In this document: positions 1-64,000 of the stretch, piece after piece
Layout: every line of letters starts with the position of its first letter
Position numbering within the stretch: the first letter of the stretch is position 1
Source: a virus
Lineage: Duplodnaviria > Caudoviricetes
Virus record (IMG/VR): IMGVR_UViG_3300021400_001310
Span: 1-64,000 of that record
Strand: one strand, 5' to 3'
DNA length: 64,000 nucleotides
The notes under the pieces: model-generated
Databases searched by the model: none
What the model was told of the DNA's origin: nothing
Seen by the model: only the letters and a program-made list of their open reading frames with translations
Program-made: the position numbers and the translations under genes

Positions 1-69
1 CTGAGCGGTAGCCGTCGTCTGAGCGGTAGCCGTCGTCTGAGCGGTAGCCGTCGTCTGAGCGGTAGCCGT
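1..69 (+). repeat. 18-bp tandem repeat CTGAGCGGTAGCCGTCGT, 3 full copies plus 1 partial (may extend past the window edge)
   Basis: Read directly; units start at 1, 19, 37, 55; no spacers. Confidence 0.95.
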
Positions 70-82
70 TATATCCATAGAC

Positions 83-119
83 AAAAAAAATAGCACGGTC
101 GCCGTGCTACCGTGCTATT
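83..119 (-). terminator. Intrinsic terminator of the leftward gene
   Basis: AATAGCACGGT/ACCGTGCTATT stem followed on the minus strand by T8, just after the stop at 130. Confidence 0.75.
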
Positions 120-129
120 ATGTTATTCA

Positions 130-1014
130 TTATTTGAGATGTTTAATCAGTTCGTTGAAAGTATCGCCGTCGTTGTCTTTCAAGTATTTGAGAATTTTGG
201 TCGATATATTCAACCTATGACGTGATACCGTCGCCGTTGTCACGCTCAATCTTTCAGCGGTCGCCGTCGTTGTATATCCTTTCATAAACAACGATAACAA
301 ACGCCTTTCGGTCGCCGTAAATGGTATATCTTTCAGCTTATAAAAGAACGCTTTTAAACTTTCGCCGTTGCATATACCGCCGTCGTCGTCAATTTCAATA
401 TAATCGATTAAACTGTTTGGAATGGTACGATAGAAAGAAAGGCGGTCGCCGTCGTCGTCGATTATATAGTCGTCGATTGATATGGTATTATTATCAAATC
501 CAAAATCGTTTTTGTTTGCGCTTATCTCAGCTCTTACGGCTCTATATATGCGCTGAATAGGTGACGCGTCAACCGTCGTCAATAGGTCGCTTTCGTCGAC
601 TTTCGCCGAAAGGCTAAAAGTCTTTTTTTTGTGCTCCGTCGTTGTATAGACTTTTTCAGTCCAACCGTTTGCAAGGCGGTCGCCGTCATTGCAAACAGCG
701 TTACACTCAATCAGTATTTGCATATAAGCGGTATCAATAAGAGCGGTATAATCTGAAAGGCGGTCGCCGTCGTCAATAGATTTATTCCTTTCATTGTATA
801 ACCGTCTGATTTTTTCATTGCAACCGCTATTGTTTGATGTGCCTTTTTTACCTGCAGGGTCGTAAACAGTACGGAGAACGGAATTTACAACGATTTTAGA
901 GAGGCTTTCGGCACTCTCCAAAAAAAGAACGTTGTTTCGGTAGTTTGCGCCGTCGCTTATAACGACGCTTTCAAGGTTGTCTAATACACCTTTCATTGTT
1001 TGGTTTGCTTTCAT
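130..1014 (-). CDS. Protein with C-terminal LuxR/sigma-region-4-type HTH (putative transcription regulator or sigma-like factor)
   Basis: C-terminal FTATERRLLSLFMKGYTTTATAERLSVTTATVSRHRLNI; SD GAAAGGA favours ATG at 1014 over TTG at 1023. Confidence 0.65.
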   Translation of the reverse strand: MKANQTMKGVLDNLESVVISDGANYRNNVLFLESAESLSKIVVNSVLRTVYDPAGKKGTSNNSGCNEKIRRLYNERNKSIDDGDRLSDYTALIDTAYMQILIECNAVCNDGDRLANGWTEKVYTTTEHKKKTFSLSAKVDESDLLTTVDASPIQRIYRAVRAEISANKNDFGFDNNTISIDDYIIDDDGDRLSFYRTIPNSLIDYIEIDDDGGICNGESLKAFFYKLKDIPFTATERRLLSLFMKGYTTTATAERLSVTTATVSRHRLNISTKILKYLKDNDGDTFNELIKHLK

Positions 1015-1068
1015 TGCTTTCAAATCCTTTCAAATAAATATATAGTACGGCGGTCGCCGTCGTGAAAT

Positions 1069-1098
1069 ATAATATCATACTATGCTAGAAAAAGTCAA
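1069..1098 (-). promoter_or_regulatory. sigmaA-type promoter for the leftward gene
   Basis: TTGACT, 18-nt spacer ending in TGa, then TATTAT on the minus strand. Confidence 0.6.
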
Positions 1099-1521
1099 TA
1101 CTTTTTTTTAAAATATTTTTTTGCGTTTTTTAACACATTATAAGTAAATTATTATATATTATATATAGCTATAATATTATATATTCAACTTTAACTTTTA
1201 CCGCTTTGTCAAGTACGGCTGTTTTTTGGTATTTACCGTAAACTACAATTTATATTTATATCAAGTCGCTCCATCTCCCATGCCCAACTTCCATTCCAAA
1301 CTCATCCAACTCAAAGCCCTGAAACCGTTGGTATTACTTACTTTTTCAATGTTTAATTCTATTTTTAACTACCACATAAACCCGTAGATTTATTGCTAAA
1401 TTTTAAATTAGTTCTCATTGAAAATTCCTGCAAATTTACCTCAAAATCCATAAAATAAATATCTATTTTTAATATAGTAATATTACATTATATTGTTAAC
1501 AATTTGTTTACAGAAACCATA

Positions 1522-1550
1522 TTTACAAAAGATTTAATAAGTAGTATAAT
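1522..1550 (+). promoter_or_regulatory. sigmaA-type promoter for the tyrosine recombinase
   Basis: TTTACA-17 nt-TATAAT. Confidence 0.6.
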
Positions 1551-1600
1551 GTGTATAATGAATACAGAAAATAAAACCGTTTGAAAGGAATTTAACTAAT

Positions 1601-2389
1601 ATGTCAGATAATAATGTAATTAATATTAACACACTTAAATCCAATAGAAGAGCTGTAGAGGGTCTCATATCTCCTGCTTCAGAAAAAGTAAAAGAAGAAG
1701 TAGTTGTAAGTCATGCTGCTGAACCTATCAAAGATCCTGATGATATATTAAGAATCTCTGAGTATTTGATCCATAACAGTAGATATAGAGATAATATGCT
1801 CTTTATCTTAGGTATTAACTTTGGATTAAGAATAAGTGATTTACGTTTATTAAGATTCTCTAATCTTATAAATGATAACTTTACGTTTAAAGATAATTTT
1901 CCTGTATTTGAGATAAAGACCAGAAATACAAGAAAAAAGAAAAAAAACAGATATATTACAATTAACAATTCTGTTATGGATGCAATTACTCTGTATTTAC
2001 AGAATACTCCAAATGTTAAACTGAATGATTATCTGTTCCGTAGCCAATCCAATAATGGAAGTAGTAAGAATGAACCTATTACGCTTCAGGCTGTAGATCA
2101 AATGCTTAAAGGTATAGCTAAAGATTTAAAGCTTAATATAAAGATGAGTACGCATACACTTCGTAAAACTTTCTGTTATCATCAAATGTTAATGTCTAAT
2201 AATGATACGAGAAAGTTATATCTACTTCAGCAAATGTTAAATCATTCATCTTTAGCTCAAACTTTGGATTATATAGGTATTACTTCAGAAGAAATAGCTG
2301 AAGCTTATCTTAATCTTAATCTTGGATTAAGAAAAGACAATAGCTTAGTTGATAGTAAAATTATTGAATTGTCTGATTATGCTTCTTAA
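1601..2389 (+). CDS. Tyrosine recombinase (short, catalytic-domain type)
   Basis: GLRISD, HTLRK, LNHSS, LDYIG catalytic motifs. Confidence 0.9.
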   Translation: MSDNNVININTLKSNRRAVEGLISPASEKVKEEVVVSHAAEPIKDPDDILRISEYLIHNSRYRDNMLFILGINFGLRISDLRLLRFSNLINDNFTFKDNFPVFEIKTRNTRKKKKNRYITINNSVMDAITLYLQNTPNVKLNDYLFRSQSNNGSSKNEPITLQAVDQMLKGIAKDLKLNIKMSTHTLRKTFCYHQMLMSNNDTRKLYLLQQMLNHSSLAQTLDYIGITSEEIAEAYLNLNLGLRKDNSLVDSKIIELSDYAS

Positions 2390-2678
2390 TACAGTTTCTC
2401 ATTTGGATAATAAAATGTTTTCCGTAGGAAAATGCTCAACCTGTAATGTTGTGTATATCTAACTCCAACCCTCTTCCTTAAAAGGGGTTCATCTGAAACC
2501 CGTTGTGGCGCAGGGGATTTCGGGATATGTTTGAACCTATCTGAATATTTTTCTTCAGCGAATTCTCAAAATTCAGCATTTTAAATCTTATTTAGAACAA
2601 TATTAACGTTTTATTATCCAATAAAGAATATTTACTGTTTTAATTATAAATAGTCTCAATATAAAAGGGGGTGAACTA

Positions 2679-2864
2679 TTGGTAAAGAAGATTACTTGTG
2701 AGAACTGCGCATACTATTCATTATGCGGTTGCGATGAGATCTGCGACGGCTTTGAAGGTATTATAGATGAATATGATGATATATACACAGATATGGTAAT
2801 TGAGGATAACCGAAATAAATATTATAACGACTTCTTTAATTACATAGAAAACTTCGATGACTGA
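2679..2864 (+). CDS. Small Cys-rich, acidic hypothetical protein
   Basis: SD AAGGGGGTG, TTG start, CxxC..C..C. Confidence 0.6.
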   Translation: MVKKITCENCAYYSLCGCDEICDGFEGIIDEYDDIYTDMVIEDNRNKYYNDFFNYIENFDD

Positions 2865-2906
2865 TATCGAAACTCAAATACAACACATTGATAAGGGGGT
2901 ATATAA

Positions 2907-5639
2907 CTGTCTAAACAGTTAGTATGTCAGAAATACATATTTAAAATCAACAGCAGCAGATTAAGGAAATCAAAATGGAATCTCACTCTGCCGTTACCTG
3001 AAGCAAGGCGTAATGACGAGATCATAGCTCTCGCCGACAGCCAGATACTCAGATGGATAGACGAGATAAACAATATAGAAGATGCGGACGTTAGAGCTAA
3101 ACAATTAAAACAAGAAATCAAGTATATTAAAAAGCTGCCAAACTCCGCAGAGAATCGTAAGCGAATAAAGAGGCTATATGAGGATTTGGATAATATTCAA
3201 TTCAAGCCTGATTATATGTGTCTTATTATTGACAAAGAAAAAGATTATTACCGAGCCTGTAAAGGCTTTTCAATAAACGGAATTAAATATAAGCGACTGC
3301 TTGGAACTGTAAACGGCGTTAAGAATAGTACAATAGTCTTTGTCAGTGAATCAATAAAAGACGAGCTTGTCCGAAGAATAGAAAATGGTCGCAATCCCGA
3401 CGTGCCGCTTGTCACAGCAAAATTGGAAGCTTACAAGGCTCTGACCTGCAGTGCATCAACTCCGGTATCGTTTCCTTCCGGGGTTTTAGTGGTTAAAGAT
3501 TACGAGACTGAATTTAATTCAGATATAATTTATCTTTCAGATGAAAACTCCGAGGAGCCTGTTATGGAATTTAGGAAAGATGAACATATAACGATTGATG
3601 CCTGTGACGGTTTCGGTTTAATATCTCCAAGTCTTGCAGAAAGATGGAGCAAAGAACTTGGATTAGATTATACCGTAAGCGGCTGCAACACGAGGTTTGC
3701 ATTTGAAAAAGGTATGGTGTTTACTTTTGACTTCGTTGATTTCGCCGAAAAGAAAGCCGAAACATATATAGTAAAAGATGCTTGGGGAAACGATGTAGAT
3801 ATCCGTGATGTCGAACTTATACTGACAACTTCAATGGTTAAGTTATGGGATAGCTATTGTAGCTGCGAGGATTATATAAATATATCCAAAGCAAATCATT
3901 ATACATTTGGAGTGGCAAAAACCTGTCCTAAAGAATTAGAAAATGAGAGAAGTCTCAATTATCAGTTTATTCAATCTTATGATTTACAGGATAGTGATAT
4001 CGAGGATTTAATCTCTCCGACTATTCGGGAATTTAAAGATGTTTTAAGTGGCGACTGGCGTAAGGCTGTATTATTCTTAAAGGGTTCATCTTTAAATAAG
4101 CAGAATGTAAAGAAGTTAAGCAATGACTATATTAAGGCAATAATGATTGAACCTGCATTATTAGACGATCCTTTTATTCAAGATAATATATATCAGCTAA
4201 TAAAAAATAAGATTAACGAAGCGAAGGTGGGGGTAATTAAAGTTCACGGAAATTATTCCATCGTTTCTGGGGATCCTTATGCTTTATGTCAGAATATATT
4301 TGGATTAAAGGTGACAGGGTTATTAAAAGCCGGAGAGATATATAACCAATATTGGGCTGACGCAGGGGCTGACAAGCTCGCCTGCTTTCGTGCACCGATG
4401 ACTTGCCATAACAATATAAGGTTCGTTCAATCTGTTTTAAACGATAATACAAAATACTGGTATCAATATATGAATACCTGCACGATTTTCAATGTATGGG
4501 ATACTGCCACCGCAGCACTCAACGGCTGCGATTATGACGGTGATCTGGTTATGTTAACCGATAATGCAGTATTAGTAAATAAACTAACTCCCCTGCCAGC
4601 TCTTATGTGTGCGCAGCGCAGAGCGGAGAAAAGAATATCAACCGAAGATGATTTTATAAAATCCAATATTGAAAGCTTTGGTAATGATATAGGACAGACT
4701 ACAAATTGGATAACAAGTATGTACGAAGTCAGAGCAAAGTTTTCACAGGACAGCGAAGAATATAAGATTTTAACATATAGGATACAATGCGGGCAGTTGT
4801 ATCAACAAAATGCCATAGATAAAGCTAAAGGAATTGTTTGTAATCCTATGCCAAAAGAATGGCATGATAGGCATTCAGTAAATTGTATTCATGACGAATC
4901 AAAGAAAAAGTTATATCGCTCAATAGTAGCTGACAAGAAACCATATTTTATGAGGTATATCTACCCTGCCTTAATGAAACAATATAATTCATTTATAAGA
5001 GACACATATAGAAAATCACTTAGTGAGTTTAAGAAAACTGTTTCAGAGATGATGATTATGCCGTATGATCAATTATCCGAAAGGCAAAAAGATTTTCTTA
5101 GATATTATTCTTATAAGATGCCTGTCGGAATTGAAGATTGTGTAATGAATAAGATATGTAAGAGATTTGAAAATGAATTTGACGGGTACGTTGTTAAAAA
5201 TAAAGAAATAACAGATTTTGATTATACGATATTAAAAACAGAGGCTGCATATAATCAATATCAGTTTAGAGCAATTAAAACACTTTATGAAAAATATAAC
5301 AACCAATTAAAAAGTTATACTGTTCTCTCAAAATACGAAAAGACAGACAAAGCAACTAATTCTACCAACATACATCTCATCGACGAAGAATTTAAAAAAG
5401 AATGTAGCAAGATATGTCCAAATGAAGAAGTATTATGTAATATCTTATTGGATTTGTGTTATACAAAAGTCGGAACAAAGAGATTTGTTTGGAATATCTG
5501 TGGTGAAACAATTATAAATAATTTATTAGTTAAAAATAACAATCGTATATTTTTCCCTGCTTTAGATACAAACGGTGATATCTATTATGGCGGAAATAAA
5601 TATTCAATTCAAGAAGGTGAGGTTGATATATGTCAATAG
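2907..5639 (+). CDS. YonO-like single-subunit RNA polymerase (RdRP-related), 910 aa from a CTG start
   Basis: Catalytic LNGCDYDGD, plus DACDGFGLIS and FRAP motifs; frame is open 93 codons upstream of 3186 to CTG 2907, preceded by an in-frame TAA and SD AAGGGGGT. Confidence 0.85.
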   Translation: MSKQLVCQKYIFKINSSRLRKSKWNLTLPLPEARRNDEIIALADSQILRWIDEINNIEDADVRAKQLKQEIKYIKKLPNSAENRKRIKRLYEDLDNIQFKPDYMCLIIDKEKDYYRACKGFSINGIKYKRLLGTVNGVKNSTIVFVSESIKDELVRRIENGRNPDVPLVTAKLEAYKALTCSASTPVSFPSGVLVVKDYETEFNSDIIYLSDENSEEPVMEFRKDEHITIDACDGFGLISPSLAERWSKELGLDYTVSGCNTRFAFEKGMVFTFDFVDFAEKKAETYIVKDAWGNDVDIRDVELILTTSMVKLWDSYCSCEDYINISKANHYTFGVAKTCPKELENERSLNYQFIQSYDLQDSDIEDLISPTIREFKDVLSGDWRKAVLFLKGSSLNKQNVKKLSNDYIKAIMIEPALLDDPFIQDNIYQLIKNKINEAKVGVIKVHGNYSIVSGDPYALCQNIFGLKVTGLLKAGEIYNQYWADAGADKLACFRAPMTCHNNIRFVQSVLNDNTKYWYQYMNTCTIFNVWDTATAALNGCDYDGDLVMLTDNAVLVNKLTPLPALMCAQRRAEKRISTEDDFIKSNIESFGNDIGQTTNWITSMYEVRAKFSQDSEEYKILTYRIQCGQLYQQNAIDKAKGIVCNPMPKEWHDRHSVNCIHDESKKKLYRSIVADKKPYFMRYIYPALMKQYNSFIRDTYRKSLSEFKKTVSEMMIMPYDQLSERQKDFLRYYSYKMPVGIEDCVMNKICKRFENEFDGYVVKNKEITDFDYTILKTEAAYNQYQFRAIKTLYEKYNNQLKSYTVLSKYEKTDKATNSTNIHLIDEEFKKECSKICPNEEVLCNILLDLCYTKVGTKRFVWNICGETIINNLLVKNNNRIFFPALDTNGDIYYGGNKYSIQEGEVDICQ

Positions 5640-6391
5640 TATTAGACGAATATACATGGGCACAGGATGCGATCAGTAAAAAAGAATTAGGAAAGAAACC
5701 GATTGAGACTCTTAGCAGAGTAGCGAAATATTATACATATAAAGGATATAATAAAAACGAAGTAGGAAGACAATTAGAGAATTTTATTTTACAGTGTGAT
5801 CCAGAAACATCTATTTTAAAATGGGCAGACAAGATTGATGCTATAGTAAAATATAATACAAAAAAAGAACTTATTTTAATTGACTATATATCTATTACTG
5901 AATCGGAATTAGATGTAATTATTAGTCTTAAAAGTAAAATGGAACAAAGACTTGCATTTGTGTTATTATGCTTAGCTAAATATAATATGATAATAAATCC
6001 CGAAAGTGATTATTGGGTTAACTATAAGATAAGTGATATAATGGCTATGGCAAATATAAATACATCTGTCAAGCATCAATGCGAGTTATATTATAACCTT
6101 AGAGAACAAGGATTGATAAAGTATTCTAAGAAGGTAGATAGTCTTGCAGTGCACATCTTATTTACAGATGATGATAGTATCGAAGTATTAAAGATTTCTG
6201 ACTTCCGTAATTTAGGATATCAATATTTACAATATCGAGGCTTTCCGGGAATTATTAACTGCGAAGTATGCGGTATTACAATGAAAACAAATCCTCTAAA
6301 AAAAGGCAGAAAGATAAAATATTGTCCAGAATGTGCATTAAAGATGAAAATCAAGAAGACAAAAGAAAACTATTTTAAGCACATTTCTTGA
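5630..6391 (+). CDS. Hypothetical protein with wHTH-like segment and C-terminal Zn ribbon, overlapping the RNAP gene end
   Basis: CEVC...YCPEC; ISDIMAMANI..LYYNLREQGLIKY; 10-nt overlap with RNAP. Confidence 0.6.
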   Translation: MSIVLDEYTWAQDAISKKELGKKPIETLSRVAKYYTYKGYNKNEVGRQLENFILQCDPETSILKWADKIDAIVKYNTKKELILIDYISITESELDVIISLKSKMEQRLAFVLLCLAKYNMIINPESDYWVNYKISDIMAMANINTSVKHQCELYYNLREQGLIKYSKKVDSLAVHILFTDDDSIEVLKISDFRNLGYQYLQYRGFPGIINCEVCGITMKTNPLKKGRKIKYCPECALKMKIKKTKENYFKHIS

Positions 6392-6452
6392 TTTATAAAT
6401 ACATAATACATATTAAAATATCATCAAGTTTCGCATCTTTGAAATAATTACC

Positions 6453-6491
6453 CCCCAAATCCGTTGTGCGACAACGGATTTGGGGATTTTT
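6453..6491 (+). terminator. Perfect 15-bp hairpin, likely terminator of the RNAP operon
   Basis: CCCCAAATCCGTTGT-GCG-ACAACGGATTTGGGG followed by ATTTTT. Confidence 0.65.
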
Positions 6492-6570
6492 ATGTGGTGC
6501 AATATATGGAAGGGGATTTAACGTTTTATCTCTTTCTAAAATAAATAAAGAAAAGGATGATTTTTAATTA

Positions 6571-6813
6571 ATGATTGCTATCAATAAAAACGAAGCATCA
6601 CTATTAAGGGAATACTTCCCACATGTACATGTAACCAGAACAATGAAACAAAAGTCTGGAAGACATCACTATTATTGTGAAGAAAACAAACGAGCAATGG
6701 CGTTTTTGCAGAATGTAAAAAGCGGACACTCCCCTGCTGTTGCCATGACAATGATTTCAAAAAAGAATGTCCAAAGAAAAAATGTATTAAGTAAGATTGA
6801 TAGGGAGGGATAA
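6571..6813 (+). CDS. Hypothetical basic protein
   Basis: ORF with SD AAAGGA. Confidence 0.7.
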   Translation: MIAINKNEASLLREYFPHVHVTRTMKQKSGRHHYYCEENKRAMAFLQNVKSGHSPAVAMTMISKKNVQRKNVLSKIDREG

Positions 6814-6815
6814 AT

Positions 6816-8045
6816 ATAGATAATAATCCTCTATCAAAAAGACCAGAAGAAACAGAGTTTGAATATCATAAAAGATTAGTTAACGGAAAACTTGTTGATA
6901 AAACATTGTCAGATTACGACTATACAGAACTATCTCCTTATGTATACGGTAAAAAATATTCATGCGATGTAGCAAGAAGAATGATGTACGGTAGCAGACA
7001 AACATTAGAATTAATAGATTCAGAAAGACTTTCTGATTCACATAGCGGAACATTAGCCGAAGATATTGATGCCAAACTATTTGAACTCCGTAAAGAACGT
7101 CAAAAGTTTTTCGATCAACGAAGGGAATATAACAAATTAGCAATTCTTGAGGGTCGACAAGAACATCTATATGAATCATTAAAAGAGTCAGCTCAAAATT
7201 TAAACGATACCGTTGGTGAATTATTTAACGGAAATGAACTTCCACTTTATTCGTGTACCGATAGTGAAGCAGTTCTATTTTTTGCCGACTGGCATTATGG
7301 ATTAAAAACTGAGAATGTATTTAATAAGTACAATAAAGAGATTTGCAAAGAAAGAGTTATTAATGTCGTTAGTTCTGTTGCGGATAAATTATTACTACAT
7401 CGATGCAGTAGATTACATATCGTTGTTCTTGGGGATCTTTACCACGGCGCACTGCACACAAGCGCTAGGGTAGCATCCGAAGAACTTGTTTGCGATCAAA
7501 TAATGCAAGTTTCTGAAATTCTTTCCCAAGCAATCGGAGTTCTTAGTAAGTACGCAGAAGAAGTTGTTGTTTATATGACGTATGGTAATCACGGACGGAC
7601 AGTTCAAAATAAAAAAGATAGTATACATAGAGATAATATAGAACGATTAATTCCTTGGTGGTTGACCGAAAGAATTTCAAATATGGGTCTTAATAATGTT
7701 AAAGTAGCAGAAGAGGAACAAACGGAGTTCTTATTCGTGAATGCCGCAGGTCATAACATCTGTGCAAGCCACGGCGATTTAGACTCAGTTAAAACATCGC
7801 CGAGATTGCTCTCAACGCTATTTCAAAAGAAACTTAAAAAAGATATTGAGTACATTGTTTTAGCAGATAAACACCACAGAGAAAGTTTCGAAGAACTTGG
7901 AGTAGTTTCGTTAATTTGTGGCGCATTGTGCGGCAGCGATGATTATGCAAACGATAAAAGATTGTATGCTACTCCCTCTCAATTACTATTGATAGTGAAT
8001 AAAGAAGACGGTGTAGATGCTGAATATAGAATAAAATGCAATTAA
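6816..8045 (+). CDS. Calcineurin-like metallophosphoesterase (ATA start inferred)
   Basis: DWHYG, GDLYHG, GNHGR, HGD, DKHH motifs; SD GGGAGG 7 nt before in-frame ATA 6816. Confidence 0.85.
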   Translation: MDNNPLSKRPEETEFEYHKRLVNGKLVDKTLSDYDYTELSPYVYGKKYSCDVARRMMYGSRQTLELIDSERLSDSHSGTLAEDIDAKLFELRKERQKFFDQRREYNKLAILEGRQEHLYESLKESAQNLNDTVGELFNGNELPLYSCTDSEAVLFFADWHYGLKTENVFNKYNKEICKERVINVVSSVADKLLLHRCSRLHIVVLGDLYHGALHTSARVASEELVCDQIMQVSEILSQAIGVLSKYAEEVVVYMTYGNHGRTVQNKKDSIHRDNIERLIPWWLTERISNMGLNNVKVAEEEQTEFLFVNAAGHNICASHGDLDSVKTSPRLLSTLFQKKLKKDIEYIVLADKHHRESFEELGVVSLICGALCGSDDYANDKRLYATPSQLLLIVNKEDGVDAEYRIKCN

Positions 8046-8080
8046 AATATAATACGATTAACATCCATAAACTAAACCTG

Positions 8081-8109
8081 AGAGAGTCGGAAGTATCTGA
8101 CTCTCTTTT
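8081..8109 (+). terminator. Intrinsic terminator
   Basis: AGAGAGTCGGA/TCTGACTCTCT stem plus T-run. Confidence 0.6.
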
Positions 8110-8134
8110 AAATTATTTATAGGAGGGATTTGCG

Positions 8135-9160
8135 ATGGGACGAAAAACGCAAATGAATAATATTACTAATCCTGAGTTGCTTTCGCAGGTCAATCCTGAG
8201 AATATTCAACTTTTAAACGATTTTGTTGATTATCTTCGTTCTATTCAAAGAAGCGAAGAAACCATAAAAGGATATATAAATGATATACAAATTGCTTGGG
8301 TTTGGAATCTATTACAGAATGATAACAGATTCTATTGTGATTGGACTAAAAGACAAATTATTAAATATCAGAACTGGTTAATCAATGACAATCAAAATAG
8401 TCCTGCAAGAATAAAGCGGCTCAAGTCTGCTCTGTCAAGTTTAGGAAATTTTATCGAATCTGTATTGGACGATGAGTTTCCAAATTTTCGCAATATAATA
8501 AATAAAATTGAAAGTCCTGTTAATCAACCGGTAAGAAATAAAACCGTTTTATCAGACGAACAGATAGTGTCGCTTTTAAACTATCTTACCGAAAAAGGAA
8601 AATATGATAAAGCCTGCGTTCTTGCTTTAGCTTTATATTCAGGAAGGCGTAAGTCTGAACTTTTAAGATTTAAAGTCGACGACTTCACAGATGAACATCT
8701 GGTTTGCAACGGTGCATTATATAAATCTAATCCAATAAAGACAAAAGGACGTGGCGTTAACGGAAAACAGTTAGAATGTTTCTGCTTAGCCAAAAAGTTT
8801 AAACCATATTTAGATTTATGGTTAGCTTATAGGGAAAAAGAAGGTATAAGGAGTGACTGGTTGTTCCCTAAAAAATCAAATTCAAATGAAACATTATGTG
8901 TATCAACTTTAAATAGTTGGGCAAAAACATTCAGTGAAATCTTAGGAATTGATTTTTACTGGCACGCAGTTAGGCATTTAACTGTTACAAATTTTAAAAG
9001 AGCAGGAATACCAGATACGGTAATACAAAAATATATCGGATGGGAAGACATATCCATGGTGCCAGTCTATGTTGATTTAAAAGCAGACGAACAGCTTGGT
9101 ATGTATTTTAATGAAGATGGCATAATTACTCCATCAACCACATCTTTATCCGATTTGTAA
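8135..9160 (+). CDS. XerC/D-like tyrosine recombinase
   Basis: Core-binding N-domain (RSEETIKGY), GRRKSE, HAVRH, IGW, PVY. Confidence 0.9.
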   Translation: MGRKTQMNNITNPELLSQVNPENIQLLNDFVDYLRSIQRSEETIKGYINDIQIAWVWNLLQNDNRFYCDWTKRQIIKYQNWLINDNQNSPARIKRLKSALSSLGNFIESVLDDEFPNFRNIINKIESPVNQPVRNKTVLSDEQIVSLLNYLTEKGKYDKACVLALALYSGRRKSELLRFKVDDFTDEHLVCNGALYKSNPIKTKGRGVNGKQLECFCLAKKFKPYLDLWLAYREKEGIRSDWLFPKKSNSNETLCVSTLNSWAKTFSEILGIDFYWHAVRHLTVTNFKRAGIPDTVIQKYIGWEDISMVPVYVDLKADEQLGMYFNEDGIITPSTTSLSDL

Positions 9161-9171
9161 TAGGAGGAAAA

Positions 9172-9633
9172 ATGTATAAGAAGGATTTAGTTGCTGCGAT
9201 CACGCAAAAATTGCGTGATGAAAATAAACGAAAGTCAGTACATCTGAAGAAAACTATTTTTCACATTACTGACGAGGATGGCAATGAAGCCGATTTCGCT
9301 GTCAGGCAGCAAGACAAACAAGTAATATATACCAACGAAGACGTTGCCAACATGCTTGATGCTCTAATGGATGTAGTTGTAGAAGCTATTAAGGATGGAG
9401 AGACTATCGAACTAAGAGGATTTGGCACATTGGGTTTATTCCGTCGCGCTGCAAGAAAAATGAGAAACGTCCATACAGGCGATTTTTTTGATTTACCTTC
9501 CCAAGATTCTATTAAATTTCAACCGGGATATGCCTTGCGTATGGCGGTTAAATTACACAATCTGCTTGAAGGCGAAAAATCACTCGACGAGCCATTAATT
9601 CTTTTTGAAGATGGTGATATAGATGGCGATTGA
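9172..9633 (+). CDS. HU/IHF-family DNA-binding protein with an insertion
   Basis: KKDLVAAI..., GETIELRGFGTL, RKMRNVHTG, IKFQPG. Confidence 0.85.
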   Translation: MYKKDLVAAITQKLRDENKRKSVHLKKTIFHITDEDGNEADFAVRQQDKQVIYTNEDVANMLDALMDVVVEAIKDGETIELRGFGTLGLFRRAARKMRNVHTGDFFDLPSQDSIKFQPGYALRMAVKLHNLLEGEKSLDEPLILFEDGDIDGD

Positions 9634-10612
9634 CGTTGATACAACAAGTGTGTCTTGCAGAAAATGCGGTCGCAGATACGGTCGTATGAAAGGATATTTT
9701 GCGGTTTCGTATGGTGACTTATATAAAGGAGTTGGATACCTCCCCTATTGTAAAGACTGCGTTGATAAGATGTACAACAATTATTACAACATTATTCAAA
9801 ATAAAAAAATGGCTGTAAGACAGATGTGTAGAAAGTTAGACATCTACTGGAATCAACAAATTTTTGATATGGCTGAAGCCAAAAGCACAACCAAAACTAT
9901 AATGACAAGTTACTTAGCTAAAGTAACCGCAACTCGCTATGCAGGTAAATCGTATGATGATACCTTAAAAGAAGAAGGTAAACTTTGGGAAAGTGTTGGC
10001 ATTGAAGATAATGGAACGAACAGCCAAATAAACAGTAACGGAACAATAGAAGAAATCACTCTTCAAAATATTCCTGAAGATGTAAAAGCCTTTTGGGGTA
10101 CGGGATATACAGCAGATATGTATATGGCTTTAGAACAAAGAAAGAACTATTGGATGTCAGAATTCCCAGAAGGATACAAATTTGATATAGGCACTAAGAT
10201 TTTAATTAAACAAATTTGCGCATTGGAACTTGATATAAATAGAGATAGAGCTGCCGGTAAATCGGCAGATAAAAATATAAATACACTTAACACGTTATTA
10301 GGCAGTCTTAATATAAAACCAGTCCAACAAAAAGCAGACGAGGCATCCAGCGGATTAGATTCCACACCTCTTGGCGTGTGGTTATATAGATATGAAAATG
10401 AGAAGCCGCTACCTGAAATTGATGATGACCTAAAAGATGTCAATGGATTAAAGAAATATATTTTCACTTGGTTTGGTCACGTTTGCAAGATGTTAGGAGT
10501 GAAGAACACTTACACTAAATTATATGAAGAAGAAATAGCTCGCCTAAGAGTAGAGAAACCCGAATATGACGACGACGATGATGAAACATTACTAATAAAT
10601 TCATATTCATAA
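9623..10612 (+). CDS. Putative terminase small subunit (Zn finger)
   Basis: Directly upstream of TerL; CRKC...CKDC; function from position only. Confidence 0.55.
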   Translation: MAIDVDTTSVSCRKCGRRYGRMKGYFAVSYGDLYKGVGYLPYCKDCVDKMYNNYYNIIQNKKMAVRQMCRKLDIYWNQQIFDMAEAKSTTKTIMTSYLAKVTATRYAGKSYDDTLKEEGKLWESVGIEDNGTNSQINSNGTIEEITLQNIPEDVKAFWGTGYTADMYMALEQRKNYWMSEFPEGYKFDIGTKILIKQICALELDINRDRAAGKSADKNINTLNTLLGSLNIKPVQQKADEASSGLDSTPLGVWLYRYENEKPLPEIDDDLKDVNGLKKYIFTWFGHVCKMLGVKNTYTKLYEEEIARLRVEKPEYDDDDDETLLINSYS

Positions 10613-10625
10613 TGTGTGATTTAAA

Positions 10626-12392
10626 ATGACGAGGTACGAGCGCGTATTAAACGGCGCGGCATATTGGGGCGCTTTTTACAGATATAATCCAGATAAATTT
10701 GTAGAAGACTATCTTCATATAAAGCTAAAAAAATTTCAAAAGATATTACTTGTAATGATGTTTTGGAGCACAACATTTGTGCTCATTGCTTGTCGTGGAT
10801 TGGGTAAATCATTTTTGAGTGCTATATATTGTGTAACAAGGTGTATATTATTTCCGGGCACGCAGGTATGTATTGCTTCGGGCACACGAGGACAAGCAAT
10901 AAATGTGCTAGAGAAAATTAAATATCAGCTAATGCCAAAGTCAGCAGAACTCAGAGCCGAGATAGACGATAAAGAGACTAAGATTAACGGTACAGACGCT
11001 AAAATTGTTTTTCATAATACCAGCGTTATAAAGGTAGTTACCGCTTCTGACTCAAGCCGTGGTAACAGATGTAATGTTCTAATCTTGGATGAGTTCAGAC
11101 TAATTAACAGAGACACAATTAATACTATTCTTCGTAAGTTTTTGACACTAAAAAGAATGCCCGATTATAGATCGCTTACGGAAGAAGAGAAGAAAAAAGA
11201 ATATGCAAAAGAGAAGAACTTGATGATGTTTTTAAGTTCTGCATTTTATAAAGACCATTGGTCTTATTTAAAATGTGTTGACACATTTAAAGCTATGTTA
11301 GACGACACAAGACGCCAATTCATTTGCGGATTTCCATATCAACTATCTATCGAAGAAGGATTGCTTGACCCAGAATCTGTTGCTGATGAAATGTCAGAGT
11401 CAGACTTCAGCGAGATTAAGTGGATGATGGAAATGGATGCAATGTGGTATGGATCAGGAGAAGACGCATTCTTTGATTTTGCTACATTGTCAAAGACGCG
11501 CAGGATACGGTATCCAATGTATCCTAACGACATAGCTTATAAAATAAACAATAACGCTTCTATAAAAATAATTCCAAAGCAAGATAAGGAGTTGCGGATT
11601 TTATCTGCTGATATTGCTTTAATGCCGAGTAAGCGTAATAAAAACGATGCTGCGGCAATTTTTATAAATCAAATGCTCCCGACCAAAGCTAACAGATATA
11701 TAAATAACATTATTTATACTGATGTTAACGAAGGATTCAGGACGGAAGAAGAAGCATTAATCATTAGAAAATTGTTTGACGAGTATGAATGTGATTATAT
11801 TGTGCTCGACACTAACGGTCTTGGATTAGGTGTATACGATAGTTTATCTAATGATATAACCGATCCTGAAACTGGTCAAATATATCCAGCTTTATCATGT
11901 TGTAACGATAAGATAATGGCAGAGAGATGTACGGTGGTCGGAGCACAAAAGGCAATTTGGTCTATTAAAGCCAGCGCAAAGTTTAATTCAGACGCTGCCG
12001 TGTTGTTAAGAGACGGTTTTAAAAACGGAAGGATAAGACTATTAGTAACAGAGTATAACGCTGATGAAGCACTTTCAGAATTAAAAGGTTATAAATCGTT
12101 AAGTCCGGCGGATAAGACTAAGTTACAATTACCTTACATATATACAACATTATTGATTGACGAGTTAACAAAACTTAATCATGACGAATCAAGCGGACAG
12201 ATCAGAATAACCGAACGCTCTGGTATGAGAAAAGATAGATACTCCAGCTTATCATACAATTATTATGTTGCTCTACAAATCGAAAACAAAGAAAATAAAA
12301 AGCAATCACTTGAAATTCAATCTGATGAGTCGTTTATAGTAAAGGCTCCAAAATATAAAGGAAGGGCGGTGAATAGTTTATTTGGAAGATAA
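10626..12392 (+). CDS. terL: Terminase large subunit
   Basis: Walker A ACRGLGKS, Walker B LILDE, RNase H-like SADIA/VLDT/KDRYSS. Confidence 0.92.
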   Translation: MTRYERVLNGAAYWGAFYRYNPDKFVEDYLHIKLKKFQKILLVMMFWSTTFVLIACRGLGKSFLSAIYCVTRCILFPGTQVCIASGTRGQAINVLEKIKYQLMPKSAELRAEIDDKETKINGTDAKIVFHNTSVIKVVTASDSSRGNRCNVLILDEFRLINRDTINTILRKFLTLKRMPDYRSLTEEEKKKEYAKEKNLMMFLSSAFYKDHWSYLKCVDTFKAMLDDTRRQFICGFPYQLSIEEGLLDPESVADEMSESDFSEIKWMMEMDAMWYGSGEDAFFDFATLSKTRRIRYPMYPNDIAYKINNNASIKIIPKQDKELRILSADIALMPSKRNKNDAAAIFINQMLPTKANRYINNIIYTDVNEGFRTEEEALIIRKLFDEYECDYIVLDTNGLGLGVYDSLSNDITDPETGQIYPALSCCNDKIMAERCTVVGAQKAIWSIKASAKFNSDAAVLLRDGFKNGRIRLLVTEYNADEALSELKGYKSLSPADKTKLQLPYIYTTLLIDELTKLNHDESSGQIRITERSGMRKDRYSSLSYNYYVALQIENKENKKQSLEIQSDESFIVKAPKYKGRAVNSLFGR

Positions 12393-13878
12393 CGATAAAA
12401 AGCAATTAGATATTGATTTTCAAAACGTCGATGATTATGTTAGGTTATCATACGATATTAACAAGTTTAACAAACTTGTTCTTAACGACTTAGAAAGCCG
12501 TACACCTAACAATCAAGCGTTTTCACTTTTCACTAAAGATGACATCAATAAATATTTAACAGATCCTGCTGGTTGTGAGGAACAACTTCGTAAAGCGGTA
12601 AATTATATGTATGGAGCCAGTCCTCACTTTCGAAGACTGATTCAGTATTTTGTTACATTGTCAGATTTGTCTTATGTTGTATCCCCTCATAAAATAAACC
12701 CACAAAAAGCAAATATAAGAACAACATCGTTAAACTACAGAAAAGTGCTCAAAACTTTGGCTGCAATGAAAATAAAAACACAATGTCCAGAAATGCTAAC
12801 GATATGTTTAAGGGAAGATATATATTATTGTACAATGTGGGTTAACAGTGAAGATATTATTTTTCAAACTTTACCACCTGACTATTGCAAAATATCATCG
12901 ATTGAAGCTAACGTGTTTAATGTAGCTTTCGACTTTTCTTATTTTAATTCAAGAAAAGGTCTTCTTAATTTTTTCCCAGAGGAATTCAAACTTAAGTATG
13001 ATATCTATACTAAGAACCGAATAGACAACTGGATTGAGTTAGACTCGCCAACTTCATTTGCAATAAAATGTAACAAAGACACTCCCCTATATGCGTTACC
13101 TCCATTTGCTGGAATTCTTAGAGAAGTATATGATATTGAAGATTATAAACAGTTAAAGAAAACAAAGACAAGTTTAGAGAATTACGCAATGTTAAATATG
13201 AAACTACCTATGAACAAAGATGGTGAGTATTTACTTAATTATAAGAAAGCAAAGTCATTCTGGCAAAATTTAGATGCGGTTCTTCCAGAAGAAGTCGGTT
13301 CTGTTCTTAGTCCGATGGATATCGAAATGATCAGATTTGAGAAGTCAAATACCGGGGAAGTTAACACAGTTGCAGAAGCAGAACAAAACCTATTTTCTGC
13401 CGCCGGAGTTTCATCTTTATTGTTTAATAATTCCAAAGCGTCTGCAAACGCATTACTCCTATCTATTAAATCAGATCAGGGAATTACATATGGAATAGTT
13501 AAAAGCATTGAAGATGCAATAAATAGATACATACAATCCCAGTCTTACGGCAAATATTTCAAAGTTACATTTCTTGATGTATCTCCTTACAATAGGAAAG
13601 AAGCCGGGGACGCATATCTAAAGGCTGCTTCATATGGCATGCCAACAATCTCAATGTATGCTGCTTCTCAAGGTTTAGATCAGGCTGAACTTGATTCTAT
13701 GAGTTTCCTTGAAGGAGATATATTAAAGTTAGTAGATATGTTTAAACCGTTACGAAATTCTGCACAATTAAGCTCCGAGGATTTAGAAGAAGATAGCCAA
13801 GGAAGACCACAGGCAGAGGACGAAGACTTAACTGATTCAGGTGAGCAAAGCAGAGAAGATTCTGATGACTGGGGATAA
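12382..13878 (+). CDS. Portal protein
   Basis: 498 aa after TerL; acidic C-tail with GRP motif. Confidence 0.8.
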   Translation: MEDNDKKQLDIDFQNVDDYVRLSYDINKFNKLVLNDLESRTPNNQAFSLFTKDDINKYLTDPAGCEEQLRKAVNYMYGASPHFRRLIQYFVTLSDLSYVVSPHKINPQKANIRTTSLNYRKVLKTLAAMKIKTQCPEMLTICLREDIYYCTMWVNSEDIIFQTLPPDYCKISSIEANVFNVAFDFSYFNSRKGLLNFFPEEFKLKYDIYTKNRIDNWIELDSPTSFAIKCNKDTPLYALPPFAGILREVYDIEDYKQLKKTKTSLENYAMLNMKLPMNKDGEYLLNYKKAKSFWQNLDAVLPEEVGSVLSPMDIEMIRFEKSNTGEVNTVAEAEQNLFSAAGVSSLLFNNSKASANALLLSIKSDQGITYGIVKSIEDAINRYIQSQSYGKYFKVTFLDVSPYNRKEAGDAYLKAASYGMPTISMYAASQGLDQAELDSMSFLEGDILKLVDMFKPLRNSAQLSSEDLEEDSQGRPQAEDEDLTDSGEQSREDSDDWG

Positions 13879-13900
13879 ATTAAAACAAGAATGAGAGGAA

Positions 13901-14089
13901 ATGAACATGGATAATAAATTTATTTATGTGTTCACAGACGATGCAAGAGATAAATTGTTAAGTATGGGGTTCAAATTATTAAAACAATCCCCCGGAAAAA
14001 CATACATATTTGATTCAACTAATGTCGATTTTAGTATCCACGATATAAACGATATTAGTTTTATTACATCAGATACTCTTACATTTTAA
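13901..14089 (+). CDS. Small head-module hypothetical protein
   Basis: KFIYVF..RDKLLSMGFKLLK; SD present. Confidence 0.6.
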   Translation: MNMDNKFIYVFTDDARDKLLSMGFKLLKQSPGKTYIFDSTNVDFSIHDINDISFITSDTLTF

Positions 14090-14146
14090 AAATATAACCT
14101 TCTTGTTGTAATAACAAGAAGGCGTTTATTTTTTTTGGAGGTTGAG

Positions 14147-15682
14147 ATGAGTTTAGTAAATAAAACTAATATACAAAATATTCAATTCAATACATCTATC
14201 ACTAATTTTTGTGAGGTTAATTCATCTTTCGACTCAGCAATATTGAGAATCTGTTATATAGGAGAAAACCGTAACGGTTCCTACATATCAAAAGAAGCAA
14301 TAGAAAAAGCAATAAGTTCGATATACAACTGTCCAATTGTTTGTAGTTATAACAGGGAAACAGATTCGTTTGGCGGTCACGATGTTGAAATAGTTGCAAC
14401 GCAAGACGGAGATTTAAAGTTAATTAACGCTACACAACCGATAGGATGTATTCCTGAGAGTGCCAATGTATGGTTCGATACTTATGAAGAGGAAGACGGT
14501 TCTGTACACGAATATCTTTTCGCAAAGGTGTTGCTTTGGAAAAGACAAGAAGCATATCAAAAATTACGCAAAGACGGCGTAGCGAAGCACTCAATGGAAA
14601 TTAAAGTTTTACAGAATCATGATGAAGATGGTCTGTATTGCATAGATGATTTTGAGTTTACAGCATTTGCAATTATTGGAGTAGAGCCGTGTTTCGAAGG
14701 CTCTGCTATCGAAATGTTTTCTAAGAATGAATTCAAGCAAATGCTTGATGAGATGATGAGAGACATCTCGTCAAATTACAACACTATCAACACTTTCTTT
14801 AAAGTTGATAATAAAGAATCACGAGATTTAACGAAAGGAGGAAGTAACATGGACGATAAGTTAATGCTGCTTGCAGAGTATGGATACAGTGTCGATGATT
14901 TATCTTTTTCTATTGAAGAAGCCTCGCTGGATGAATTAAAAGAAAAATTAGTAGAAATGTCTAAGGAAGACAGCGAACCTGATAGTTCTTCAAACAAATT
15001 TGAACTTACAACAAATTTAATAGACTTGCTTGCGAGAGCACTTTCTGATGCAGTTTATTCAACATCGTGGGGTGCTGAAAAAGGTAGATATATTTATGTT
15101 GATTCAGATGTAGAAAAATGCTTAGTTTATGTTTGGGATATAACCGACTGGCTTTTATACGGATTTAGTTTTACTGCAAATGGCGATGCTGTTGATATTG
15201 ATTTTGAAAACGGTAGACGTATGAAATATGCAATCGTCGAGTTTGATGAGGGTGATCAAAGTTCTCCTTTCGCTCAGACTTACAATGAGATGCAAAAAGA
15301 AATTGAAGACTGTAAAGAGTATGTCAAAAAATATGAAGATGCAGCGTCTCAGATTGAACAGTTAGAATCTAAAATATCCGAACTTGAAGAATTTAAGTCC
15401 AACACAGAGAATACAGAGATTAGAAACAAAAAGAAAAATATATTGTCTCAGTTTTCTGACCTTAGTTCTCTTGAGGCGTTTGAAGTAATTCAAGAAAATA
15501 TTGATGATTACGATGAAGAGACATTAACAGAGAAATTATATGCCTTACGTGGCAGACAGCATACAATTAAATTTAACTTAGATAAGTTAAATCCCAAGAT
15601 ATACTTAAACGGAGATAATCAGAGTTTCAAACACGATGATGATCCCTACGGCGGAATTGTCGAGTTCTATAAAGATAAATAA
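14147..15682 (+). CDS. Prohead protease/scaffold fusion
   Basis: GENRNGS, FGGHD, HSMEI, VEPCF in the N-domain; coiled-coil C-terminus; ATG 14147 after GGAGG. Confidence 0.75.
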   Translation: MSLVNKTNIQNIQFNTSITNFCEVNSSFDSAILRICYIGENRNGSYISKEAIEKAISSIYNCPIVCSYNRETDSFGGHDVEIVATQDGDLKLINATQPIGCIPESANVWFDTYEEEDGSVHEYLFAKVLLWKRQEAYQKLRKDGVAKHSMEIKVLQNHDEDGLYCIDDFEFTAFAIIGVEPCFEGSAIEMFSKNEFKQMLDEMMRDISSNYNTINTFFKVDNKESRDLTKGGSNMDDKLMLLAEYGYSVDDLSFSIEEASLDELKEKLVEMSKEDSEPDSSSNKFELTTNLIDLLARALSDAVYSTSWGAEKGRYIYVDSDVEKCLVYVWDITDWLLYGFSFTANGDAVDIDFENGRRMKYAIVEFDEGDQSSPFAQTYNEMQKEIEDCKEYVKKYEDAASQIEQLESKISELEEFKSNTENTEIRNKKKNILSQFSDLSSLEAFEVIQENIDDYDEETLTEKLYALRGRQHTIKFNLDKLNPKIYLNGDNQSFKHDDDPYGGIVEFYKDK

Positions 15683-15698
15683 TTAGGAGGAATTAATA

Positions 15699-16217
15699 AT
15701 GAGTTATGCAGTAGTTCGTACTGACAAAATGACAGGCACAGATGTAAGATCTGAACTTACTTCTGTACGTTATGTTGCAAATGATGAATTCGCAGCAATT
15801 GAAAACGGTAATGTAGTTAAACTTGATGGATTAGAGACTGATTCAAAATCAGTAATTACCTCAAGAGAAGTTTATAAAGGTATTGCTCCCACAGCAGACG
15901 CACCGATTAAAGATGTTGTCCTTATTGCTTCTCCTGAAGTAATGTATGATGAGCGCAAGAGAGAGTTAGATCAGTTTATTAACGAGGCTGGTACTATTTC
16001 CAGAGGCTACCATCTTCATACCAATGATGTATTCTCTGTAACAATCGAAGCGCTTGATAGTGAAAATACGCCCGCAGTTGGCAACCTTGTAGAGCTTCAG
16101 GCTGGAACAAAACTTAAGGTTGTTTCAGAGGCAACAGAAGGTTCTACACAGATTGGTAGTATCATCGACATTAATGTTGTTGGTAGATATACATACTACG
16201 CAATCAAAGTAAACTAA
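15699..16217 (+). CDS. Capsid decoration/cement protein
   Basis: Between protease and capsid; IENGNVV motif; high-expression codon style. Confidence 0.6.
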   Translation: MSYAVVRTDKMTGTDVRSELTSVRYVANDEFAAIENGNVVKLDGLETDSKSVITSREVYKGIAPTADAPIKDVVLIASPEVMYDERKRELDQFINEAGTISRGYHLHTNDVFSVTIEALDSENTPAVGNLVELQAGTKLKVVSEATEGSTQIGSIIDINVVGRYTYYAIKVN

Positions 16218-16242
16218 TTTTGAGGAAAGGTGGTATTAATAT

Positions 16243-17253
16243 ATGGAAATGGTAGATATCGTAAAATTAGCCGTTGATGGTTATCACGGTAGAGTTGAAA
16301 AATATTCTGTAACAGATTCACAGGAAACCTTACGTAAAGCTCTCATCGATCTTAACGGTGGCAGCACCAAACTTGATTACAAAGCTATTCGTGACGGCAA
16401 ATGCAAAGGTTTGTTTACTCTTATTGAAACGATTCTGAGTAAGACAGTAATGGAAGGTCTGTCTGAAGATGATTTCTTTATGGCACTTGTTGAGTTTAGA
16501 AATCTTGCTGAAGGCGATCAGAACTTATTTATAGTTGAAGATGATAACTTATTTGTTATTGACGATACAGCAAATGGTACACAGGGTGTACGTCGTCAGA
16601 GACTTGGCGGTTCTTCCGAGTTATCAATTCCTACAACTATGAAGACGGTTCGTATTTATGAAGAGCTTAACCGCGTTCTTTCAGGTAGGGTTGACTTTAA
16701 CCATCTTATTGATAAGGTAGCAGAATCATTCAGACAGAAGATTCTTAATGACATTTATACTCTTTGGGATAACGTTACAGCTAACGATCTAAATGGTGTT
16801 GAGTATTATGTAGCTGGTGGCTCTTATAATACAACTGCACTTCTGGATCTTATCGAGCACGTAGAAGCAGCATCTGGTGGTAAGAGTGCTACTATCGTAG
16901 GTACAAAAGCGGCTTGTCGTATGCTTGCTCCTGATATCCAGTCAGAAACAACAAAGAACGAATTAAATGCTATTGGTTATTACGGTTCGTTCTATGGTAC
17001 TCCTGTTCTTGCAACAAAACAGCGCTACGTTCCGGGAACAAAAACATTTGCGTTTAAAGATAACGTACTTACCATTGTAACTGGAGATATCAAACCGATT
17101 AAGTTTGTTTATGAAGGTGACCCGCTTATCATCATGGGCAATCCGCTTGCTAATGCAGACTTAACTCAGGAGTATTTCTATGGTGAGAAATACGGTCTGG
17201 GTCTTATTCTTGCCGGTGGCAACTCAGGTATTGGTAGATACGAGACAGTTTAA
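16243..17253 (+). CDS. Major capsid protein
   Basis: 336 aa, position, codon bias, downstream hairpin. Confidence 0.8.
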   Translation: MEMVDIVKLAVDGYHGRVEKYSVTDSQETLRKALIDLNGGSTKLDYKAIRDGKCKGLFTLIETILSKTVMEGLSEDDFFMALVEFRNLAEGDQNLFIVEDDNLFVIDDTANGTQGVRRQRLGGSSELSIPTTMKTVRIYEELNRVLSGRVDFNHLIDKVAESFRQKILNDIYTLWDNVTANDLNGVEYYVAGGSYNTTALLDLIEHVEAASGGKSATIVGTKAACRMLAPDIQSETTKNELNAIGYYGSFYGTPVLATKQRYVPGTKTFAFKDNVLTIVTGDIKPIKFVYEGDPLIIMGNPLANADLTQEYFYGEKYGLGLILAGGNSGIGRYETV

Positions 17254-17316
17254 TTATATTTAATTATGGTGGACGGCTATGCGAATAACCGTCCACTTTG
17301 AATAAGAGGAGAAGAA

Positions 17317-17817
17317 ATGAAAACTGAAAAAGAAAACATAGTAGAAAAAGAAAAGCCTATTGTTCCAAAAGATATTGATATATATCAGATGATTACAGTT
17401 AGAAACGGGTTCCAAGGGAAACTTATATATACAAGTTCGAGAACAGGAGAAACTTTCGTCTGGGATAGTTTTGGAAGCGAACAAGAAATCGAGCTGAGAG
17501 AGTTAAGAAACGCTAAGAATTCAGCTAAAGGTTTTTTTATCAATAATTGGTTTATGTTTAACGACGAAGATAAATGGGTAATTGATTATCTGGGTATGAG
17601 TATGTATTACAAAAATGCTATTAAGCTTGATGAGTTTGATAGTATATTCAAACAGAAACCCTCTGAAATAAAGAAGACCGTTTCTAAACTTTCCGAAGGG
17701 CAGAAGCGCTCATTGCTTTATCGAGCTAAGCAACTTATTGCCGCAAAAGAAATCGACTCGTTAAATGCTATTGGTGCGTTAGAACAGGCTTTAGGCGTTG
17801 AACTTATTGAACATTAA
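17317..17817 (+). CDS. Hypothetical head-module protein
   Basis: ORF with SD after the capsid gene. Confidence 0.65.
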   Translation: MKTEKENIVEKEKPIVPKDIDIYQMITVRNGFQGKLIYTSSRTGETFVWDSFGSEQEIELRELRNAKNSAKGFFINNWFMFNDEDKWVIDYLGMSMYYKNAIKLDEFDSIFKQKPSEIKKTVSKLSEGQKRSLLYRAKQLIAAKEIDSLNAIGALEQALGVELIEH

Positions 17818-17828
17818 AGGAGGTATCT

Positions 17829-18278
17829 ATGAGCATCTCGTATGATGTATTTACAAACTCCTTTTTAAGTAAAATCACAGAATACGATTTTCTCGAATTA
17901 ACAAAGGAAGAACGAGAAAACGTAGTTGATAATTATATGTACAAATCTATTAACGCATTCAAAGAAGTATGTCAGTATGATTTAATGAGTCACCGAAATA
18001 TTAGTGAACGGCAGTTTGATATTGATATACCAGAATCAGATATCGAAGAAATCGCAGATATTGTTTCCGAAGGTATGGTAGCACAGTGGATAAAGCCTTA
18101 TGTATATAATCAAGAACAATTACAAAATGTTTTAAATACAAGAGACTTTACGACCTACTCCCCTGCTGAATTGTTGATGCGTGTTAATGGAACTTATAAA
18201 GACGTTCAAAAGAATTTTATCAATATGATTAGGGAGTATTCATATCGACACGGAGATTTATCTGTTCTCCATATATAG
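17829..18278 (+). CDS. Putative head-tail adaptor
   Basis: Position; RDFTTYSPAELL; helical character. Confidence 0.55.
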   Translation: MSISYDVFTNSFLSKITEYDFLELTKEERENVVDNYMYKSINAFKEVCQYDLMSHRNISERQFDIDIPESDIEEIADIVSEGMVAQWIKPYVYNQEQLQNVLNTRDFTTYSPAELLMRVNGTYKDVQKNFINMIREYSYRHGDLSVLHI

Positions 18279-18281
18279 TAT

Positions 18282-18587
18282 ATGAATTCTAAACTAATTG
18301 AGAATTATTTTGAATATTTAATAAACCATTTCTTTAAGATACTCCCGCTTAAAGAAGGAAAAGAAAACACTTTGCCTGTGTATATCGAGAGTTTACAGGC
18401 AGAATTATTAGGGTTTGAAAAGTTATTCAAGTCGCTTAATTACAATGGCTCAATCGTAACTCTTATTTCTATTCTGCAATATCTAATTGACAGACCGGAT
18501 TGCCCTACCCATGTTGTAAAAAGAGAAGTCTTTAAGGCAATTTCTATTTGCGAACATCTATTAAAATCATACCGAGGTGATGATTAA
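18282..18587 (+). CDS. Hypothetical protein
   Basis: ORF within the connector operon. Confidence 0.6.
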   Translation: MNSKLIENYFEYLINHFFKILPLKEGKENTLPVYIESLQAELLGFEKLFKSLNYNGSIVTLISILQYLIDRPDCPTHVVKREVFKAISICEHLLKSYRGDD

Positions 18588-18589
18588 TA

Positions 18590-20329
18590 ATGGATACATG
18601 GGATTTATATCAAGCAAGAAGAAGAGCATCCGGTGAAACAAGAAGAGAAGCAGCAAAACAAAGAGAGATAAGAATGTTGAGCAATAAACGAGTCGATAAC
18701 CTATCGTATTTTAATGTAGATATAGATGATGTGCCTCGTCTTGTTTCGATAATAAATCGTGACAACTTAAATGAAAAGACGATTTGTTCTATGCCTAACG
18801 AATTTTTAGATTGCGGAGCAACTGTATTTTGGATGAATAATCACTGGCTAATTACTGAATTAGATGCTAACAATGAAATATATTCCAAGGCAACTATGGT
18901 TCAATGTAATCATTTACTCAAGTGGATAGACGATAACAATGAATTTCAGGAACAGTGGTGCATCGTTAGTGACGGTACGAAATTAAAACACACATTAAAG
19001 TGTGTAATAGTTTGGTTCGTTGGAAACGGCGAACAAAAAGAATTCCTTTAATTGCTGGAAACCCCTTAGAGCCTTACAAACTACAACATAGATTTGAAAC
19101 AAAGTCAGGTGTGAATGTTTAAAAATTGTAAGGATTGGGCAATCAGCAGCGAAGCCTCGAACAGAGGAACGTTCAACGACTATCCCGGACGTGGGAGTAG
19201 GGGCAAGCGCTCCGAAACAAGGAACCCTAACCCGCTAAAGCGGTATGGTGAAGATATAGTCTGCGCTTTATAGAAATATGAAGATGCGCGTAATGGCGCT
19301 GAATAGGTTTTGCGAACCTAAATTGTGCAAACAAAAGTATAGTTACAGGAGGTGTTAATATAGAAAAAGTATGGACGGTTTATATGCACGAGAATAAACA
19401 CAATCTTAAAAAATATGTTGGCATTACTTCTAAAGAAAATCCGAATCATAGATGGAACAACGGGCGCGGATATAAAGAAAATCCTCATTTTTATTCTGCA
19501 ATTTGTAAATATGGATGGGACGAGTTTAATCATCTTATAATTTCCTCTGGTTTAGATGAAAATACAGCAAAAAAGATAGAGTGCGGTTTAATTCAACTAT
19601 GGAACACACAAGACAGAAGATTCGGATATAACGCGACGGCTGGCGGCGACGGAACTCCAAATTTCCACCCGTCTGAAGAAACAAGAGCAAAGCTTTCAAG
19701 AGCCAGAAAGAAAGAAAATTTGTCAGTCGAAACTTTACAAAGAAGATCAGAGAGTCTTAGAGGAAGAAAATTTTCCGACGAACACAAAAAGAAAATCGGA
19801 GACAGCAATAGCAAAGCAATAAAAATGTACGACAAAGATGGGAATTATATCTCATATTTTCGAGGCGCAAGAGATGCAGAAATACAACTCGGTATTTCTC
19901 ATTCACATATCTCTCAATGCTGTCACGGTAGGCGTAACAGTGCCGGAGGATATATTTGGAGGTTTGCACAATAATTTGAACGTTACGGATTTAACAGGCG
20001 AATACGAAGATAGAAACTATGTAGTAACAAGAGGCGACTCTCGTTTATCGTTAATTTTGCCAAGAAATGAAAAAACAATAAAACTGGATAGAAACAATAG
20101 ATTTCTTATTGATGATGAAGCAAAAGAAATTAAAACCGCTTACGCACTTACAAAGCCTCTTATGGTTAGTTCAGTATACGGTAATAAAGGTGTATTTGCA
20201 TTTGTTCTACAAGAAGTAGTTTCTACGGACGACGATAATCATTTATTAGGAATTGCAGATTATTATAAACATTTTCCAAAAGAAGACGTGAATCCAAATC
20301 CGACTTCAGGAAAGAAGGTGTGGATCTGA
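18590..20329 (+). CDS. Putative head-closure/connector protein, spliced: join(18590..18983,19989..20329), 244 aa
   Basis: Removing the intron gives in-frame ...SDGTK-Y-LTGEYEDR... (T|AT); 735 nt total. Confidence 0.8.
18984..19988 (+). ncRNA. Group I self-splicing intron (subgroup IA-like), 1005 nt
   Basis: P AATTGCTGGAAA 19050, Q AATCAGCAG 19141, R GTTCAACGACTA 19171, S AAGATATAGTC 19251; P7 GACTA/TAGTC; extra hairpins between P7 and P3; 5' exon ends in U, intron ends in G. Confidence 0.92.
19360..19974 (+). CDS. Intron-encoded GIY-YIG homing endonuclease with NUMOD3/NUMOD1-like C-terminus (ATA start)
   Basis: VWTVYMHENK..KKYVGIT, RW, GYN; HPSEETRAKLS, FSDEHKKKI, HISQCCHGRRNSAGGYIWRF; the first motif needs the ATA 19360 start after AGGAGGT. 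Confidence 0.9.
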   Translation: MEKVWTVYMHENKHNLKKYVGITSKENPNHRWNNGRGYKENPHFYSAICKYGWDEFNHLIISSGLDENTAKKIECGLIQLWNTQDRRFGYNATAGGDGTPNFHPSEETRAKLSRARKKENLSVETLQRRSESLRGRKFSDEHKKKIGDSNSKAIKMYDKDGNYISYFRGARDAEIQLGISHSHISQCCHGRRNSAGGYIWRFAQ

Positions 20330-20838
20330 TGCATTTAGACGAATTCTTTAATTATAAAAATCGATTTATGAAAGATATTTTATCTGATGAAGAGATAGTA
20401 AAACTTATAAATGATAATTATTCAACTGAAAACTCGGAAAAACTTGTGTATAAGCAAGTGTTTCCGTATGAATATGTTCCTGAAACTGTAGAAGAAGGAA
20501 AGACAATCGTTTGCGTTGATGTCGATATATTAAAAGCGACAAGCAAAACTTTCTACCTTCCAGTGTTGAATGTTTGGATTTTTACTCACAAAAGTTTACT
20601 GCGCCTACCCGAAGGTGGCGTGCGTACAGACAAACTTGCTTCCGTTATATGCGAGAAACTAAATGGAAGCAGATTTTATGGTCTTGGTGAATTAGAGTTG
20701 TATTCAGTAAAAAGGTTTGCTCCAATGACTGACTTTAATGGCAAATGTCTAACATTCCATGCTCGTGATGTAAGTAAGATATTCGATCCAAATAAACCAA
20801 TTCCTGTTAACAGAAAGAGAAGTGCTGTTGAAGAATGA
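20329..20838 (+). CDS. Putative tail terminator/completion protein
   Basis: Position before the tail tube; TGATG coupling to exon 2. Confidence 0.55.
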   Translation: MHLDEFFNYKNRFMKDILSDEEIVKLINDNYSTENSEKLVYKQVFPYEYVPETVEEGKTIVCVDVDILKATSKTFYLPVLNVWIFTHKSLLRLPEGGVRTDKLASVICEKLNGSRFYGLGELELYSVKRFAPMTDFNGKCLTFHARDVSKIFDPNKPIPVNRKRSAVEE

Positions 20839-21545
20839 TACAGAACTTTTTGTATATTGATAATGAAATAAAAATTAACGATAAGATATCAATACATATG
20901 CCGAAAGTAAAGGAAATAGTTGAAAATGAAAACTTATATTACAACTTAGTTTCAATTATTGTTGCTATGCCAATCGACATGATGGTTATGCTTGATGACG
21001 CTGGTATTGACTTTACAACAATTAATGAATATGAGTTATTTCTATTGATGTTTCCTCAACTAAAAAGTCAAGACACTCACCTTATCTTCGGCGACTTAGA
21101 TTTAAGTAATTTTCAATTAACTATAAATGAGCAAAATGAAATGCCGGTTTTATACGATCCTGAAAATGATATCTTGATTGACAGAGGAATCTATGAACAA
21201 ATAACTTTCACCCTAAGAAAAATAAATCACTTAAAAAAAGATAAAAGAAAGCCGGGTAACGAAGCGGCGAAAAAATACATAATTGAAAAAGAGCGTAAAA
21301 AATTAAAACGTAAAAAAGAACAAGAGTCTACGCTCGAACCACTCATAGTCTCAATGGTAAACACTGAACAGTATAAATATGATTTTGCAGGGACAAAAGA
21401 ACTTACCATTTATCAATTTAACGAAAGTGTTAAACAAGTAATCAAAAAGGTAGACTATGATAACAAGATGCATGGTGTCTATTCAGGCACTGTTAATATA
21501 AAAGACCTAAGTTCAAATGATTTGAACTGGCTAACACATAAATAA
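20835..21545 (+). CDS. Tail-module hypothetical protein (chaperone-like)
   Basis: ELTIYQFNE..HGVYSG C-terminal motif; position. Confidence 0.55.
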   Translation: MIQNFLYIDNEIKINDKISIHMPKVKEIVENENLYYNLVSIIVAMPIDMMVMLDDAGIDFTTINEYELFLLMFPQLKSQDTHLIFGDLDLSNFQLTINEQNEMPVLYDPENDILIDRGIYEQITFTLRKINHLKKDKRKPGNEAAKKYIIEKERKKLKRKKEQESTLEPLIVSMVNTEQYKYDFAGTKELTIYQFNESVKQVIKKVDYDNKMHGVYSGTVNIKDLSSNDLNWLTHK

Positions 21546-21566
21546 TAAAATTGGAGGAAATGTTTT

Positions 21567-22373
21567 ATGAAAATAAACGATCTTATAATCACAAGTCTTG
21601 ACTCTATCACGGCTTATGATGTCACTGGTACAGACTATCTCTATACTCTTGAAGAGCTTCAGGACGCAACTATCGCTCAGACGGAAGACAAAAATGACGT
21701 TACCGGTAAAAATGGTAGAAAAATCACCAGCCTTAAGAGAAACAAAGCTGTTACTGTAAGCGGCAACAATGGTACTCTTTCTGCAGGTCTTCTTGCTTCT
21801 CAGACAGGTAGCGAATTAGAAGAGAAGAATGTATATGTTCAGTGGACTGAATATGTAACACTTGCCGAAGCTGATAAAGCTAAAACAACTTATAAAGCAG
21901 CCGGTACATCTGGAGATGAAATCGACTGTGTTTACGTCAGAAATTCAGACGGTTCTCTCGGTGATAAATATACACAGGGCGCATCTGCTGCCGCAAAGGT
22001 ATTTACATACGATCCCTCTACTAAAGAACTTACATTCGCAGAAGGTTCTTTAGCTGCTAAGTCAGAAATCCTTGTAATCTATCATAGATATGTTAAAGCA
22101 CTTACATTTGATAATGAGAGTGATAAATTCTCTGGCAAGGCTCAGCTTTACATTGATGCAACAGCAGAAGATAAGTGTGCAAATATTTATCATGTTCAGT
22201 TCTATATTCCCAAAGCTGACTTTAACGGTGAATTTAGTTTAGAAATCGGTGGAGATCAGTCAGTACATAACTTCGAAGCTGAGGCTCTTGCTGGCGGCTG
22301 TGTTAACGGCAGTAAGTTCTACACATTCAGCGTATTCGGCGATAATGCTGACACTGACGTTACTGGTGGTTGA
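21567..22373 (+). CDS. Major tail tube protein
   Basis: Beta-rich, high-expression codons, VQFYIPKADF..FSLE; position. Confidence 0.7.
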   Translation: MKINDLIITSLDSITAYDVTGTDYLYTLEELQDATIAQTEDKNDVTGKNGRKITSLKRNKAVTVSGNNGTLSAGLLASQTGSELEEKNVYVQWTEYVTLAEADKAKTTYKAAGTSGDEIDCVYVRNSDGSLGDKYTQGASAAAKVFTYDPSTKELTFAEGSLAAKSEILVIYHRYVKALTFDNESDKFSGKAQLYIDATAEDKCANIYHVQFYIPKADFNGEFSLEIGGDQSVHNFEAEALAGGCVNGSKFYTFSVFGDNADTDVTGG

Positions 22374-22453
22374 AGGGATGACTCCAATCAAGGAGTTAAC
22401 CCGCCTGATTCAAGCACTGATATAGATGTACCGTAAGTCTATAGGTAGCGAAT

Positions 22454-22753
22454 ATGATTATTACAAAAACATGCCGTAACTGCGGCAAAACATACGAATA
22501 CTGTAACTCATTTAGGGGAACATCTCTTTTTAGATGGCAAGACGTAGCATGTTCCCCTGAATGTGGATACATATATTTTAAACAAATACTTGAGTCCAGA
22601 GGTCAAGACGCATCGGTTCTAAATCTACAAGGAATCAAGCAGGAACCTAAATACGAATATGATCCTATGCTTGATGACGAAGATGAGGACGATGATTTCT
22701 ATGAGGATGAATTCGATGACGACTATGACGATGAAGACGAAGAGGATTTCTAA
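22454..22753 (+). CDS. Zn-ribbon protein with very acidic tail
   Basis: CRNC..C..CSPEC followed by a D/E-rich tail. Confidence 0.7.
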   Translation: MIITKTCRNCGKTYEYCNSFRGTSLFRWQDVACSPECGYIYFKQILESRGQDASVLNLQGIKQEPKYEYDPMLDDEDEDDDFYEDEFDDDYDDEDEEDF

Positions 22754-22774
22754 AACTAAATAAAATTCTAATTT

Positions 22775-22807
22775 GGCTGCATCACTAATAACGATGCAGC
22801 CTTTTTT
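22775..22807 (+). terminator. Intrinsic terminator
   Basis: GGCTGCATC/GATGCAGCC plus T6. Confidence 0.75.
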
Positions 22808-22944
22808 ATAAAACAGATTTTTTATAAATATATAAGTGTGTTTTTATGTTTAATTAAAAATATACCGGAAATTTAATATACAAGTATATAGAATATGTCT
22901 ATAAAAAATAAAATTTTAAGAAAACGAAGGAGTAATGTTAATAA

Positions 22945-23907
22945 ATGAGTAATAAAAAATCTGATTCATTAACAAACAAATATACGTCTGAAGATCTAAA
23001 GATAATGCAAAGTTGGAGCTTAGATCGAAAAATACAAGTAACACAATTACGCATAGCCGAATGGTATGAGCATTATAACGGTAATGTTTACATTTCTTTT
23101 AGCGGAGGAAAAGATTCGACTGTCTTGCTTGATTTAGCTCGTCGTGCATACCCAGATATACCAGCGGTATTCATAGACACAGGACTCGAATATCCAGAAA
23201 TAAAAGAATTTGTAAAAACGATTCCTAATGTAACTCGAATAAAACCAGAAATAAGTTTCAGAAAAGTAATAGAGACCTACGGTTATCCTATTATAAGTAA
23301 GCAAATTTCTAAAATTGTTTTATCAGCAAAACGTAATCCGGATTGCATTAGTGCCAAATATTTAAAAGGCGAGATTGAGCATACGCTGTATGGAGGACAC
23401 GGTAAATGGGCTTATCTAATTGAAGCCCCGTTTAAAGTTAGTAATTATTGTTGTGATAAAATGAAAAAACAACCTGCTAAAATTTATGAAAAAGAATCAG
23501 GAAGGAAACCTATTGTTGCTACAATGGCTTGCGAAAGTCAAAATAGAAGAGCCGTGTGGTTTCAGCAAGGGTGTAATGCGTTTGACAGTACAAAACCGAT
23601 TTCAAAACCAATGAGCTTTTGGACAGAACAAGACGTTCTTGAATATCTAAAGGAATATAATATCCCCTATGCTCCTGTGTATGGACAAATAACTCAAGAT
23701 AAAAACGGTAAATTATGCACTACGGGCGTAAACAGAACTGGCTGTGTTTTCTGTGCATTCGGGGCGCATTTGGAGAAGGAACCAAATAGATTTCAAAGAT
23801 TAAAGGTAACGCATCCTATGCTCTGGGAGTATTGTATGAAGTCATGGGATGAAGGAGGTCTTGGAATGAAAGAAGTCTTAGACTATATAAACGTAAAATA
23901 TCAATAG
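22945..23907 (+). CDS. PAPS-reductase-family (CysH/DndC-like) Fe-S protein
   Basis: PP-loop SFSGGKDS, DTGLEYPE, CC..KK, RTGCVFC. Confidence 0.88.
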   Translation: MSNKKSDSLTNKYTSEDLKIMQSWSLDRKIQVTQLRIAEWYEHYNGNVYISFSGGKDSTVLLDLARRAYPDIPAVFIDTGLEYPEIKEFVKTIPNVTRIKPEISFRKVIETYGYPIISKQISKIVLSAKRNPDCISAKYLKGEIEHTLYGGHGKWAYLIEAPFKVSNYCCDKMKKQPAKIYEKESGRKPIVATMACESQNRRAVWFQQGCNAFDSTKPISKPMSFWTEQDVLEYLKEYNIPYAPVYGQITQDKNGKLCTTGVNRTGCVFCAFGAHLEKEPNRFQRLKVTHPMLWEYCMKSWDEGGLGMKEVLDYINVKYQ

Positions 23908-23927
23908 TGTAAGCTAAGGAGGAATTT

Positions 23928-24371
23928 GTGAAAAGAATCAAATTAGTAATTGATCAAGATGTAGTAGATAAATATACCAAGTATTATTTTTCTCAACACC
24001 CCAAAGCATACAAACCGCCAATCAAACAACCATATCACGAGTCTATAAATGTATGGATGATAATGAAAAGAGCGGCTATGAATGCGCTTAAAGGTAAATG
24101 GAAGGATTTTATAAAATGGTTTGTAGATTACAAAGGTTACACTAACCTGGGTATAGAACAATGTGAGATTGAGTTTATTACATATTATGGAAACGAAAGA
24201 CCTCACGATATAGACAATAGTACACCAAAGTTTATTTTGGATGGGCTTAGGGATAGCGGAATGATTGTAGATGACTGTAGTAAAAATGTAACTAAACTAA
24301 CGCTACAATGTTTTTCTGATGTTAAACGCCCTCGTACTGAAATAATTTTTAAAATAATTAAACCGATATAA
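23928..24371 (+). CDS. RusA-like Holliday junction resolvase
   Basis: HDIDN..KFILDGL..GMIVDD motif. Confidence 0.8.
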   Translation: MKRIKLVIDQDVVDKYTKYYFSQHPKAYKPPIKQPYHESINVWMIMKRAAMNALKGKWKDFIKWFVDYKGYTNLGIEQCEIEFITYYGNERPHDIDNSTPKFILDGLRDSGMIVDDCSKNVTKLTLQCFSDVKRPRTEIIFKIIKPI

Positions 24372-24385
24372 AGGAGATTTTTAAA

Positions 24386-24994
24386 ATGGCAGAATCAAGA
24401 ATTTCATCACAGAAAATTTTAGATATAACAAATGACTATTATTACAACTATGCAACCATAGAATGGCATAATCTTCAAATTGATATTAGTAAAACGCTAT
24501 CCGGATTTGAGGCAGAAGACTTTGCAAAAGCCGTTGTCGAAAGCTGCTTTAATGAAGATGGCAACTACACACCTTTTGAAAGAGAATACGCTGAAAGATT
24601 ATATACAATCGAATTCTATACAAATATAGATATGCCTGAAAAATATAGCGATAGATATAATGTTCTGTTTAGAACAGATTTATACAACTGTGTTTGCTCT
24701 GAAATAAATAAAGAGCAATATCTATATATCAATGAAGCAATCGATGAAATGATTAGATACAAACTTAACAATGATGCAGAGGAACTTAAAAAGCAAACCG
24801 CCGAGTTCTTCGATCATATTAAAGAGCTTGCCACAGCTTTAGGAGATTTATTTGATGGTGTAACTCAGGAAGATGTGAGCAATTTATTTGATGCCGTTGC
24901 AGATACAACAATCGACGAATCTAAAACGGTTGAGTTATATAAGAAAATAAACGCCGATAATATAAGCGAGAGTGAGGTTAATGGGGAGAATTAA
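24386..24994 (+). CDS. Putative tail assembly chaperone
   Basis: Acidic helical protein upstream of the tape measure gene. Confidence 0.5.
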   Translation: MAESRISSQKILDITNDYYYNYATIEWHNLQIDISKTLSGFEAEDFAKAVVESCFNEDGNYTPFEREYAERLYTIEFYTNIDMPEKYSDRYNVLFRTDLYNCVCSEINKEQYLYINEAIDEMIRYKLNNDAEELKKQTAEFFDHIKELATALGDLFDGVTQEDVSNLFDAVADTTIDESKTVELYKKINADNISESEVNGEN

Positions 24995-25496
24995 TTATAG
25001 TTCTATTAATTCAAAAATAAAGAAATGTTTAGATTCATCTGCTAAATATAAAAGTTATGAAAGATTAAAGGCTAATGAAATTTGCATAAATCTTGCTAAC
25101 GAGTTTCAAAATACTTTATTTGATGAGATTTCTTCAAATGACAACTTAGGATATGACGGATGGCTTGCCCTGAAAGATACTGACATATCCAATTTTGGAA
25201 TCAAGGCAAATCATGTTTATAAAATCGATATTAACTTTTCAGGAGACATGTATAGACCATCCTTACTTCCAGATTATTATGACGGAATATCCGACATATC
25301 TGCGCTATTAAACAACGGATATGAAGCAAAGCATTCTATTTTTGGATATTGGGAAGCTCTTAATATACATATTAACAGTTTAACTAACAGAGAGGGTGCC
25401 CATTTTGCTCAAAATGCAACAAGGGCATTCTCGTCAATTCATAATGCCCGAAAAGACGGATTTAAGCAAATCATAATAAATGATAAATACAGATAA
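24981..25496 (+). CDS. Hypothetical tail-module protein
   Basis: SD GAGG then ATG 24981; directly before the tape measure gene. Confidence 0.55.
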   Translation: MGRINYSSINSKIKKCLDSSAKYKSYERLKANEICINLANEFQNTLFDEISSNDNLGYDGWLALKDTDISNFGIKANHVYKIDINFSGDMYRPSLLPDYYDGISDISALLNNGYEAKHSIFGYWEALNIHINSLTNREGAHFAQNATRAFSSIHNARKDGFKQIIINDKYR

Positions 25497-25511
25497 AAGT
25501 GAGGTGGTTAA

Positions 25512-28500
25512 ATGGCTGATTTTGAACTTGATGTAGGCTTGTCAGAAGTAAGTAAAGAAAAATTTAAGAGTGAGATCGATAGTCTACTAAAAGGTATTAC
25601 AAGCAAAAAACATAATATTAACATACATATTAACGAAAGCGAAATAACAAAAGCTAATTCTAAACTCGCTGAGTTGGTAAAGAACTTAGAAAAAATACAA
25701 AGCTTAAGTTCCACAAAAATCAAAGTTAGCGCAAACGGATTAAAAGGTTATACGAATTCAGACAATTCTTCCAAGGTAGCCAAAAGTGCTTCATCTCAAA
25801 ACTCTAAACTTACGAGATTATTCAAAGAATATCAAAAAACAAGAGCAATAATGGCAGAAGAGGATTTTAAAGGGAACACCAAACCCAACTCTGAATCTCA
25901 AACATATCTAACTGCTGCAAAACAGAATTTAAAATTAAAAGAAGATTTGCGAAATTTTTTCATAGATTCTTCTACTAAATTAGATAAAGATCAAGCCTCT
26001 TTTTTAAAATCGATAAATGATAGCACAAGTAGATATATCGACCAACGTAAAGCTAAATATGCCGACGCAAACGCTGCAATGACACAAGACACCAGAGCTT
26101 TTCAGCTCGCCTTACAATCTGTCGATTCCACATTAGCTCGAACAGAAAAGAATTTAAGAAACTGGTCAAAAGCAAAAAATGGAAAGTCCTCTGGAGCTTA
26201 TAGTCAATTACAACAACAGTACACAGACTTATTAAGCCTGAGAGCACAGCTAAACAGTGGACTTCTTTCAAAAGACGATTTCGCATTTCAGTCAAAGGAA
26301 AAGATAAATAACATAGCTGCATTAAATCGACAGATAATTGACGCTAATGAAAACACACAGTCTTTCTCAGCAAAGTTTGCTACACTTGCTACAAAATTTT
26401 CACAGTGGTTTAGCGTCTCGCAGTTAGTAATGAAGGGCGTTAAAACATTCAAAGAAATGTATCAGAACGTCAAAGAAATAGATGCGGCAATGACTGAACT
26501 TAAAAAAGTTACTAACGAAACAGACTATGTATATACAAAATTCCTTGACGGTGCTGCCACTCGTTCTAAAAACTTAGGAGCTACAGTAACTGATACAATC
26601 ACAGCAACTGCTGACTACGCACGACTCGGTTATTCAATCGAAGACGCATCCAAGTTAGCAGACGCTTCTATTATATATAAAAATGTTGGCGACGGTATCA
26701 ATGACATTTCAACTGCATCTGAAAGCATTATATCCACAATGAAAGCCTTTAATATCGAGGCAGACAATTCGCTCAGCATTGTCGACAGATTTAATGAAGT
26801 AGGCAATAACTTTCCAATTTCCAGTTCAGGAATTGGACAGGCTTTGCTTAACTCTGCGTCAGCATTAGCCACAGGTAACAACTCATTAGATGAAAGTATT
26901 GGATTAATTACTGCTGCCAACTCAGTCGTTCAAGACCCGTCAAAAGTTGGTACTGCCTTAAAGACAATATCAATGTATTTAAGAGCAGCTAAGACAGAAG
27001 CAGAAGATGCCGGAGAGTCAACAGACGGAATGGCTGAAAGCGTTTCAAAACTTCGTGCTGATATACTAAAGCTCACGGGAAATAAAGTTGATATCCAGAT
27101 TGACGAAAATACTTTTAAATCAACATATCAAATTCTCAAAGATCTCTCAACAGTATGGAATGATCTATCCGATCTTACTAAAGCAAACATTATAGAGAAG
27201 ATCGGCGGTAAGCGTAATGCGAACGTAGTAACATCAATTCTCGGAAACTTTGATATAGCAGAAGATGTAATGAAAACCACCACTGATTCCTTCGGTTCGG
27301 CTACAAAAGAAAATGACAAATACCTAAATTCTATAGAAGGACGCATCAGTCAGCTCAAAGCCGAATTCGAGGATTATTCACAATCGGTAGTTAATTCTGA
27401 TTTAATTAAAGGGTTTGTTAAAAGCGGAACAACAATCCTTGACATATTCACTAAAATAAATAAAACATTTGGTACATTAGTTCCTGCTGCAACCGCCGTA
27501 GCCGCTGCGTTTAGCGGACTTAAAGTATTAAAGGGCGAGAGCGGAAGATTTGTAATGTCTGACGTCGGCAGCGGAGCGCAATTACTTTATAAAGGAATGT
27601 CCTTTGATGAACTTCGTCAAAAGAAAATAGATAACAATTCTTTATTTGGAAGATGGTGGTACAAGGACGGAGCCAGAGGGCAACAATTTGTTAAAGAACG
27701 CATTTTTGGTATTGAAAGAGACCCTAACGCTAAGTTTAAAAGTACAATTGATGCGATAAATCAATATCAAGAAACAATTAACGGAACAAGTAAAAAATAT
27801 GGTTCTGACTTAAAATATTTTTCTGATGATGTAGCTAAGTCAAATAAAGCCTTAAAGGATTATTTTGCGTCACTCCGTGGCGGAGAAGCATCATTAGAAG
27901 GATATCACAAGTGGTGTAAAGAAAATGGCATCGCTGTACAAGAGATGGGAGAACGTTCTGCTGAAGCCGCTGGTAAAATGGCTGGCGTAATGAATGTTTT
28001 AAGCAGCGTTGGGAAGGCATTCTTAATTTCAGCAGCACTCACGATTGTTGCTAAAGTGTATGACTCAATTGCACATAGCGCTGAAAAAATGGCTCAAAAA
28101 GTTAGCGAAGCAAATGATGCTTATAAAGAAGGAATATCAAAGGCTAATGAGGCATCTAAGATTGTTGACGATATTGGTACAAGATATGAATATCTTTCTA
28201 AGGGTATCAACACCGCAACTAATGAGAATAAAACCTTAAACACAGAAGAATACGAAGAATATTTAAACATAGTTGGTCAGATTTCTGAAACTTTCCCAGA
28301 TCTTGTACAAGGATATGATTCTCAAGGCAATGCTATTTTGTCATGTGCAGGTAATGTTGACAAACTAACAGAAGCATATAAAAATTTACGTAAAAATGTG
28401 AATGGCGAATTGCTTAATTCTATAAACGATACTATTGTGGATTTTGGAAATAAAGCAAATGCGTTGGGCGCGTCATCTCATATGAACGGAAGCTGGGTAT

Positions 28501-31500
28501 CTGAGTCTATTAACTATCTTAAAGAAATGTTCGTCGCTCCGTTTACAGGTAAATATAACGAAAATATTATATCATACCGAACATATACACCCCTCCAGAA
28601 GCTAATTAGAGCAGATGATGTTGATGAAGCAGCTAAACAAGTAGCTGAATATTTCTCACAAACATCGAATGATTCCAGATTCGGTGAAGATTTAGCAAAA
28701 CAAAAAAGTTTTTTTAAAATATTTGAAAAATATGGAATTGACACAACTGAACTCAAAAAGGGTTATAAAAATGTAATTTCATCAAATACTAAATATTTTG
28801 CACGTATAGCAAAAGAAAATAAGAATGAATTAACGCAACTTGTTGATGATTATGAATCAAATTTTGAAAAGAGTATCGACCCCTTAAAAAATATGATAGC
28901 TGCATATGTGGACAATATTTTTTTAGATGATACAAAGTTTTCAAACATATCTTCTGAGTCAGAATCTATACTTAACTCTTATTTTTCTAAATTGGGGTTT
29001 CAAGATTTAAGATTTAAAGACGGATGGGAAGGCTCTAATGGCGTCAAGAAAATGATTGATGATATCTTATCAGAGTTTAATGATTTAAGCTCCTTCGACC
29101 AAAAATCAATTAGTACATTCTTAGATATAAAAGCAAAATACAATAATGGTGCCTGTTCTATTGAGGAATATCAGAAAGCGTTATCTGAAGCAGAGGTAGC
29201 TATTGATAATATTGGAGATAAAGATGTCCAAACAAAAATTTCAACCTTTTTAAACCTCGACTATTCTGACAGCAAGATCAAGGAAGATAGCGCCAAACAA
29301 TTAGTCCGGGACTACGAACAAGCAGGAAATATAGGAAATAAAGACTTACGAGCTAAATATTTTAACGAAATAGCAATTAAGGCTGAAGAAGCTCAGATGA
29401 AAGTCAGAGACTTCATTAATACGTTCTCTACAATTAAAACTGCCGCAGATGTTGCCAATTCTGTTAATTTTGACTTAGGTAAATATTTCTTTGTGGATGA
29501 TTTATCACAAACGTTACAAAGAGTGCTTCCAATTTCAAAAGATTTTAAGGCGCCACATTATTTAAAGAGTGTTATTGATACAGAAACTAACTCTTTCACA
29601 AAAAATATTGATGACTATTTATCTAAAACTAATGTATTAAAATCAGCTTTCTCAAAACTAAACAATGGTACATTCAGGGCAAAAGATTTAGAGGAACTTA
29701 ATCGGTTATTCCCCACGCTCTCTGAGGGTTCCGACGATTTAAGAGTAAAGATCGTTAAATTGGCTGGTGAAATGGGTACAGATCTTGCACATAGATTTGG
29801 AGAAATTGATACCAATGCCGATGTTAACGAGCTTAACGCATTTAGAGATGCGGTGTTAGAGCTTGGAGATGTAGTCGGAGATACATCATTTAGTGTTGAC
29901 ATTTCTGCAGAAATTGCAAATATGGAAGCAATCAGTACAGCTATCAACGAATCAGTTAGCTCAATCGGTGTCCAAGCTGAATCATTAAAGAAAGTAAAAG
30001 AAATATTCAGTACCCTCCCCGGAGGTTATGACGCCAACAGATTATTTGAAGGTACTGTTAATGGTATTCATTTAAATACTCAGGCTTTACGAGAACTAAA
30101 CAAAGAATATATCGAAGAACAAAAAGCTAAACAAAGATTTAGTCTTCAAGAACTGATAAACGATTATAAAATATTAACAGAAAAAATCAATCAATGCAGC
30201 AGCGCGTCGGAAAGCTCATCTTTATTTACTAAAAGAAACAATATCGAAGCCGAAATAAAAGCTCTGAGTGAAGAGATTGCAATATATGACGGATTAACAT
30301 CAGCATTCCATCGTTGGGAAGAAGCACAACAAACCGGCAACGAACGTGATATGTATGAGTCAATCGCCAAGGGAAAGAAGCAAATTGACGAACTCATAGG
30401 AAGAGGTTGGGTTGACGACGAGGTACGTGCTTACATTGATTTACTATCAGGTAAAGACCTCAGCACAGCGCCCATTAAGGATGTTATTGCCGAATATAAC
30501 AGGCTAAAGAAAACCGTAAAAGGCACAGGTTATGACGTATTCGATTTCTTTACGCTCGACGACGATGGTAACTCTACCGCTAACGGTGTTACAAACTTCT
30601 TTAATGCATTAATGAAGACCGCTGAGAATAAAAAGAACCAGTGGGTAACAAAAAATAAAGAAGGCTTATTTAGTTTTAATTTTGATAATGATGGCGGAGA
30701 AGGAATTGCAAAAGCTTTAGGCTTAGATATTGAAGCTGTGCAAGCGATACTACGGGCTGCAATAGACACAGGTTTTGAAGTTAACTTTGATTCCGTATAT
30801 CAAAATTTAGACTTAGTCAAAACAGAGGCAGAAAAGGCTGCAGACGCTATCAGGTCGATATCTAAATTTGATTTTAACTTTAACACAAATGATGTCGATT
30901 ACTTAGACAAGCAGATTAATGTAGCTAAAGAAACCTTAGACGAATTAGCAAGTAGTAAAGGCGAATTAAGCTTAAAGGACACAGATGTTAAGAATACCGT
31001 CAAAGTTCTTGAAACTTTAATTGCTCAAAAACTAAAGCTCACCGAACCCGCCGTAATGAGCATAGACGTTTCAAAGATAACAAATAAAGATGCGCGAAAC
31101 AGTATAGAAAAGGTTCAGCAATATATAGCGGCGCGTAATGACTTTGAGATAAAAATGCAAGTAGGCGTTGATTCTAATGCAACGAAAAATGCCAAAGATA
31201 AACTTGATAAATTACGAAAAGAGCTAATCAATAATAAGGAATTTATTGCATACGTCGAGCCTCATTTAAAACCCGGAGAAACAATTGAAGGGCTAACTGA
31301 GGCTGAACTTAATAGCTATATAAACGATTTATATGGAGTTAATCTTAATGTTGATGATCTTAAGATTAACAAAGAAGCTTTAAAAATGGATCCAGATGCA
31401 GGTCAAACTGCTGGTGCTCAACTTGTTGAGGGAATTAACGAAGCTCTGAACAATATAGATCCTATTGAGTTAAAGATAGCCTTCCCTGAGAATATGAGTG

Positions 31501-34500
31501 GCACTCTTGCAAAATTATTTGGATTAGAAAAAGATAAAGAAACAGGAAATTGGGTTTATAAAATTGGTGTTCAAACAGGCACTCAAAAGCCTGCCAAAGA
31601 AAGCTCGACTTCATCAAAGACAACGACCAAAACAACAACCGGCAATAATAACAGCGTTGCGCCTTTTGCCCCCAATCAATCTCTAACCCCTAAGAACAGT
31701 AAATTTATATCGCCCATTCCGACGTTTGCTCAAGGCGTAGATTTTACATCCGCCCCAGGTCAAACCAAAGGAGGCGGTAAGTCTCGGATTACAGGAAAAG
31801 GCACAGGTAAAGATAAAGGCGAAACAATTACCGATATACACCTAACAAAGTATAAATCCGAAAATGTTGAGGGTACGATAAACAACGCTCAAAAGGTTGC
31901 TAAAGCCTATGATCAAGTGCCTGAAAATGTAACATCAACATTCTCCACTAAAGGTGGAAGTGCCGCAAGATCTGAAGCTTCTAAAACAAGTAGTACACTA
32001 AATAATGTTCCAAAGAAGAAGCAAATAGAGTTCTCCGCTCAAAATGCAGAGAAGACGCGAAACATAATCAACAACATTTCCACTTCGATGCAATCAGTCC
32101 CCGAAAATAAATTTGTAAGCATTCTTCTTAACGTTAAAGAACAAGTAACAAAGGCGGCAGGTAGAATTTTAGCTAAGCTTGGAATTAGTTTGGCGTCCGG
32201 AACTGTAAAGAATACGGTTGTTACTACGTCAACTACATATGGAGCACCAGCCAACAGAATGAAAATGGTGCGTATGGCAAAAGCACAAGGCACCGCCTTT
32301 AAATCTGGTAACTGGGGAACCAAAAGTGATGGTGTCGCATTAGGCGGAGAACTGGGGCAAGAACTTGTTGTAAGAGACGGAAGGTTCTTTACAATCGGTG
32401 ACGACTCGGCTGAATTTTTCAAGTACAAACGTGGCGATATTATCTTTAATGCCGAACAAACATCCGAAATTTTTAGGTTCGGAAAAATCAAGAACGCAAA
32501 AGCAAGAGGTCAAGCCTTATCTTCAGGTAATGCATTTGTAGAAGGGAATGCGTTTAACAAAGGTGCAAACGGGTCTCAGGGCATTAAGTTAACCACTATT
32601 AAAGCATCTGGTTCAACGAGTAAGACCAGTAAGTCGTCCAAAAAATCTTCATCTAAAAACTCCGATAGTTCAAAAGAAGATTCAAAGTCTAAGATTGACT
32701 ATATTGAAATTGCGATAGACAGACTTGAAAGAGCAGTTAAAAAGCTCGAGCGTGTTGCTACGAGTTCCTTTAAGACTTTGGATAAGAGACTTAAAGCCAC
32801 TACTGATGAATTTGCCAAACTTAACGAAGAGGCATCTACTTATCAGAAAGCATATAATAAATATCTATCTGCAGCAAATGCTGTTAACGTTTCTTCTTCC
32901 ATTAAGAAAAAAGTACAAAACGGTTCAATAGATATAACAGAATACAGCTCAGAAACAGCCGACTTGATTAACGAATACAAATCTCTATATGAAAAAGCAT
33001 TAGATGCTAAAGACGCTATAGAAGAAATTAGAGAGACGCAGGCTTCCTTATATGAAAACAAGTTTAACGATATGATGGAAGATTATGAGAGTCAGCTTAA
33101 CCAATTTGAACATCAAGCCAATATCTACAATTCGGCTATTGAGACTTCTGCCGCAAAGGGATATTTGGCAAGTACCAAATATTACGAAGCGCTTATTGAA
33201 AATGAGTATAAGAACATCGATGTTTTGCAGAAAGAAATGAATAAACTGATCCAAGCAAGGGATGTGGCGGTAAGTAGCGGTTATATTGAAAAGTATTCTC
33301 AATCATGGTACAAAATGCAGGATTCAATTAACGGTGTCGAAGAAGCAATAAACGATGCGAATAAATCTTTAGTAGAATTTAAAAACAATATACGTGACAC
33401 CAGATGGGAAAACTTTGCATTTCTACAAGATGAAATATCTCAGATAACATCTGAATCAAATTTCTTAATAGACTTAATGAGTGATTCCAAATTGTTTGAC
33501 GACAAAGGAACAATAACAGATTCCGGTATGGCAACAATGGGATTACGAGCTATGAATTATGACGTATATATGGCACAAGCGGACAAATACGCCAAAGAGA
33601 TTCAGGAGGTAAATAAGGAACTTGCTTCGGATGAAAACAAGAAGAATACCAACCTTATCAAAAAACGTGAAGAACTTTTAGAGCTGCAAAGAGAATCGAT
33701 ATTATCTGCTGAGAATGAAAAAGGAGCTATTAAAGATTTAGTAAGCTCAGGAATCGATCTTCAAATATCTTCTTTACAGAAATTGATTAATAAATATAAC
33801 GATTCACTTGATAGTGCAAAGGATTTATACGATTATCAAAAGAGATTAAAGGATAGCACGTCTGAGATCGCTTCTCTTCAAAAGCAGTTAGCGGCATATC
33901 AAAATGATACTTCGGAAGAAACAAAAGCAACTGTACAGAGGCTTAAAGTCGAGTTACAAAAATCACAAGAGAATTTACAAGACACAGAGTATGATCGTTA
34001 TATTAGTGAACAGAAAAAGTTATTAGATCACTTATTTAATGAATATGAAGATTTGCTTAATCAGAGATTGGATAATATTGAGCTATTACTTTCTGACGCA
34101 ATTACGATGGCGAATGATAATACATACAGCATTAACGAAACAATCGAGACAGCGACACAGGATGTCGGCTATACATTAACTGACGAATTATCAAATGTCT
34201 GGAATGGTACTATTGTTTCGCTCGAAGGTACATTATCTGAATATGGAGATAACTTTGCAGAGAAATTAACAACCATCAATGCCGTTTTAGATTCCATATC
34301 ATCAAACGTAGGGTCTATGGTTGCTGAAAGTAATGCTAAAGCGACGGCTGCGACAGGCAAATCTTCTTCTACAAGTCAGAGTAAAACTGCATCTTCAACC
34401 ACACCGAAGGCAACAACTACCACAACTAAAACATCAACAACTACTTCTAAGGCTATTAAGGTTGGCGGAACAATCAATGCAGGTAATGCGAAAATCTACA

Positions 34501-35066
34501 AATCAAGCGACGGTAAGGGTGCGTCTACCCAGTATTATAAAAAGGATCCTATTTATACTGTTATTAGAGAAAACAACGGTTATGTGTTAGTAAGACATCA
34601 CACCTTGAAAAAGGGCAGTACAGGCTGGTTTAAAAAGTCAGATGTCAAGGCTTATAAACATGGTGGTCTTGCTAAAGAGACAGGCTTTGCTTGGTTGGAT
34701 GGAACTCCGCAAAAGCCCGAAGCGGTATTAAGCGCCACAGACACCAATAACCTACTCCGATTAACAGATATGCTTGATAAGATTAACAGGCTTAATAATA
34801 CAGATACTTATAGCAGAATGTTGCCAACTATAATATCCGACGTGTCTGAAACAAATAAAAAGATACTTGGTTCAATCAACACTGTAAGTGGCAATCAAGG
34901 ATTTAGAGATGCGATAGTTAATATTGGTATTGAACACGTTGAAGACTATAATGACTTTATGAGGCAACTCACACAAGATAACAACTTTATTAAATTCGTT
35001 CAATCTTTTACGATTGATAGAGTTGCAGGCGGAAGCCCATTATCAAAAAACAAATACAGATGGTAA
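25512..35066 (+). CDS. Tail tape measure protein, 3184 aa
   Basis: TP901-type core (IDAAMTELKKVT, DRFNEVGNNF, VGTALKTIS); long coiled coils; SH3-like segment near the C-terminus. Confidence 0.93.
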   Translation: MADFELDVGLSEVSKEKFKSEIDSLLKGITSKKHNINIHINESEITKANSKLAELVKNLEKIQSLSSTKIKVSANGLKGYTNSDNSSKVAKSASSQNSKLTRLFKEYQKTRAIMAEEDFKGNTKPNSESQTYLTAAKQNLKLKEDLRNFFIDSSTKLDKDQASFLKSINDSTSRYIDQRKAKYADANAAMTQDTRAFQLALQSVDSTLARTEKNLRNWSKAKNGKSSGAYSQLQQQYTDLLSLRAQLNSGLLSKDDFAFQSKEKINNIAALNRQIIDANENTQSFSAKFATLATKFSQWFSVSQLVMKGVKTFKEMYQNVKEIDAAMTELKKVTNETDYVYTKFLDGAATRSKNLGATVTDTITATADYARLGYSIEDASKLADASIIYKNVGDGINDISTASESIISTMKAFNIEADNSLSIVDRFNEVGNNFPISSSGIGQALLNSASALATGNNSLDESIGLITAANSVVQDPSKVGTALKTISMYLRAAKTEAEDAGESTDGMAESVSKLRADILKLTGNKVDIQIDENTFKSTYQILKDLSTVWNDLSDLTKANIIEKIGGKRNANVVTSILGNFDIAEDVMKTTTDSFGSATKENDKYLNSIEGRISQLKAEFEDYSQSVVNSDLIKGFVKSGTTILDIFTKINKTFGTLVPAATAVAAAFSGLKVLKGESGRFVMSDVGSGAQLLYKGMSFDELRQKKIDNNSLFGRWWYKDGARGQQFVKERIFGIERDPNAKFKSTIDAINQYQETINGTSKKYGSDLKYFSDDVAKSNKALKDYFASLRGGEASLEGYHKWCKENGIAVQEMGERSAEAAGKMAGVMNVLSSVGKAFLISAALTIVAKVYDSIAHSAEKMAQKVSEANDAYKEGISKANEASKIVDDIGTRYEYLSKGINTATNENKTLNTEEYEEYLNIVGQISETFPDLVQGYDSQGNAILSCAGNVDKLTEAYKNLRKNVNGELLNSINDTIVDFGNKANALGASSHMNGSWVSESINYLKEMFVAPFTGKYNENIISYRTYTPLQKLIRADDVDEAAKQVAEYFSQTSNDSRFGEDLAKQKSFFKIFEKYGIDTTELKKGYKNVISSNTKYFARIAKENKNELTQLVDDYESNFEKSIDPLKNMIAAYVDNIFLDDTKFSNISSESESILNSYFSKLGFQDLRFKDGWEGSNGVKKMIDDILSEFNDLSSFDQKSISTFLDIKAKYNNGACSIEEYQKALSEAEVAIDNIGDKDVQTKISTFLNLDYSDSKIKEDSAKQLVRDYEQAGNIGNKDLRAKYFNEIAIKAEEAQMKVRDFINTFSTIKTAADVANSVNFDLGKYFFVDDLSQTLQRVLPISKDFKAPHYLKSVIDTETNSFTKNIDDYLSKTNVLKSAFSKLNNGTFRAKDLEELNRLFPTLSEGSDDLRVKIVKLAGEMGTDLAHRFGEIDTNADVNELNAFRDAVLELGDVVGDTSFSVDISAEIANMEAISTAINESVSSIGVQAESLKKVKEIFSTLPGGYDANRLFEGTVNGIHLNTQALRELNKEYIEEQKAKQRFSLQELINDYKILTEKINQCSSASESSSLFTKRNNIEAEIKALSEEIAIYDGLTSAFHRWEEAQQTGNERDMYESIAKGKKQIDELIGRGWVDDEVRAYIDLLSGKDLSTAPIKDVIAEYNRLKKTVKGTGYDVFDFFTLDDDGNSTANGVTNFFNALMKTAENKKNQWVTKNKEGLFSFNFDNDGGEGIAKALGLDIEAVQAILRAAIDTGFEVNFDSVYQNLDLVKTEAEKAADAIRSISKFDFNFNTNDVDYLDKQINVAKETLDELASSKGELSLKDTDVKNTVKVLETLIAQKLKLTEPAVMSIDVSKITNKDARNSIEKVQQYIAARNDFEIKMQVGVDSNATKNAKDKLDKLRKELINNKEFIAYVEPHLKPGETIEGLTEAELNSYINDLYGVNLNVDDLKINKEALKMDPDAGQTAGAQLVEGINEALNNIDPIELKIAFPENMSGTLAKLFGLEKDKETGNWVYKIGVQTGTQKPAKESSTSSKTTTKTTTGNNNSVAPFAPNQSLTPKNSKFISPIPTFAQGVDFTSAPGQTKGGGKSRITGKGTGKDKGETITDIHLTKYKSENVEGTINNAQKVAKAYDQVPENVTSTFSTKGGSAARSEASKTSSTLNNVPKKKQIEFSAQNAEKTRNIINNISTSMQSVPENKFVSILLNVKEQVTKAAGRILAKLGISLASGTVKNTVVTTSTTYGAPANRMKMVRMAKAQGTAFKSGNWGTKSDGVALGGELGQELVVRDGRFFTIGDDSAEFFKYKRGDIIFNAEQTSEIFRFGKIKNAKARGQALSSGNAFVEGNAFNKGANGSQGIKLTTIKASGSTSKTSKSSKKSSSKNSDSSKEDSKSKIDYIEIAIDRLERAVKKLERVATSSFKTLDKRLKATTDEFAKLNEEASTYQKAYNKYLSAANAVNVSSSIKKKVQNGSIDITEYSSETADLINEYKSLYEKALDAKDAIEEIRETQASLYENKFNDMMEDYESQLNQFEHQANIYNSAIETSAAKGYLASTKYYEALIENEYKNIDVLQKEMNKLIQARDVAVSSGYIEKYSQSWYKMQDSINGVEEAINDANKSLVEFKNNIRDTRWENFAFLQDEISQITSESNFLIDLMSDSKLFDDKGTITDSGMATMGLRAMNYDVYMAQADKYAKEIQEVNKELASDENKKNTNLIKKREELLELQRESILSAENEKGAIKDLVSSGIDLQISSLQKLINKYNDSLDSAKDLYDYQKRLKDSTSEIASLQKQLAAYQNDTSEETKATVQRLKVELQKSQENLQDTEYDRYISEQKKLLDHLFNEYEDLLNQRLDNIELLLSDAITMANDNTYSINETIETATQDVGYTLTDELSNVWNGTIVSLEGTLSEYGDNFAEKLTTINAVLDSISSNVGSMVAESNAKATAATGKSSSTSQSKTASSTTPKATTTTTKTSTTTSKAIKVGGTINAGNAKIYKSSDGKGASTQYYKKDPIYTVIRENNGYVLVRHHTLKKGSTGWFKKSDVKAYKHGGLAKETGFAWLDGTPQKPEAVLSATDTNNLLRLTDMLDKINRLNNTDTYSRMLPTIISDVSETNKKILGSINTVSGNQGFRDAIVNIGIEHVEDYNDFMRQLTQDNNFIKFVQSFTIDRVAGGSPLSKNKYRW

Positions 35067-35113
35067 TATCGGGAGTGGGCAACCACTCCCCTATTATTAT
35101 TCGGAGGAAACTA

Positions 35114-35416
35114 ATGAGAACTAAAAATAAAATATTCCAACGCCTAAACAAAAAACAGGTAAAGGATTTAAAAGAAGAACTCTCTCTCTTAAAACATAAC
35201 AATTTAGAGTATGAAAAGATTATTTCATGCAAAAACAATGAAATCTCTGAATTGAAAAATCAAATCAATGATGCTATTAAAGAGCGAGAAGATGCTATTA
35301 AAGAGCTTATTGAATTCAAAAAAGTTTACTCTGCTCTGCTTGAAGATATTTATAAGACTAAGAAAGAGTATACATCTGAATTTAAAAAAATTATCAAACA
35401 AGTAAAGAAAATATAA
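35114..35416 (+). CDS. Coiled-coil hypothetical protein
   Basis: SD GGAGG then ATG 35114. Confidence 0.6.
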   Translation: MRTKNKIFQRLNKKQVKDLKEELSLLKHNNLEYEKIISCKNNEISELKNQINDAIKEREDAIKELIEFKKVYSALLEDIYKTKKEYTSEFKKIIKQVKKI

Positions 35417-35434
35417 AGAAAGGACGGTGGTGAT

Positions 35435-36370
35435 TTGTACGCAGAAGATTTTGAATATGATGGCACAAAGCTCAGTGATTTTGGATTCGTGATATGTAAC
35501 TTTAATGAAGATTCAGGAATTACTAATTTATCTGCAGGAGCCGAAATTGTCTTTGACACCGTTCCAGTAAATCACGGAAGAAGGCGTATTCTTACAGGTT
35601 CTAAGTATCAGGAATGCCTGTCTGCTACTTTTGATATTATTAAAGATCCCTGCGCAAACGAAAATATTGCTATTTCCGATTCCGAATACATCAAGCTATT
35701 AACTTGGCTTAACAGGCATAAATTTTTAAATTTTAATTTTGTTAACACCGAAGAAGTTAATATTCTTCGTTACTATAAAGCCAGCTTTAATATAGAAGAT
35801 ATTAGAATTGACGATACGTTATACGGTCTACATTTAAATATGACAACCGACAAACCATTTTGTTATGGATACGATAAAAGCCTTTCAAAACTATATTATC
35901 CAACTTCCGTTAATTATATTTTACCAACAAACGAAAATGGTATGTTGATTTATTCACTTGATCAGTTTGAATCATTTGATGGTTATACAAGATATCAAAA
36001 TATCTACATAAACAATTATAGCAATGAATTAGGTTTTGTCCCGCTAAACATAAAATTTAACACCGGTTCGGCATCTGGTACTATTCGTTTTTATAATGAA
36101 ACAACAGGAGAAAATACTTATGTCTATAACACATCGCCAAATGAAACTATAACCATAGACAGCGAAAATAAAATTATTTCATCTGATTTAGAATTACATA
36201 AAATATACAACGATTTTAATTTTGTTTTTCCTCGATTAGAAAGAAAAACACTATCTTTATCTACATATAACAATAAACTAAAGTTCGGTTATGATAATCC
36301 AAATAAATCAGAAAAAATATCCAGCGTTGAACTGTCTTACCATCCGATAATTAAAGGTTCTATATTCTAA
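35435..36370 (+). CDS. Distal tail protein (Dit-like)
   Basis: After the tape measure gene; DFEYDGTKLSDFG, DFNFVFPRL. Confidence 0.7.
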   Translation: MYAEDFEYDGTKLSDFGFVICNFNEDSGITNLSAGAEIVFDTVPVNHGRRRILTGSKYQECLSATFDIIKDPCANENIAISDSEYIKLLTWLNRHKFLNFNFVNTEEVNILRYYKASFNIEDIRIDDTLYGLHLNMTTDKPFCYGYDKSLSKLYYPTSVNYILPTNENGMLIYSLDQFESFDGYTRYQNIYINNYSNELGFVPLNIKFNTGSASGTIRFYNETTGENTYVYNTSPNETITIDSENKIISSDLELHKIYNDFNFVFPRLERKTLSLSTYNNKLKFGYDNPNKSEKISSVELSYHPIIKGSIF

Positions 36371-36386
36371 GAGAGGAGGTGTACTT

Positions 36387-39300
36387 ATGGCAATAAGGAT
36401 TGACTTTGATTCCGAACATAATATTGTTGAGCCAACATTAGTCTTAACGACAAAGAACGGAAATAAATTAGGTGTTCTGAATTATTATGATTGGTCTTTT
36501 AGGGAAGAGATTGGTTCTTACGAAATGGCGTTTTCAATAAGCAAAACAGACAACGGAGAGGTTGCCGATATCTGGAGCATGGTAACCGATTTCAAATTAA
36601 TATGGTGTAAAGAATGGGATAGATACTTTGAGATAACGGTCGAAATAGACGAATCTGATGAGACTATAAAAAACATCTCTGCTAAGGCTTTAGGTATAGC
36701 TGAGCTTTCACAAATAATGCTTTATAATATTGAGATTAATACCGAAGATGACATTGCGAGGGATGACTATGAAAAGCCCACAGTTTTATATGACGAAACA
36801 AATAGTAAAATTTCCCTGCTGAATAGAATAACAGAAAAGGCGCCTCATTATACTATTGCCCATGTTGATAATAGTATAGCAAATATACAAAGGACTTTCT
36901 CTTTTAATAACATATCTTTATGGGATGCGTTTACAGAAATAGGAGAAGAAATAGGTTGTCTATTTGTAGTAGATGCAACAGAAGATGCTGAAAATACTCC
37001 CGGCATAAAAAGAGAGATAAGGGTTTACGATCTTGAGTATTATTGTTTAGACTGTGAAACAAGATCGGAATTCGAGGCAAGTTGCCCTAAATGCGGAAGT
37101 ACAAATATTAAACCCCCTTCGATTGGAGAAGATACAAATATTTTTATTTCAGTGGAAAATTTAGCTGATAATATTACATACGCAACTAATGATGGTGAGA
37201 TAAAAAACTGTTTTAAGCTGGAGGCTGGAGACGAGCTAATGACCGCCTCAATTATTAATTGTAATCCAAACGGAAGTGCATATATTTGGAATCTTTCTAA
37301 TAACACAAAGAGCGATATGAGTGAAAGTCTTGTATCCAAACTAAGAGATTATGATGACGATTTTAATTCATATCAAAATAGTCATAAGTATGAGATTAAT
37401 AATTATTCTGATTACAATAAATTGATTGACGATTATTCTGACTTTTTAAGATATAGATATAAAGTATCAGAAACCGATCCTCTTGATTTCAAGAAGATTC
37501 CTGCATCTGGCGTAACTGGTTATCCGAATTTAATGAACAAAATGTATGACATCATAGATATTAATTTGTTCTTGGAACACGAGCTTTTGCCCATTCCTGA
37601 TTCAGATATCTCCCCTGTTACGTCTGCTGAAAATGAATTAAATAAGATTATAGGTACTGGAGCGCTAAACACTTATGTTTTAAGCGCAGCAAGCTTAACT
37701 TCCGCTATGGTAACTAATGCAGTAGTTGGAACAGCCAAATCAATCATAAATCCATTATATAATGTAGTAGCAAGTGATACGAATTATAACAGTAGTGATC
37801 ATACTTGGTGCGGCAAAATAACAGTAACACGATATGCAGATAAAGATGATACAGCAATATCGGGCATTCTTTCCGCTTCTATTACTGTCGTAAACGATAA
37901 AACCAAGGATGCTTATAGAGAATATGTTAAGCAAAAAATAAACCGAATTATTAATCAAAAAACAGATGACCTAAACGGAATTACAACCTTATTTTCGTCA
38001 GAAGTTTCTTATAATGATTTTGTAAATGAGCTAAATAAATATAGCTTAAAATATCTTGAAACATTAGAAGCAGCAGCTATGTCGTGTATCGATATTTTAA
38101 TAGAACAAGGTGTTTCTGAGAAAACAAACGCTTTTTACAATACACTATATATACCTTACTATAGAAAGTATTTAGCTGTATTAAACGAAGAAAAAGAACG
38201 AAGAAACGAAGTTAAAATCTGCGAAAAGATTTTAGAAACTATAGAAAATCTTGTTATAGAAACACAACAAGATTTAAATTTTGAAAACTATTTAGGCGAA
38301 ACGCTCTGGAAAGAATTTTGTTCTTATAGACGTGAAGACGTATATCAAAACAATAATTATATTTCGGACGGTTTATCTAACGCTGAATTATTTTCACGTT
38401 CTCTTGAGTTCGTTGATAAAGCAGAAAAAGAGATTTATAAATCTTCACAACTACAGCATGTCATTACAGCCTCACTTGGCAATCTGCTTGTTATGGAGGA
38501 ATTCATTCCAATCGTTGATAAATTCTCCATACTTAATTGGATACGAGCAGAAATTGACGGACAAATATACAGATTAAGATTGGTTAGCTACGAGATAAAT
38601 TCATCAGATTTAAGTCATATAGATGTTGAGTTTTCTGATGCTACAAGAGCAGCGGATCATTTAACAAATCTGTCTGATTTATTAAACAAGGTTTCGTCAA
38701 TGACGTCTTCTTATAATGCTGTGATACACCAAGCCGAACAAGGAAATAAGGGATATAGTCGTTTAAACAACTGGGTTAATGACGGTCTATCTCTTACTAA
38801 TATGAAAATAGTAAGCGATAGTGATAATCAGGCAATAACTTGGGACGAGCATGGTATGTTAGCAAGGGAGTACGTCCCTATTACCGACGATTATTCTGAA
38901 AAGCAGTTGAAAATTATCAACAAAGGTTTATACCTGACAGACGACGGATGGGAATCTACCCGTGCAGCCATAGGAGATTTTGTTTTCTATAACCCTAACA
39001 GCAGGAGGTACGAAGAAAGCTATGGTGTAATTGCTAATACTTTGGTTGGTAATTTAATTTTATCAAACGAAGTGGGTGTTTACAATCCTGAAGGAAGCGT
39101 AAAGTTAGATAAAAATGGTATAAAAATTACCATTGATACAACGTTATCGGACTCATTAAAGCAAGCTTCTTTTGAGATAGGTAAACAAAGTTATAGTTAT
39201 GATGAGTACGGAGAAAAACGATACGACGAGGAAGGACATCCTCTCTACGATTATGAAAAACAGATTTGGTTTGATGCAAACGGCAATGCTCATTTCAAAG

Positions 39301-40949
39301 GTAAGATAACTGCAACGGAATTACTGATTGGAGAAGAGTCCGGAGGTTCCGTTTCTTATAATACTTTTGATAATGCAGTAAGCAATATTATTGATAGTTA
39401 TGACTTTTCAGATATAGAGGATAGTGTTAAAGAAGCCATTAAGGATGATATTGATGGTAAATCAACCATACATTATGACACTAATGAGCCAACAGATGCA
39501 AACGAAAATGACTTATGGGTAAAAAGCATTTCTGTGCCAAATAGTATAACTGGAGCCACAGAAAACACATATGAGTTGTATCGTTATACAATAGTAGATG
39601 ATATATTGCAGTGGGTAAAAATAAATGATACAACCCTTACTGGTGCAATTGCAGGGCTTGGTTCGGTAAAGGCTATTGCTGACGGTAAAATAAGAACATA
39701 CGCACAAGATGATGCTCCCGTTCATTCAGCCGCTAATCCTTTATCTGAGGGCGACCTGTGGATTGATACAAATGATAATAACTGTATGTATCGTTGGAAA
39801 GTTACGTCGGGAACGGGGTCTTGGGTAAAAGTTAGAGATAATAGTAAGACATCGACATACTACTCTGAAACCGAACCACAAAATCCAGATGATAGAGATT
39901 TATGGTTTAATACAGGAAGTAATAAAATAAAAAAATATAATTCAACCGCCAGTTGGAATTTAGATATTTCAAATGAGTTGAGGGATTTTATTAATGTGGT
40001 ATACAGTCAATTATCAGATTTAGACGGCAAAAGTATAAAATTCTTTTTTCAAACATCTACACCGCCAAAAGACGGAACAGATAATGACATTTGGTATTAT
40101 GATCGGGATGATAAAAAGGATTTACGACATTTTAGTGTATCAGGGAATTCATGGGGCACAGTATTTAATCCACAGCCCGATACAGAATCTATAACTTATG
40201 TCTACACTAATGTATTACACAGCGTGCAAACAACGAGTGGAAACCCTGTAAAAATACACTTCACAGATGCTGCGCCAGATACTTCTTCAGTCAATGAAAA
40301 AGATATTTGGTATAAACCTGACACCAAAGAAATCTATGTGTATACCAAATGGACAGACCTCAGCGAAAGCGTGTTCTCTGATATTAACGAAGATATACGC
40401 AAGATAATGACATTTGCGGAAGAAGTGAAAGACACTGCTGATTCAAAAGTTGATATATATACCATGAGCAAAAATGAAATGGATAGTTCTGAGATAATAT
40501 TTGATAAGGGCGATTTATGGATAAATACTGATAAAAATAATGAACTAAATTATTATGATGGGGTTACATGGAATGTAATTAGTAATGACCTGTCTGATTA
40601 CGCACTTATAACTGATGTTAATCAAAAATTTAACGATGCATACCAGCAAGCGATAAGCTATGCTGACACCATTTTAAAAAATTATAAAACTGACATAGGG
40701 CAATATCTAAATTTCAATTCAAACACAGGATTAGTGCTCGGAGCAAAAAACAGCAACTTTAAAACAATTATAGATAATCAATATCTAAGATTTACAGAGT
40801 CTGATACAACAGTTGCCTATATAGGTAACAAACAGCTAAATATTCAAGAGGCAATAGTTAGAGGGACATTTATTCTTGGGAATTTCGCTTTTAATCCACA
40901 TAATAACGATGACGGATTTTCAATCTCATATAAGGGCACAATATCATAA
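36387..40949 (+). CDS. Tail tip/hub (Tal-like) protein with Zn ribbon and D[L/I]W repeats
   Basis: Position after Dit; CLDC..CPKC; about 6 D[L/I]W repeats. Confidence 0.75.
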   Translation: MAIRIDFDSEHNIVEPTLVLTTKNGNKLGVLNYYDWSFREEIGSYEMAFSISKTDNGEVADIWSMVTDFKLIWCKEWDRYFEITVEIDESDETIKNISAKALGIAELSQIMLYNIEINTEDDIARDDYEKPTVLYDETNSKISLLNRITEKAPHYTIAHVDNSIANIQRTFSFNNISLWDAFTEIGEEIGCLFVVDATEDAENTPGIKREIRVYDLEYYCLDCETRSEFEASCPKCGSTNIKPPSIGEDTNIFISVENLADNITYATNDGEIKNCFKLEAGDELMTASIINCNPNGSAYIWNLSNNTKSDMSESLVSKLRDYDDDFNSYQNSHKYEINNYSDYNKLIDDYSDFLRYRYKVSETDPLDFKKIPASGVTGYPNLMNKMYDIIDINLFLEHELLPIPDSDISPVTSAENELNKIIGTGALNTYVLSAASLTSAMVTNAVVGTAKSIINPLYNVVASDTNYNSSDHTWCGKITVTRYADKDDTAISGILSASITVVNDKTKDAYREYVKQKINRIINQKTDDLNGITTLFSSEVSYNDFVNELNKYSLKYLETLEAAAMSCIDILIEQGVSEKTNAFYNTLYIPYYRKYLAVLNEEKERRNEVKICEKILETIENLVIETQQDLNFENYLGETLWKEFCSYRREDVYQNNNYISDGLSNAELFSRSLEFVDKAEKEIYKSSQLQHVITASLGNLLVMEEFIPIVDKFSILNWIRAEIDGQIYRLRLVSYEINSSDLSHIDVEFSDATRAADHLTNLSDLLNKVSSMTSSYNAVIHQAEQGNKGYSRLNNWVNDGLSLTNMKIVSDSDNQAITWDEHGMLAREYVPITDDYSEKQLKIINKGLYLTDDGWESTRAAIGDFVFYNPNSRRYEESYGVIANTLVGNLILSNEVGVYNPEGSVKLDKNGIKITIDTTLSDSLKQASFEIGKQSYSYDEYGEKRYDEEGHPLYDYEKQIWFDANGNAHFKGKITATELLIGEESGGSVSYNTFDNAVSNIIDSYDFSDIEDSVKEAIKDDIDGKSTIHYDTNEPTDANENDLWVKSISVPNSITGATENTYELYRYTIVDDILQWVKINDTTLTGAIAGLGSVKAIADGKIRTYAQDDAPVHSAANPLSEGDLWIDTNDNNCMYRWKVTSGTGSWVKVRDNSKTSTYYSETEPQNPDDRDLWFNTGSNKIKKYNSTASWNLDISNELRDFINVVYSQLSDLDGKSIKFFFQTSTPPKDGTDNDIWYYDRDDKKDLRHFSVSGNSWGTVFNPQPDTESITYVYTNVLHSVQTTSGNPVKIHFTDAAPDTSSVNEKDIWYKPDTKEIYVYTKWTDLSESVFSDINEDIRKIMTFAEEVKDTADSKVDIYTMSKNEMDSSEIIFDKGDLWINTDKNNELNYYDGVTWNVISNDLSDYALITDVNQKFNDAYQQAISYADTILKNYKTDIGQYLNFNSNTGLVLGAKNSNFKTIIDNQYLRFTESDTTVAYIGNKQLNIQEAIVRGTFILGNFAFNPHNNDDGFSISYKGTIS

Positions 40950-40964
40950 ACAGGGGGTGTTAAT

Positions 40965-43115
40965 ATAGCTTATATTTATAGTGCTGTAACTGCGCAAGGT
41001 TGGCAACTTCGGTTAGAATATAGCTCAACCCAGAATATCTCATCCAATAATTCAACTGTTAATTTAACATTGTCAGTATATAATAAATATACTTCGCATA
41101 ATAAGAACAGCAATTCAGCTTATTATATATTTAAAGTAAGTTATCAGGAAAATAATCAAGAAAGTAAAACTTTTGCGACATACGACTTTAGTAAATCATC
41201 AAAAACTTGGCATAAATTAGGTTCAAGAACAATAACCGTTCCACATAAAGAAGACGGAACACAAACCTTAAAATTAACTGGTACTTGGAGTAGCGGATTC
41301 GGCAGCTCAACATCTTACACTCCAGCAAGCATATCTCTCAGTGGTTCAATAACATTACCTACAATTCCAAGAGCTTCGTTGATTAGTAGTGCATCAAACA
41401 TTACACTCGGAGAAACCTGTAATATTAAATGGACTCCTGCGAATAAAAATTTCAAATACAAATTAAAATTTACATTAGGTGCGAAAAGTATTACTACTGG
41501 TGATTATATTTTACCTAATACAACTAATTCATATACTTATCAAGAACAAATTCTTTCTGTTGATGATTTTGCTCCGCAAATCACTACTTCGACAAAAGGC
41601 ACAATGACTGCATATTTATATACATATAACAGTAATGGCACTCAAGTAGGTTCTGCACAATCAAAAACTTTCCAAGTAACTGTACCAAATACATTAAAAC
41701 CAGAACTAACAATGGATTCAACTCCATGGGAATTTTCAAACACAACCGATTTCACAGACCGTTACGGAGAAATCGGTGTACGAGATATAAGCAAAATCAA
41801 ATTCAATATGTTGGCTTCCGTTAAAGAAGGAGCCACTGTCGTCAAATATATTATCTCTGGTGATTACAATAAAACAATCGAGACTACAAATGAAACTTAT
41901 TCACATACAATGGAGACACCAATAATCAAACCAGATAATGTAGCGGAAACTGCAATAACATTTGATAATACATTTCAAATTAAAGTTGTTGATTCTCGTG
42001 GTTATGAATCTAACTCTGTTTCTGTAAAAACAGGTGAACAAGGGAAAAGTATTTATAATTATCATAAGCCAAAAATAGATGTATTTCGGGGGACAAGGGA
42101 TAAGAGTAATGTTTCGACTGTTGGCATGGTTTGGATGCTGAACTGGACATCAATTAGAATTAATAATGAAGAAAAAAATGTTCTTAATCTAAGTATTGAT
42201 GAGGGTAGCACGAATATTTCCAAAGAATCAGGTTGTCACGCAATGGCTGGCAGTAAAAGCATATCTAATGTCACTAATTCACCACATACATATACACTTA
42301 CAGTTGTTGATACTTTTGGTAATAGTGACTCGTGCCAAATACTAATTCCCTCCCCTCAAGTATTATTAGACTTCAAATCTGGCGGCACTTGTTTAGGCAT
42401 TGGTAGGATGGTAGATTCATCCGATGACGGTCTTGTTGTTGCATTTGATTCAACTTTTGAAGGAGAATCGACATACTTCTATCCAAGATTAAAAACTACG
42501 AATAATGTAACATCTGTTGACACTTCATTTAAAACATCACTGCAAGAAATGCATAGGGCTTTATTCTACAAACCCGGAGAACAGGTAACATTGGAATATT
42601 ACGGCGCTGGTTACCTTCTTAATAGTGGAAAAGTATTAAGATTTCAAATACCCCTGAGTAAAGCTACATCGTTTGTAGAGGATTGTACTATATCTATCAA
42701 TACATTGAAATTAGTGGTGCGAGCGGAAAATAATTCGACAGGGACTCTTACAATATATAATAACGGAAGCAAAACTTCAGGATATACTGTGACGTCCCCG
42801 ATTGTTGAATCGGAAGGATTTACTGGGTCAAAATATAAGAATGGGTTATCTTTCGATGTAACTAAAACCAGCTCGTTTATCCAATCCGGAGCTACCGTAA
42901 CTGGGGCGGGACTTTGGGTCGGAGTAATATTCACATTTGTTACCCCACAAGTTTCAACCAATTCCGAAGATGAATTTTATGAAGATGAAACAGACCCGAC
43001 TAACGGTGACGGTACAGAAAATAATTCAGGAGATTCGATTAACACAGAAAACAACGAAACAAATAATTCAGATAGTCAATCGACTACCGAAAATACTGAG
43101 GAAGAGAATCCTTAA
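40965..43115 (+). CDS. Siphovirus minor tail protein (DUF859-like; ATA start inferred)
   Basis: QNISSNNSTV, ITLPTIPRAS, VVDSRG, LGIG motifs; SD AGGGGGTG before in-frame ATA 40965. Confidence 0.7.
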   Translation: MAYIYSAVTAQGWQLRLEYSSTQNISSNNSTVNLTLSVYNKYTSHNKNSNSAYYIFKVSYQENNQESKTFATYDFSKSSKTWHKLGSRTITVPHKEDGTQTLKLTGTWSSGFGSSTSYTPASISLSGSITLPTIPRASLISSASNITLGETCNIKWTPANKNFKYKLKFTLGAKSITTGDYILPNTTNSYTYQEQILSVDDFAPQITTSTKGTMTAYLYTYNSNGTQVGSAQSKTFQVTVPNTLKPELTMDSTPWEFSNTTDFTDRYGEIGVRDISKIKFNMLASVKEGATVVKYIISGDYNKTIETTNETYSHTMETPIIKPDNVAETAITFDNTFQIKVVDSRGYESNSVSVKTGEQGKSIYNYHKPKIDVFRGTRDKSNVSTVGMVWMLNWTSIRINNEEKNVLNLSIDEGSTNISKESGCHAMAGSKSISNVTNSPHTYTLTVVDTFGNSDSCQILIPSPQVLLDFKSGGTCLGIGRMVDSSDDGLVVAFDSTFEGESTYFYPRLKTTNNVTSVDTSFKTSLQEMHRALFYKPGEQVTLEYYGAGYLLNSGKVLRFQIPLSKATSFVEDCTISINTLKLVVRAENNSTGTLTIYNNGSKTSGYTVTSPIVESEGFTGSKYKNGLSFDVTKTSSFIQSGATVTGAGLWVGVIFTFVTPQVSTNSEDEFYEDETDPTNGDGTENNSGDSINTENNETNNSDSQSTTENTEEENP

Positions 43116-43192
43116 AATAAAAATCTCATTTTATTAAAACAATAGGGACTGCCATTTAAGGCAGTCCCTATTGCAAAGGAGGAATATATACA

Positions 43193-44431
43193 ATGGATAT
43201 GACTTTGTATGCACTGTTGAAGAAAATAATCAGAGACAGTGCAGTTACAGTTGATGATACGGTAAGCGATGTAAGTATAAATCCTGTTCAGAACAAAGTT
43301 ATTAAAGATTACATAGATTCTGAAGGCGAGCTGCTTGAATCAAACATAAATACAATAAACTCAAAAATTCCAACACAAGCAAGTTCAGACAATCAGCTTG
43401 CAGATAAAGACTTTGTTAATTCGTCAATTTCGACAGCAACGGCGACATTTAGAGGAACGTTTACAAATGTAGCGGAGTTGCAGGCAACAGATGGTGACAA
43501 AAACGATTATGCGTTTTATTCTCACACAGATAGCGCAGGTAATAGAATATTTGGAAGATATAAATATGTGGGTATCCCTGAAACGCGAGTACCCGAAGGA
43601 TATACTGAATTATATTCAATAGGTCGGTCACGTAATTCAACGGGATATATAAATACAGGCGTAACGATAAAAAGTAATTATAGTATTTACGCAAAAATAA
43701 ATTTTACTGGAAATAACTATTATATATCACCAATTTTCTTTGGAGCAAAAGATTCTCAGGATAAAAGAATATTTTTGTATAGGGATAGAGACAAAAGCGA
43801 TTTTCCACTTATATGTAATTCTATTTATCATCGTAACTTAACGTCTTATGCTAACGGTGAAAGAATATTTGAAATAAAAAATAACAAATATTACATAGAT
43901 AATTCTTTTATAGCTTCAATAAATATTCCTGATATTGAAGACGGTACTCCTTGTTATTTGTTTGGTATGAACTCCAACGGGGTCATTCAAACAACAAGTG
44001 GTACTAATGACGGAACGACTTTTTCAATTTGTGCGTTTAAGGTTTGGGATAACAACGATAATTTAATTTTAGACCTTGTCCCTTGCAAAAATCAAGAAAA
44101 TCGAGCAGGAATGTATGATGTTGTAAGCAATCAGTTTTTCAGCTCGCCAAATAACATACTCTTTACTGAAACCCCTCTTTCAACCGATAAATGGGCTTAT
44201 GAATACAGCTTAAACAATTCAAGCTTTACGTCTGAGCAGTGGGCGGCAGTAAATAGTGGATTGACTGACAAAATAACTAATGTTGGGTATAAATCAAATG
44301 CCACACAGGTTTTAAAAAACGTTAATGGCACATTACAATGGACTGATTCTGAGTCCGATGGCACGGTTGCCGCAGTTAAATCAGTTTATGAAAATTTCTA
44401 TATAGGAGATGATAATAATGGCAACACTTGA
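43193..44431 (+). CDS. Tail fibre/receptor-binding protein with a ConA-like lectin domain
   Basis: NPVQNKVI; PEGYTEL..GYINTG..LVPC..AGMYDVV pattern. Confidence 0.65.
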   Translation: MDMTLYALLKKIIRDSAVTVDDTVSDVSINPVQNKVIKDYIDSEGELLESNINTINSKIPTQASSDNQLADKDFVNSSISTATATFRGTFTNVAELQATDGDKNDYAFYSHTDSAGNRIFGRYKYVGIPETRVPEGYTELYSIGRSRNSTGYINTGVTIKSNYSIYAKINFTGNNYYISPIFFGAKDSQDKRIFLYRDRDKSDFPLICNSIYHRNLTSYANGERIFEIKNNKYYIDNSFIASINIPDIEDGTPCYLFGMNSNGVIQTTSGTNDGTTFSICAFKVWDNNDNLILDLVPCKNQENRAGMYDVVSNQFFSSPNNILFTETPLSTDKWAYEYSLNNSSFTSEQWAAVNSGLTDKITNVGYKSNATQVLKNVNGTLQWTDSESDGTVAAVKSVYENFYIGDDNNGNT

Positions 44432-45638
44432 ACAGATAGCACAGGCTCAGACCAATTTCCTCGGTGAGCTTAAAAATAATCTCGATATGGTTGTTTCAGC
44501 CGCAAACAGGGTTTACAGCTACACTCATGAAGCAATCGTAACAGACGACCTTGAAAAAGACTATCAGGATATAATCACGGCAAATCCCGACCTTGCAAAC
44601 GTTTCCGCCGTAGGTCTGCTGGCGATTCTTAAAGACGGCGACACGGTTACAACTCATGGCAACCGTATGTTTATCAACGGCATTGAGGAACAGACAGATT
44701 ACTCTTTCAGCGGCGAAAATTCTCAAAATGGAATCGAATTTATAAAAGTATGGTATTTTGAGAATGAAGAGCCAATCACATTACAAGGTGATTGTCCGTT
44801 TGATATTTCAGTCTTAGAGTATAAAGTAAAAACAAATGCGCCAAATATGTCAGAATCTTACAAATCTGCTCAGACTGTAATAAGTGATGGTAATTATAAT
44901 ATTAGTGGTAATTGCATAAAAAATATGGTTTTTAAGAATAATGATAGCTCAAATGTTATTGAAAATATTATGGATTTTTATAGCGAGCAAGAGCATATTT
45001 CATCCAATCGAAACATATTTGGACTAAACAAGCCAATTAGCAATATTATATTACCTAATGTAGAGTCGATTTCAAATGGTTGGGTTGATGATGGTATGTT
45101 CAAATCCTGTAAAGCAAATATATATTTTCCAAAACTTAAAAGTGTTTCGGGGATATCGACATATACTAAATGTGCTTTTGTAGACAACGGAGTAATGACT
45201 ATAATTTTACCAATAACGGTAGAACGTATTGGTATATATAGTTTTTCTGGTAATTTTAAGTTATTAAGATTAGACTGTAAAGATGCCAAGGTAATAAATG
45301 ACAACTGGTGTATTAATGCGCAATCAAATTTTCAGATGTGCGATGATTGGGGCGCATCAATAAACATTAAAACAGCGGCGGCTAAATGGACAACGCAGAA
45401 CTTCATCGACCTTTTATCTAATAAAGACCGATTAAGAAATGTTGGTTTTGATATTGCTGACAATAATGGCGATGCAGACTATGATTCTGCAACTGGTAAA
45501 TATGTTATAAATCTTGAAAAAACTGGAGCCTATCAAACGAAAAGATATATTACTATACCACAAAGCATGCTGTCGTCTTTGGATTCAGAAACACTTGATG
45601 TGGCGTTCCAAAAAGGTTGGAAAGTTCAAGGAGGTTAA
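44418..45638 (+). CDS. Tail-associated protein with BspA-like leucine-rich repeats
   Basis: IILPNVESIS, IYFPKLKSVS, IILPITVERIG repeats; AFQKGWKV terminus. Confidence 0.6.
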   Translation: MATLEQIAQAQTNFLGELKNNLDMVVSAANRVYSYTHEAIVTDDLEKDYQDIITANPDLANVSAVGLLAILKDGDTVTTHGNRMFINGIEEQTDYSFSGENSQNGIEFIKVWYFENEEPITLQGDCPFDISVLEYKVKTNAPNMSESYKSAQTVISDGNYNISGNCIKNMVFKNNDSSNVIENIMDFYSEQEHISSNRNIFGLNKPISNIILPNVESISNGWVDDGMFKSCKANIYFPKLKSVSGISTYTKCAFVDNGVMTIILPITVERIGIYSFSGNFKLLRLDCKDAKVINDNWCINAQSNFQMCDDWGASINIKTAAAKWTTQNFIDLLSNKDRLRNVGFDIADNNGDADYDSATGKYVINLEKTGAYQTKRYITIPQSMLSSLDSETLDVAFQKGWKVQGG

Positions 45639-45640
45639 TT

Positions 45641-45931
45641 ATGAATTATCACGAGTTAAACGAACTTTTTTATCAAACAAATGATGGATTTGTTTTTAAA
45701 GACAAACGCAATCATTCTATTTGTACTACAATTTTAAAAGCATTTGTTAAAGGTTATGACTGTATCCCTGCTCCTGAGCCGCAACCTGAGCCGCAACCAG
45801 AACCAGAACCTGCTTCTCTTGAAGAAAGAGTTCAAAAGCTTGAAGAGGACAAAGAACCTCTGGAAGCTCAAGTTACGTTCACAGCAGTAATGACAGACAC
45901 TTTACTTGACGAAGAAGAGGATGAAGAATAA
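45641..45931 (+). CDS. Tail fibre chaperone-like protein (XkdW-like)
   Basis: PEPQ linker, LEERVQKLEE; followed by an XkdX-like gene. Confidence 0.5.
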   Translation: MNYHELNELFYQTNDGFVFKDKRNHSICTTILKAFVKGYDCIPAPEPQPEPQPEPEPASLEERVQKLEEDKEPLEAQVTFTAVMTDTLLDEEEDEE

Positions 45932-46068
45932 TGAGAGCTATTGTTCGTAAATTTAGAAACTGGTTTTTAAAAGGTATTTATCACCTTGTAGATATTCAAA
46001 AACTTTATGATAACGGTAAGATTACCGCTGAGGAATTTGAGTATATTACCGGTGAGCCAGTAGAATAA
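45931..46068 (+). CDS. XkdX-family small protein, 45 aa (not in the ORF track)
   Basis: MRAIVRKFRNWFLKGIY...GKITAEEFEYITGEPVE. Confidence 0.75.
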   Translation: MRAIVRKFRNWFLKGIYHLVDIQKLYDNGKITAEEFEYITGEPVE

Positions 46069-46090
46069 AAATGAGAAAGAAAGGAATATT

Positions 46091-46279
46091 ATGGACAAAC
46101 CTATATCAATTTTAAGAGCGGACTTCATTAACGATTTCCGCTCTTTAATTAATGAGAGTAATTTATCTCCTTATATTATAGAGCCTATATTAGATAAGGC
46201 ATTACAGGATATAAGGAGTTTAATAAATCAGCAATACGAACATGATTTAAAAATTTATCAAGAAGAACATAATAAATAG
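46091..46279 (+). CDS. Hypothetical protein
   Basis: SD AAAGGA, 62 aa. Confidence 0.65.
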   Translation: MDKPISILRADFINDFRSLINESNLSPYIIEPILDKALQDIRSLINQQYEHDLKIYQEEHNK

Positions 46280-46302
46280 TCTGTCATAAATAAGGAGGCA
46301 GT

Positions 46303-46497
46303 ATGTACGAATTAATAAAAAGAAGCGATAGACAAAACAGTGAAACGCATGAGTATTATTGCGATACAACAAGTGATTTACAGAATATAGACGTTTCAAA
46401 AGTTCCTATGGGGAGCGTGGCATTTATTATTAACCCTTCTGATAATGAAGAGAAACTTTATATGCTCACATCGGACAAGCAATGGATTGCACAATGA
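46303..46497 (+). CDS. Hypothetical protein
   Basis: SD AAGGAGG, 64 aa. Confidence 0.65.
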   Translation: MYELIKRSDRQNSETHEYYCDTTSDLQNIDVSKVPMGSVAFIINPSDNEEKLYMLTSDKQWIAQ

Positions 46498-46532
46498 TTT
46501 TCTAAATAGTCTTTATGAAGGGTGTGATAAAA

Positions 46533-46631
46533 ATGTTTGTAGCTTTATTATATAATATTGCAAATTTAGTAGGGCTATATAGCTGTTTTGCAGCAGTTAC
46601 AATAGCCAAGCTCACTGGGGCGATCTCATGA
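46533..46631 (+). CDS. 32-aa hydrophobic peptide coupled to the holin-like gene (not in the ORF track)
   Basis: MFVALLYNIANLVGLYSCFAAVTIAKLTGAIS; SD AAGGGTG; ATGA overlap. Confidence 0.45.
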   Translation: MFVALLYNIANLVGLYSCFAAVTIAKLTGAIS

Positions 46632-46963
46632 AAGATTTTATTATTAAATACTGGCTTGAGGTGCTATTCGGTATAGTTGTAATGCTATTAACGGCAGCAG
46701 TCAAGCAACTTTTTAAAAAATTAAAAGAAGAAAAAGAAGATTATGAATCAATTAAATATGGCATGCTTTCTTTGCTTCGTGCAGAACTAATAAGAAGCGG
46801 TGAAAAGTATCTTGAACAAGGATGGATTTCAATTTATGCGAGAGAGGCTTTTGAAAAAGCGTATAGCGCATATCACGGTCTTGGGGGAAATGGTACAATA
46901 ACAAAATTATATGAAGATGTTATGGAGCTTCCTATTATAAATCCGTCGAAGAAAGAAGGCTAA
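46628..46963 (+). CDS. Holin-like membrane protein
   Basis: N-terminal TM helix; YHGLGGNG motif; upstream of the endolysin. Confidence 0.65.
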   Translation: MKDFIIKYWLEVLFGIVVMLLTAAVKQLFKKLKEEKEDYESIKYGMLSLLRAELIRSGEKYLEQGWISIYAREAFEKAYSAYHGLGGNGTITKLYEDVMELPIINPSKKEG

Positions 46964-47031
46964 CAATTAAATATCGTTATAAAAAAAGGGACTGTGGCAA
47001 ACAGTCCCTCGTTGCATTTAAGGAGGATTTT

Positions 47032-47871
47032 ATGGGTAATAATTATGCAATATATCCATTTAAAAATTTGAGAATTACACAAACATACAGTGGAGCCACT
47101 TCACATAAACCACATACTACAGGTTCGCCGAAAGATTATCCTGTAGACGAAGGTGGATTAAATACAGGTAAAGAATCTTGTTTTTGTCCGTGTGATGAGA
47201 TAGTTGTAATAAGAGTATACGGAGTAGGTAATCGTGGCGTAAATACAATATTCTGGGAATCTACGACACCTTGCAGTCTTGCAGATGGTACTACAGATTA
47301 TTTATGTGGTATGTTTACACATACTGTAGATTCTGATTTGAAAGGTATTAAAGCTGGTACAAAATTCAAGAGAGGTCAGATCGTTTGTAAGGAAGGAACC
47401 GACGGTGGTGTCGGCATGCACTTACATATGAGTTTCGGCAAAGGTAAACTTACTGGTAACGGTTGGACTTGCAATACAAAAGGTAAGTATGTTCTGACCT
47501 GTACACATGGCACTTTTAAGCCAGAGCAATTATTATATATTGATGATAAATTTACCACAGTCAAAGATACCAAAGGCTTAAAATTTAAAACAATACCCAA
47601 GACACCTGCTACTACAGGATATAAGCTTGGAGAATATAAGGTTAATACGGCATTACTTAGAGTACGTAAAGGTGCAGGCACTCTTTATGGTAAGAAAACA
47701 TTCAACCAATTGACAGCCAATGCTCAGGTTCAGATTAAAAAGCTTAATAACGGGAAACCTGCAGATGGATTAGTTAAAGGATGCACTTGTACAGTAACTA
47801 AAGTATCAAATAAAAACTGGGGAAAAATCCCCTCTGGTTGGATTTGTTTAGACTATTGCAAGAAGGTGTGA
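47032..47871 (+). CDS. Endolysin: M23-like peptidase plus SH3-type cell-wall-binding domain
   Basis: H..D and HLH motifs; LRVRKGAG..WGKIPSGWICLDY. Confidence 0.78.
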   Translation: MGNNYAIYPFKNLRITQTYSGATSHKPHTTGSPKDYPVDEGGLNTGKESCFCPCDEIVVIRVYGVGNRGVNTIFWESTTPCSLADGTTDYLCGMFTHTVDSDLKGIKAGTKFKRGQIVCKEGTDGGVGMHLHMSFGKGKLTGNGWTCNTKGKYVLTCTHGTFKPEQLLYIDDKFTTVKDTKGLKFKTIPKTPATTGYKLGEYKVNTALLRVRKGAGTLYGKKTFNQLTANAQVQIKKLNNGKPADGLVKGCTCTVTKVSNKNWGKIPSGWICLDYCKKV

Positions 47872-47875
47872 TTTT

Positions 47876-48250
47876 ATGAAGAAGTTTCTTAACAGATTTA
47901 AACGCTTATTTAAAACTAAAAAGCGTGAGTTTTCAAAAGGAATTTGTGCGGTAACAGTAGCAGTATTTACTATTGTTGCACTATTCTCAATAATAGATTT
48001 TCATAGACTGCAAACATTGGCAATAGAAATGAATGCCGCAAGTATGCCAACCCCAGAGGTTCCCGTTAGACTGATTGAATGTGTAGTAGTGGTCATACTT
48101 GGATATTGCGGATACCAGCTTGGACTCAAAGGTAGTCGTAATCGATACGGAATTGACGAGACAGGAGTACCTTATTCTGAGCGTATTAAAGAAATATATG
48201 AATCAATTAAAAATGAAAACAACGAAAGTGAGGATGAAATAAGTGGATAA
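47876..48250 (+). CDS. Two-TM membrane protein (lysis module)
   Basis: REFSK followed by two hydrophobic helices. Confidence 0.65.
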   Translation: MKKFLNRFKRLFKTKKREFSKGICAVTVAVFTIVALFSIIDFHRLQTLAIEMNAASMPTPEVPVRLIECVVVVILGYCGYQLGLKGSRNRYGIDETGVPYSERIKEIYESIKNENNESEDEISG

Positions 48251-48578
48251 AACTACGATTTTATTAATTGTTGAAGCGGTCGCTTTACTGGTCGCATTTC
48301 TGATTAGCAAATTTTTACCTGTAACAAAACTGGAAGTTTTAGATACAGGCTTAGAATCAACTTCCAATATTGTCCAAGAAATTGCACAGTGGGCAGTATT
48401 CTTTGTCCACTATGCTCGTCAGCATTTAAAAGAACTGAACGGTTCGGATAAGATGAAATATGTTGTTGAACAGCTCGGCAAGATACTAAGTCAGCAAGAT
48501 CAGAGTATGTCCGAAGAGCAGATTACGGCGATAGCTCAAAAGGCGTATGATGATATGAAGGCAGAAAATAAAGAATAA
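48243..48578 (+). CDS. LL-H-like holin
   Basis: N-terminal TM; GSDKMKYV..EEQITAIAQKAYDDMK. Confidence 0.65.
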   Translation: MDKTTILLIVEAVALLVAFLISKFLPVTKLEVLDTGLESTSNIVQEIAQWAVFFVHYARQHLKELNGSDKMKYVVEQLGKILSQQDQSMSEEQITAIAQKAYDDMKAENKE

Positions 48579-48585
48579 AATAGTT

Positions 48586-48617
48586 TAGGCGAAGCAATTA
48601 AGCTTCGCCTATTTTTT
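48586..48617 (+). terminator. Terminator of the late operon
   Basis: TAGGCGAAGC/GCTTCGCCTA plus T6. Confidence 0.8.
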
Positions 48618-48913
48618 CTGATTTCCACTTTATACATTCTTTCATATAACTAATATTTTAATTGTATTAAAGAATATATAAAATAACGTTTTGATTGATT
48701 GTTTTAGGTTTTAATTTTTAAGATTTACTAATGATTTTCTAACACATTTTTGCAGAGACTTTCTAACACTTTTCTAACAAAAATGCAAGCTTTCTGCAAA
48801 GCTATAAAAATTTAAGGCTTTTTTATCTGCATTTTCACCAAATTTTAAGCGTCGATTAAACGATTTGATGTTAAGAATGACTAAAAAATACTGCTTAAAA
48901 AATAGGACATATT

Positions 48914-48959
48914 TCTCCAAAACCGCGTGCCGAGGGTTCAAGTCCTTCTGCCCCTGCCA
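48914..48959 (+). other. attP core = 3' half of tRNA-Trp(CCA)
   Basis: Anticodon loop CTCCAAA, T-arm GAGGGTTCAAGTCCTTC, 3' CCA; no D-arm or 5' half; next to the integrase. Confidence 0.9.
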
Positions 48960-48960
48960 T

Positions 48961-48998
48961 AAAAAGCCTTGAAAACTAAGGGTTTTCGAGGTTTTTTT
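48961..48998 (+). terminator. Terminator for the tRNA reconstituted on integration
   Basis: AAAAAGCCTTGAAAAC/GTTTTCGAGGTTTTTT immediately after CCA. Confidence 0.7.
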
Positions 48999-49115
48999 AT
49001 TTGCTTTCTAACAGCTTAAAAGTACCTTTCTAACACTTTTCTAACACAATTTCGCAGTATTATTATTTTTCTTCTAACGTTTTCTAACACTTTCTAACAA
49101 AAACTTTCTAACAGA

Positions 49116-50252
49116 TTACTTAATCTCAATCATTTCGTCTATAGCAGATGCTACCTTTTTTTGTCTTTCAGCATTTGTATGGGCGTAGAAATTGAATGTT
49201 GTAGTCGGACTGCTGTGCCCTAACCAGTCAGCAATACTTACTATAGGAACATTTTCTGCACACAAATTACTTGCCGTACTGTGACGTAAGTCATGGAATC
49301 TTACAACAGGGAGACTACTGTTAACCAAAATTTTATGGAACTGCTTCGTTAAATAATTTGGAAGAATTACTCGCCCGTCAGCCCATGTGCAAACATAATC
49401 TGATTTAATATAATGATCTCCCATTATCTTTGAACGTTCCTCTTGTTGCGCCTTCTGTTCCTTAAGAATCTTATAAGCGCTTTTGGTTAATGGCAATGTT
49501 CTATAACTACTTTCATTCTTTGGTAAGTCGGTATAACTACCTCCAGTATTTTGCTGCAATGTTTCTGAAATAGTTATAGTTCTTTTTTTAAAATCTATGC
49601 TACCCCATTTTAATCCCAAAACCTCACTTCGTCTAAAGCCATAGATAGAACATAACTGAACTGGTAATTCAATTACGCTGCCTTTCATAACGATTAATAG
49701 TTGCTCAAGTTGTTTGGGTGTAAGAAAATTAGCCTTGAATTTATCTGGTTTTGGTGGTCTGGCGGCAAATGCTGGATTAGAACTAATCAGCCCAGAGTGA
49801 ACTGCATCTGACAACGCCTTGCTTATGTTTTGATGATGATGCTTGACAGAGGATTTAGATAAACCACTTTTTACCATTGAATCATAATATGCTTCCAAAT
49901 TAATTGGACATAACTGCTGGAGCTTGGTTTTGTTATCCCTAAAGTACGGAATTATATGTTTCTCCATATTGCCTTTATATCCACGATAAGTATTCGGTCT
50001 TACCTTATCTTTAATCTCGGTCAACCAGAGTTCAAAATAATCAGCCACAAAAATATCTATCCCATTATCATCGGTGTTTTGGGAGTATTTTATGATCTGT
50101 TGTTCTAAAAACTTCTCTGCTTTCTTTTTGTTTCCTCTAACCGGCAAGCCACTATTAATCCATTTCTGTTTACGATTTCCTCTAACATCCTGTAAGTTTA
50201 ACACGGCATAAAACACGCCGCTTTTAGCTTGTACGCTTCCTGTAATAGCCAA
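49116..50252 (-). CDS. int: Tyrosine integrase with N-terminal arm-binding domain
   Basis: GFRRSE, PKN, FHDLRH, LGH, NFY; adjacent to attP. Confidence 0.93.
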   Translation of the reverse strand: MAITGSVQAKSGVFYAVLNLQDVRGNRKQKWINSGLPVRGNKKKAEKFLEQQIIKYSQNTDDNGIDIFVADYFELWLTEIKDKVRPNTYRGYKGNMEKHIIPYFRDNKTKLQQLCPINLEAYYDSMVKSGLSKSSVKHHHQNISKALSDAVHSGLISSNPAFAARPPKPDKFKANFLTPKQLEQLLIVMKGSVIELPVQLCSIYGFRRSEVLGLKWGSIDFKKRTITISETLQQNTGGSYTDLPKNESSYRTLPLTKSAYKILKEQKAQQEERSKIMGDHYIKSDYVCTWADGRVILPNYLTKQFHKILVNSSLPVVRFHDLRHSTASNLCAENVPIVSIADWLGHSSPTTTFNFYAHTNAERQKKVASAIDEMIEIK

Positions 50253-50342
50253 TTAATACTTCTCCTTTCGTGGCTAAAACAATCAATCAAACGTAGGTAT
50301 ATTATATCATACCTTATGTATTCATTTTTTCGCAATAAGAAA

Positions 50343-50528
50343 TTACGCTTTATTCTCTGCACTATTCAAAAAATTAATTACATATTGTTTCGGTACAATA
50401 TATTTTTTACCTACTTTGATCGACTTTATTATTTCATTTTTTAATAGAGTATAAACTGTATTCTTTCCAAGTCTTAGCATTTGCTGAATTTCTTCCACAC
50501 TAACTACGTCTGGATATTCTTGAAACAT
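50343..50528 (-). CDS. xis: Excisionase-like HTH protein
   Basis: YPDVVSVEEIQQMLRLGKNTVYTLL..IKVGKKYIVPK; upstream of int. Confidence 0.8.
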   Translation of the reverse strand: MFQEYPDVVSVEEIQQMLRLGKNTVYTLLKNEIIKSIKVGKKYIVPKQYVINFLNSAENKA

Positions 50529-50551
50529 TATTACACCTCTTTAATCGTTTT

Positions 50552-50581
50552 ATAGGGCGGATTAACCGCCCTATTTTTTTT
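50552..50581 (+). terminator. Hairpin with a U-tract on the plus (antisense) strand only
   Basis: ATAGGGCGG/CCGCCCTAT plus T-run. Confidence 0.6.
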
Positions 50582-51116
50582 ATTTGTTTTTCTTTAATAT
50601 CTGTAAAACATCATTTACGACATTATCGTATCCTTGTTGGTTGCCTTGAAGTAGCTTATAATCTATATGGAATTTCTCTAAAAGATAATACATAGAGTTT
50701 TCAATCTTCTGAGCTTCCTTTTCAGTATGCATCCTTCCAATGGGATTATACGGTTTATCTCTTCTAACAAAGTAATTTATATTATCATATGTATTGAACG
50801 TTTTAAGAACAAATGAAACTAATTCTTCCTGAACGTTCATATCTGGATTATATACGATTGAAAGCGGCAACGGAGAGTCGGTTATTATCACATCGACATC
50901 ATCTTTACAACGAGATAATCTGTATGACTGTTCTCCAAATATATACGCTTGGTTTTGAAATGGAGCCTCAGCCTTTTCCCAAGTTTTGTCTTTTGCAAAC
51001 TCTGTTACCAGTTCGGCATTGATTCCTGCCATTTTTAATTTCGCAAAAATATATGCAGCTCCCGTTGACTTGCCAGCACCGGGAGCACCGAATAGATTTA
51101 CAACTAAAGTGCTAAT
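50580..51116 (-). CDS. NadR/AAA_28-like P-loop kinase (ATT/ATA start inferred)
   Basis: Extending upstream of ATG 51032 recovers Walker A VVNLFGAPGAGKST; IITDSP; SD GGGAGTG. Confidence 0.8.
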   Translation of the reverse strand: MSTLVVNLFGAPGAGKSTGAAYIFAKLKMAGINAELVTEFAKDKTWEKAEAPFQNQAYIFGEQSYRLSRCKDDVDVIITDSPLPLSIVYNPDMNVQEELVSFVLKTFNTYDNINYFVRRDKPYNPIGRMHTEKEAQKIENSMYYLLEKFHIDYKLLQGNQQGYDNVVNDVLQILKKNK

Positions 51117-51120
51117 TATA

Positions 51121-51297
51121 TCACTCCCATTCTTTTATTATATCTAAAAGTTTTTTCAAAGATATTGATTTTCCGTCAAGCTTAAATTTATATCCCGCCC
51201 TTGACATATCTTTTAGCTGAGGTGGTAATGGAACGCACGATTTCTCGTGACATTCCATCATTCCGACTCCAAATGAATTAAATATTTCAAACTTCAT
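51121..51297 (-). CDS. 58-aa hypothetical protein (not in the ORF track)
   Basis: MKFEIFNSFG...AGYKFKLDGK...; fills the operon gap. Confidence 0.55.
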   Translation of the reverse strand: MKFEIFNSFGVGMMECHEKSCVPLPPQLKDMSRAGYKFKLDGKSISLKKLLDIIKEWE

Positions 51298-51517
51298 CGC
51301 TATTATTCTCTGTTTTATTAGAACCGCCCATCTTCATCTTACTTTCATTACAGTAATTAATTACAGATTCAAGACGTTCTTCTATGGTTTTATCTTCATC
51401 TTTTGCGTGCCTTAGAACATCATTGATTGCCAATAATGATCCGAGTTTTAAACCTTTAAGATATCGATCAGTTAATCTTTTTTTATCAGCCTTTTCTCTT
51501 AAAACCTTATTAACCAT
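51287..51517 (-). CDS. Hypothetical protein
   Basis: SD AAGGAG; in operon. Confidence 0.6.
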   Translation of the reverse strand: MVNKVLREKADKKRLTDRYLKGLKLGSLLAINDVLRHAKDEDKTIEERLESVINYCNESKMKMGGSNKTENNSDEV

Positions 51518-51521
51518 TACT

Positions 51522-51725
51522 TTACTCCTTTTCTTCTATTGCGTTCCACAACCCACATGGACATAATCCCGGTTGATTTCTTTTTATTTGATTACTAAAT
51601 ATTTTACAAATACACTTTGTATCTTCTGACTTTTCCACCTGACAAGGGCAGTAACCATTATTAGCCTTTAACGCTGACCTTATTTGATCAACCTTCTTAC
51701 TATCAGTATTAAGTTTGACTATCAT
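51522..51725 (-). CDS. Ferredoxin-thioredoxin reductase catalytic-subunit-like protein
   Basis: GYCPC, CIC, CPCGL six-Cys pattern resembling FTR CPC/CPC/CHC. Confidence 0.75.
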   Translation of the reverse strand: MIVKLNTDSKKVDQIRSALKANNGYCPCQVEKSEDTKCICKIFSNQIKRNQPGLCPCGLWNAIEEKE

Positions 51726-54108
51726 TAAGCTGCCACCCTTTTAACATTGTTTTAATCTCATTAACCCCAATAAGTTTGTTTACTTCACCATTCTTTATAA
51801 TTACAAGCGTAGGAGCTTGTCTTATATTAAATAATTTCGCAAGCTCTGGATTGCTGTCTGCATAAATTTTCTCATATGGAAATCCAACTTTATCAAGAGA
51901 GGCGGAAGCGATTTTACAATTCGGACATGTTGATGTTGCAAACAAATAAGTTTTATCATCAGCAGGCACATACGAAACCGAAGACGTTTCTGTTGTTTGA
52001 TATTCATTAGTTGACTCCATACTATTCTTTTTAAGATAAGAATGAGTAATATCGTAAACCTTACGGTCTATGTATTCCTGAGCTTTACCGTCGTTCCAAT
52101 TCTGAACGGGGCGGTAATAACCTGTGATACGGCTGTAAACTTCCGTCGGCTTACCACATTCAGGACATACCATCTGCTCTCCAACTATATACCCATGGTC
52201 TTTACATACCGAATAAGTCGGAGACATCGTGTAGTAAGGAAGCTTATAGTTTTCCGCTATCTTGCGGACAAGAGTTGCCGCCGCTTTCCAGTCCGGAAGC
52301 TTCTCGCCGAGGAATGCGTGGAAAACTGTACCCGAAGTGTAAAGAGTCTGGAGTTCGTCCTGAATATCGAGAGCTGAGAAAACGTCCTCTGTGAATCCAA
52401 CAGGAAGATGTGAAGAGTTGGTGTAGTAAGGAGTTCCGTTTTCGTTGGCTGTGATGATTTCGGGGAAATGCTTCTTGTCGTGCTTTGCAAGACGGTAAGC
52501 CGTTGACTCTGCGGGAGTAGCCTCAAGGTTGTAAAGATCGCCGTACTCTTCCTGATAGTCGGAAAGGCGCTCACGCATATGGTTGAGAACTTCAATTGAA
52601 AAATCCTGAGTCTCTTTGCTGGTCATATCTTTCCTTATCCAGCTTGCGTTAAGTCCTGCTTCGTTCATGCCGACAAGACCGATAGTTGAGAAATGGTTGT
52701 TGAAGGTGCCGAGGTATCTCTTTGTGTAGGGATAAAGTCCGTTGTCAAGAAGCTTGGTGATAACCGTTCTCTTAACCTTGAGCGAACGCGCGGCAATGTC
52801 CATCATCTTGTCAAGACGTCTGAAGAAATCCTCTTTATCTTTGGAAAGATATGCGATTCTCGGCATATTGATGGTAACTACGCCGACTGAGCCTGTGCTC
52901 TCGCCTGAGCCGAAGAAACCGCCTGATTTCTTTCTGAGTTCACGAAGGTCAAGACGAAGACGGCAGCACATCGAACGAACGTCCGAAGGCTCCATATCGG
53001 AATTGATGTAGTTTGAGAAGTAAGGAGTGCCGTATTTTGCGGTCATTTCAAAGAGAAGACGGTTGTTTTCCGTGTCTGACCAGTCAAAATCTCTTGTGAT
53101 CGAATAAGTCGGGATAGGATACTGGAAGCCTCTGCCGTTGGCGTCGCCTTCAATCATCACTTCTATAAACGCCTTGTTAATCATATCCATCTCTTTTTTA
53201 CAGTCTTTGTATTTGAAGTCAACCTCTTTGCCCCCAACAATACAGTTAAGCTCTGCGAGGTCACTGGGAACAGTCCAGTCGAGGGTAATATTTGTAAACG
53301 GGCTTTGAGTTCCCCATCTTGACGGAGTGTTTACACCATAAATGAATGATTGGATACACTGCTTAACTTCTTTATAACTAAGATTATCTGCTCTTACAAA
53401 TGGAGCAAGATAGGTATCGAATGACGAGAAAGCCTGAGCGCCCGCCCATTCGTTCTGCATGATGCCGAGGAAGTTTACCATCTGATTACACAGCGTTGAA
53501 AGATGAGCTGCAGGCGATGAAGTAATTTTGCCTGAGACTCCGCCCAATCCTTCCTGAATAAGCTGCTTTAATGACCAACCTGCACAATAACCCGTTAACA
53601 TTGAAAGGTCGTGAATGTGGATATCAGCGTTGCGGTGAGCGTTAGCAATTTCCTGATCATATATTTCGGAAAGCCAGTAGTTGGCTGTGATAGCGCCTGA
53701 GTTTGAAAGAATAAGACCGCCAACCGAATAAGTAACGGTTGAATTCTCTTTAACACGCCAATCGTTAACATTTAAATAATCGTCAACAATCGTTTTATAA
53801 TTAACAGTTGTACTGTCTATATTTCTAATATTTTCTCTTTGCTTTCTATATAAAATATATTTCTTTGCGATATCATCGAAACCGCCTTTAATCAAAACAG
53901 ACTCGACGCTATCCTGAATATCTTCAACTGATACTTTTGAATCTGAAATTTTATTATCTAAATCAGATATAACTTTTAATGATAAGAAGTCGATAGTATC
54001 GTCATTATATTGTTTGTCACAAGCAGTAAATGCTTTCTTTACTGCTACTCTAATCTTATTAACATCAAAAGTTTCAATGTCACCATTTCTTTTTACAACT
54101 TCGTACAT
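51709..54108 (-). CDS. nrdD: Class III anaerobic ribonucleotide reductase with ATP cone and C-terminal glutaredoxin-like domain
   Basis: VVKRNG ATP cone, SMCCRL finger loop, CKDH..CPEC, YSRITGY glycyl radical site, TCPNC..QAPT. Confidence 0.95.
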   Translation of the reverse strand: MYEVVKRNGDIETFDVNKIRVAVKKAFTACDKQYNDDTIDFLSLKVISDLDNKISDSKVSVEDIQDSVESVLIKGGFDDIAKKYILYRKQRENIRNIDSTTVNYKTIVDDYLNVNDWRVKENSTVTYSVGGLILSNSGAITANYWLSEIYDQEIANAHRNADIHIHDLSMLTGYCAGWSLKQLIQEGLGGVSGKITSSPAAHLSTLCNQMVNFLGIMQNEWAGAQAFSSFDTYLAPFVRADNLSYKEVKQCIQSFIYGVNTPSRWGTQSPFTNITLDWTVPSDLAELNCIVGGKEVDFKYKDCKKEMDMINKAFIEVMIEGDANGRGFQYPIPTYSITRDFDWSDTENNRLLFEMTAKYGTPYFSNYINSDMEPSDVRSMCCRLRLDLRELRKKSGGFFGSGESTGSVGVVTINMPRIAYLSKDKEDFFRRLDKMMDIAARSLKVKRTVITKLLDNGLYPYTKRYLGTFNNHFSTIGLVGMNEAGLNASWIRKDMTSKETQDFSIEVLNHMRERLSDYQEEYGDLYNLEATPAESTAYRLAKHDKKHFPEIITANENGTPYYTNSSHLPVGFTEDVFSALDIQDELQTLYTSGTVFHAFLGEKLPDWKAAATLVRKIAENYKLPYYTMSPTYSVCKDHGYIVGEQMVCPECGKPTEVYSRITGYYRPVQNWNDGKAQEYIDRKVYDITHSYLKKNSMESTNEYQTTETSSVSYVPADDKTYLFATSTCPNCKIASASLDKVGFPYEKIYADSNPELAKLFNIRQAPTLVIIKNGEVNKLIGVNEIKTMLKGWQLNDSQT

Positions 54109-54662
54109 TATTCTTTATCACCATCCTCGTCTATTAAGTCGACCACCTCTTTAAATGCCAAGACAGCCTCGTCTAAATTCATATGATACTCTGTGTTTGT
54201 AATGATAAAATCCGTTTCATTTACCAATCCGTAATATTGACCGACATCAGAAAGATTTCTTCTATAAGCCTCATCAATATCGTCTCCCCTTGAAAGAATA
54301 TTGATTAACCTTGACCTACGATCTACATATAAATATACAGACGAAACATCATATCCTAATTTTTTAATTAGTCTGAACATACTTGGCGTTATTGTACAAA
54401 TGGCTTTGTCTGACTTGCATTCTTCGGCAGGTATTCCATAAAACCAACCACGCCATACTTCAGCTACAAGAAGAAAATCATTTTTAATTAACTTCTCAAA
54501 TGCTTTCTCAGATACAAAATGATAATCAACTCCATCTTTTTCATCTGGTCTCTTAGGTCTTGTAGTATAAAGAACTATGTTATGATATTTTGGATTCTTA
54601 TCTACAAATGATTTAACTAATGACGACTTCCCACAGCCGCTCTCTCCTAAAACAGCAATCAA
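54108..54662 (-). CDS. gmk: Guanylate kinase-like protein
   Basis: GESGCGKS, YTTRPKRPDEKDGVDYHFVS. Confidence 0.88.
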   Translation of the reverse strand: MIAVLGESGCGKSSLVKSFVDKNPKYHNIVLYTTRPKRPDEKDGVDYHFVSEKAFEKLIKNDFLLVAEVWRGWFYGIPAEECKSDKAICTITPSMFRLIKKLGYDVSSVYLYVDRRSRLINILSRGDDIDEAYRRNLSDVGQYYGLVNETDFIITNTEYHMNLDEAVLAFKEVVDLIDEDGDKE

Positions 54663-54666
54663 ATTA

Positions 54667-55341
54667 TTACACCTCTTTCTTCGGCATCTTACCGCAACTA
54701 TTTGTTTCTGTACAATAGCCGTACAATTTGCATTTTGGCTTCATATAATTCTTAATGATGAAGCTCCACTCTGGTGAATACTCGTACAATTCTTTATATA
54801 AGTCACGCAGCAATTCTCTAAATTCCCAATTTGCACGAGAACATAATCTCTGATGTGACATATCTATTAAATGTCTAAGGTTGCATTTATCAACCATTGT
54901 CGTTTCCATACATAAAGGAAGCAGCATACCGGCGTCTTCTCTCGGTATTCCCATTGCTTCCAATTCTGCAACCGATTTTTGAATAGTCTCATTAGCTTGT
55001 TCGAATATGTATAAAGCTTTTGGATCGTAACTTACCGTTTTCGGTATTACATATGGATATTCCGAATAATTTATATATCTTGTACTTGCTTGTAATCTGG
55101 AAGGTGCTCCGCCGATATGAGTATAAAATTCACGAATAACTCTTGCCGAGTAACCCTCGGCAAGAAACTCAATGTTAGGAAACTCTAACGTTCTTCCATG
55201 ATTTGATTTTAAACATTCAAGACCTCTTTTATAATTTTTGTTATAGTCATCAACTTTTGCTCCCCAACAATAGCCTGCTCGTTCACCAATTAAGGATATT
55301 GGGTTTACTGTTGTGGAATTTAAAATTGTAATTCTTCCCAT
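54667..55341 (-). CDS. thyX: Flavin-dependent thymidylate synthase
   Basis: HGRTLEF, QASTRY, REDA, NLR, QRLCSRANWEFR; the canonical RHR motif is diverged (THI). Confidence 0.82.
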   Translation of the reverse strand: MGRITILNSTTVNPISLIGERAGYCWGAKVDDYNKNYKRGLECLKSNHGRTLEFPNIEFLAEGYSARVIREFYTHIGGAPSRLQASTRYINYSEYPYVIPKTVSYDPKALYIFEQANETIQKSVAELEAMGIPREDAGMLLPLCMETTMVDKCNLRHLIDMSHQRLCSRANWEFRELLRDLYKELYEYSPEWSFIIKNYMKPKCKLYGYCTETNSCGKMPKKEV

Positions 55342-55344
55342 TTA

Positions 55345-55545
55345 TTATTTCCTTTCGTTTTCGATAATAGGACTGGTGACGCAATTATCAATAAGATTGT
55401 CTAAGCATTTACAACAAATATGTATTTTGACGTGCTCTCCGTCATACTTACTTCCAAAGGCTAAAACACGTTCGATAACTGTTGATGCATTAACATCTAA
55501 CATATTTGATATTGATTCTCCGCAAACATTACATTTAAGATTCAT
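55345..55545 (-). CDS. Small Zn-finger protein
   Basis: CNVC..FGSKYDG..CCKC. Confidence 0.65.
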   Translation of the reverse strand: MNLKCNVCGESISNMLDVNASTVIERVLAFGSKYDGEHVKIHICCKCLDNLIDNCVTSPIIENERK

Positions 55546-55891
55546 TTGTATCGTCTCCCTTTTTGTTTATAAATTTAGATATTATTTTTTGAACCTCTTC
55601 GTCTTTAATAGCTTTACGTGAACTACTAATTGATGTCGCTTCGTCGGTAATAAAGAAACTTACGTAATTTGCATCTTCTTCTTTTGTATGTTCTTCTTGT
55701 ATTATTGCTATAACTAAAATTGCTATAAACATTATAATAAAAGAGAAAACAAATACAGCCTTATGTTCGTTTACGATGTTTGTGTACCGATTGTTTATAT
55801 TTATAAACGCTGCAATAATAGGCATTATAAAAATCATTAAGCAGGTTTTTATATAATTTAGTGGTGCTTTTATATAAATCAGTCCTTTCAC
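55535..55891 (-). CDS. Two-TM membrane protein (start uncertain; possibly ATA 55873)
   Basis: Two hydrophobic segments. Confidence 0.55.
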   Translation of the reverse strand: MKGLIYIKAPLNYIKTCLMIFIMPIIAAFININNRYTNIVNEHKAVFVFSFIIMFIAILVIAIIQEEHTKEEDANYVSFFITDEATSISSSRKAIKDEEVQKIISKFINKKGDDTNES

Positions 55892-55924
55892 CGTTATAAA
55901 ATCACGGTTTTATTTTAAATTTTG

Positions 55925-56566
55925 TTATGTATATTTAACTATCTTGTTTGATTTTTGAAACACCCAAAAATAACTATGATATTTTCGAGCGCTTTTTTGG
56001 TTGGCTTTCTGCCAATCCGCTACTAATCGTACCTTAGCTGTCAGAATAAATAAGTCTTTAGGATAAAACCCTGCCTTTACAGCTTCGTTAGCGATAAATA
56101 CGTGACTCATATATTGTGTACTGCTGCTAACTTTATCCTGACATTTAAATATCAAGATTCCCTTATTCTTAAGAACACGATTAAACTCCACCATACTATC
56201 AATATAATATTGATGTAATAGTTTTTCATTTGGAAAAACCGTATACCATTTATTAATCTTATTGTTATCATCATCTTGCTCTAATGAACGACCCTTTGTT
56301 GCTAAAAATGGCGGATCAAACATTATGCAATTTATTGAGTTATCTTCAAGAGGTAACTCTCTACTATCTCTCTTTTCTACAAATGAAAATTTTGGATTTA
56401 TATCATAGCAATATTGTGGAATCTCTATTCCGTCTTTATAAAACAACCCGTTCCCATAGGTGGGATCGCAATCTATTTTCTTTCCCGGTACGTGTAAATC
56501 CAAAATACCCTTTATTATTTCTGTTTGTTCGTATGAAACACTTTTTACCATTCTATTTATTATCAT
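55925..56566 (-). CDS. Amino (N6A/N4C) DNA methyltransferase-like protein
   Basis: DPTYGNG motif I-like and FDPPF motif IV; real start at ATG 56566 or 56551. Confidence 0.75.
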   Translation of the reverse strand: MIINRMVKSVSYEQTEIIKGILDLHVPGKKIDCDPTYGNGLFYKDGIEIPQYCYDINPKFSFVEKRDSRELPLEDNSINCIMFDPPFLATKGRSLEQDDDNNKINKWYTVFPNEKLLHQYYIDSMVEFNRVLKNKGILIFKCQDKVSSSTQYMSHVFIANEAVKAGFYPKDLFILTAKVRLVADWQKANQKSARKYHSYFWVFQKSNKIVKYT

Positions 56567-56567
56567 C

Positions 56568-59500
56568 CTAACAATAAATTTTGTTATATCCGAGTAACCA
56601 ATAATATTGATTTCTTTTTTCCCATGACGTACATTGTATAGTCTCACCTTTTTCAATTGGAGAGTGTTTATATATATAATTAGGTAGAGTGAAAAGGCTG
56701 TCTTTTCCGCTTCCAATAGAATGTGTTTTAACACTATATCCAAAAAGTTTATTATCTTTATGCCTACGCAAAGGATAAATATCAACTATGTATAATTTTC
56801 TTCTGTCGCTCTCTTTCCCTGAGCTATACCCCGGATAACCCATAATGTCCACAAAGTTCGCCATTTTTAAATATGTGCTCAAGTCTTCAACGTGAAGGTC
56901 TTTGATTTGATTTTCAGTCTCTCTAAGCAAAGATTCTACGTCTAAAACTGTATAACTCTTTGCTTCACCGCCAGACTTTGTGGTGCTGATCGAATACTTT
57001 TTTATAACGGATTCTAATCGACTTCCTTCAACTTTGACTTTTGGAATCTTCCTTACTTGACCCTTATTAAAAATACCGTAGAAAAGCTCAAACATTTTCA
57101 GAAGTTCTCGTTGATTGCCAAAATCAGAGAAGAAATCAATCTTAATCAGTATGTCTAATTGTTTTTGGTCAATCTTTGTTTCATTTGCAATATCGTCTAA
57201 CAAGTCAAAGAAATAGTCATACTGATTATCCTTCGATAATTCGAATAGCTGTTTACCTGCTGAAGAACCCATATATTTAATTGAACCTAATCCTTTTGCT
57301 ATTGTATTTTTTTCGGTGTTAAAGAAGTATTCTTCTTTCGAGACTCCCCATTTTGGCATAGTTACTTTTATACCAGATTTGGTTGCATACTCTGTGCCGT
57401 TCTTTATATCATCTTCGTTGGCAGCGTTGTTAAGAAACGCTGTCAAAAATTCTAAAGGATGATAATATCTGTAGTACGCACATAGGTATCCAAGCATACA
57501 ATACGCAATGGAATGATTATACCCAAATTGATAGTTTGAACTATCTTCAATAATTTGTAAAAACTCTTTAGCTTCTTTTTCTGCTTCTTCTCTTGGTTTA
57601 GGTGACTTACTGCAATACCCGTCAAGTATTGAAGGAAGGGCGGCGTCTAATCTATCTTTCTGCTTCCGACCGATTGCACGCCTAATGTTGTCAGACGCGC
57701 TACCCGATAAACCACAAATCTGTTGCAAAAACTTAATTGTATCTTCTTGATAAATCAAATACCCAAGATTGTCTTTAAGTAATTCATCAATTATATCTGA
57801 GGGATTACTATGAATTTTTCTTGCAAGCAAGTCATCTCTGTATGAAGTTCCTGATGGTCTTATACAGGCTGTGACAATTGACATATCAAAAATATTTTGA
57901 GGTTTAAATCTCCTTAAACAGTCAAACGAAAATTTACTTTCAAACTGAAAAATTCCAGATGGACTTCTAATCATATCTGCCCATACATTTTTATCATTCC
58001 AATCTATTTCGTGCGATTTAGGATATGGTTGATTTAGATAATTACAAGTATCTCTAATTACCTGCACAGTCTTTAAAATCAAGAAGTCGTATTTTGCAAG
58101 ACCGGTATAATCGTGAACATTATCCATATCTAACATCAGACAAATTTCTCCGTCTTTATCAAAGACACCAAAGTTATCGTTTAATGTGATCGGACTGATA
58201 ACCATTCCGGCAGGATGAACAGATTGAGATACCTTTGTTCCCACTAAACCATCAAAGTAGTAGAAGATATCTGGGTATTTATTCTTTGTCTCCTCTGGAG
58301 ACTGTGAGTATTCGCTTTTTATTTGTGCTATTTTGTCATAATTATACGGGTTTTCTTTAATCTTTTCATTAAACTTATATCCACGATTCTGATTCCATCG
58401 GTACATTAACGCTCTGCCAATTTCGTCTATAACACTTTTATCAGCGAGAGTTCCGAAAGAAGCTACACGGGCTGTCTTATCAGCACCGAATCTTTGTATT
58501 ATATGTTCAAAAATAGCTGGTCGGTCTGATTCGACGCAATCTATATCGATATCTCCGATCTCTTCTCTATCTTCGTTACAGAATCTTGAAAATACCGTAT
58601 GCCAAGTTTCTGGATCAAGGTCAATGATATCAGTTACATAAGCTACTCTTGATCCACCGACGGAGCCTCTTGCTATGCCGATTGCCATATTCTGAGATTT
58701 GCACCAAGATATAAGCTCTGACATGGACAGCATAAACCCTTCCATGTGTAACTTTTTAAAAACCCTAACCTCTTCCTTAATTGCAGACTCAAAAGCTTCA
58801 ACTTGTTCAGGCGGGATTATCCTCTCTTCAACTTTTGAATCAAATTTCTCTTTGATAGTTTGCTCGAATATTTCAGCATCTTTTTCTCTTGTTCCGTAAA
58901 GAATCGGATACTTAATAGATGTATCTAATTCTATTTCTTCTGTTAGTTCATCAAGCAAATTTGTATTATTAAGCGCTTTAACATATTCTTCTTCCGGTAA
59001 AGCATTTTGCTCTTTGAACATTTCTAATATTTCATCATATGTTTTATATGTTAAATCAAATTTATCATCTGAGTATGACTTGCGTTTAGCTTCTAAAAGA
59101 ATATCTCTACACTCTGATTTATATTGAGATGAGCTGTGCGTGTCAGTTCCCACTATTAGAGGCTTATCAATTCTTTTGGATAAAACAAATAGTCGTTTAT
59201 TATACTCAGCCTGTTCCTCACAGATGTGAGGTTGTATTTCTAAAAAATCGTATTTTTTTGCCAGCTTCATATACATTGGATGTTTATCTGGCAATTTATT
59301 TAAAGGCGATGCAAGACAAGCACTTGTTGTGATTACATTATCGGACAAGTTCAAAAACTCATCAAAAGTAATTCGATTGACATAATAAAAGTGATCGTCC
59401 TTAAATGAACGGCTAACCAGATCATTTATTTCTTTTACCCCGTCCAGATTCTTTGCCATTAAAATGGTATGGTAATTATCTCTTACTTTTTCTTGTAAAG

Positions 59501-59717
59501 ATTCTGTCATATATATCTCAACAGAATGTATATATTTAATTCCTGCCCGTTTGCAAGCTGCCCATTTTTCTGTCCAATTGGAAATCTTGCCGTGTTCGCT
59601 TATTGATAAAGCTTTAGAGCCATCTCTTACACATAACTCTACATACTCTTTAGCATCCGTACAGCTATCAAGTAAACTATAATCACTATGACAGTGATAC
59701 ATTATATAATTATTAAT
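56568..59717 (-). CDS. dnaE: DNA polymerase III alpha subunit (ATT start inferred; first ATG at 59702)
   Basis: PHP HCHSDYSLLD, RGSVGGS, DIDID, HPAG, YGFNxSH-like YQFGYNHS. Confidence 0.93.
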   Translation of the reverse strand: MNNYIMYHCHSDYSLLDSCTDAKEYVELCVRDGSKALSISEHGKISNWTEKWAACKRAGIKYIHSVEIYMTESLQEKVRDNYHTILMAKNLDGVKEINDLVSRSFKDDHFYYVNRITFDEFLNLSDNVITTSACLASPLNKLPDKHPMYMKLAKKYDFLEIQPHICEEQAEYNKRLFVLSKRIDKPLIVGTDTHSSSQYKSECRDILLEAKRKSYSDDKFDLTYKTYDEILEMFKEQNALPEEEYVKALNNTNLLDELTEEIELDTSIKYPILYGTREKDAEIFEQTIKEKFDSKVEERIIPPEQVEAFESAIKEEVRVFKKLHMEGFMLSMSELISWCKSQNMAIGIARGSVGGSRVAYVTDIIDLDPETWHTVFSRFCNEDREEIGDIDIDCVESDRPAIFEHIIQRFGADKTARVASFGTLADKSVIDEIGRALMYRWNQNRGYKFNEKIKENPYNYDKIAQIKSEYSQSPEETKNKYPDIFYYFDGLVGTKVSQSVHPAGMVISPITLNDNFGVFDKDGEICLMLDMDNVHDYTGLAKYDFLILKTVQVIRDTCNYLNQPYPKSHEIDWNDKNVWADMIRSPSGIFQFESKFSFDCLRRFKPQNIFDMSIVTACIRPSGTSYRDDLLARKIHSNPSDIIDELLKDNLGYLIYQEDTIKFLQQICGLSGSASDNIRRAIGRKQKDRLDAALPSILDGYCSKSPKPREEAEKEAKEFLQIIEDSSNYQFGYNHSIAYCMLGYLCAYYRYYHPLEFLTAFLNNAANEDDIKNGTEYATKSGIKVTMPKWGVSKEEYFFNTEKNTIAKGLGSIKYMGSSAGKQLFELSKDNQYDYFFDLLDDIANETKIDQKQLDILIKIDFFSDFGNQRELLKMFELFYGIFNKGQVRKIPKVKVEGSRLESVIKKYSISTTKSGGEAKSYTVLDVESLLRETENQIKDLHVEDLSTYLKMANFVDIMGYPGYSSGKESDRRKLYIVDIYPLRRHKDNKLFGYSVKTHSIGSGKDSLFTLPNYIYKHSPIEKGETIQCTSWEKRNQYYWLLGYNKIYC

Positions 59718-59728
59718 TTAGACACCCC

Positions 59729-60721
59729 CTAATTTAAACGACAACGTTGTTCATATAACTTTTGAAAGACTTCAACTCCTTTATCTACCGGGCTATCCTT
59801 TTCATTTAGCAAATTCCTTTTATCTTTAATGTACTCAACTGTTACAAACTGTTTTAATTTGTTAATCTGATGATCTTGTGTTACATCAATATCTTTATCT
59901 AAAGCGAAAACCACTCTACAGCCGAGCTTGGCAAGGATTTTTAATTGATTAGCATTTAGATGTGATGTTAAAATCGCTCCGGTATTACGAATTCCCCACG
60001 AATCCGCAAGCAAAACGCTCTTACATCCTTCAAAAATAATAATTTCTTTCTTCTCTTTTATATATTCAAGGTTGTCTGATAGTCCATAAATGGTATTCAT
60101 CGTTCCCCATTGATAAAAATAACAATATTTCCTTAATTTTTTTGCTTTCCAATCGCTATCAACGGTTCTTCCGCCGATATTTACTATCTTTCCATCAACA
60201 TTTTTGATTGGATATACTATTCTCTCGGAAAAACTATCATATTTTACCTGAAATTTTTCTAAAGATTCGTCCGAGATGCCTTCTGATCTCCAAATATTAA
60301 GCATATCATCACGATTTTCGTATCTATTCATATAATCATCAGCAAGAACGGTAGCTTTGCTTTGCTTAACTGTAGTTTTTGGCTTTTCAAATCGTTTAAA
60401 AACTGTCGTTGCGTTTAATTTATACCTTACCTTGATATCAACGTCGTTTAATCCTGCGTATTTCTTTAAAATCTCAACTGCTTCAGGTGCTGAACAGTTG
60501 TGATAGTGCCTAACAAACGTGTAAACATTCCCACCAATGCCAGAACTATAGTCAAAAAACACCGGTGGCTTTTGTCTGACCGAGAATGAAGGGGTTTTCT
60601 CGTCTTTGAAACAACTTAAACCCCACCATTCATCTCCTCTTTGAACTAAGTCAACATAATTCGATATAAAATCAACAATATCTATTGATTTAATTAAGTC
60701 ATCTAACTCTAATTGAATCAC
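59729..60721 (-). CDS. DnaG-type primase
   Basis: EKTPSF Zn-binding-like domain; Toprim IFEG and DKD. Confidence 0.88.
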   Translation of the reverse strand: MIQLELDDLIKSIDIVDFISNYVDLVQRGDEWWGLSCFKDEKTPSFSVRQKPPVFFDYSSGIGGNVYTFVRHYHNCSAPEAVEILKKYAGLNDVDIKVRYKLNATTVFKRFEKPKTTVKQSKATVLADDYMNRYENRDDMLNIWRSEGISDESLEKFQVKYDSFSERIVYPIKNVDGKIVNIGGRTVDSDWKAKKLRKYCYFYQWGTMNTIYGLSDNLEYIKEKKEIIIFEGCKSVLLADSWGIRNTGAILTSHLNANQLKILAKLGCRVVFALDKDIDVTQDHQINKLKQFVTVEYIKDKRNLLNEKDSPVDKGVEVFQKLYEQRCRLN

Positions 60722-60735
60722 CCCGCTTAGTTTTA

Positions 60736-62064
60736 TTAAAACGGCGATTGCGGAATGTGCTGTTTTGCTTCTTCGTATAAGATATGATTGCCGTCAAAGA
60801 ACAAATCAATATACTCTCCTTGAGACATCTGCATTCCATTACGATTAAACGTTACTTTAAGCTTTTTATTACCGCACTCAATACCATCAGCTTCAATTTC
60901 TTCTGGAGTTTTGTCTTGAATCATACAAATCGTACTTGCGTTTCTTGCAATTTTTGCAGAATCGGCTAACCTACCTGTTCCTGTCGCTTGAGCCGCACCT
61001 ATTGCAGCGATATTCATATCTCCGGCGATCTGATTCTTAACCATATCAACAAATCGTCCTAACTCTGCATAACTATCCCACGCATCTCCGTCACCTTTTG
61101 ATTTGAAATAATCAACAATCAGCACATCTATGCCTTGTATATGGTCGATTCTTTTAATCGCTGTATAAATAGACTGAAGATCAAATGTGGGAATATAAAT
61201 ATGTGTAAACTTCTTTGTTTTAATCCATTGAATAGCATTATCAATCTTCATCTCTTCTTCTTTTGAGTATGCTCCTACTAAAAGTTTGCGATATTCAATA
61301 CCAGACAAATGAGCTATTACTCTTGCAGTAAACATTCTTGTATTAAGCTCGCTGTCAAGATATAAAACCGACTTATCTTGCTTTAATAAATCAATAGCAC
61401 AGTTTAGAAGTAACATACTTTTACCTTGCTTTGCTTCAGCACCAAAGATTACTAATTCCCCTCTCTCAATCGAGACATAATCATTTAGTTTCGGAAACTT
61501 AAATGGTATTCCTGAGTATGTAGAATTCTGTCTCGACTTTATCTCAGCCCAATACGCATCAATTACATCTTTGTATTCAGGAAAATCATCTGCATGAGTA
61601 TATGACATTGATATTTGATCAATCTCGTCATATATCTTTTGCTCAAGATTGTCGATTGATTCGTTATAACAAAACTCTTTACTCTTATCAAGCGCAGAAA
61701 CCAAATCTCTTCGCATTGCACAATCTAAAACTTTATTAACAAGCAGTCTATATTCTTCCACTGTGTAACGAGCAATCACGTCACTCATTTCAATCAGTTC
61801 TTGTAGCTGAGTTACTGATATTTCTTTAGCAATTCTTTTCGTAGCTTCAGAAGTGTCTAATATTTCAAAAATGTTATACGCATCCACGTTGGTTACACCC
61901 TGTTCAACGAGCATTTGAATTGCTGTGTAGATATATGCGTTCTCCGATATTGAAAAATCAGCAGGATGTAAATTCTCAGACATATATATAAACTCTGGAT
62001 TATGTATAAGAGTCGCAATTATACCGGCTTCACTCTCTACGCTGCATATCTTATTGTTATCCAC
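60736..62064 (-). CDS. DnaB-type replicative helicase
   Basis: GAEAKQGKS, LDSE, IVDY, NRNG. Confidence 0.9.
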   Translation of the reverse strand: MDNNKICSVESEAGIIATLIHNPEFIYMSENLHPADFSISENAYIYTAIQMLVEQGVTNVDAYNIFEILDTSEATKRIAKEISVTQLQELIEMSDVIARYTVEEYRLLVNKVLDCAMRRDLVSALDKSKEFCYNESIDNLEQKIYDEIDQISMSYTHADDFPEYKDVIDAYWAEIKSRQNSTYSGIPFKFPKLNDYVSIERGELVIFGAEAKQGKSMLLLNCAIDLLKQDKSVLYLDSELNTRMFTARVIAHLSGIEYRKLLVGAYSKEEEMKIDNAIQWIKTKKFTHIYIPTFDLQSIYTAIKRIDHIQGIDVLIVDYFKSKGDGDAWDSYAELGRFVDMVKNQIAGDMNIAAIGAAQATGTGRLADSAKIARNASTICMIQDKTPEEIEADGIECGNKKLKVTFNRNGMQMSQGEYIDLFFDGNHILYEEAKQHIPQSPF

Positions 62065-62078
62065 GCTATCACCTCACT

Positions 62079-62855
62079 TTAATTATTGAACATCTGATAA
62101 TACTCACAAGAATTATTTAAACCACACAGGTATTTACATCTAAAATATTCTATTTCTGGATTGAATTCATCTGTTTCTTCGATTTTATGAATAGTATCAA
62201 TTGCCCATCTTTTAATTTCTTCATATCGTTCTAATCGAAAAGGTTCTTTAATAAAATTATTTGCAAGAAAAGAATTGATACATAAATATTTCGGTAACCT
62301 TTTATACTCTCTTTCTATTGGAACTGCGTATAAATATAACTGATCAAGCGTCTTTTCGATATCTTTATCATTCTTTGTTAAACGTTTCTTTTTTGAACGA
62401 GGTTTTAATCTTTTTGACTTATGATCTACTATACATAAATCATTTCCGTCTAAACCTAAATAATCAATTACTCCGACAAAATTATAATTATTTAATTTAA
62501 AAAACTGTTTTGACTCAACAGATATTTTTTCAAGAGGTATAGGTTCAAAACTATCTAAATAACTAAGCCCATCCTTGATATATTTACAAACAGTTTGTTC
62601 GCTCGGACGCTCTCCTTTAACCTCAGATGAGAAGTTCAGTAAAAATTCTTTTTTTAAATCTTCTTTTTTTATCTGTCCATTATAGAATTGTTCTAACAAT
62701 CCGTGCATAAATTTGCCGAAACTCGAATAAAACATCTCTTCGTTATTCGCTTTATATATATATCTTAAAAAAAACTGATATGGACATTCTTCAAAACATT
62801 TAATACGAGTGTAGCTCCATGTCATCTTGTCTATGATTGGTTTATATTTTGCCAT
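62079..62855 (-). CDS. PD-(D/E)XK exonuclease (AddB/Cas4-like, probable Fe-S)
   Basis: WSYTR..ECP, GVID, IVDHKS, QLYLY, C-terminal three Cys. Confidence 0.85.
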   Translation of the reverse strand: MAKYKPIIDKMTWSYTRIKCFEECPYQFFLRYIYKANNEEMFYSSFGKFMHGLLEQFYNGQIKKEDLKKEFLLNFSSEVKGERPSEQTVCKYIKDGLSYLDSFEPIPLEKISVESKQFFKLNNYNFVGVIDYLGLDGNDLCIVDHKSKRLKPRSKKKRLTKNDKDIEKTLDQLYLYAVPIEREYKRLPKYLCINSFLANNFIKEPFRLERYEEIKRWAIDTIHKIEETDEFNPEIEYFRCKYLCGLNNSCEYYQMFNN

Positions 62856-62872
62856 AATCAATTACCATTCAG

Positions 62873-63256
62873 TTAAAACGGTAACGGCTCGTCGTCGATA
62901 TCTAAGTCTCCCTCAACGGGTTCAGGATCATCCTTTGAAACCGTTTCTTCATTCTTTTTATAATTTGAGGAAACAGATTCAAATGAAAAAACTTTATATG
63001 ATATATACTCTCTTTTGGTTTCTTTGTTATAGGATGTTGAAACATCAACCTCTCCGAGTTTAATTCTATCGCCTTTCTTCAATGCTAATGCCTGCTGTGA
63101 TACTGCAGAACCAAGACATCTGACAATTCCTGAAAAATCAGTTATGTATCCCTTATCTTCACTTTTCTTACTAATTGATACCCTAAGTTTTGTTACATTG
63201 TTTGAGATTGATTCAACTTCCCAAACCGTAGCATATGCGCCATTTCTAAATCCCAT
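62873..63256 (-). CDS. Single-stranded DNA-binding protein
   Basis: OB-like fold, acidic tail ending DDEPLPF. Confidence 0.85.
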   Translation of the reverse strand: MGFRNGAYATVWEVESISNNVTKLRVSISKKSEDKGYITDFSGIVRCLGSAVSQQALALKKGDRIKLGEVDVSTSYNKETKREYISYKVFSFESVSSNYKKNEETVSKDDPEPVEGDLDIDDEPLPF

Positions 63257-63269
63257 ACTTAACACTCCT

Positions 63270-63992
63270 TTAAAAATTTGTTTTCTTTAAAAATTTATTT
63301 TCAAATTCTGTTAAAATCTTTGAAGCCAAAACAGGTTCAGATACTTTTCTGTAATCTCCGTCTTTCACATACTGCGTCATAAATTTACGAACGTCATCTG
63401 TTCTTTCTGGATTAGCTGCCAAATATACATTAACATAATCTTTGATTAGACCTTTAATCGATTCGAGAGTTGCTTTCTGTTCAGCAATTTCAGCTTCTTT
63501 TTGTTTAGAACGATATGCATCTACATCAGTTTCCATCTGTGCGATTTGGAAAAAGCTTATAAGAAAATATCTTGTACAATAAGTAATTGCACTACCGAAG
63601 CTTTGGCTGGGATCAGCCTGAGAACCAGTCAGGAACCACCTTACATCCATTCTATCATCAGGATTATCGTCATTAATCCAAGTAAAAACCATCTCAGCGG
63701 TAACAAGCATCTCAGTTTTTGTTTCGTCATAAGTTCTTCCTTGTTTATCAACCTTAGTGCTAACATTAGTAATCGAACTAACTTCTCCTGTAGTTGGAAC
63801 GATTGAAGGAATAAGTGAAACTCTGTATTTTTCCATACCGGCAGTTATCTTTGCAAGAATATTTGTGATATCAGAATACTTATAGTTGTATCCTTTTTTA
63901 TCCTTCTTTACGGCTTCTGCAAACTTTCTGATCTTTGAAAGCTTTTGAACGAGATTAAGCTCGCTCTCTGTTGTATTATTCTGTGTTGGCAT
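63270..63992 (-). CDS. ERF-family single-strand annealing protein
   Basis: KKGYNYKY, QSFGSAITYCTRY. Confidence 0.85.
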   Translation of the reverse strand: MPTQNNTTESELNLVQKLSKIRKFAEAVKKDKKGYNYKYSDITNILAKITAGMEKYRVSLIPSIVPTTGEVSSITNVSTKVDKQGRTYDETKTEMLVTAEMVFTWINDDNPDDRMDVRWFLTGSQADPSQSFGSAITYCTRYFLISFFQIAQMETDVDAYRSKQKEAEIAEQKATLESIKGLIKDYVNVYLAANPERTDDVRKFMTQYVKDGDYRKVSEPVLASKILTEFENKFLKKTNF

Positions 63993-64000
63993 TTAATACC

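Follow-up and report, generated by a model that had tools for sequence, protein, structure and literature searches.

A word of 10–15 bases is repeated approximately 20 times, on one strand throughout, in and around a phage gene encoding a sigma70/LuxR-like HTH protein. Judging from the sequence comparisons described below, this word may well be the cognate DNA site of the HTH protein, and gene and sites would then constitute a local control and specificity module. We give this reading about an even chance. The motif system of this phage most likely represents one variant of a module that many uncultured Firmicutes phages carry.

Distribution of the motif

The window, meaning the whole stretch of DNA that was analysed, is 64 kb long (64,000 nucleotides). 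It contains 11 exact copies of CGGTMGCCGT, all on the plus strand and none outside positions 6–1051. The A-form starts at 6, 24, 42, and 60, and the C-form starts at 96, 258, 309, 443, 677, 761, and 1051. The expected number of copies in the window was 0.04, and none of 100 shuffles reached 11. The original observation that the motif is polar and local was borne out by a strand-specific count over the whole 104,556-bp contig, which gave 14 copies of CGGT[C/A]GCCGT on the plus strand and 0 on the minus strand. The three extra copies (104452, 104498, and 104510) are located at the opposite contig end within a 46-bp tandem unit. All 14 copies are packed in 1.2 kb, and the other 103 kb contains none.

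The extended consensus of the motif is GCGGTCGCCGTCGT. When up to three mismatches were allowed, 15 sites on the plus strand and one chance site on the minus strand were detected genome-wide. The 8-mers CGGTCGCC and GGTCGCCG occur 10 times in a 1.9-kb region and on neither strand of the remaining 102 kb. An exact 15-mer is present at three scattered sites in two contexts, and a scan of IMG/VR for the exact 15-mer returned single chance copies in unrelated contigs and nothing else.

The full motif is read in two frames within the open reading frame (ORF), as had been claimed. It is read as T-A-T-A-E at 258–267 (+) inside the HTH-coding part and as F-T-A-T-E-R at 309–318 (+), where the HTH domain starts; in another frame it is read as D-G-D-R-L at 443–452 (+), 677–686, and 761–770 (+). 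The copy at 677–686 belongs to a longer copy (662–686, +), in which CAACCGTTTGC and four bases precede the motif, and which is similar to the 3′ half of the 46-bp array unit. The in-ORF spacings of 51, 134, 234, 84, and 290 bp were without helical phasing. The partial copies originally reported at 164, 228, 362, 377, and 948 are real (TCGCCGT or CGCCGT). They correspond to TCGCCGT at 164–170, a copy with three mismatches to the 14-mer consensus at 227–240 (noted at 228/230), two copies within 362–386 (TCGCCGT at 362 and CGCCGTCGT at 378, noted at 377/378), and CGCCGT at 948–953, all on the plus strand. In an alignment of 20 members of the HTH protein family, D-G-D-R-L was unconserved at all three positions, in agreement with the claim that selection (or copying) acts on the DNA and not on the peptide. 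The motif also replaces the nearly invariant K-A-I-A stretch of the family's HTH by T-A-T-A.

Transcription unit of the HTH gene

The HTH gene (130–1023, −) encodes a protein of 297 aa (294 aa from the ATG at 1014). The gene stands alone, with a strong promoter of the sigmaA type and a dedicated terminator. The promoter (1069–1098, −) consists of TTGACT and TATTAT separated by 18 nt, with TG at the extended −10 position. The intrinsic terminator (89–111, −) has a 10-pair stem followed by eight T on the minus strand.

The presence of the motif in the leader (1051–1060), the terminator (96–105), and a tandem array (1–69) was confirmed. The leader copy is a full 15-mer, GGCGGTCGCCGTCGT (1049–1063, +), located approximately 37 nt upstream of the start codon. 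It spans about +1 to +15 of the predicted transcript, where a hairpin of 5–6 pairs is possible, and the copy at 96–105 forms the apex of the terminator stem. The HTH gene is bracketed by co-oriented copies of the word, at the transcription start and in the tandem arrays just past the terminator. A weak candidate for a degenerate, AT-shifted copy of the family core element (TTGAC..GCGGTA..) was recognised by eye at 1197–1219 (−), approximately 100 bp upstream of the HTH gene promoter.

Repeat arrays and contig ends

The array at 1–69 (+) comprises an 18-bp unit repeated 3.8 times with 100% identity and carries four copies of CGGTAGCCGT, one at each A-form position; it is truncated by the contig start. 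A second array with a 46-bp unit, at contig positions 104449–104556, contains three full and two partial motif copies, and synteny joins the two arrays. Both contig ends lie within repeat arrays; the motif cluster is therefore one block that the contig break interrupts, and the assembly probably understates the length of the arrays. In an integrated prophage located in a 622-kb bacterial scaffold, an N-gap lies inside the equivalent array, indicating that these repeats break assemblies. Many related contigs terminate in arrays, and array unit and length vary even between close relatives. The arrays account for the contig and scaffold breaks of related phages at the HTH locus.

In most lineages, array units contain little T on the sense strand. 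An Rfam search gave no match in the arrays or in the HTH gene. A possible hairpin can be seen in several array units; its TTGCGGT loop is conserved, whereas its stems, of the CCCT/AGGG type, vary. Sigma-promoter geometry, the sigma54 −24/−12 spacing, DnaA boxes, and cre boxes were compared with the element by eye, and none gave a consistent fit.

The motif had originally been placed on a first-ejected genome end and considered as Chi-like. Chi-like sites guarding a genome end against AddAB/RexAB, or terminase (pac) repeats at a physical terminus, would agree with the strict polarity, with AGCGG inside the 18-bp unit, and with the many related contigs that end in arrays. However, a host-specified Chi should be common to related phages, and the word differs in nearly every lineage and is confined here to 1.2 kb. 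AGCGG does occur at the seven reported positions (4, 22, 40, 58, 256, 727, and 742), but its genome-wide numbers, 61 on the plus strand vs 51 on the minus strand, show no skew. The large terminase gene is located approximately 10 kb away, and no terminal repeat joining both contig ends was found. As the same array inside an integrated prophage coincides with a scaffold gap, the contig ends reflect assembly failure, and the idea of a first-ejected end found no support. We consider Chi-like or terminase sites extremely improbable.

The HTH protein

The N-terminal domain of the HTH protein is helical. The protein also has a beta insert and, at its C-terminus, a GerE/sigma region-4 HTH (residues 235–277), which matched Pfam GerE (3.6e-6). 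When the family profile was compared with PDB, the top match was sigma-H region 4 (3.9e-7). VIA structure comparison of the model suggested similarity to sigma region 4 and LuxR domains, with Z of 7–9.5 and rmsd of 0.9–3 Å. In the nearest Atlas cluster, Sigma70_r4 was found in 100% and Sigma70_ECF in 94% of members. The helix T-V-x-x-H-x-x-N-I-x-x-K-I fits the LuxR pattern, and the four-helix GerE domain is C-terminal; no receiver or autoinducer/ligand-binding domain was matched in the N-terminal part. Pfam and PHROGs returned HTH families only and no Rep family.

VIA also aligned sigma28, WhiG, and sigB over the full length and T4 gp55, pro-sigmaK, and SigI6 over the N-terminal part. These alignments had Z of 6.3–8.8 but high rmsd, a range common for helical models. 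The 20-member alignment contains an ECF-like 'DLVQ..A..AIL' stretch in the N-terminal domain.

The exhaustive HMMER search was the only search that found the family, with 25 representatives. A word-indexed search of 5.8 billion proteins returned the HTH protein itself only, and a peptide-pattern search of IMG/VR gave no close homologue. No match was obtained by tblastn against isolated phages or by scans of genome contigs, and Foldseek returned nothing below E 0.001. The sources consulted attach no name to proteins of this family. The ORF at 130–1023 is a member of a fast-evolving sigma70/LuxR-like HTH family.

Comparison with related phages

In at least 15 related lineages, the HTH gene is bracketed by one lineage-specific element, and the word is different in each. 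In these relatives, a single copy of the element precedes a sigmaA-type promoter by 30–50 bp, which places it at about −70 to −90 relative to the start site. Just past the HTH gene terminator, ahead of a structured-RNA leader, the element is present once or in several tandem copies. We compared the 400 bp that precede the ORF with the 600 bp that follow it wherever both flanks could be obtained. An exact word of 11–24 nt was present in both flanks in the same orientation at 23 of 33 loci. The length of the shared word in 18 loci had a median near 19, vs approximately 10 in the opposite orientation, 11 or less when a farther control stretch was used, and 8–16 in mismatched loci. In our phage, both flanks have ACGGCGACCGC in common, the sense-strand form of the motif. 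In a 117-kb relative, a 16-mer element occurs at five places only, all beside the HTH gene. The bracket is kept between HTH proteins that are only 17–40% identical.

Changes in the recognition helix of the HTH protein are accompanied by changes in the variable 5′ box of the element, and lineages with a common helix have a common box, as examined in four comparisons by exact-word matching. Between L082 and L084/85, the N-terminal parts are 84–88% identical, and both the helix and the 5′ box have changed; L033 and L041 are 69% identical, and helix and box have again both changed. L087/L083, L030, and L026 are just 29–32% identical and have an SHQ-type helix and a GGTTGAC box in common, and L034 and L033 (47% identical) share a QAVQN helix and a GGGGGTTGCCCC box. 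Identity amounts to 48% for the neighbouring 257-aa gene but only to approximately 25% for the HTH protein, as would be expected if the latter determines specificity. The conserved centre of the element in relatives, CCCTTTGCGGT, is independent of the helix, implying that it is also recognised by something else (another domain, a host factor, or an RNA polymerase). The motif of our phage is closer to the GC-rich 'tail' of the array units than to this centre. Among the options originally offered for the motif, these comparative data favour loading sites for a phage protein, which may be the HTH protein, and speak against Chi-like sites.

When the ORFs were tested for array words, the ratios were 10:1 in our phage, 34:1 in L046, 11:4 in L033, and 9:2 in L069, and none were found in the other lineages. 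In some relatives, in-ORF 'copies' are low-complexity peptide repeats (QAEAQA, AAEAAA, and PAPAPA) in one frame. This patchy invasion of ORFs and these one-frame repeats would also be expected if the word had no function of its own and were a minisatellite, expanded by slippage, spread by short-patch gene conversion, and polar by descent. The differences in array unit and length between close relatives and the breaking of assemblies point in the same direction. Retention of the bracket across proteins of 17–40% identity, an exact 15-mer at dispersed sites in two contexts, and co-variation of box and helix argue against it, and we regard this explanation as highly improbable.

Position in the phage genome

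The phage is a large temperate Firmicutes siphovirus. A crAss-like identity, based on the two-block layout, a 3184-aa protein, and PolB, was dropped because the tblastn matches of the portal were all to large siphoviruses of Firmicutes (Sundance, PJN02/Tsamsa-like, 949-like, C. difficile, and Enterocloster phages) and sigmaA-type promoters were found. The motif cluster lies at the divergence of two gene blocks, which is also the minimum of the cumulative GC skew. Replication genes are located approximately 43 kb from the cluster, and an AT-rich stretch occupies 1100–1195. The HTH module is also kept in integrated prophages; the prophage family of P0007 is located on bacterial scaffolds of 0.4–0.6 Mb. 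In relatives, the RNAs directly after the arrays are RAGATH-16, RAGATH-4, and an HDV-like ribozyme; in our phage, the arrays are followed by a diverged RAGATH-16-like block. Of 12 relatives, 11 showed no good sigmaA promoter in the stretch from the arrays to the next gene, nor did our phage. The genome was searched for an XRE-type regulator and a second sigma region 4, and neither was detected. It contained no DnaD/DnaB_2 domain, and a search for partition proteins that covered CbiA/ParA and ParB_N gave no match.

An iteron-type replication origin or copy-control locus, with the HTH protein as the origin-binding initiator and the AT-rich stretch as the unwinding element, is unlikely but accounts for several of these features. 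Co-oriented direct repeats upstream of, inside, and downstream of the gene correspond to it in anatomy only, with repeats as in lambda O/ori, P1 repA, and RepA_N. Protein and site co-vary as Rep-iteron pairs do, the boxes in array units of several relatives are paired 20–21 bp apart, or two helical turns (by eye), and no initiator was recognised beside the primase and DnaB genes. The cluster also coincides with the gene-block divergence and the skew minimum; however, the GC-skew switch coincides with the transcription switch and is therefore not independent evidence for an origin. On the other side, the protein matches sigma/LuxR HTH families and no Rep family, the replication genes are distant, and integrated prophages retain the module. 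Since the arrays are placed directly before a conserved structured-RNA leader, a role in transcription is favoured over an origin.

Such a role could be played by a true sigma factor whose promoters are the elements, the upstream one being autoregulated and the downstream array acting as a tandem promoter battery into the RAGATH-16 leader and early operon. The predicted sigma-like fold at both ends together with the ECF-like stretch, the sense orientation of the elements at both places, and the missing sigmaA promoter after the arrays are consistent with this. The variable box (TTGACC, TTGACT, TTGTCT, or GTGACC) also resembles a −35 hexamer and tracks the region-4-like helix. However, only 4–8 bp separate the box from the conserved centre, which is too little for a holoenzyme to make −35/−10 contacts, and nothing is conserved 16–18 bp downstream of the box; the distance from box to 'TGTAAG' in our phage is approximately 5 bp. 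Because the element is confined to the surroundings of the HTH gene in the 117-kb genome, the 'regulon' would be two sites. A true sigma factor is, in our estimate, quite unlikely.

The word might instead act in RNA or single-stranded nucleic acid, as ACGG-CGA-CCGU mini-hairpins in the mRNA, at its 5′ end, in the terminator, and perhaps in array transcripts, serving as stabilisers, processing signals, or a protein sponge, and as part of the function of the ribozyme/RAGATH-rich leader. Polarity is natural for such a role, the variable C/A base is the middle of the 3-nt loop, and two copies (terminator apex and leader 5′ end) are extended to real hairpins. The T-poor sense strands and the known structured RNAs after the arrays also agree. 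Nevertheless, the arrays come only after the HTH gene terminator, and the upstream copy of relatives precedes the promoter and is thus outside the HTH transcript. The in-ORF copies are without extended pairing, Rfam found nothing in the arrays, and co-variation with a DNA-binding helix is unexpected for an RNA signal. We consider a role in RNA very unlikely.

Discussion

The reading that we prefer, cognate sites of the HTH protein, places the module at the point of divergence between both gene blocks of a large temperate siphophage of Firmicutes. HTH monomers would bind the asymmetric sites head to tail. At the promoter copy, the protein would curb its own synthesis, and at the downstream arrays it would govern the entry of transcription into the RAGATH-16-like leader and the leftward early/replication operon. 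Approximately 12 further sites in the coding sequence may tie both ends into one 1.2-kb nucleoprotein tract, which could work by cooperative spreading, looping, or roadblock. Fast joint change of helix and site would give related phages differing specificities, as in heteroimmunity. The anatomy matches that of a repressor and its operators: a regulator gene, sites at its flanks, and protein and site that co-vary between relatives. In our phage, sites are also present in the coding sequence (in two frames), in the terminator loop, and at +1 to +15 of the promoter. The upstream copy is located at about −70 to −90 in relatives, suggesting that the regulatory logic may differ between lineages. Several further points count against this reading: a simple operator does not require strict strand polarity, heavy invasion of the ORF is limited to some lineages, the in-ORF spacings lack helical phasing, the conserved centre of the element in relatives does not follow the helix, and the motif of our phage is closer to the 'tail' of the array units than to that centre.

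A bolder form of the preferred reading, which we put forward tentatively and consider rather doubtful, is that a sigma-derived protein, no longer a general sigma factor, polymerises head to tail on its own polar site tract and gates the ribozyme/RAGATH-rich leader and early operon. The tract would bracket the gene and, in some lineages, be overprinted on the coding sequence. Rapid co-evolution of helix and site would then provide gut phages of Firmicutes with a code for immunity or incompatibility.

The module offers a testable candidate protein-site pair for abundant uncultured gut/rumen Firmicutes phages without a recognisable CI/Cro switch. Its natural helix and site variants (L082-type vs L084-type, and L033 vs L041) could be used to read the recognition code of sigma region 4. 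It also gives a first functional context for the RAGATH-16, RAGATH-4, and HDV-like RNAs, and it is a clear case of a coding sequence, conserved HTH included, reshaped to carry DNA sites.

Comparison with known systems

Binding sites within and around the gene of the binding protein are a known arrangement. The system had been put forward as a candidate for an undescribed one; in kind it is not wholly new. Neither the HTH gene nor the repeats that bracket it were described in the searchable papers.

The repressor of Bacillus phage phi105 has asymmetric 14-bp operators in direct orientation, some of them in early coding sequence, and lambda cI is flanked by OL and OR. As in our phage, these are phage regulator genes at a divergent control region, with one-orientation, non-palindromic sites in promoters and coding DNA, and protein and site change together in heteroimmune relatives. 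The regulators of phi105 and lambda are XRE/CI-like, whereas the HTH protein is sigma70/LuxR-like. Here, unlike in those systems, approximately 20 sites and tandem arrays of 18–92-bp units are present, and sites run through the gene of the putative regulator itself, in two frames, and into its terminator. The asymmetric, co-oriented putative sites of the HTH protein are also unlike the palindromic box of LuxR/FixJ dimers.

In iteron replicons such as P1 repA (incC/incA), mini-F repE (ori2/incC), lambda ori inside gene O, and the RepA_N plasmids (oriV inside rep), direct repeats likewise bracket or occupy the gene of the presumed binder, the coding sequence accommodates them, and specificity is lineage-specific. 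Our locus differs from these in lacking a Rep-family domain, in its distance from the replication genes, and in the structured-RNA leader next to its arrays. F plasmid sopC and other ParB/centromere arrays are located just downstream of the gene of the binding protein, and they resemble the arrays described here in having units of approximately 40–90 bp immediately 3′ of a DNA-binding protein gene with a site in each unit. Unlike sopC/ParABS, this genome is without a CbiA/ParA or ParB domain, and the module persists in integrated prophages.

ECF/group-3 sigma factors resemble the HTH protein with its predicted sigma-like fold, and they share with it a −35-like box that tracks the region-4 helix, and a copy upstream of their own gene, but the geometry of the element misfits −35/−10 spacing, and a regulon elsewhere in the genome is absent. 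Twister/hammerhead ribozyme and RAGATH neighbourhoods of Firmicutes phages (Rfam RF03047 and RF03153) resemble the locus in the RNAs that follow the arrays. Those families cover the RNAs, and the HTH gene and its bracket lie outside them.

Distribution of the motif in the contig

The motif CGGT(C/A)GCCGT (CGGTMGCCGT) was found 11 times as an exact match in the window, all on the + strand, against 0.04 expected. These copies have the positions and the single strand described in the original prediction, and the partial copies listed there are also present. The strand-specific count for the whole contig was 14 on the + strand and 0 on the − strand. The three extra copies (contig 104452, 104498 and 104510, +) belong to a tandem array of 46-bp units that runs into the contig end, and the contig start falls within a second array (18-bp unit, 3.8 copies). 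With up to three mismatches allowed, the extended motif consensus GCGGTCGCCGTCGT matched 15 sites on the + strand and one chance site on the − strand in 104.5 kb. The 1.9 kb around the contig break contained 10 occurrences of eight-letter sub-words of the motif, with none elsewhere on either strand. The motif observation itself is solid.

The HTH gene (ORF 130-1023, −; ATG 1014 is the probable start) codes for a protein whose C-terminus carries a GerE/LuxR-type HTH (Pfam 3.6e-6). It is preceded by a strong sigmaA-type promoter (1098-1069, −; TTGACT, 18 nt, TATTAT, extended −10 TG), so that the 15-mer at 1049-1063, able to form a short hairpin, covers roughly positions +1 to +15 of the predicted transcript. 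The intrinsic terminator (111-89, −) consists of a 10-pair stem and eight T, and its apex is the motif copy at 96-105. Within the ORF, three copies are read as D-G-D-R-L and two, in a different frame and within the HTH itself, as T-A-T. The HTH gene is thus a self-contained unit, with the word present in a single orientation in its promoter, body, terminator and 3′ flank. The region at 1100-1195, between the promoter and a degenerate core element, is extremely AT-rich with overlapping palindromes; it may serve as a DNA-unwinding element, or may be no more than promoter-region DNA.

Contig break and genome type

The contig break is an assembly break caused by repeats, not an end. In a relative integrated in a 622-kb bacterial scaffold, the HTH gene is followed by the terminator, a tandem array interrupted by an N run, about 0.9 kb of non-coding DNA and a 257-aa gene. 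The order across both ends of our contig is the same, and the 257-aa gene there (103192-103965) shares 48% identity with that counterpart. Many related contigs end within the array, and no terminal repeat common to both contig ends was found. Thus, nothing indicates the first-ejected genome end that had been proposed, as the array lies inside an integrated prophage. This also argues against Chi or pac sites at a genome end, as does the lineage-specific word, which is confined to 1.2 kb. AGCGG, cited in favor of Chi-like sites, does occur at the seven listed positions, but it is unskewed genome-wide (61 on the + strand, 51 on the −), which is a further argument against that reading.

The contig is 104,556 bp long, with the window as its first 64 kb, and has a G+C content of 34.8%. 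Genes point rightward from 1.6 to 48.6 kb and leftward from the contig end to 49 kb and in ORF 130-1023, and the GC skew switches at both points where gene direction changes. We identified genes for the large terminase, portal, a 3184-aa virion protein, PolB, DnaB helicase, primase, Erf, NrdD, an HU-like protein, a MazE-like antitoxin and three tyrosine recombinases. The portal relatives are large siphoviruses of the Firmicutes (Bacillus, Brevibacillus, Lactococcus, Enterococcus, Clostridioides and Enterocloster), ruling out the crAss-like phage suggested by the layout. Relatives were found as proviruses and on 0.4-0.6 Mb bacterial scaffolds; therefore, the group is temperate.

The recombinases are a short 262-aa protein without the N-terminal domain (window 1601-2389, +), a 341-aa protein with a SAM-like N-domain (8135-9160, +) and a full-length 378-aa integrase where the two gene blocks converge (49116-50252, −), which is likely the prophage integrase. 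Directly after the 262-aa recombinase gene, ahead of the RNA polymerase and structural genes, a 24-nt inverted repeat (2396-2419 and 2605-2628, 83% complementary) surrounds a 185-bp segment, a layout as in an invertible promoter switch; a weak CRISPR-DR24 Rfam match (E 0.029) lies inside this segment. The RNA polymerase (3186-5639, +; 817 aa, Pfam RdRP 7.7e-16) is of the single-chain two-barrel YonO kind. Parts of its gene are about 69% similar at the DNA level to Clostridium phage c-st, and its 914-aa counterpart adjoins the HTH gene in the integrated relative. A tRNA match at contig 100941-101066 (−; L081:941-1066, L081 being the far contig end; 47.5 bits) spans 126 nt for a 71-position model and so probably carries an insertion or intron. 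A 150-aa protein with an N-terminal MazE/AbrB-type antitoxin domain (Pfam 1.8e-10) is encoded a few genes downstream of the arrays (contig 101263-101715, −; L081:1263-1715).

HTH protein family

Word-based and tblastn searches found no homologues of the HTH protein. An exhaustive HMMER search gave 25 representatives at E ≤ 1e-3, with full-length alignment and about 25% identity, and the profile from these recognised 44 ORFs in the fetched related loci as this gene. The best solved relative of this profile was sigma-H region 4, followed by the HTH domains of NarL, SdiA and RhlR. The AlphaFold model (pLDDT 72) shows four helices at the N-terminus, a beta insert, and a C-terminal domain built of four helices. 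Foldseek returned weak sigma-factor matches only, and VIA-align gave Z 7-9.5 to region 4/LuxR domains; full-length matches to sigma28, WhiG, sigB and sigma32 and N-terminal matches to T4 gp55, pro-sigmaK and SigI6 (both Z 6-9) were suggestive, not decisive. In the ESM Atlas, a phage cluster with Sigma70_r4 and Sigma70_ECF is nearest. The family is apparently sigma-derived, has no name in the sources searched and was not found in isolated phages, and it appears new.

DGDRL was conserved at none of its three positions in the homologue alignment, and the HTH stretch K-A-I-A, nearly invariant in the family, is T-A-T-A in our protein, encoded by the motif. These results indicate that selective pressure acts on the DNA rather than the protein, in agreement with the original prediction. 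Three homologues (L046:378-3287, L049:172-2214 and L042:317-2116 (−)) are enlarged to 600-970 codons by low-complexity Ala/Gln/Glu-rich repeats, whose DNA matches array words.

Conserved sites around the HTH gene

Many relatives have tandem arrays just 3′ of the HTH gene (39-92-bp units, 60-74% G+C), which stay with it even where the 262-aa recombinase gene is 30 kb off. In each unit, a lineage-specific 5′ box precedes the common core, CCCTTTGCGGT and then (G)TAGG, and GC-rich, T-poor short repeats follow. Box and core also occur once upstream of the gene, at 30-50 bp on the 5′ side of a sigmaA promoter close to consensus (TTGACA, 17 nt, TATAAT). For the 33 loci in which both flanks were available, we compared the 400 bp upstream of the ORF with the 600 bp that follow it; 23 shared an exact 11-24-nt word in the same orientation. 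In the controls (18 loci), the shared-word length had a median of about 19 in the same orientation and was about 10 in the opposite orientation, ≤11 for a stretch farther downstream and 8-16 for mismatched loci. A 16-mer element of a 117-kb relative occurred at exactly the five places of this bracket and nowhere else. The word shared by the flanks in our phage, ACGGCGACCGC, is the motif on the sense strand; with 11 exact letters it is borderline by the control alone, and is backed by 15 co-oriented copies.

Array words were also found within the coding sequence, in the same orientation and several frames, in our phage and to a lesser extent in L046, L033, L069, L042 and L061. Other lineages had none, so the in-ORF sites elaborate the module rather than form its core. 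The copies may have originated by neutral spread of the word from the arrays, but this does not account for a bracket retained among proteins of 17-40% identity.

Lineages differ strongly in the recognition helix of the HTH, and the 5′ box varies alongside. L082 and L084/85 share 84-88% N-terminal identity, with the helix HKQSVKNV versus KEESVRSV and the box ACCTTACG versus CCTAGTG. L033 and L041 (69%) have QAVQN versus NNVGR and GGGGTTGCCCC versus GGGTGACCCC. Conversely, L087/L083, L030 and L026 share an SHQ-type helix and the box GGTTGAC at 29-32% identity, and L034 and L033 share QAVQN and GGGGGTTGCCCC at 47%. Chiefly because of this co-variation in four comparative contrasts, there is moderate support for linking the sites to the HTH protein, for which loading sites had been proposed. 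The conserved centre of the element does not track the helix, implying a second, conserved reader, be it a different region of the protein, a host factor or a polymerase.

An iteron-type origin fits the anatomy and co-variation equally well, but there is no Rep signature and the replication genes are far away. ParA, ParB and a DnaD-type protein were not found in our genome, and neither an XRE-type regulator nor another sigma region 4 was detected. A true sigma factor with tandem promoters agrees with the fold and with boxes resembling a −35 element, but the element geometry is wrong for it and other targets are absent.

RNA leader and proposed switch

RAGATH-16 was found directly after the arrays of relatives (L015:3557-3629, L017:3873-3944 and L082:3441-3513; two above the Rfam gathering score, one below), as were RAGATH-4 (L015:3234-3366) and an HDV-like ribozyme below the gathering score. 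The latter, of the F. prausnitzii type (L087:9633-9709, +; 34.8 bits, gathering score 44, E 0.007), is in the non-coding stretch between array and 257-aa gene of an integrated prophage. A diverged RAGATH-16-like block of our phage (about 104290-104372, −; L081:4290-4372) aligns with the RAGATH-16 of relatives and did not reach an Rfam E-value of 1. In our phage and in 11 of 12 relatives, the stretch from the arrays to the next gene contained no good sigmaA promoter.

An RNA role for the word would account for the polarity and the two extended hairpins; the position of the upstream copy in relatives and the link to the helix are left unexplained. Given the gene's own strong host-type promoter and terminator, the RNA leader and the lack of a promoter after the arrays, we read the module as a putative local switch. 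In such a switch, the HTH protein would limit its own promoter (in our phage by acting at the transcription start itself), and at the arrays would control whether transcription enters the structured-RNA leader and the operon running leftward. The in-ORF sites would link both flanks into one tract of sites.

Comparison with known systems

No description of this module was found in the searchable literature. Sites in or around the gene of their binding protein are of a known kind, including the phi105 operators, the lambda origin in gene O, the iterons of P1 and F, RepA_N oriV, sopC and parS, and the putative module shares this arrangement with them. What appears new is the fixed bracket of one promoter-proximal copy and a 3′ tandem array beside RAGATH RNAs, and, in our phage, how densely the gene is overprinted with sites in two frames.
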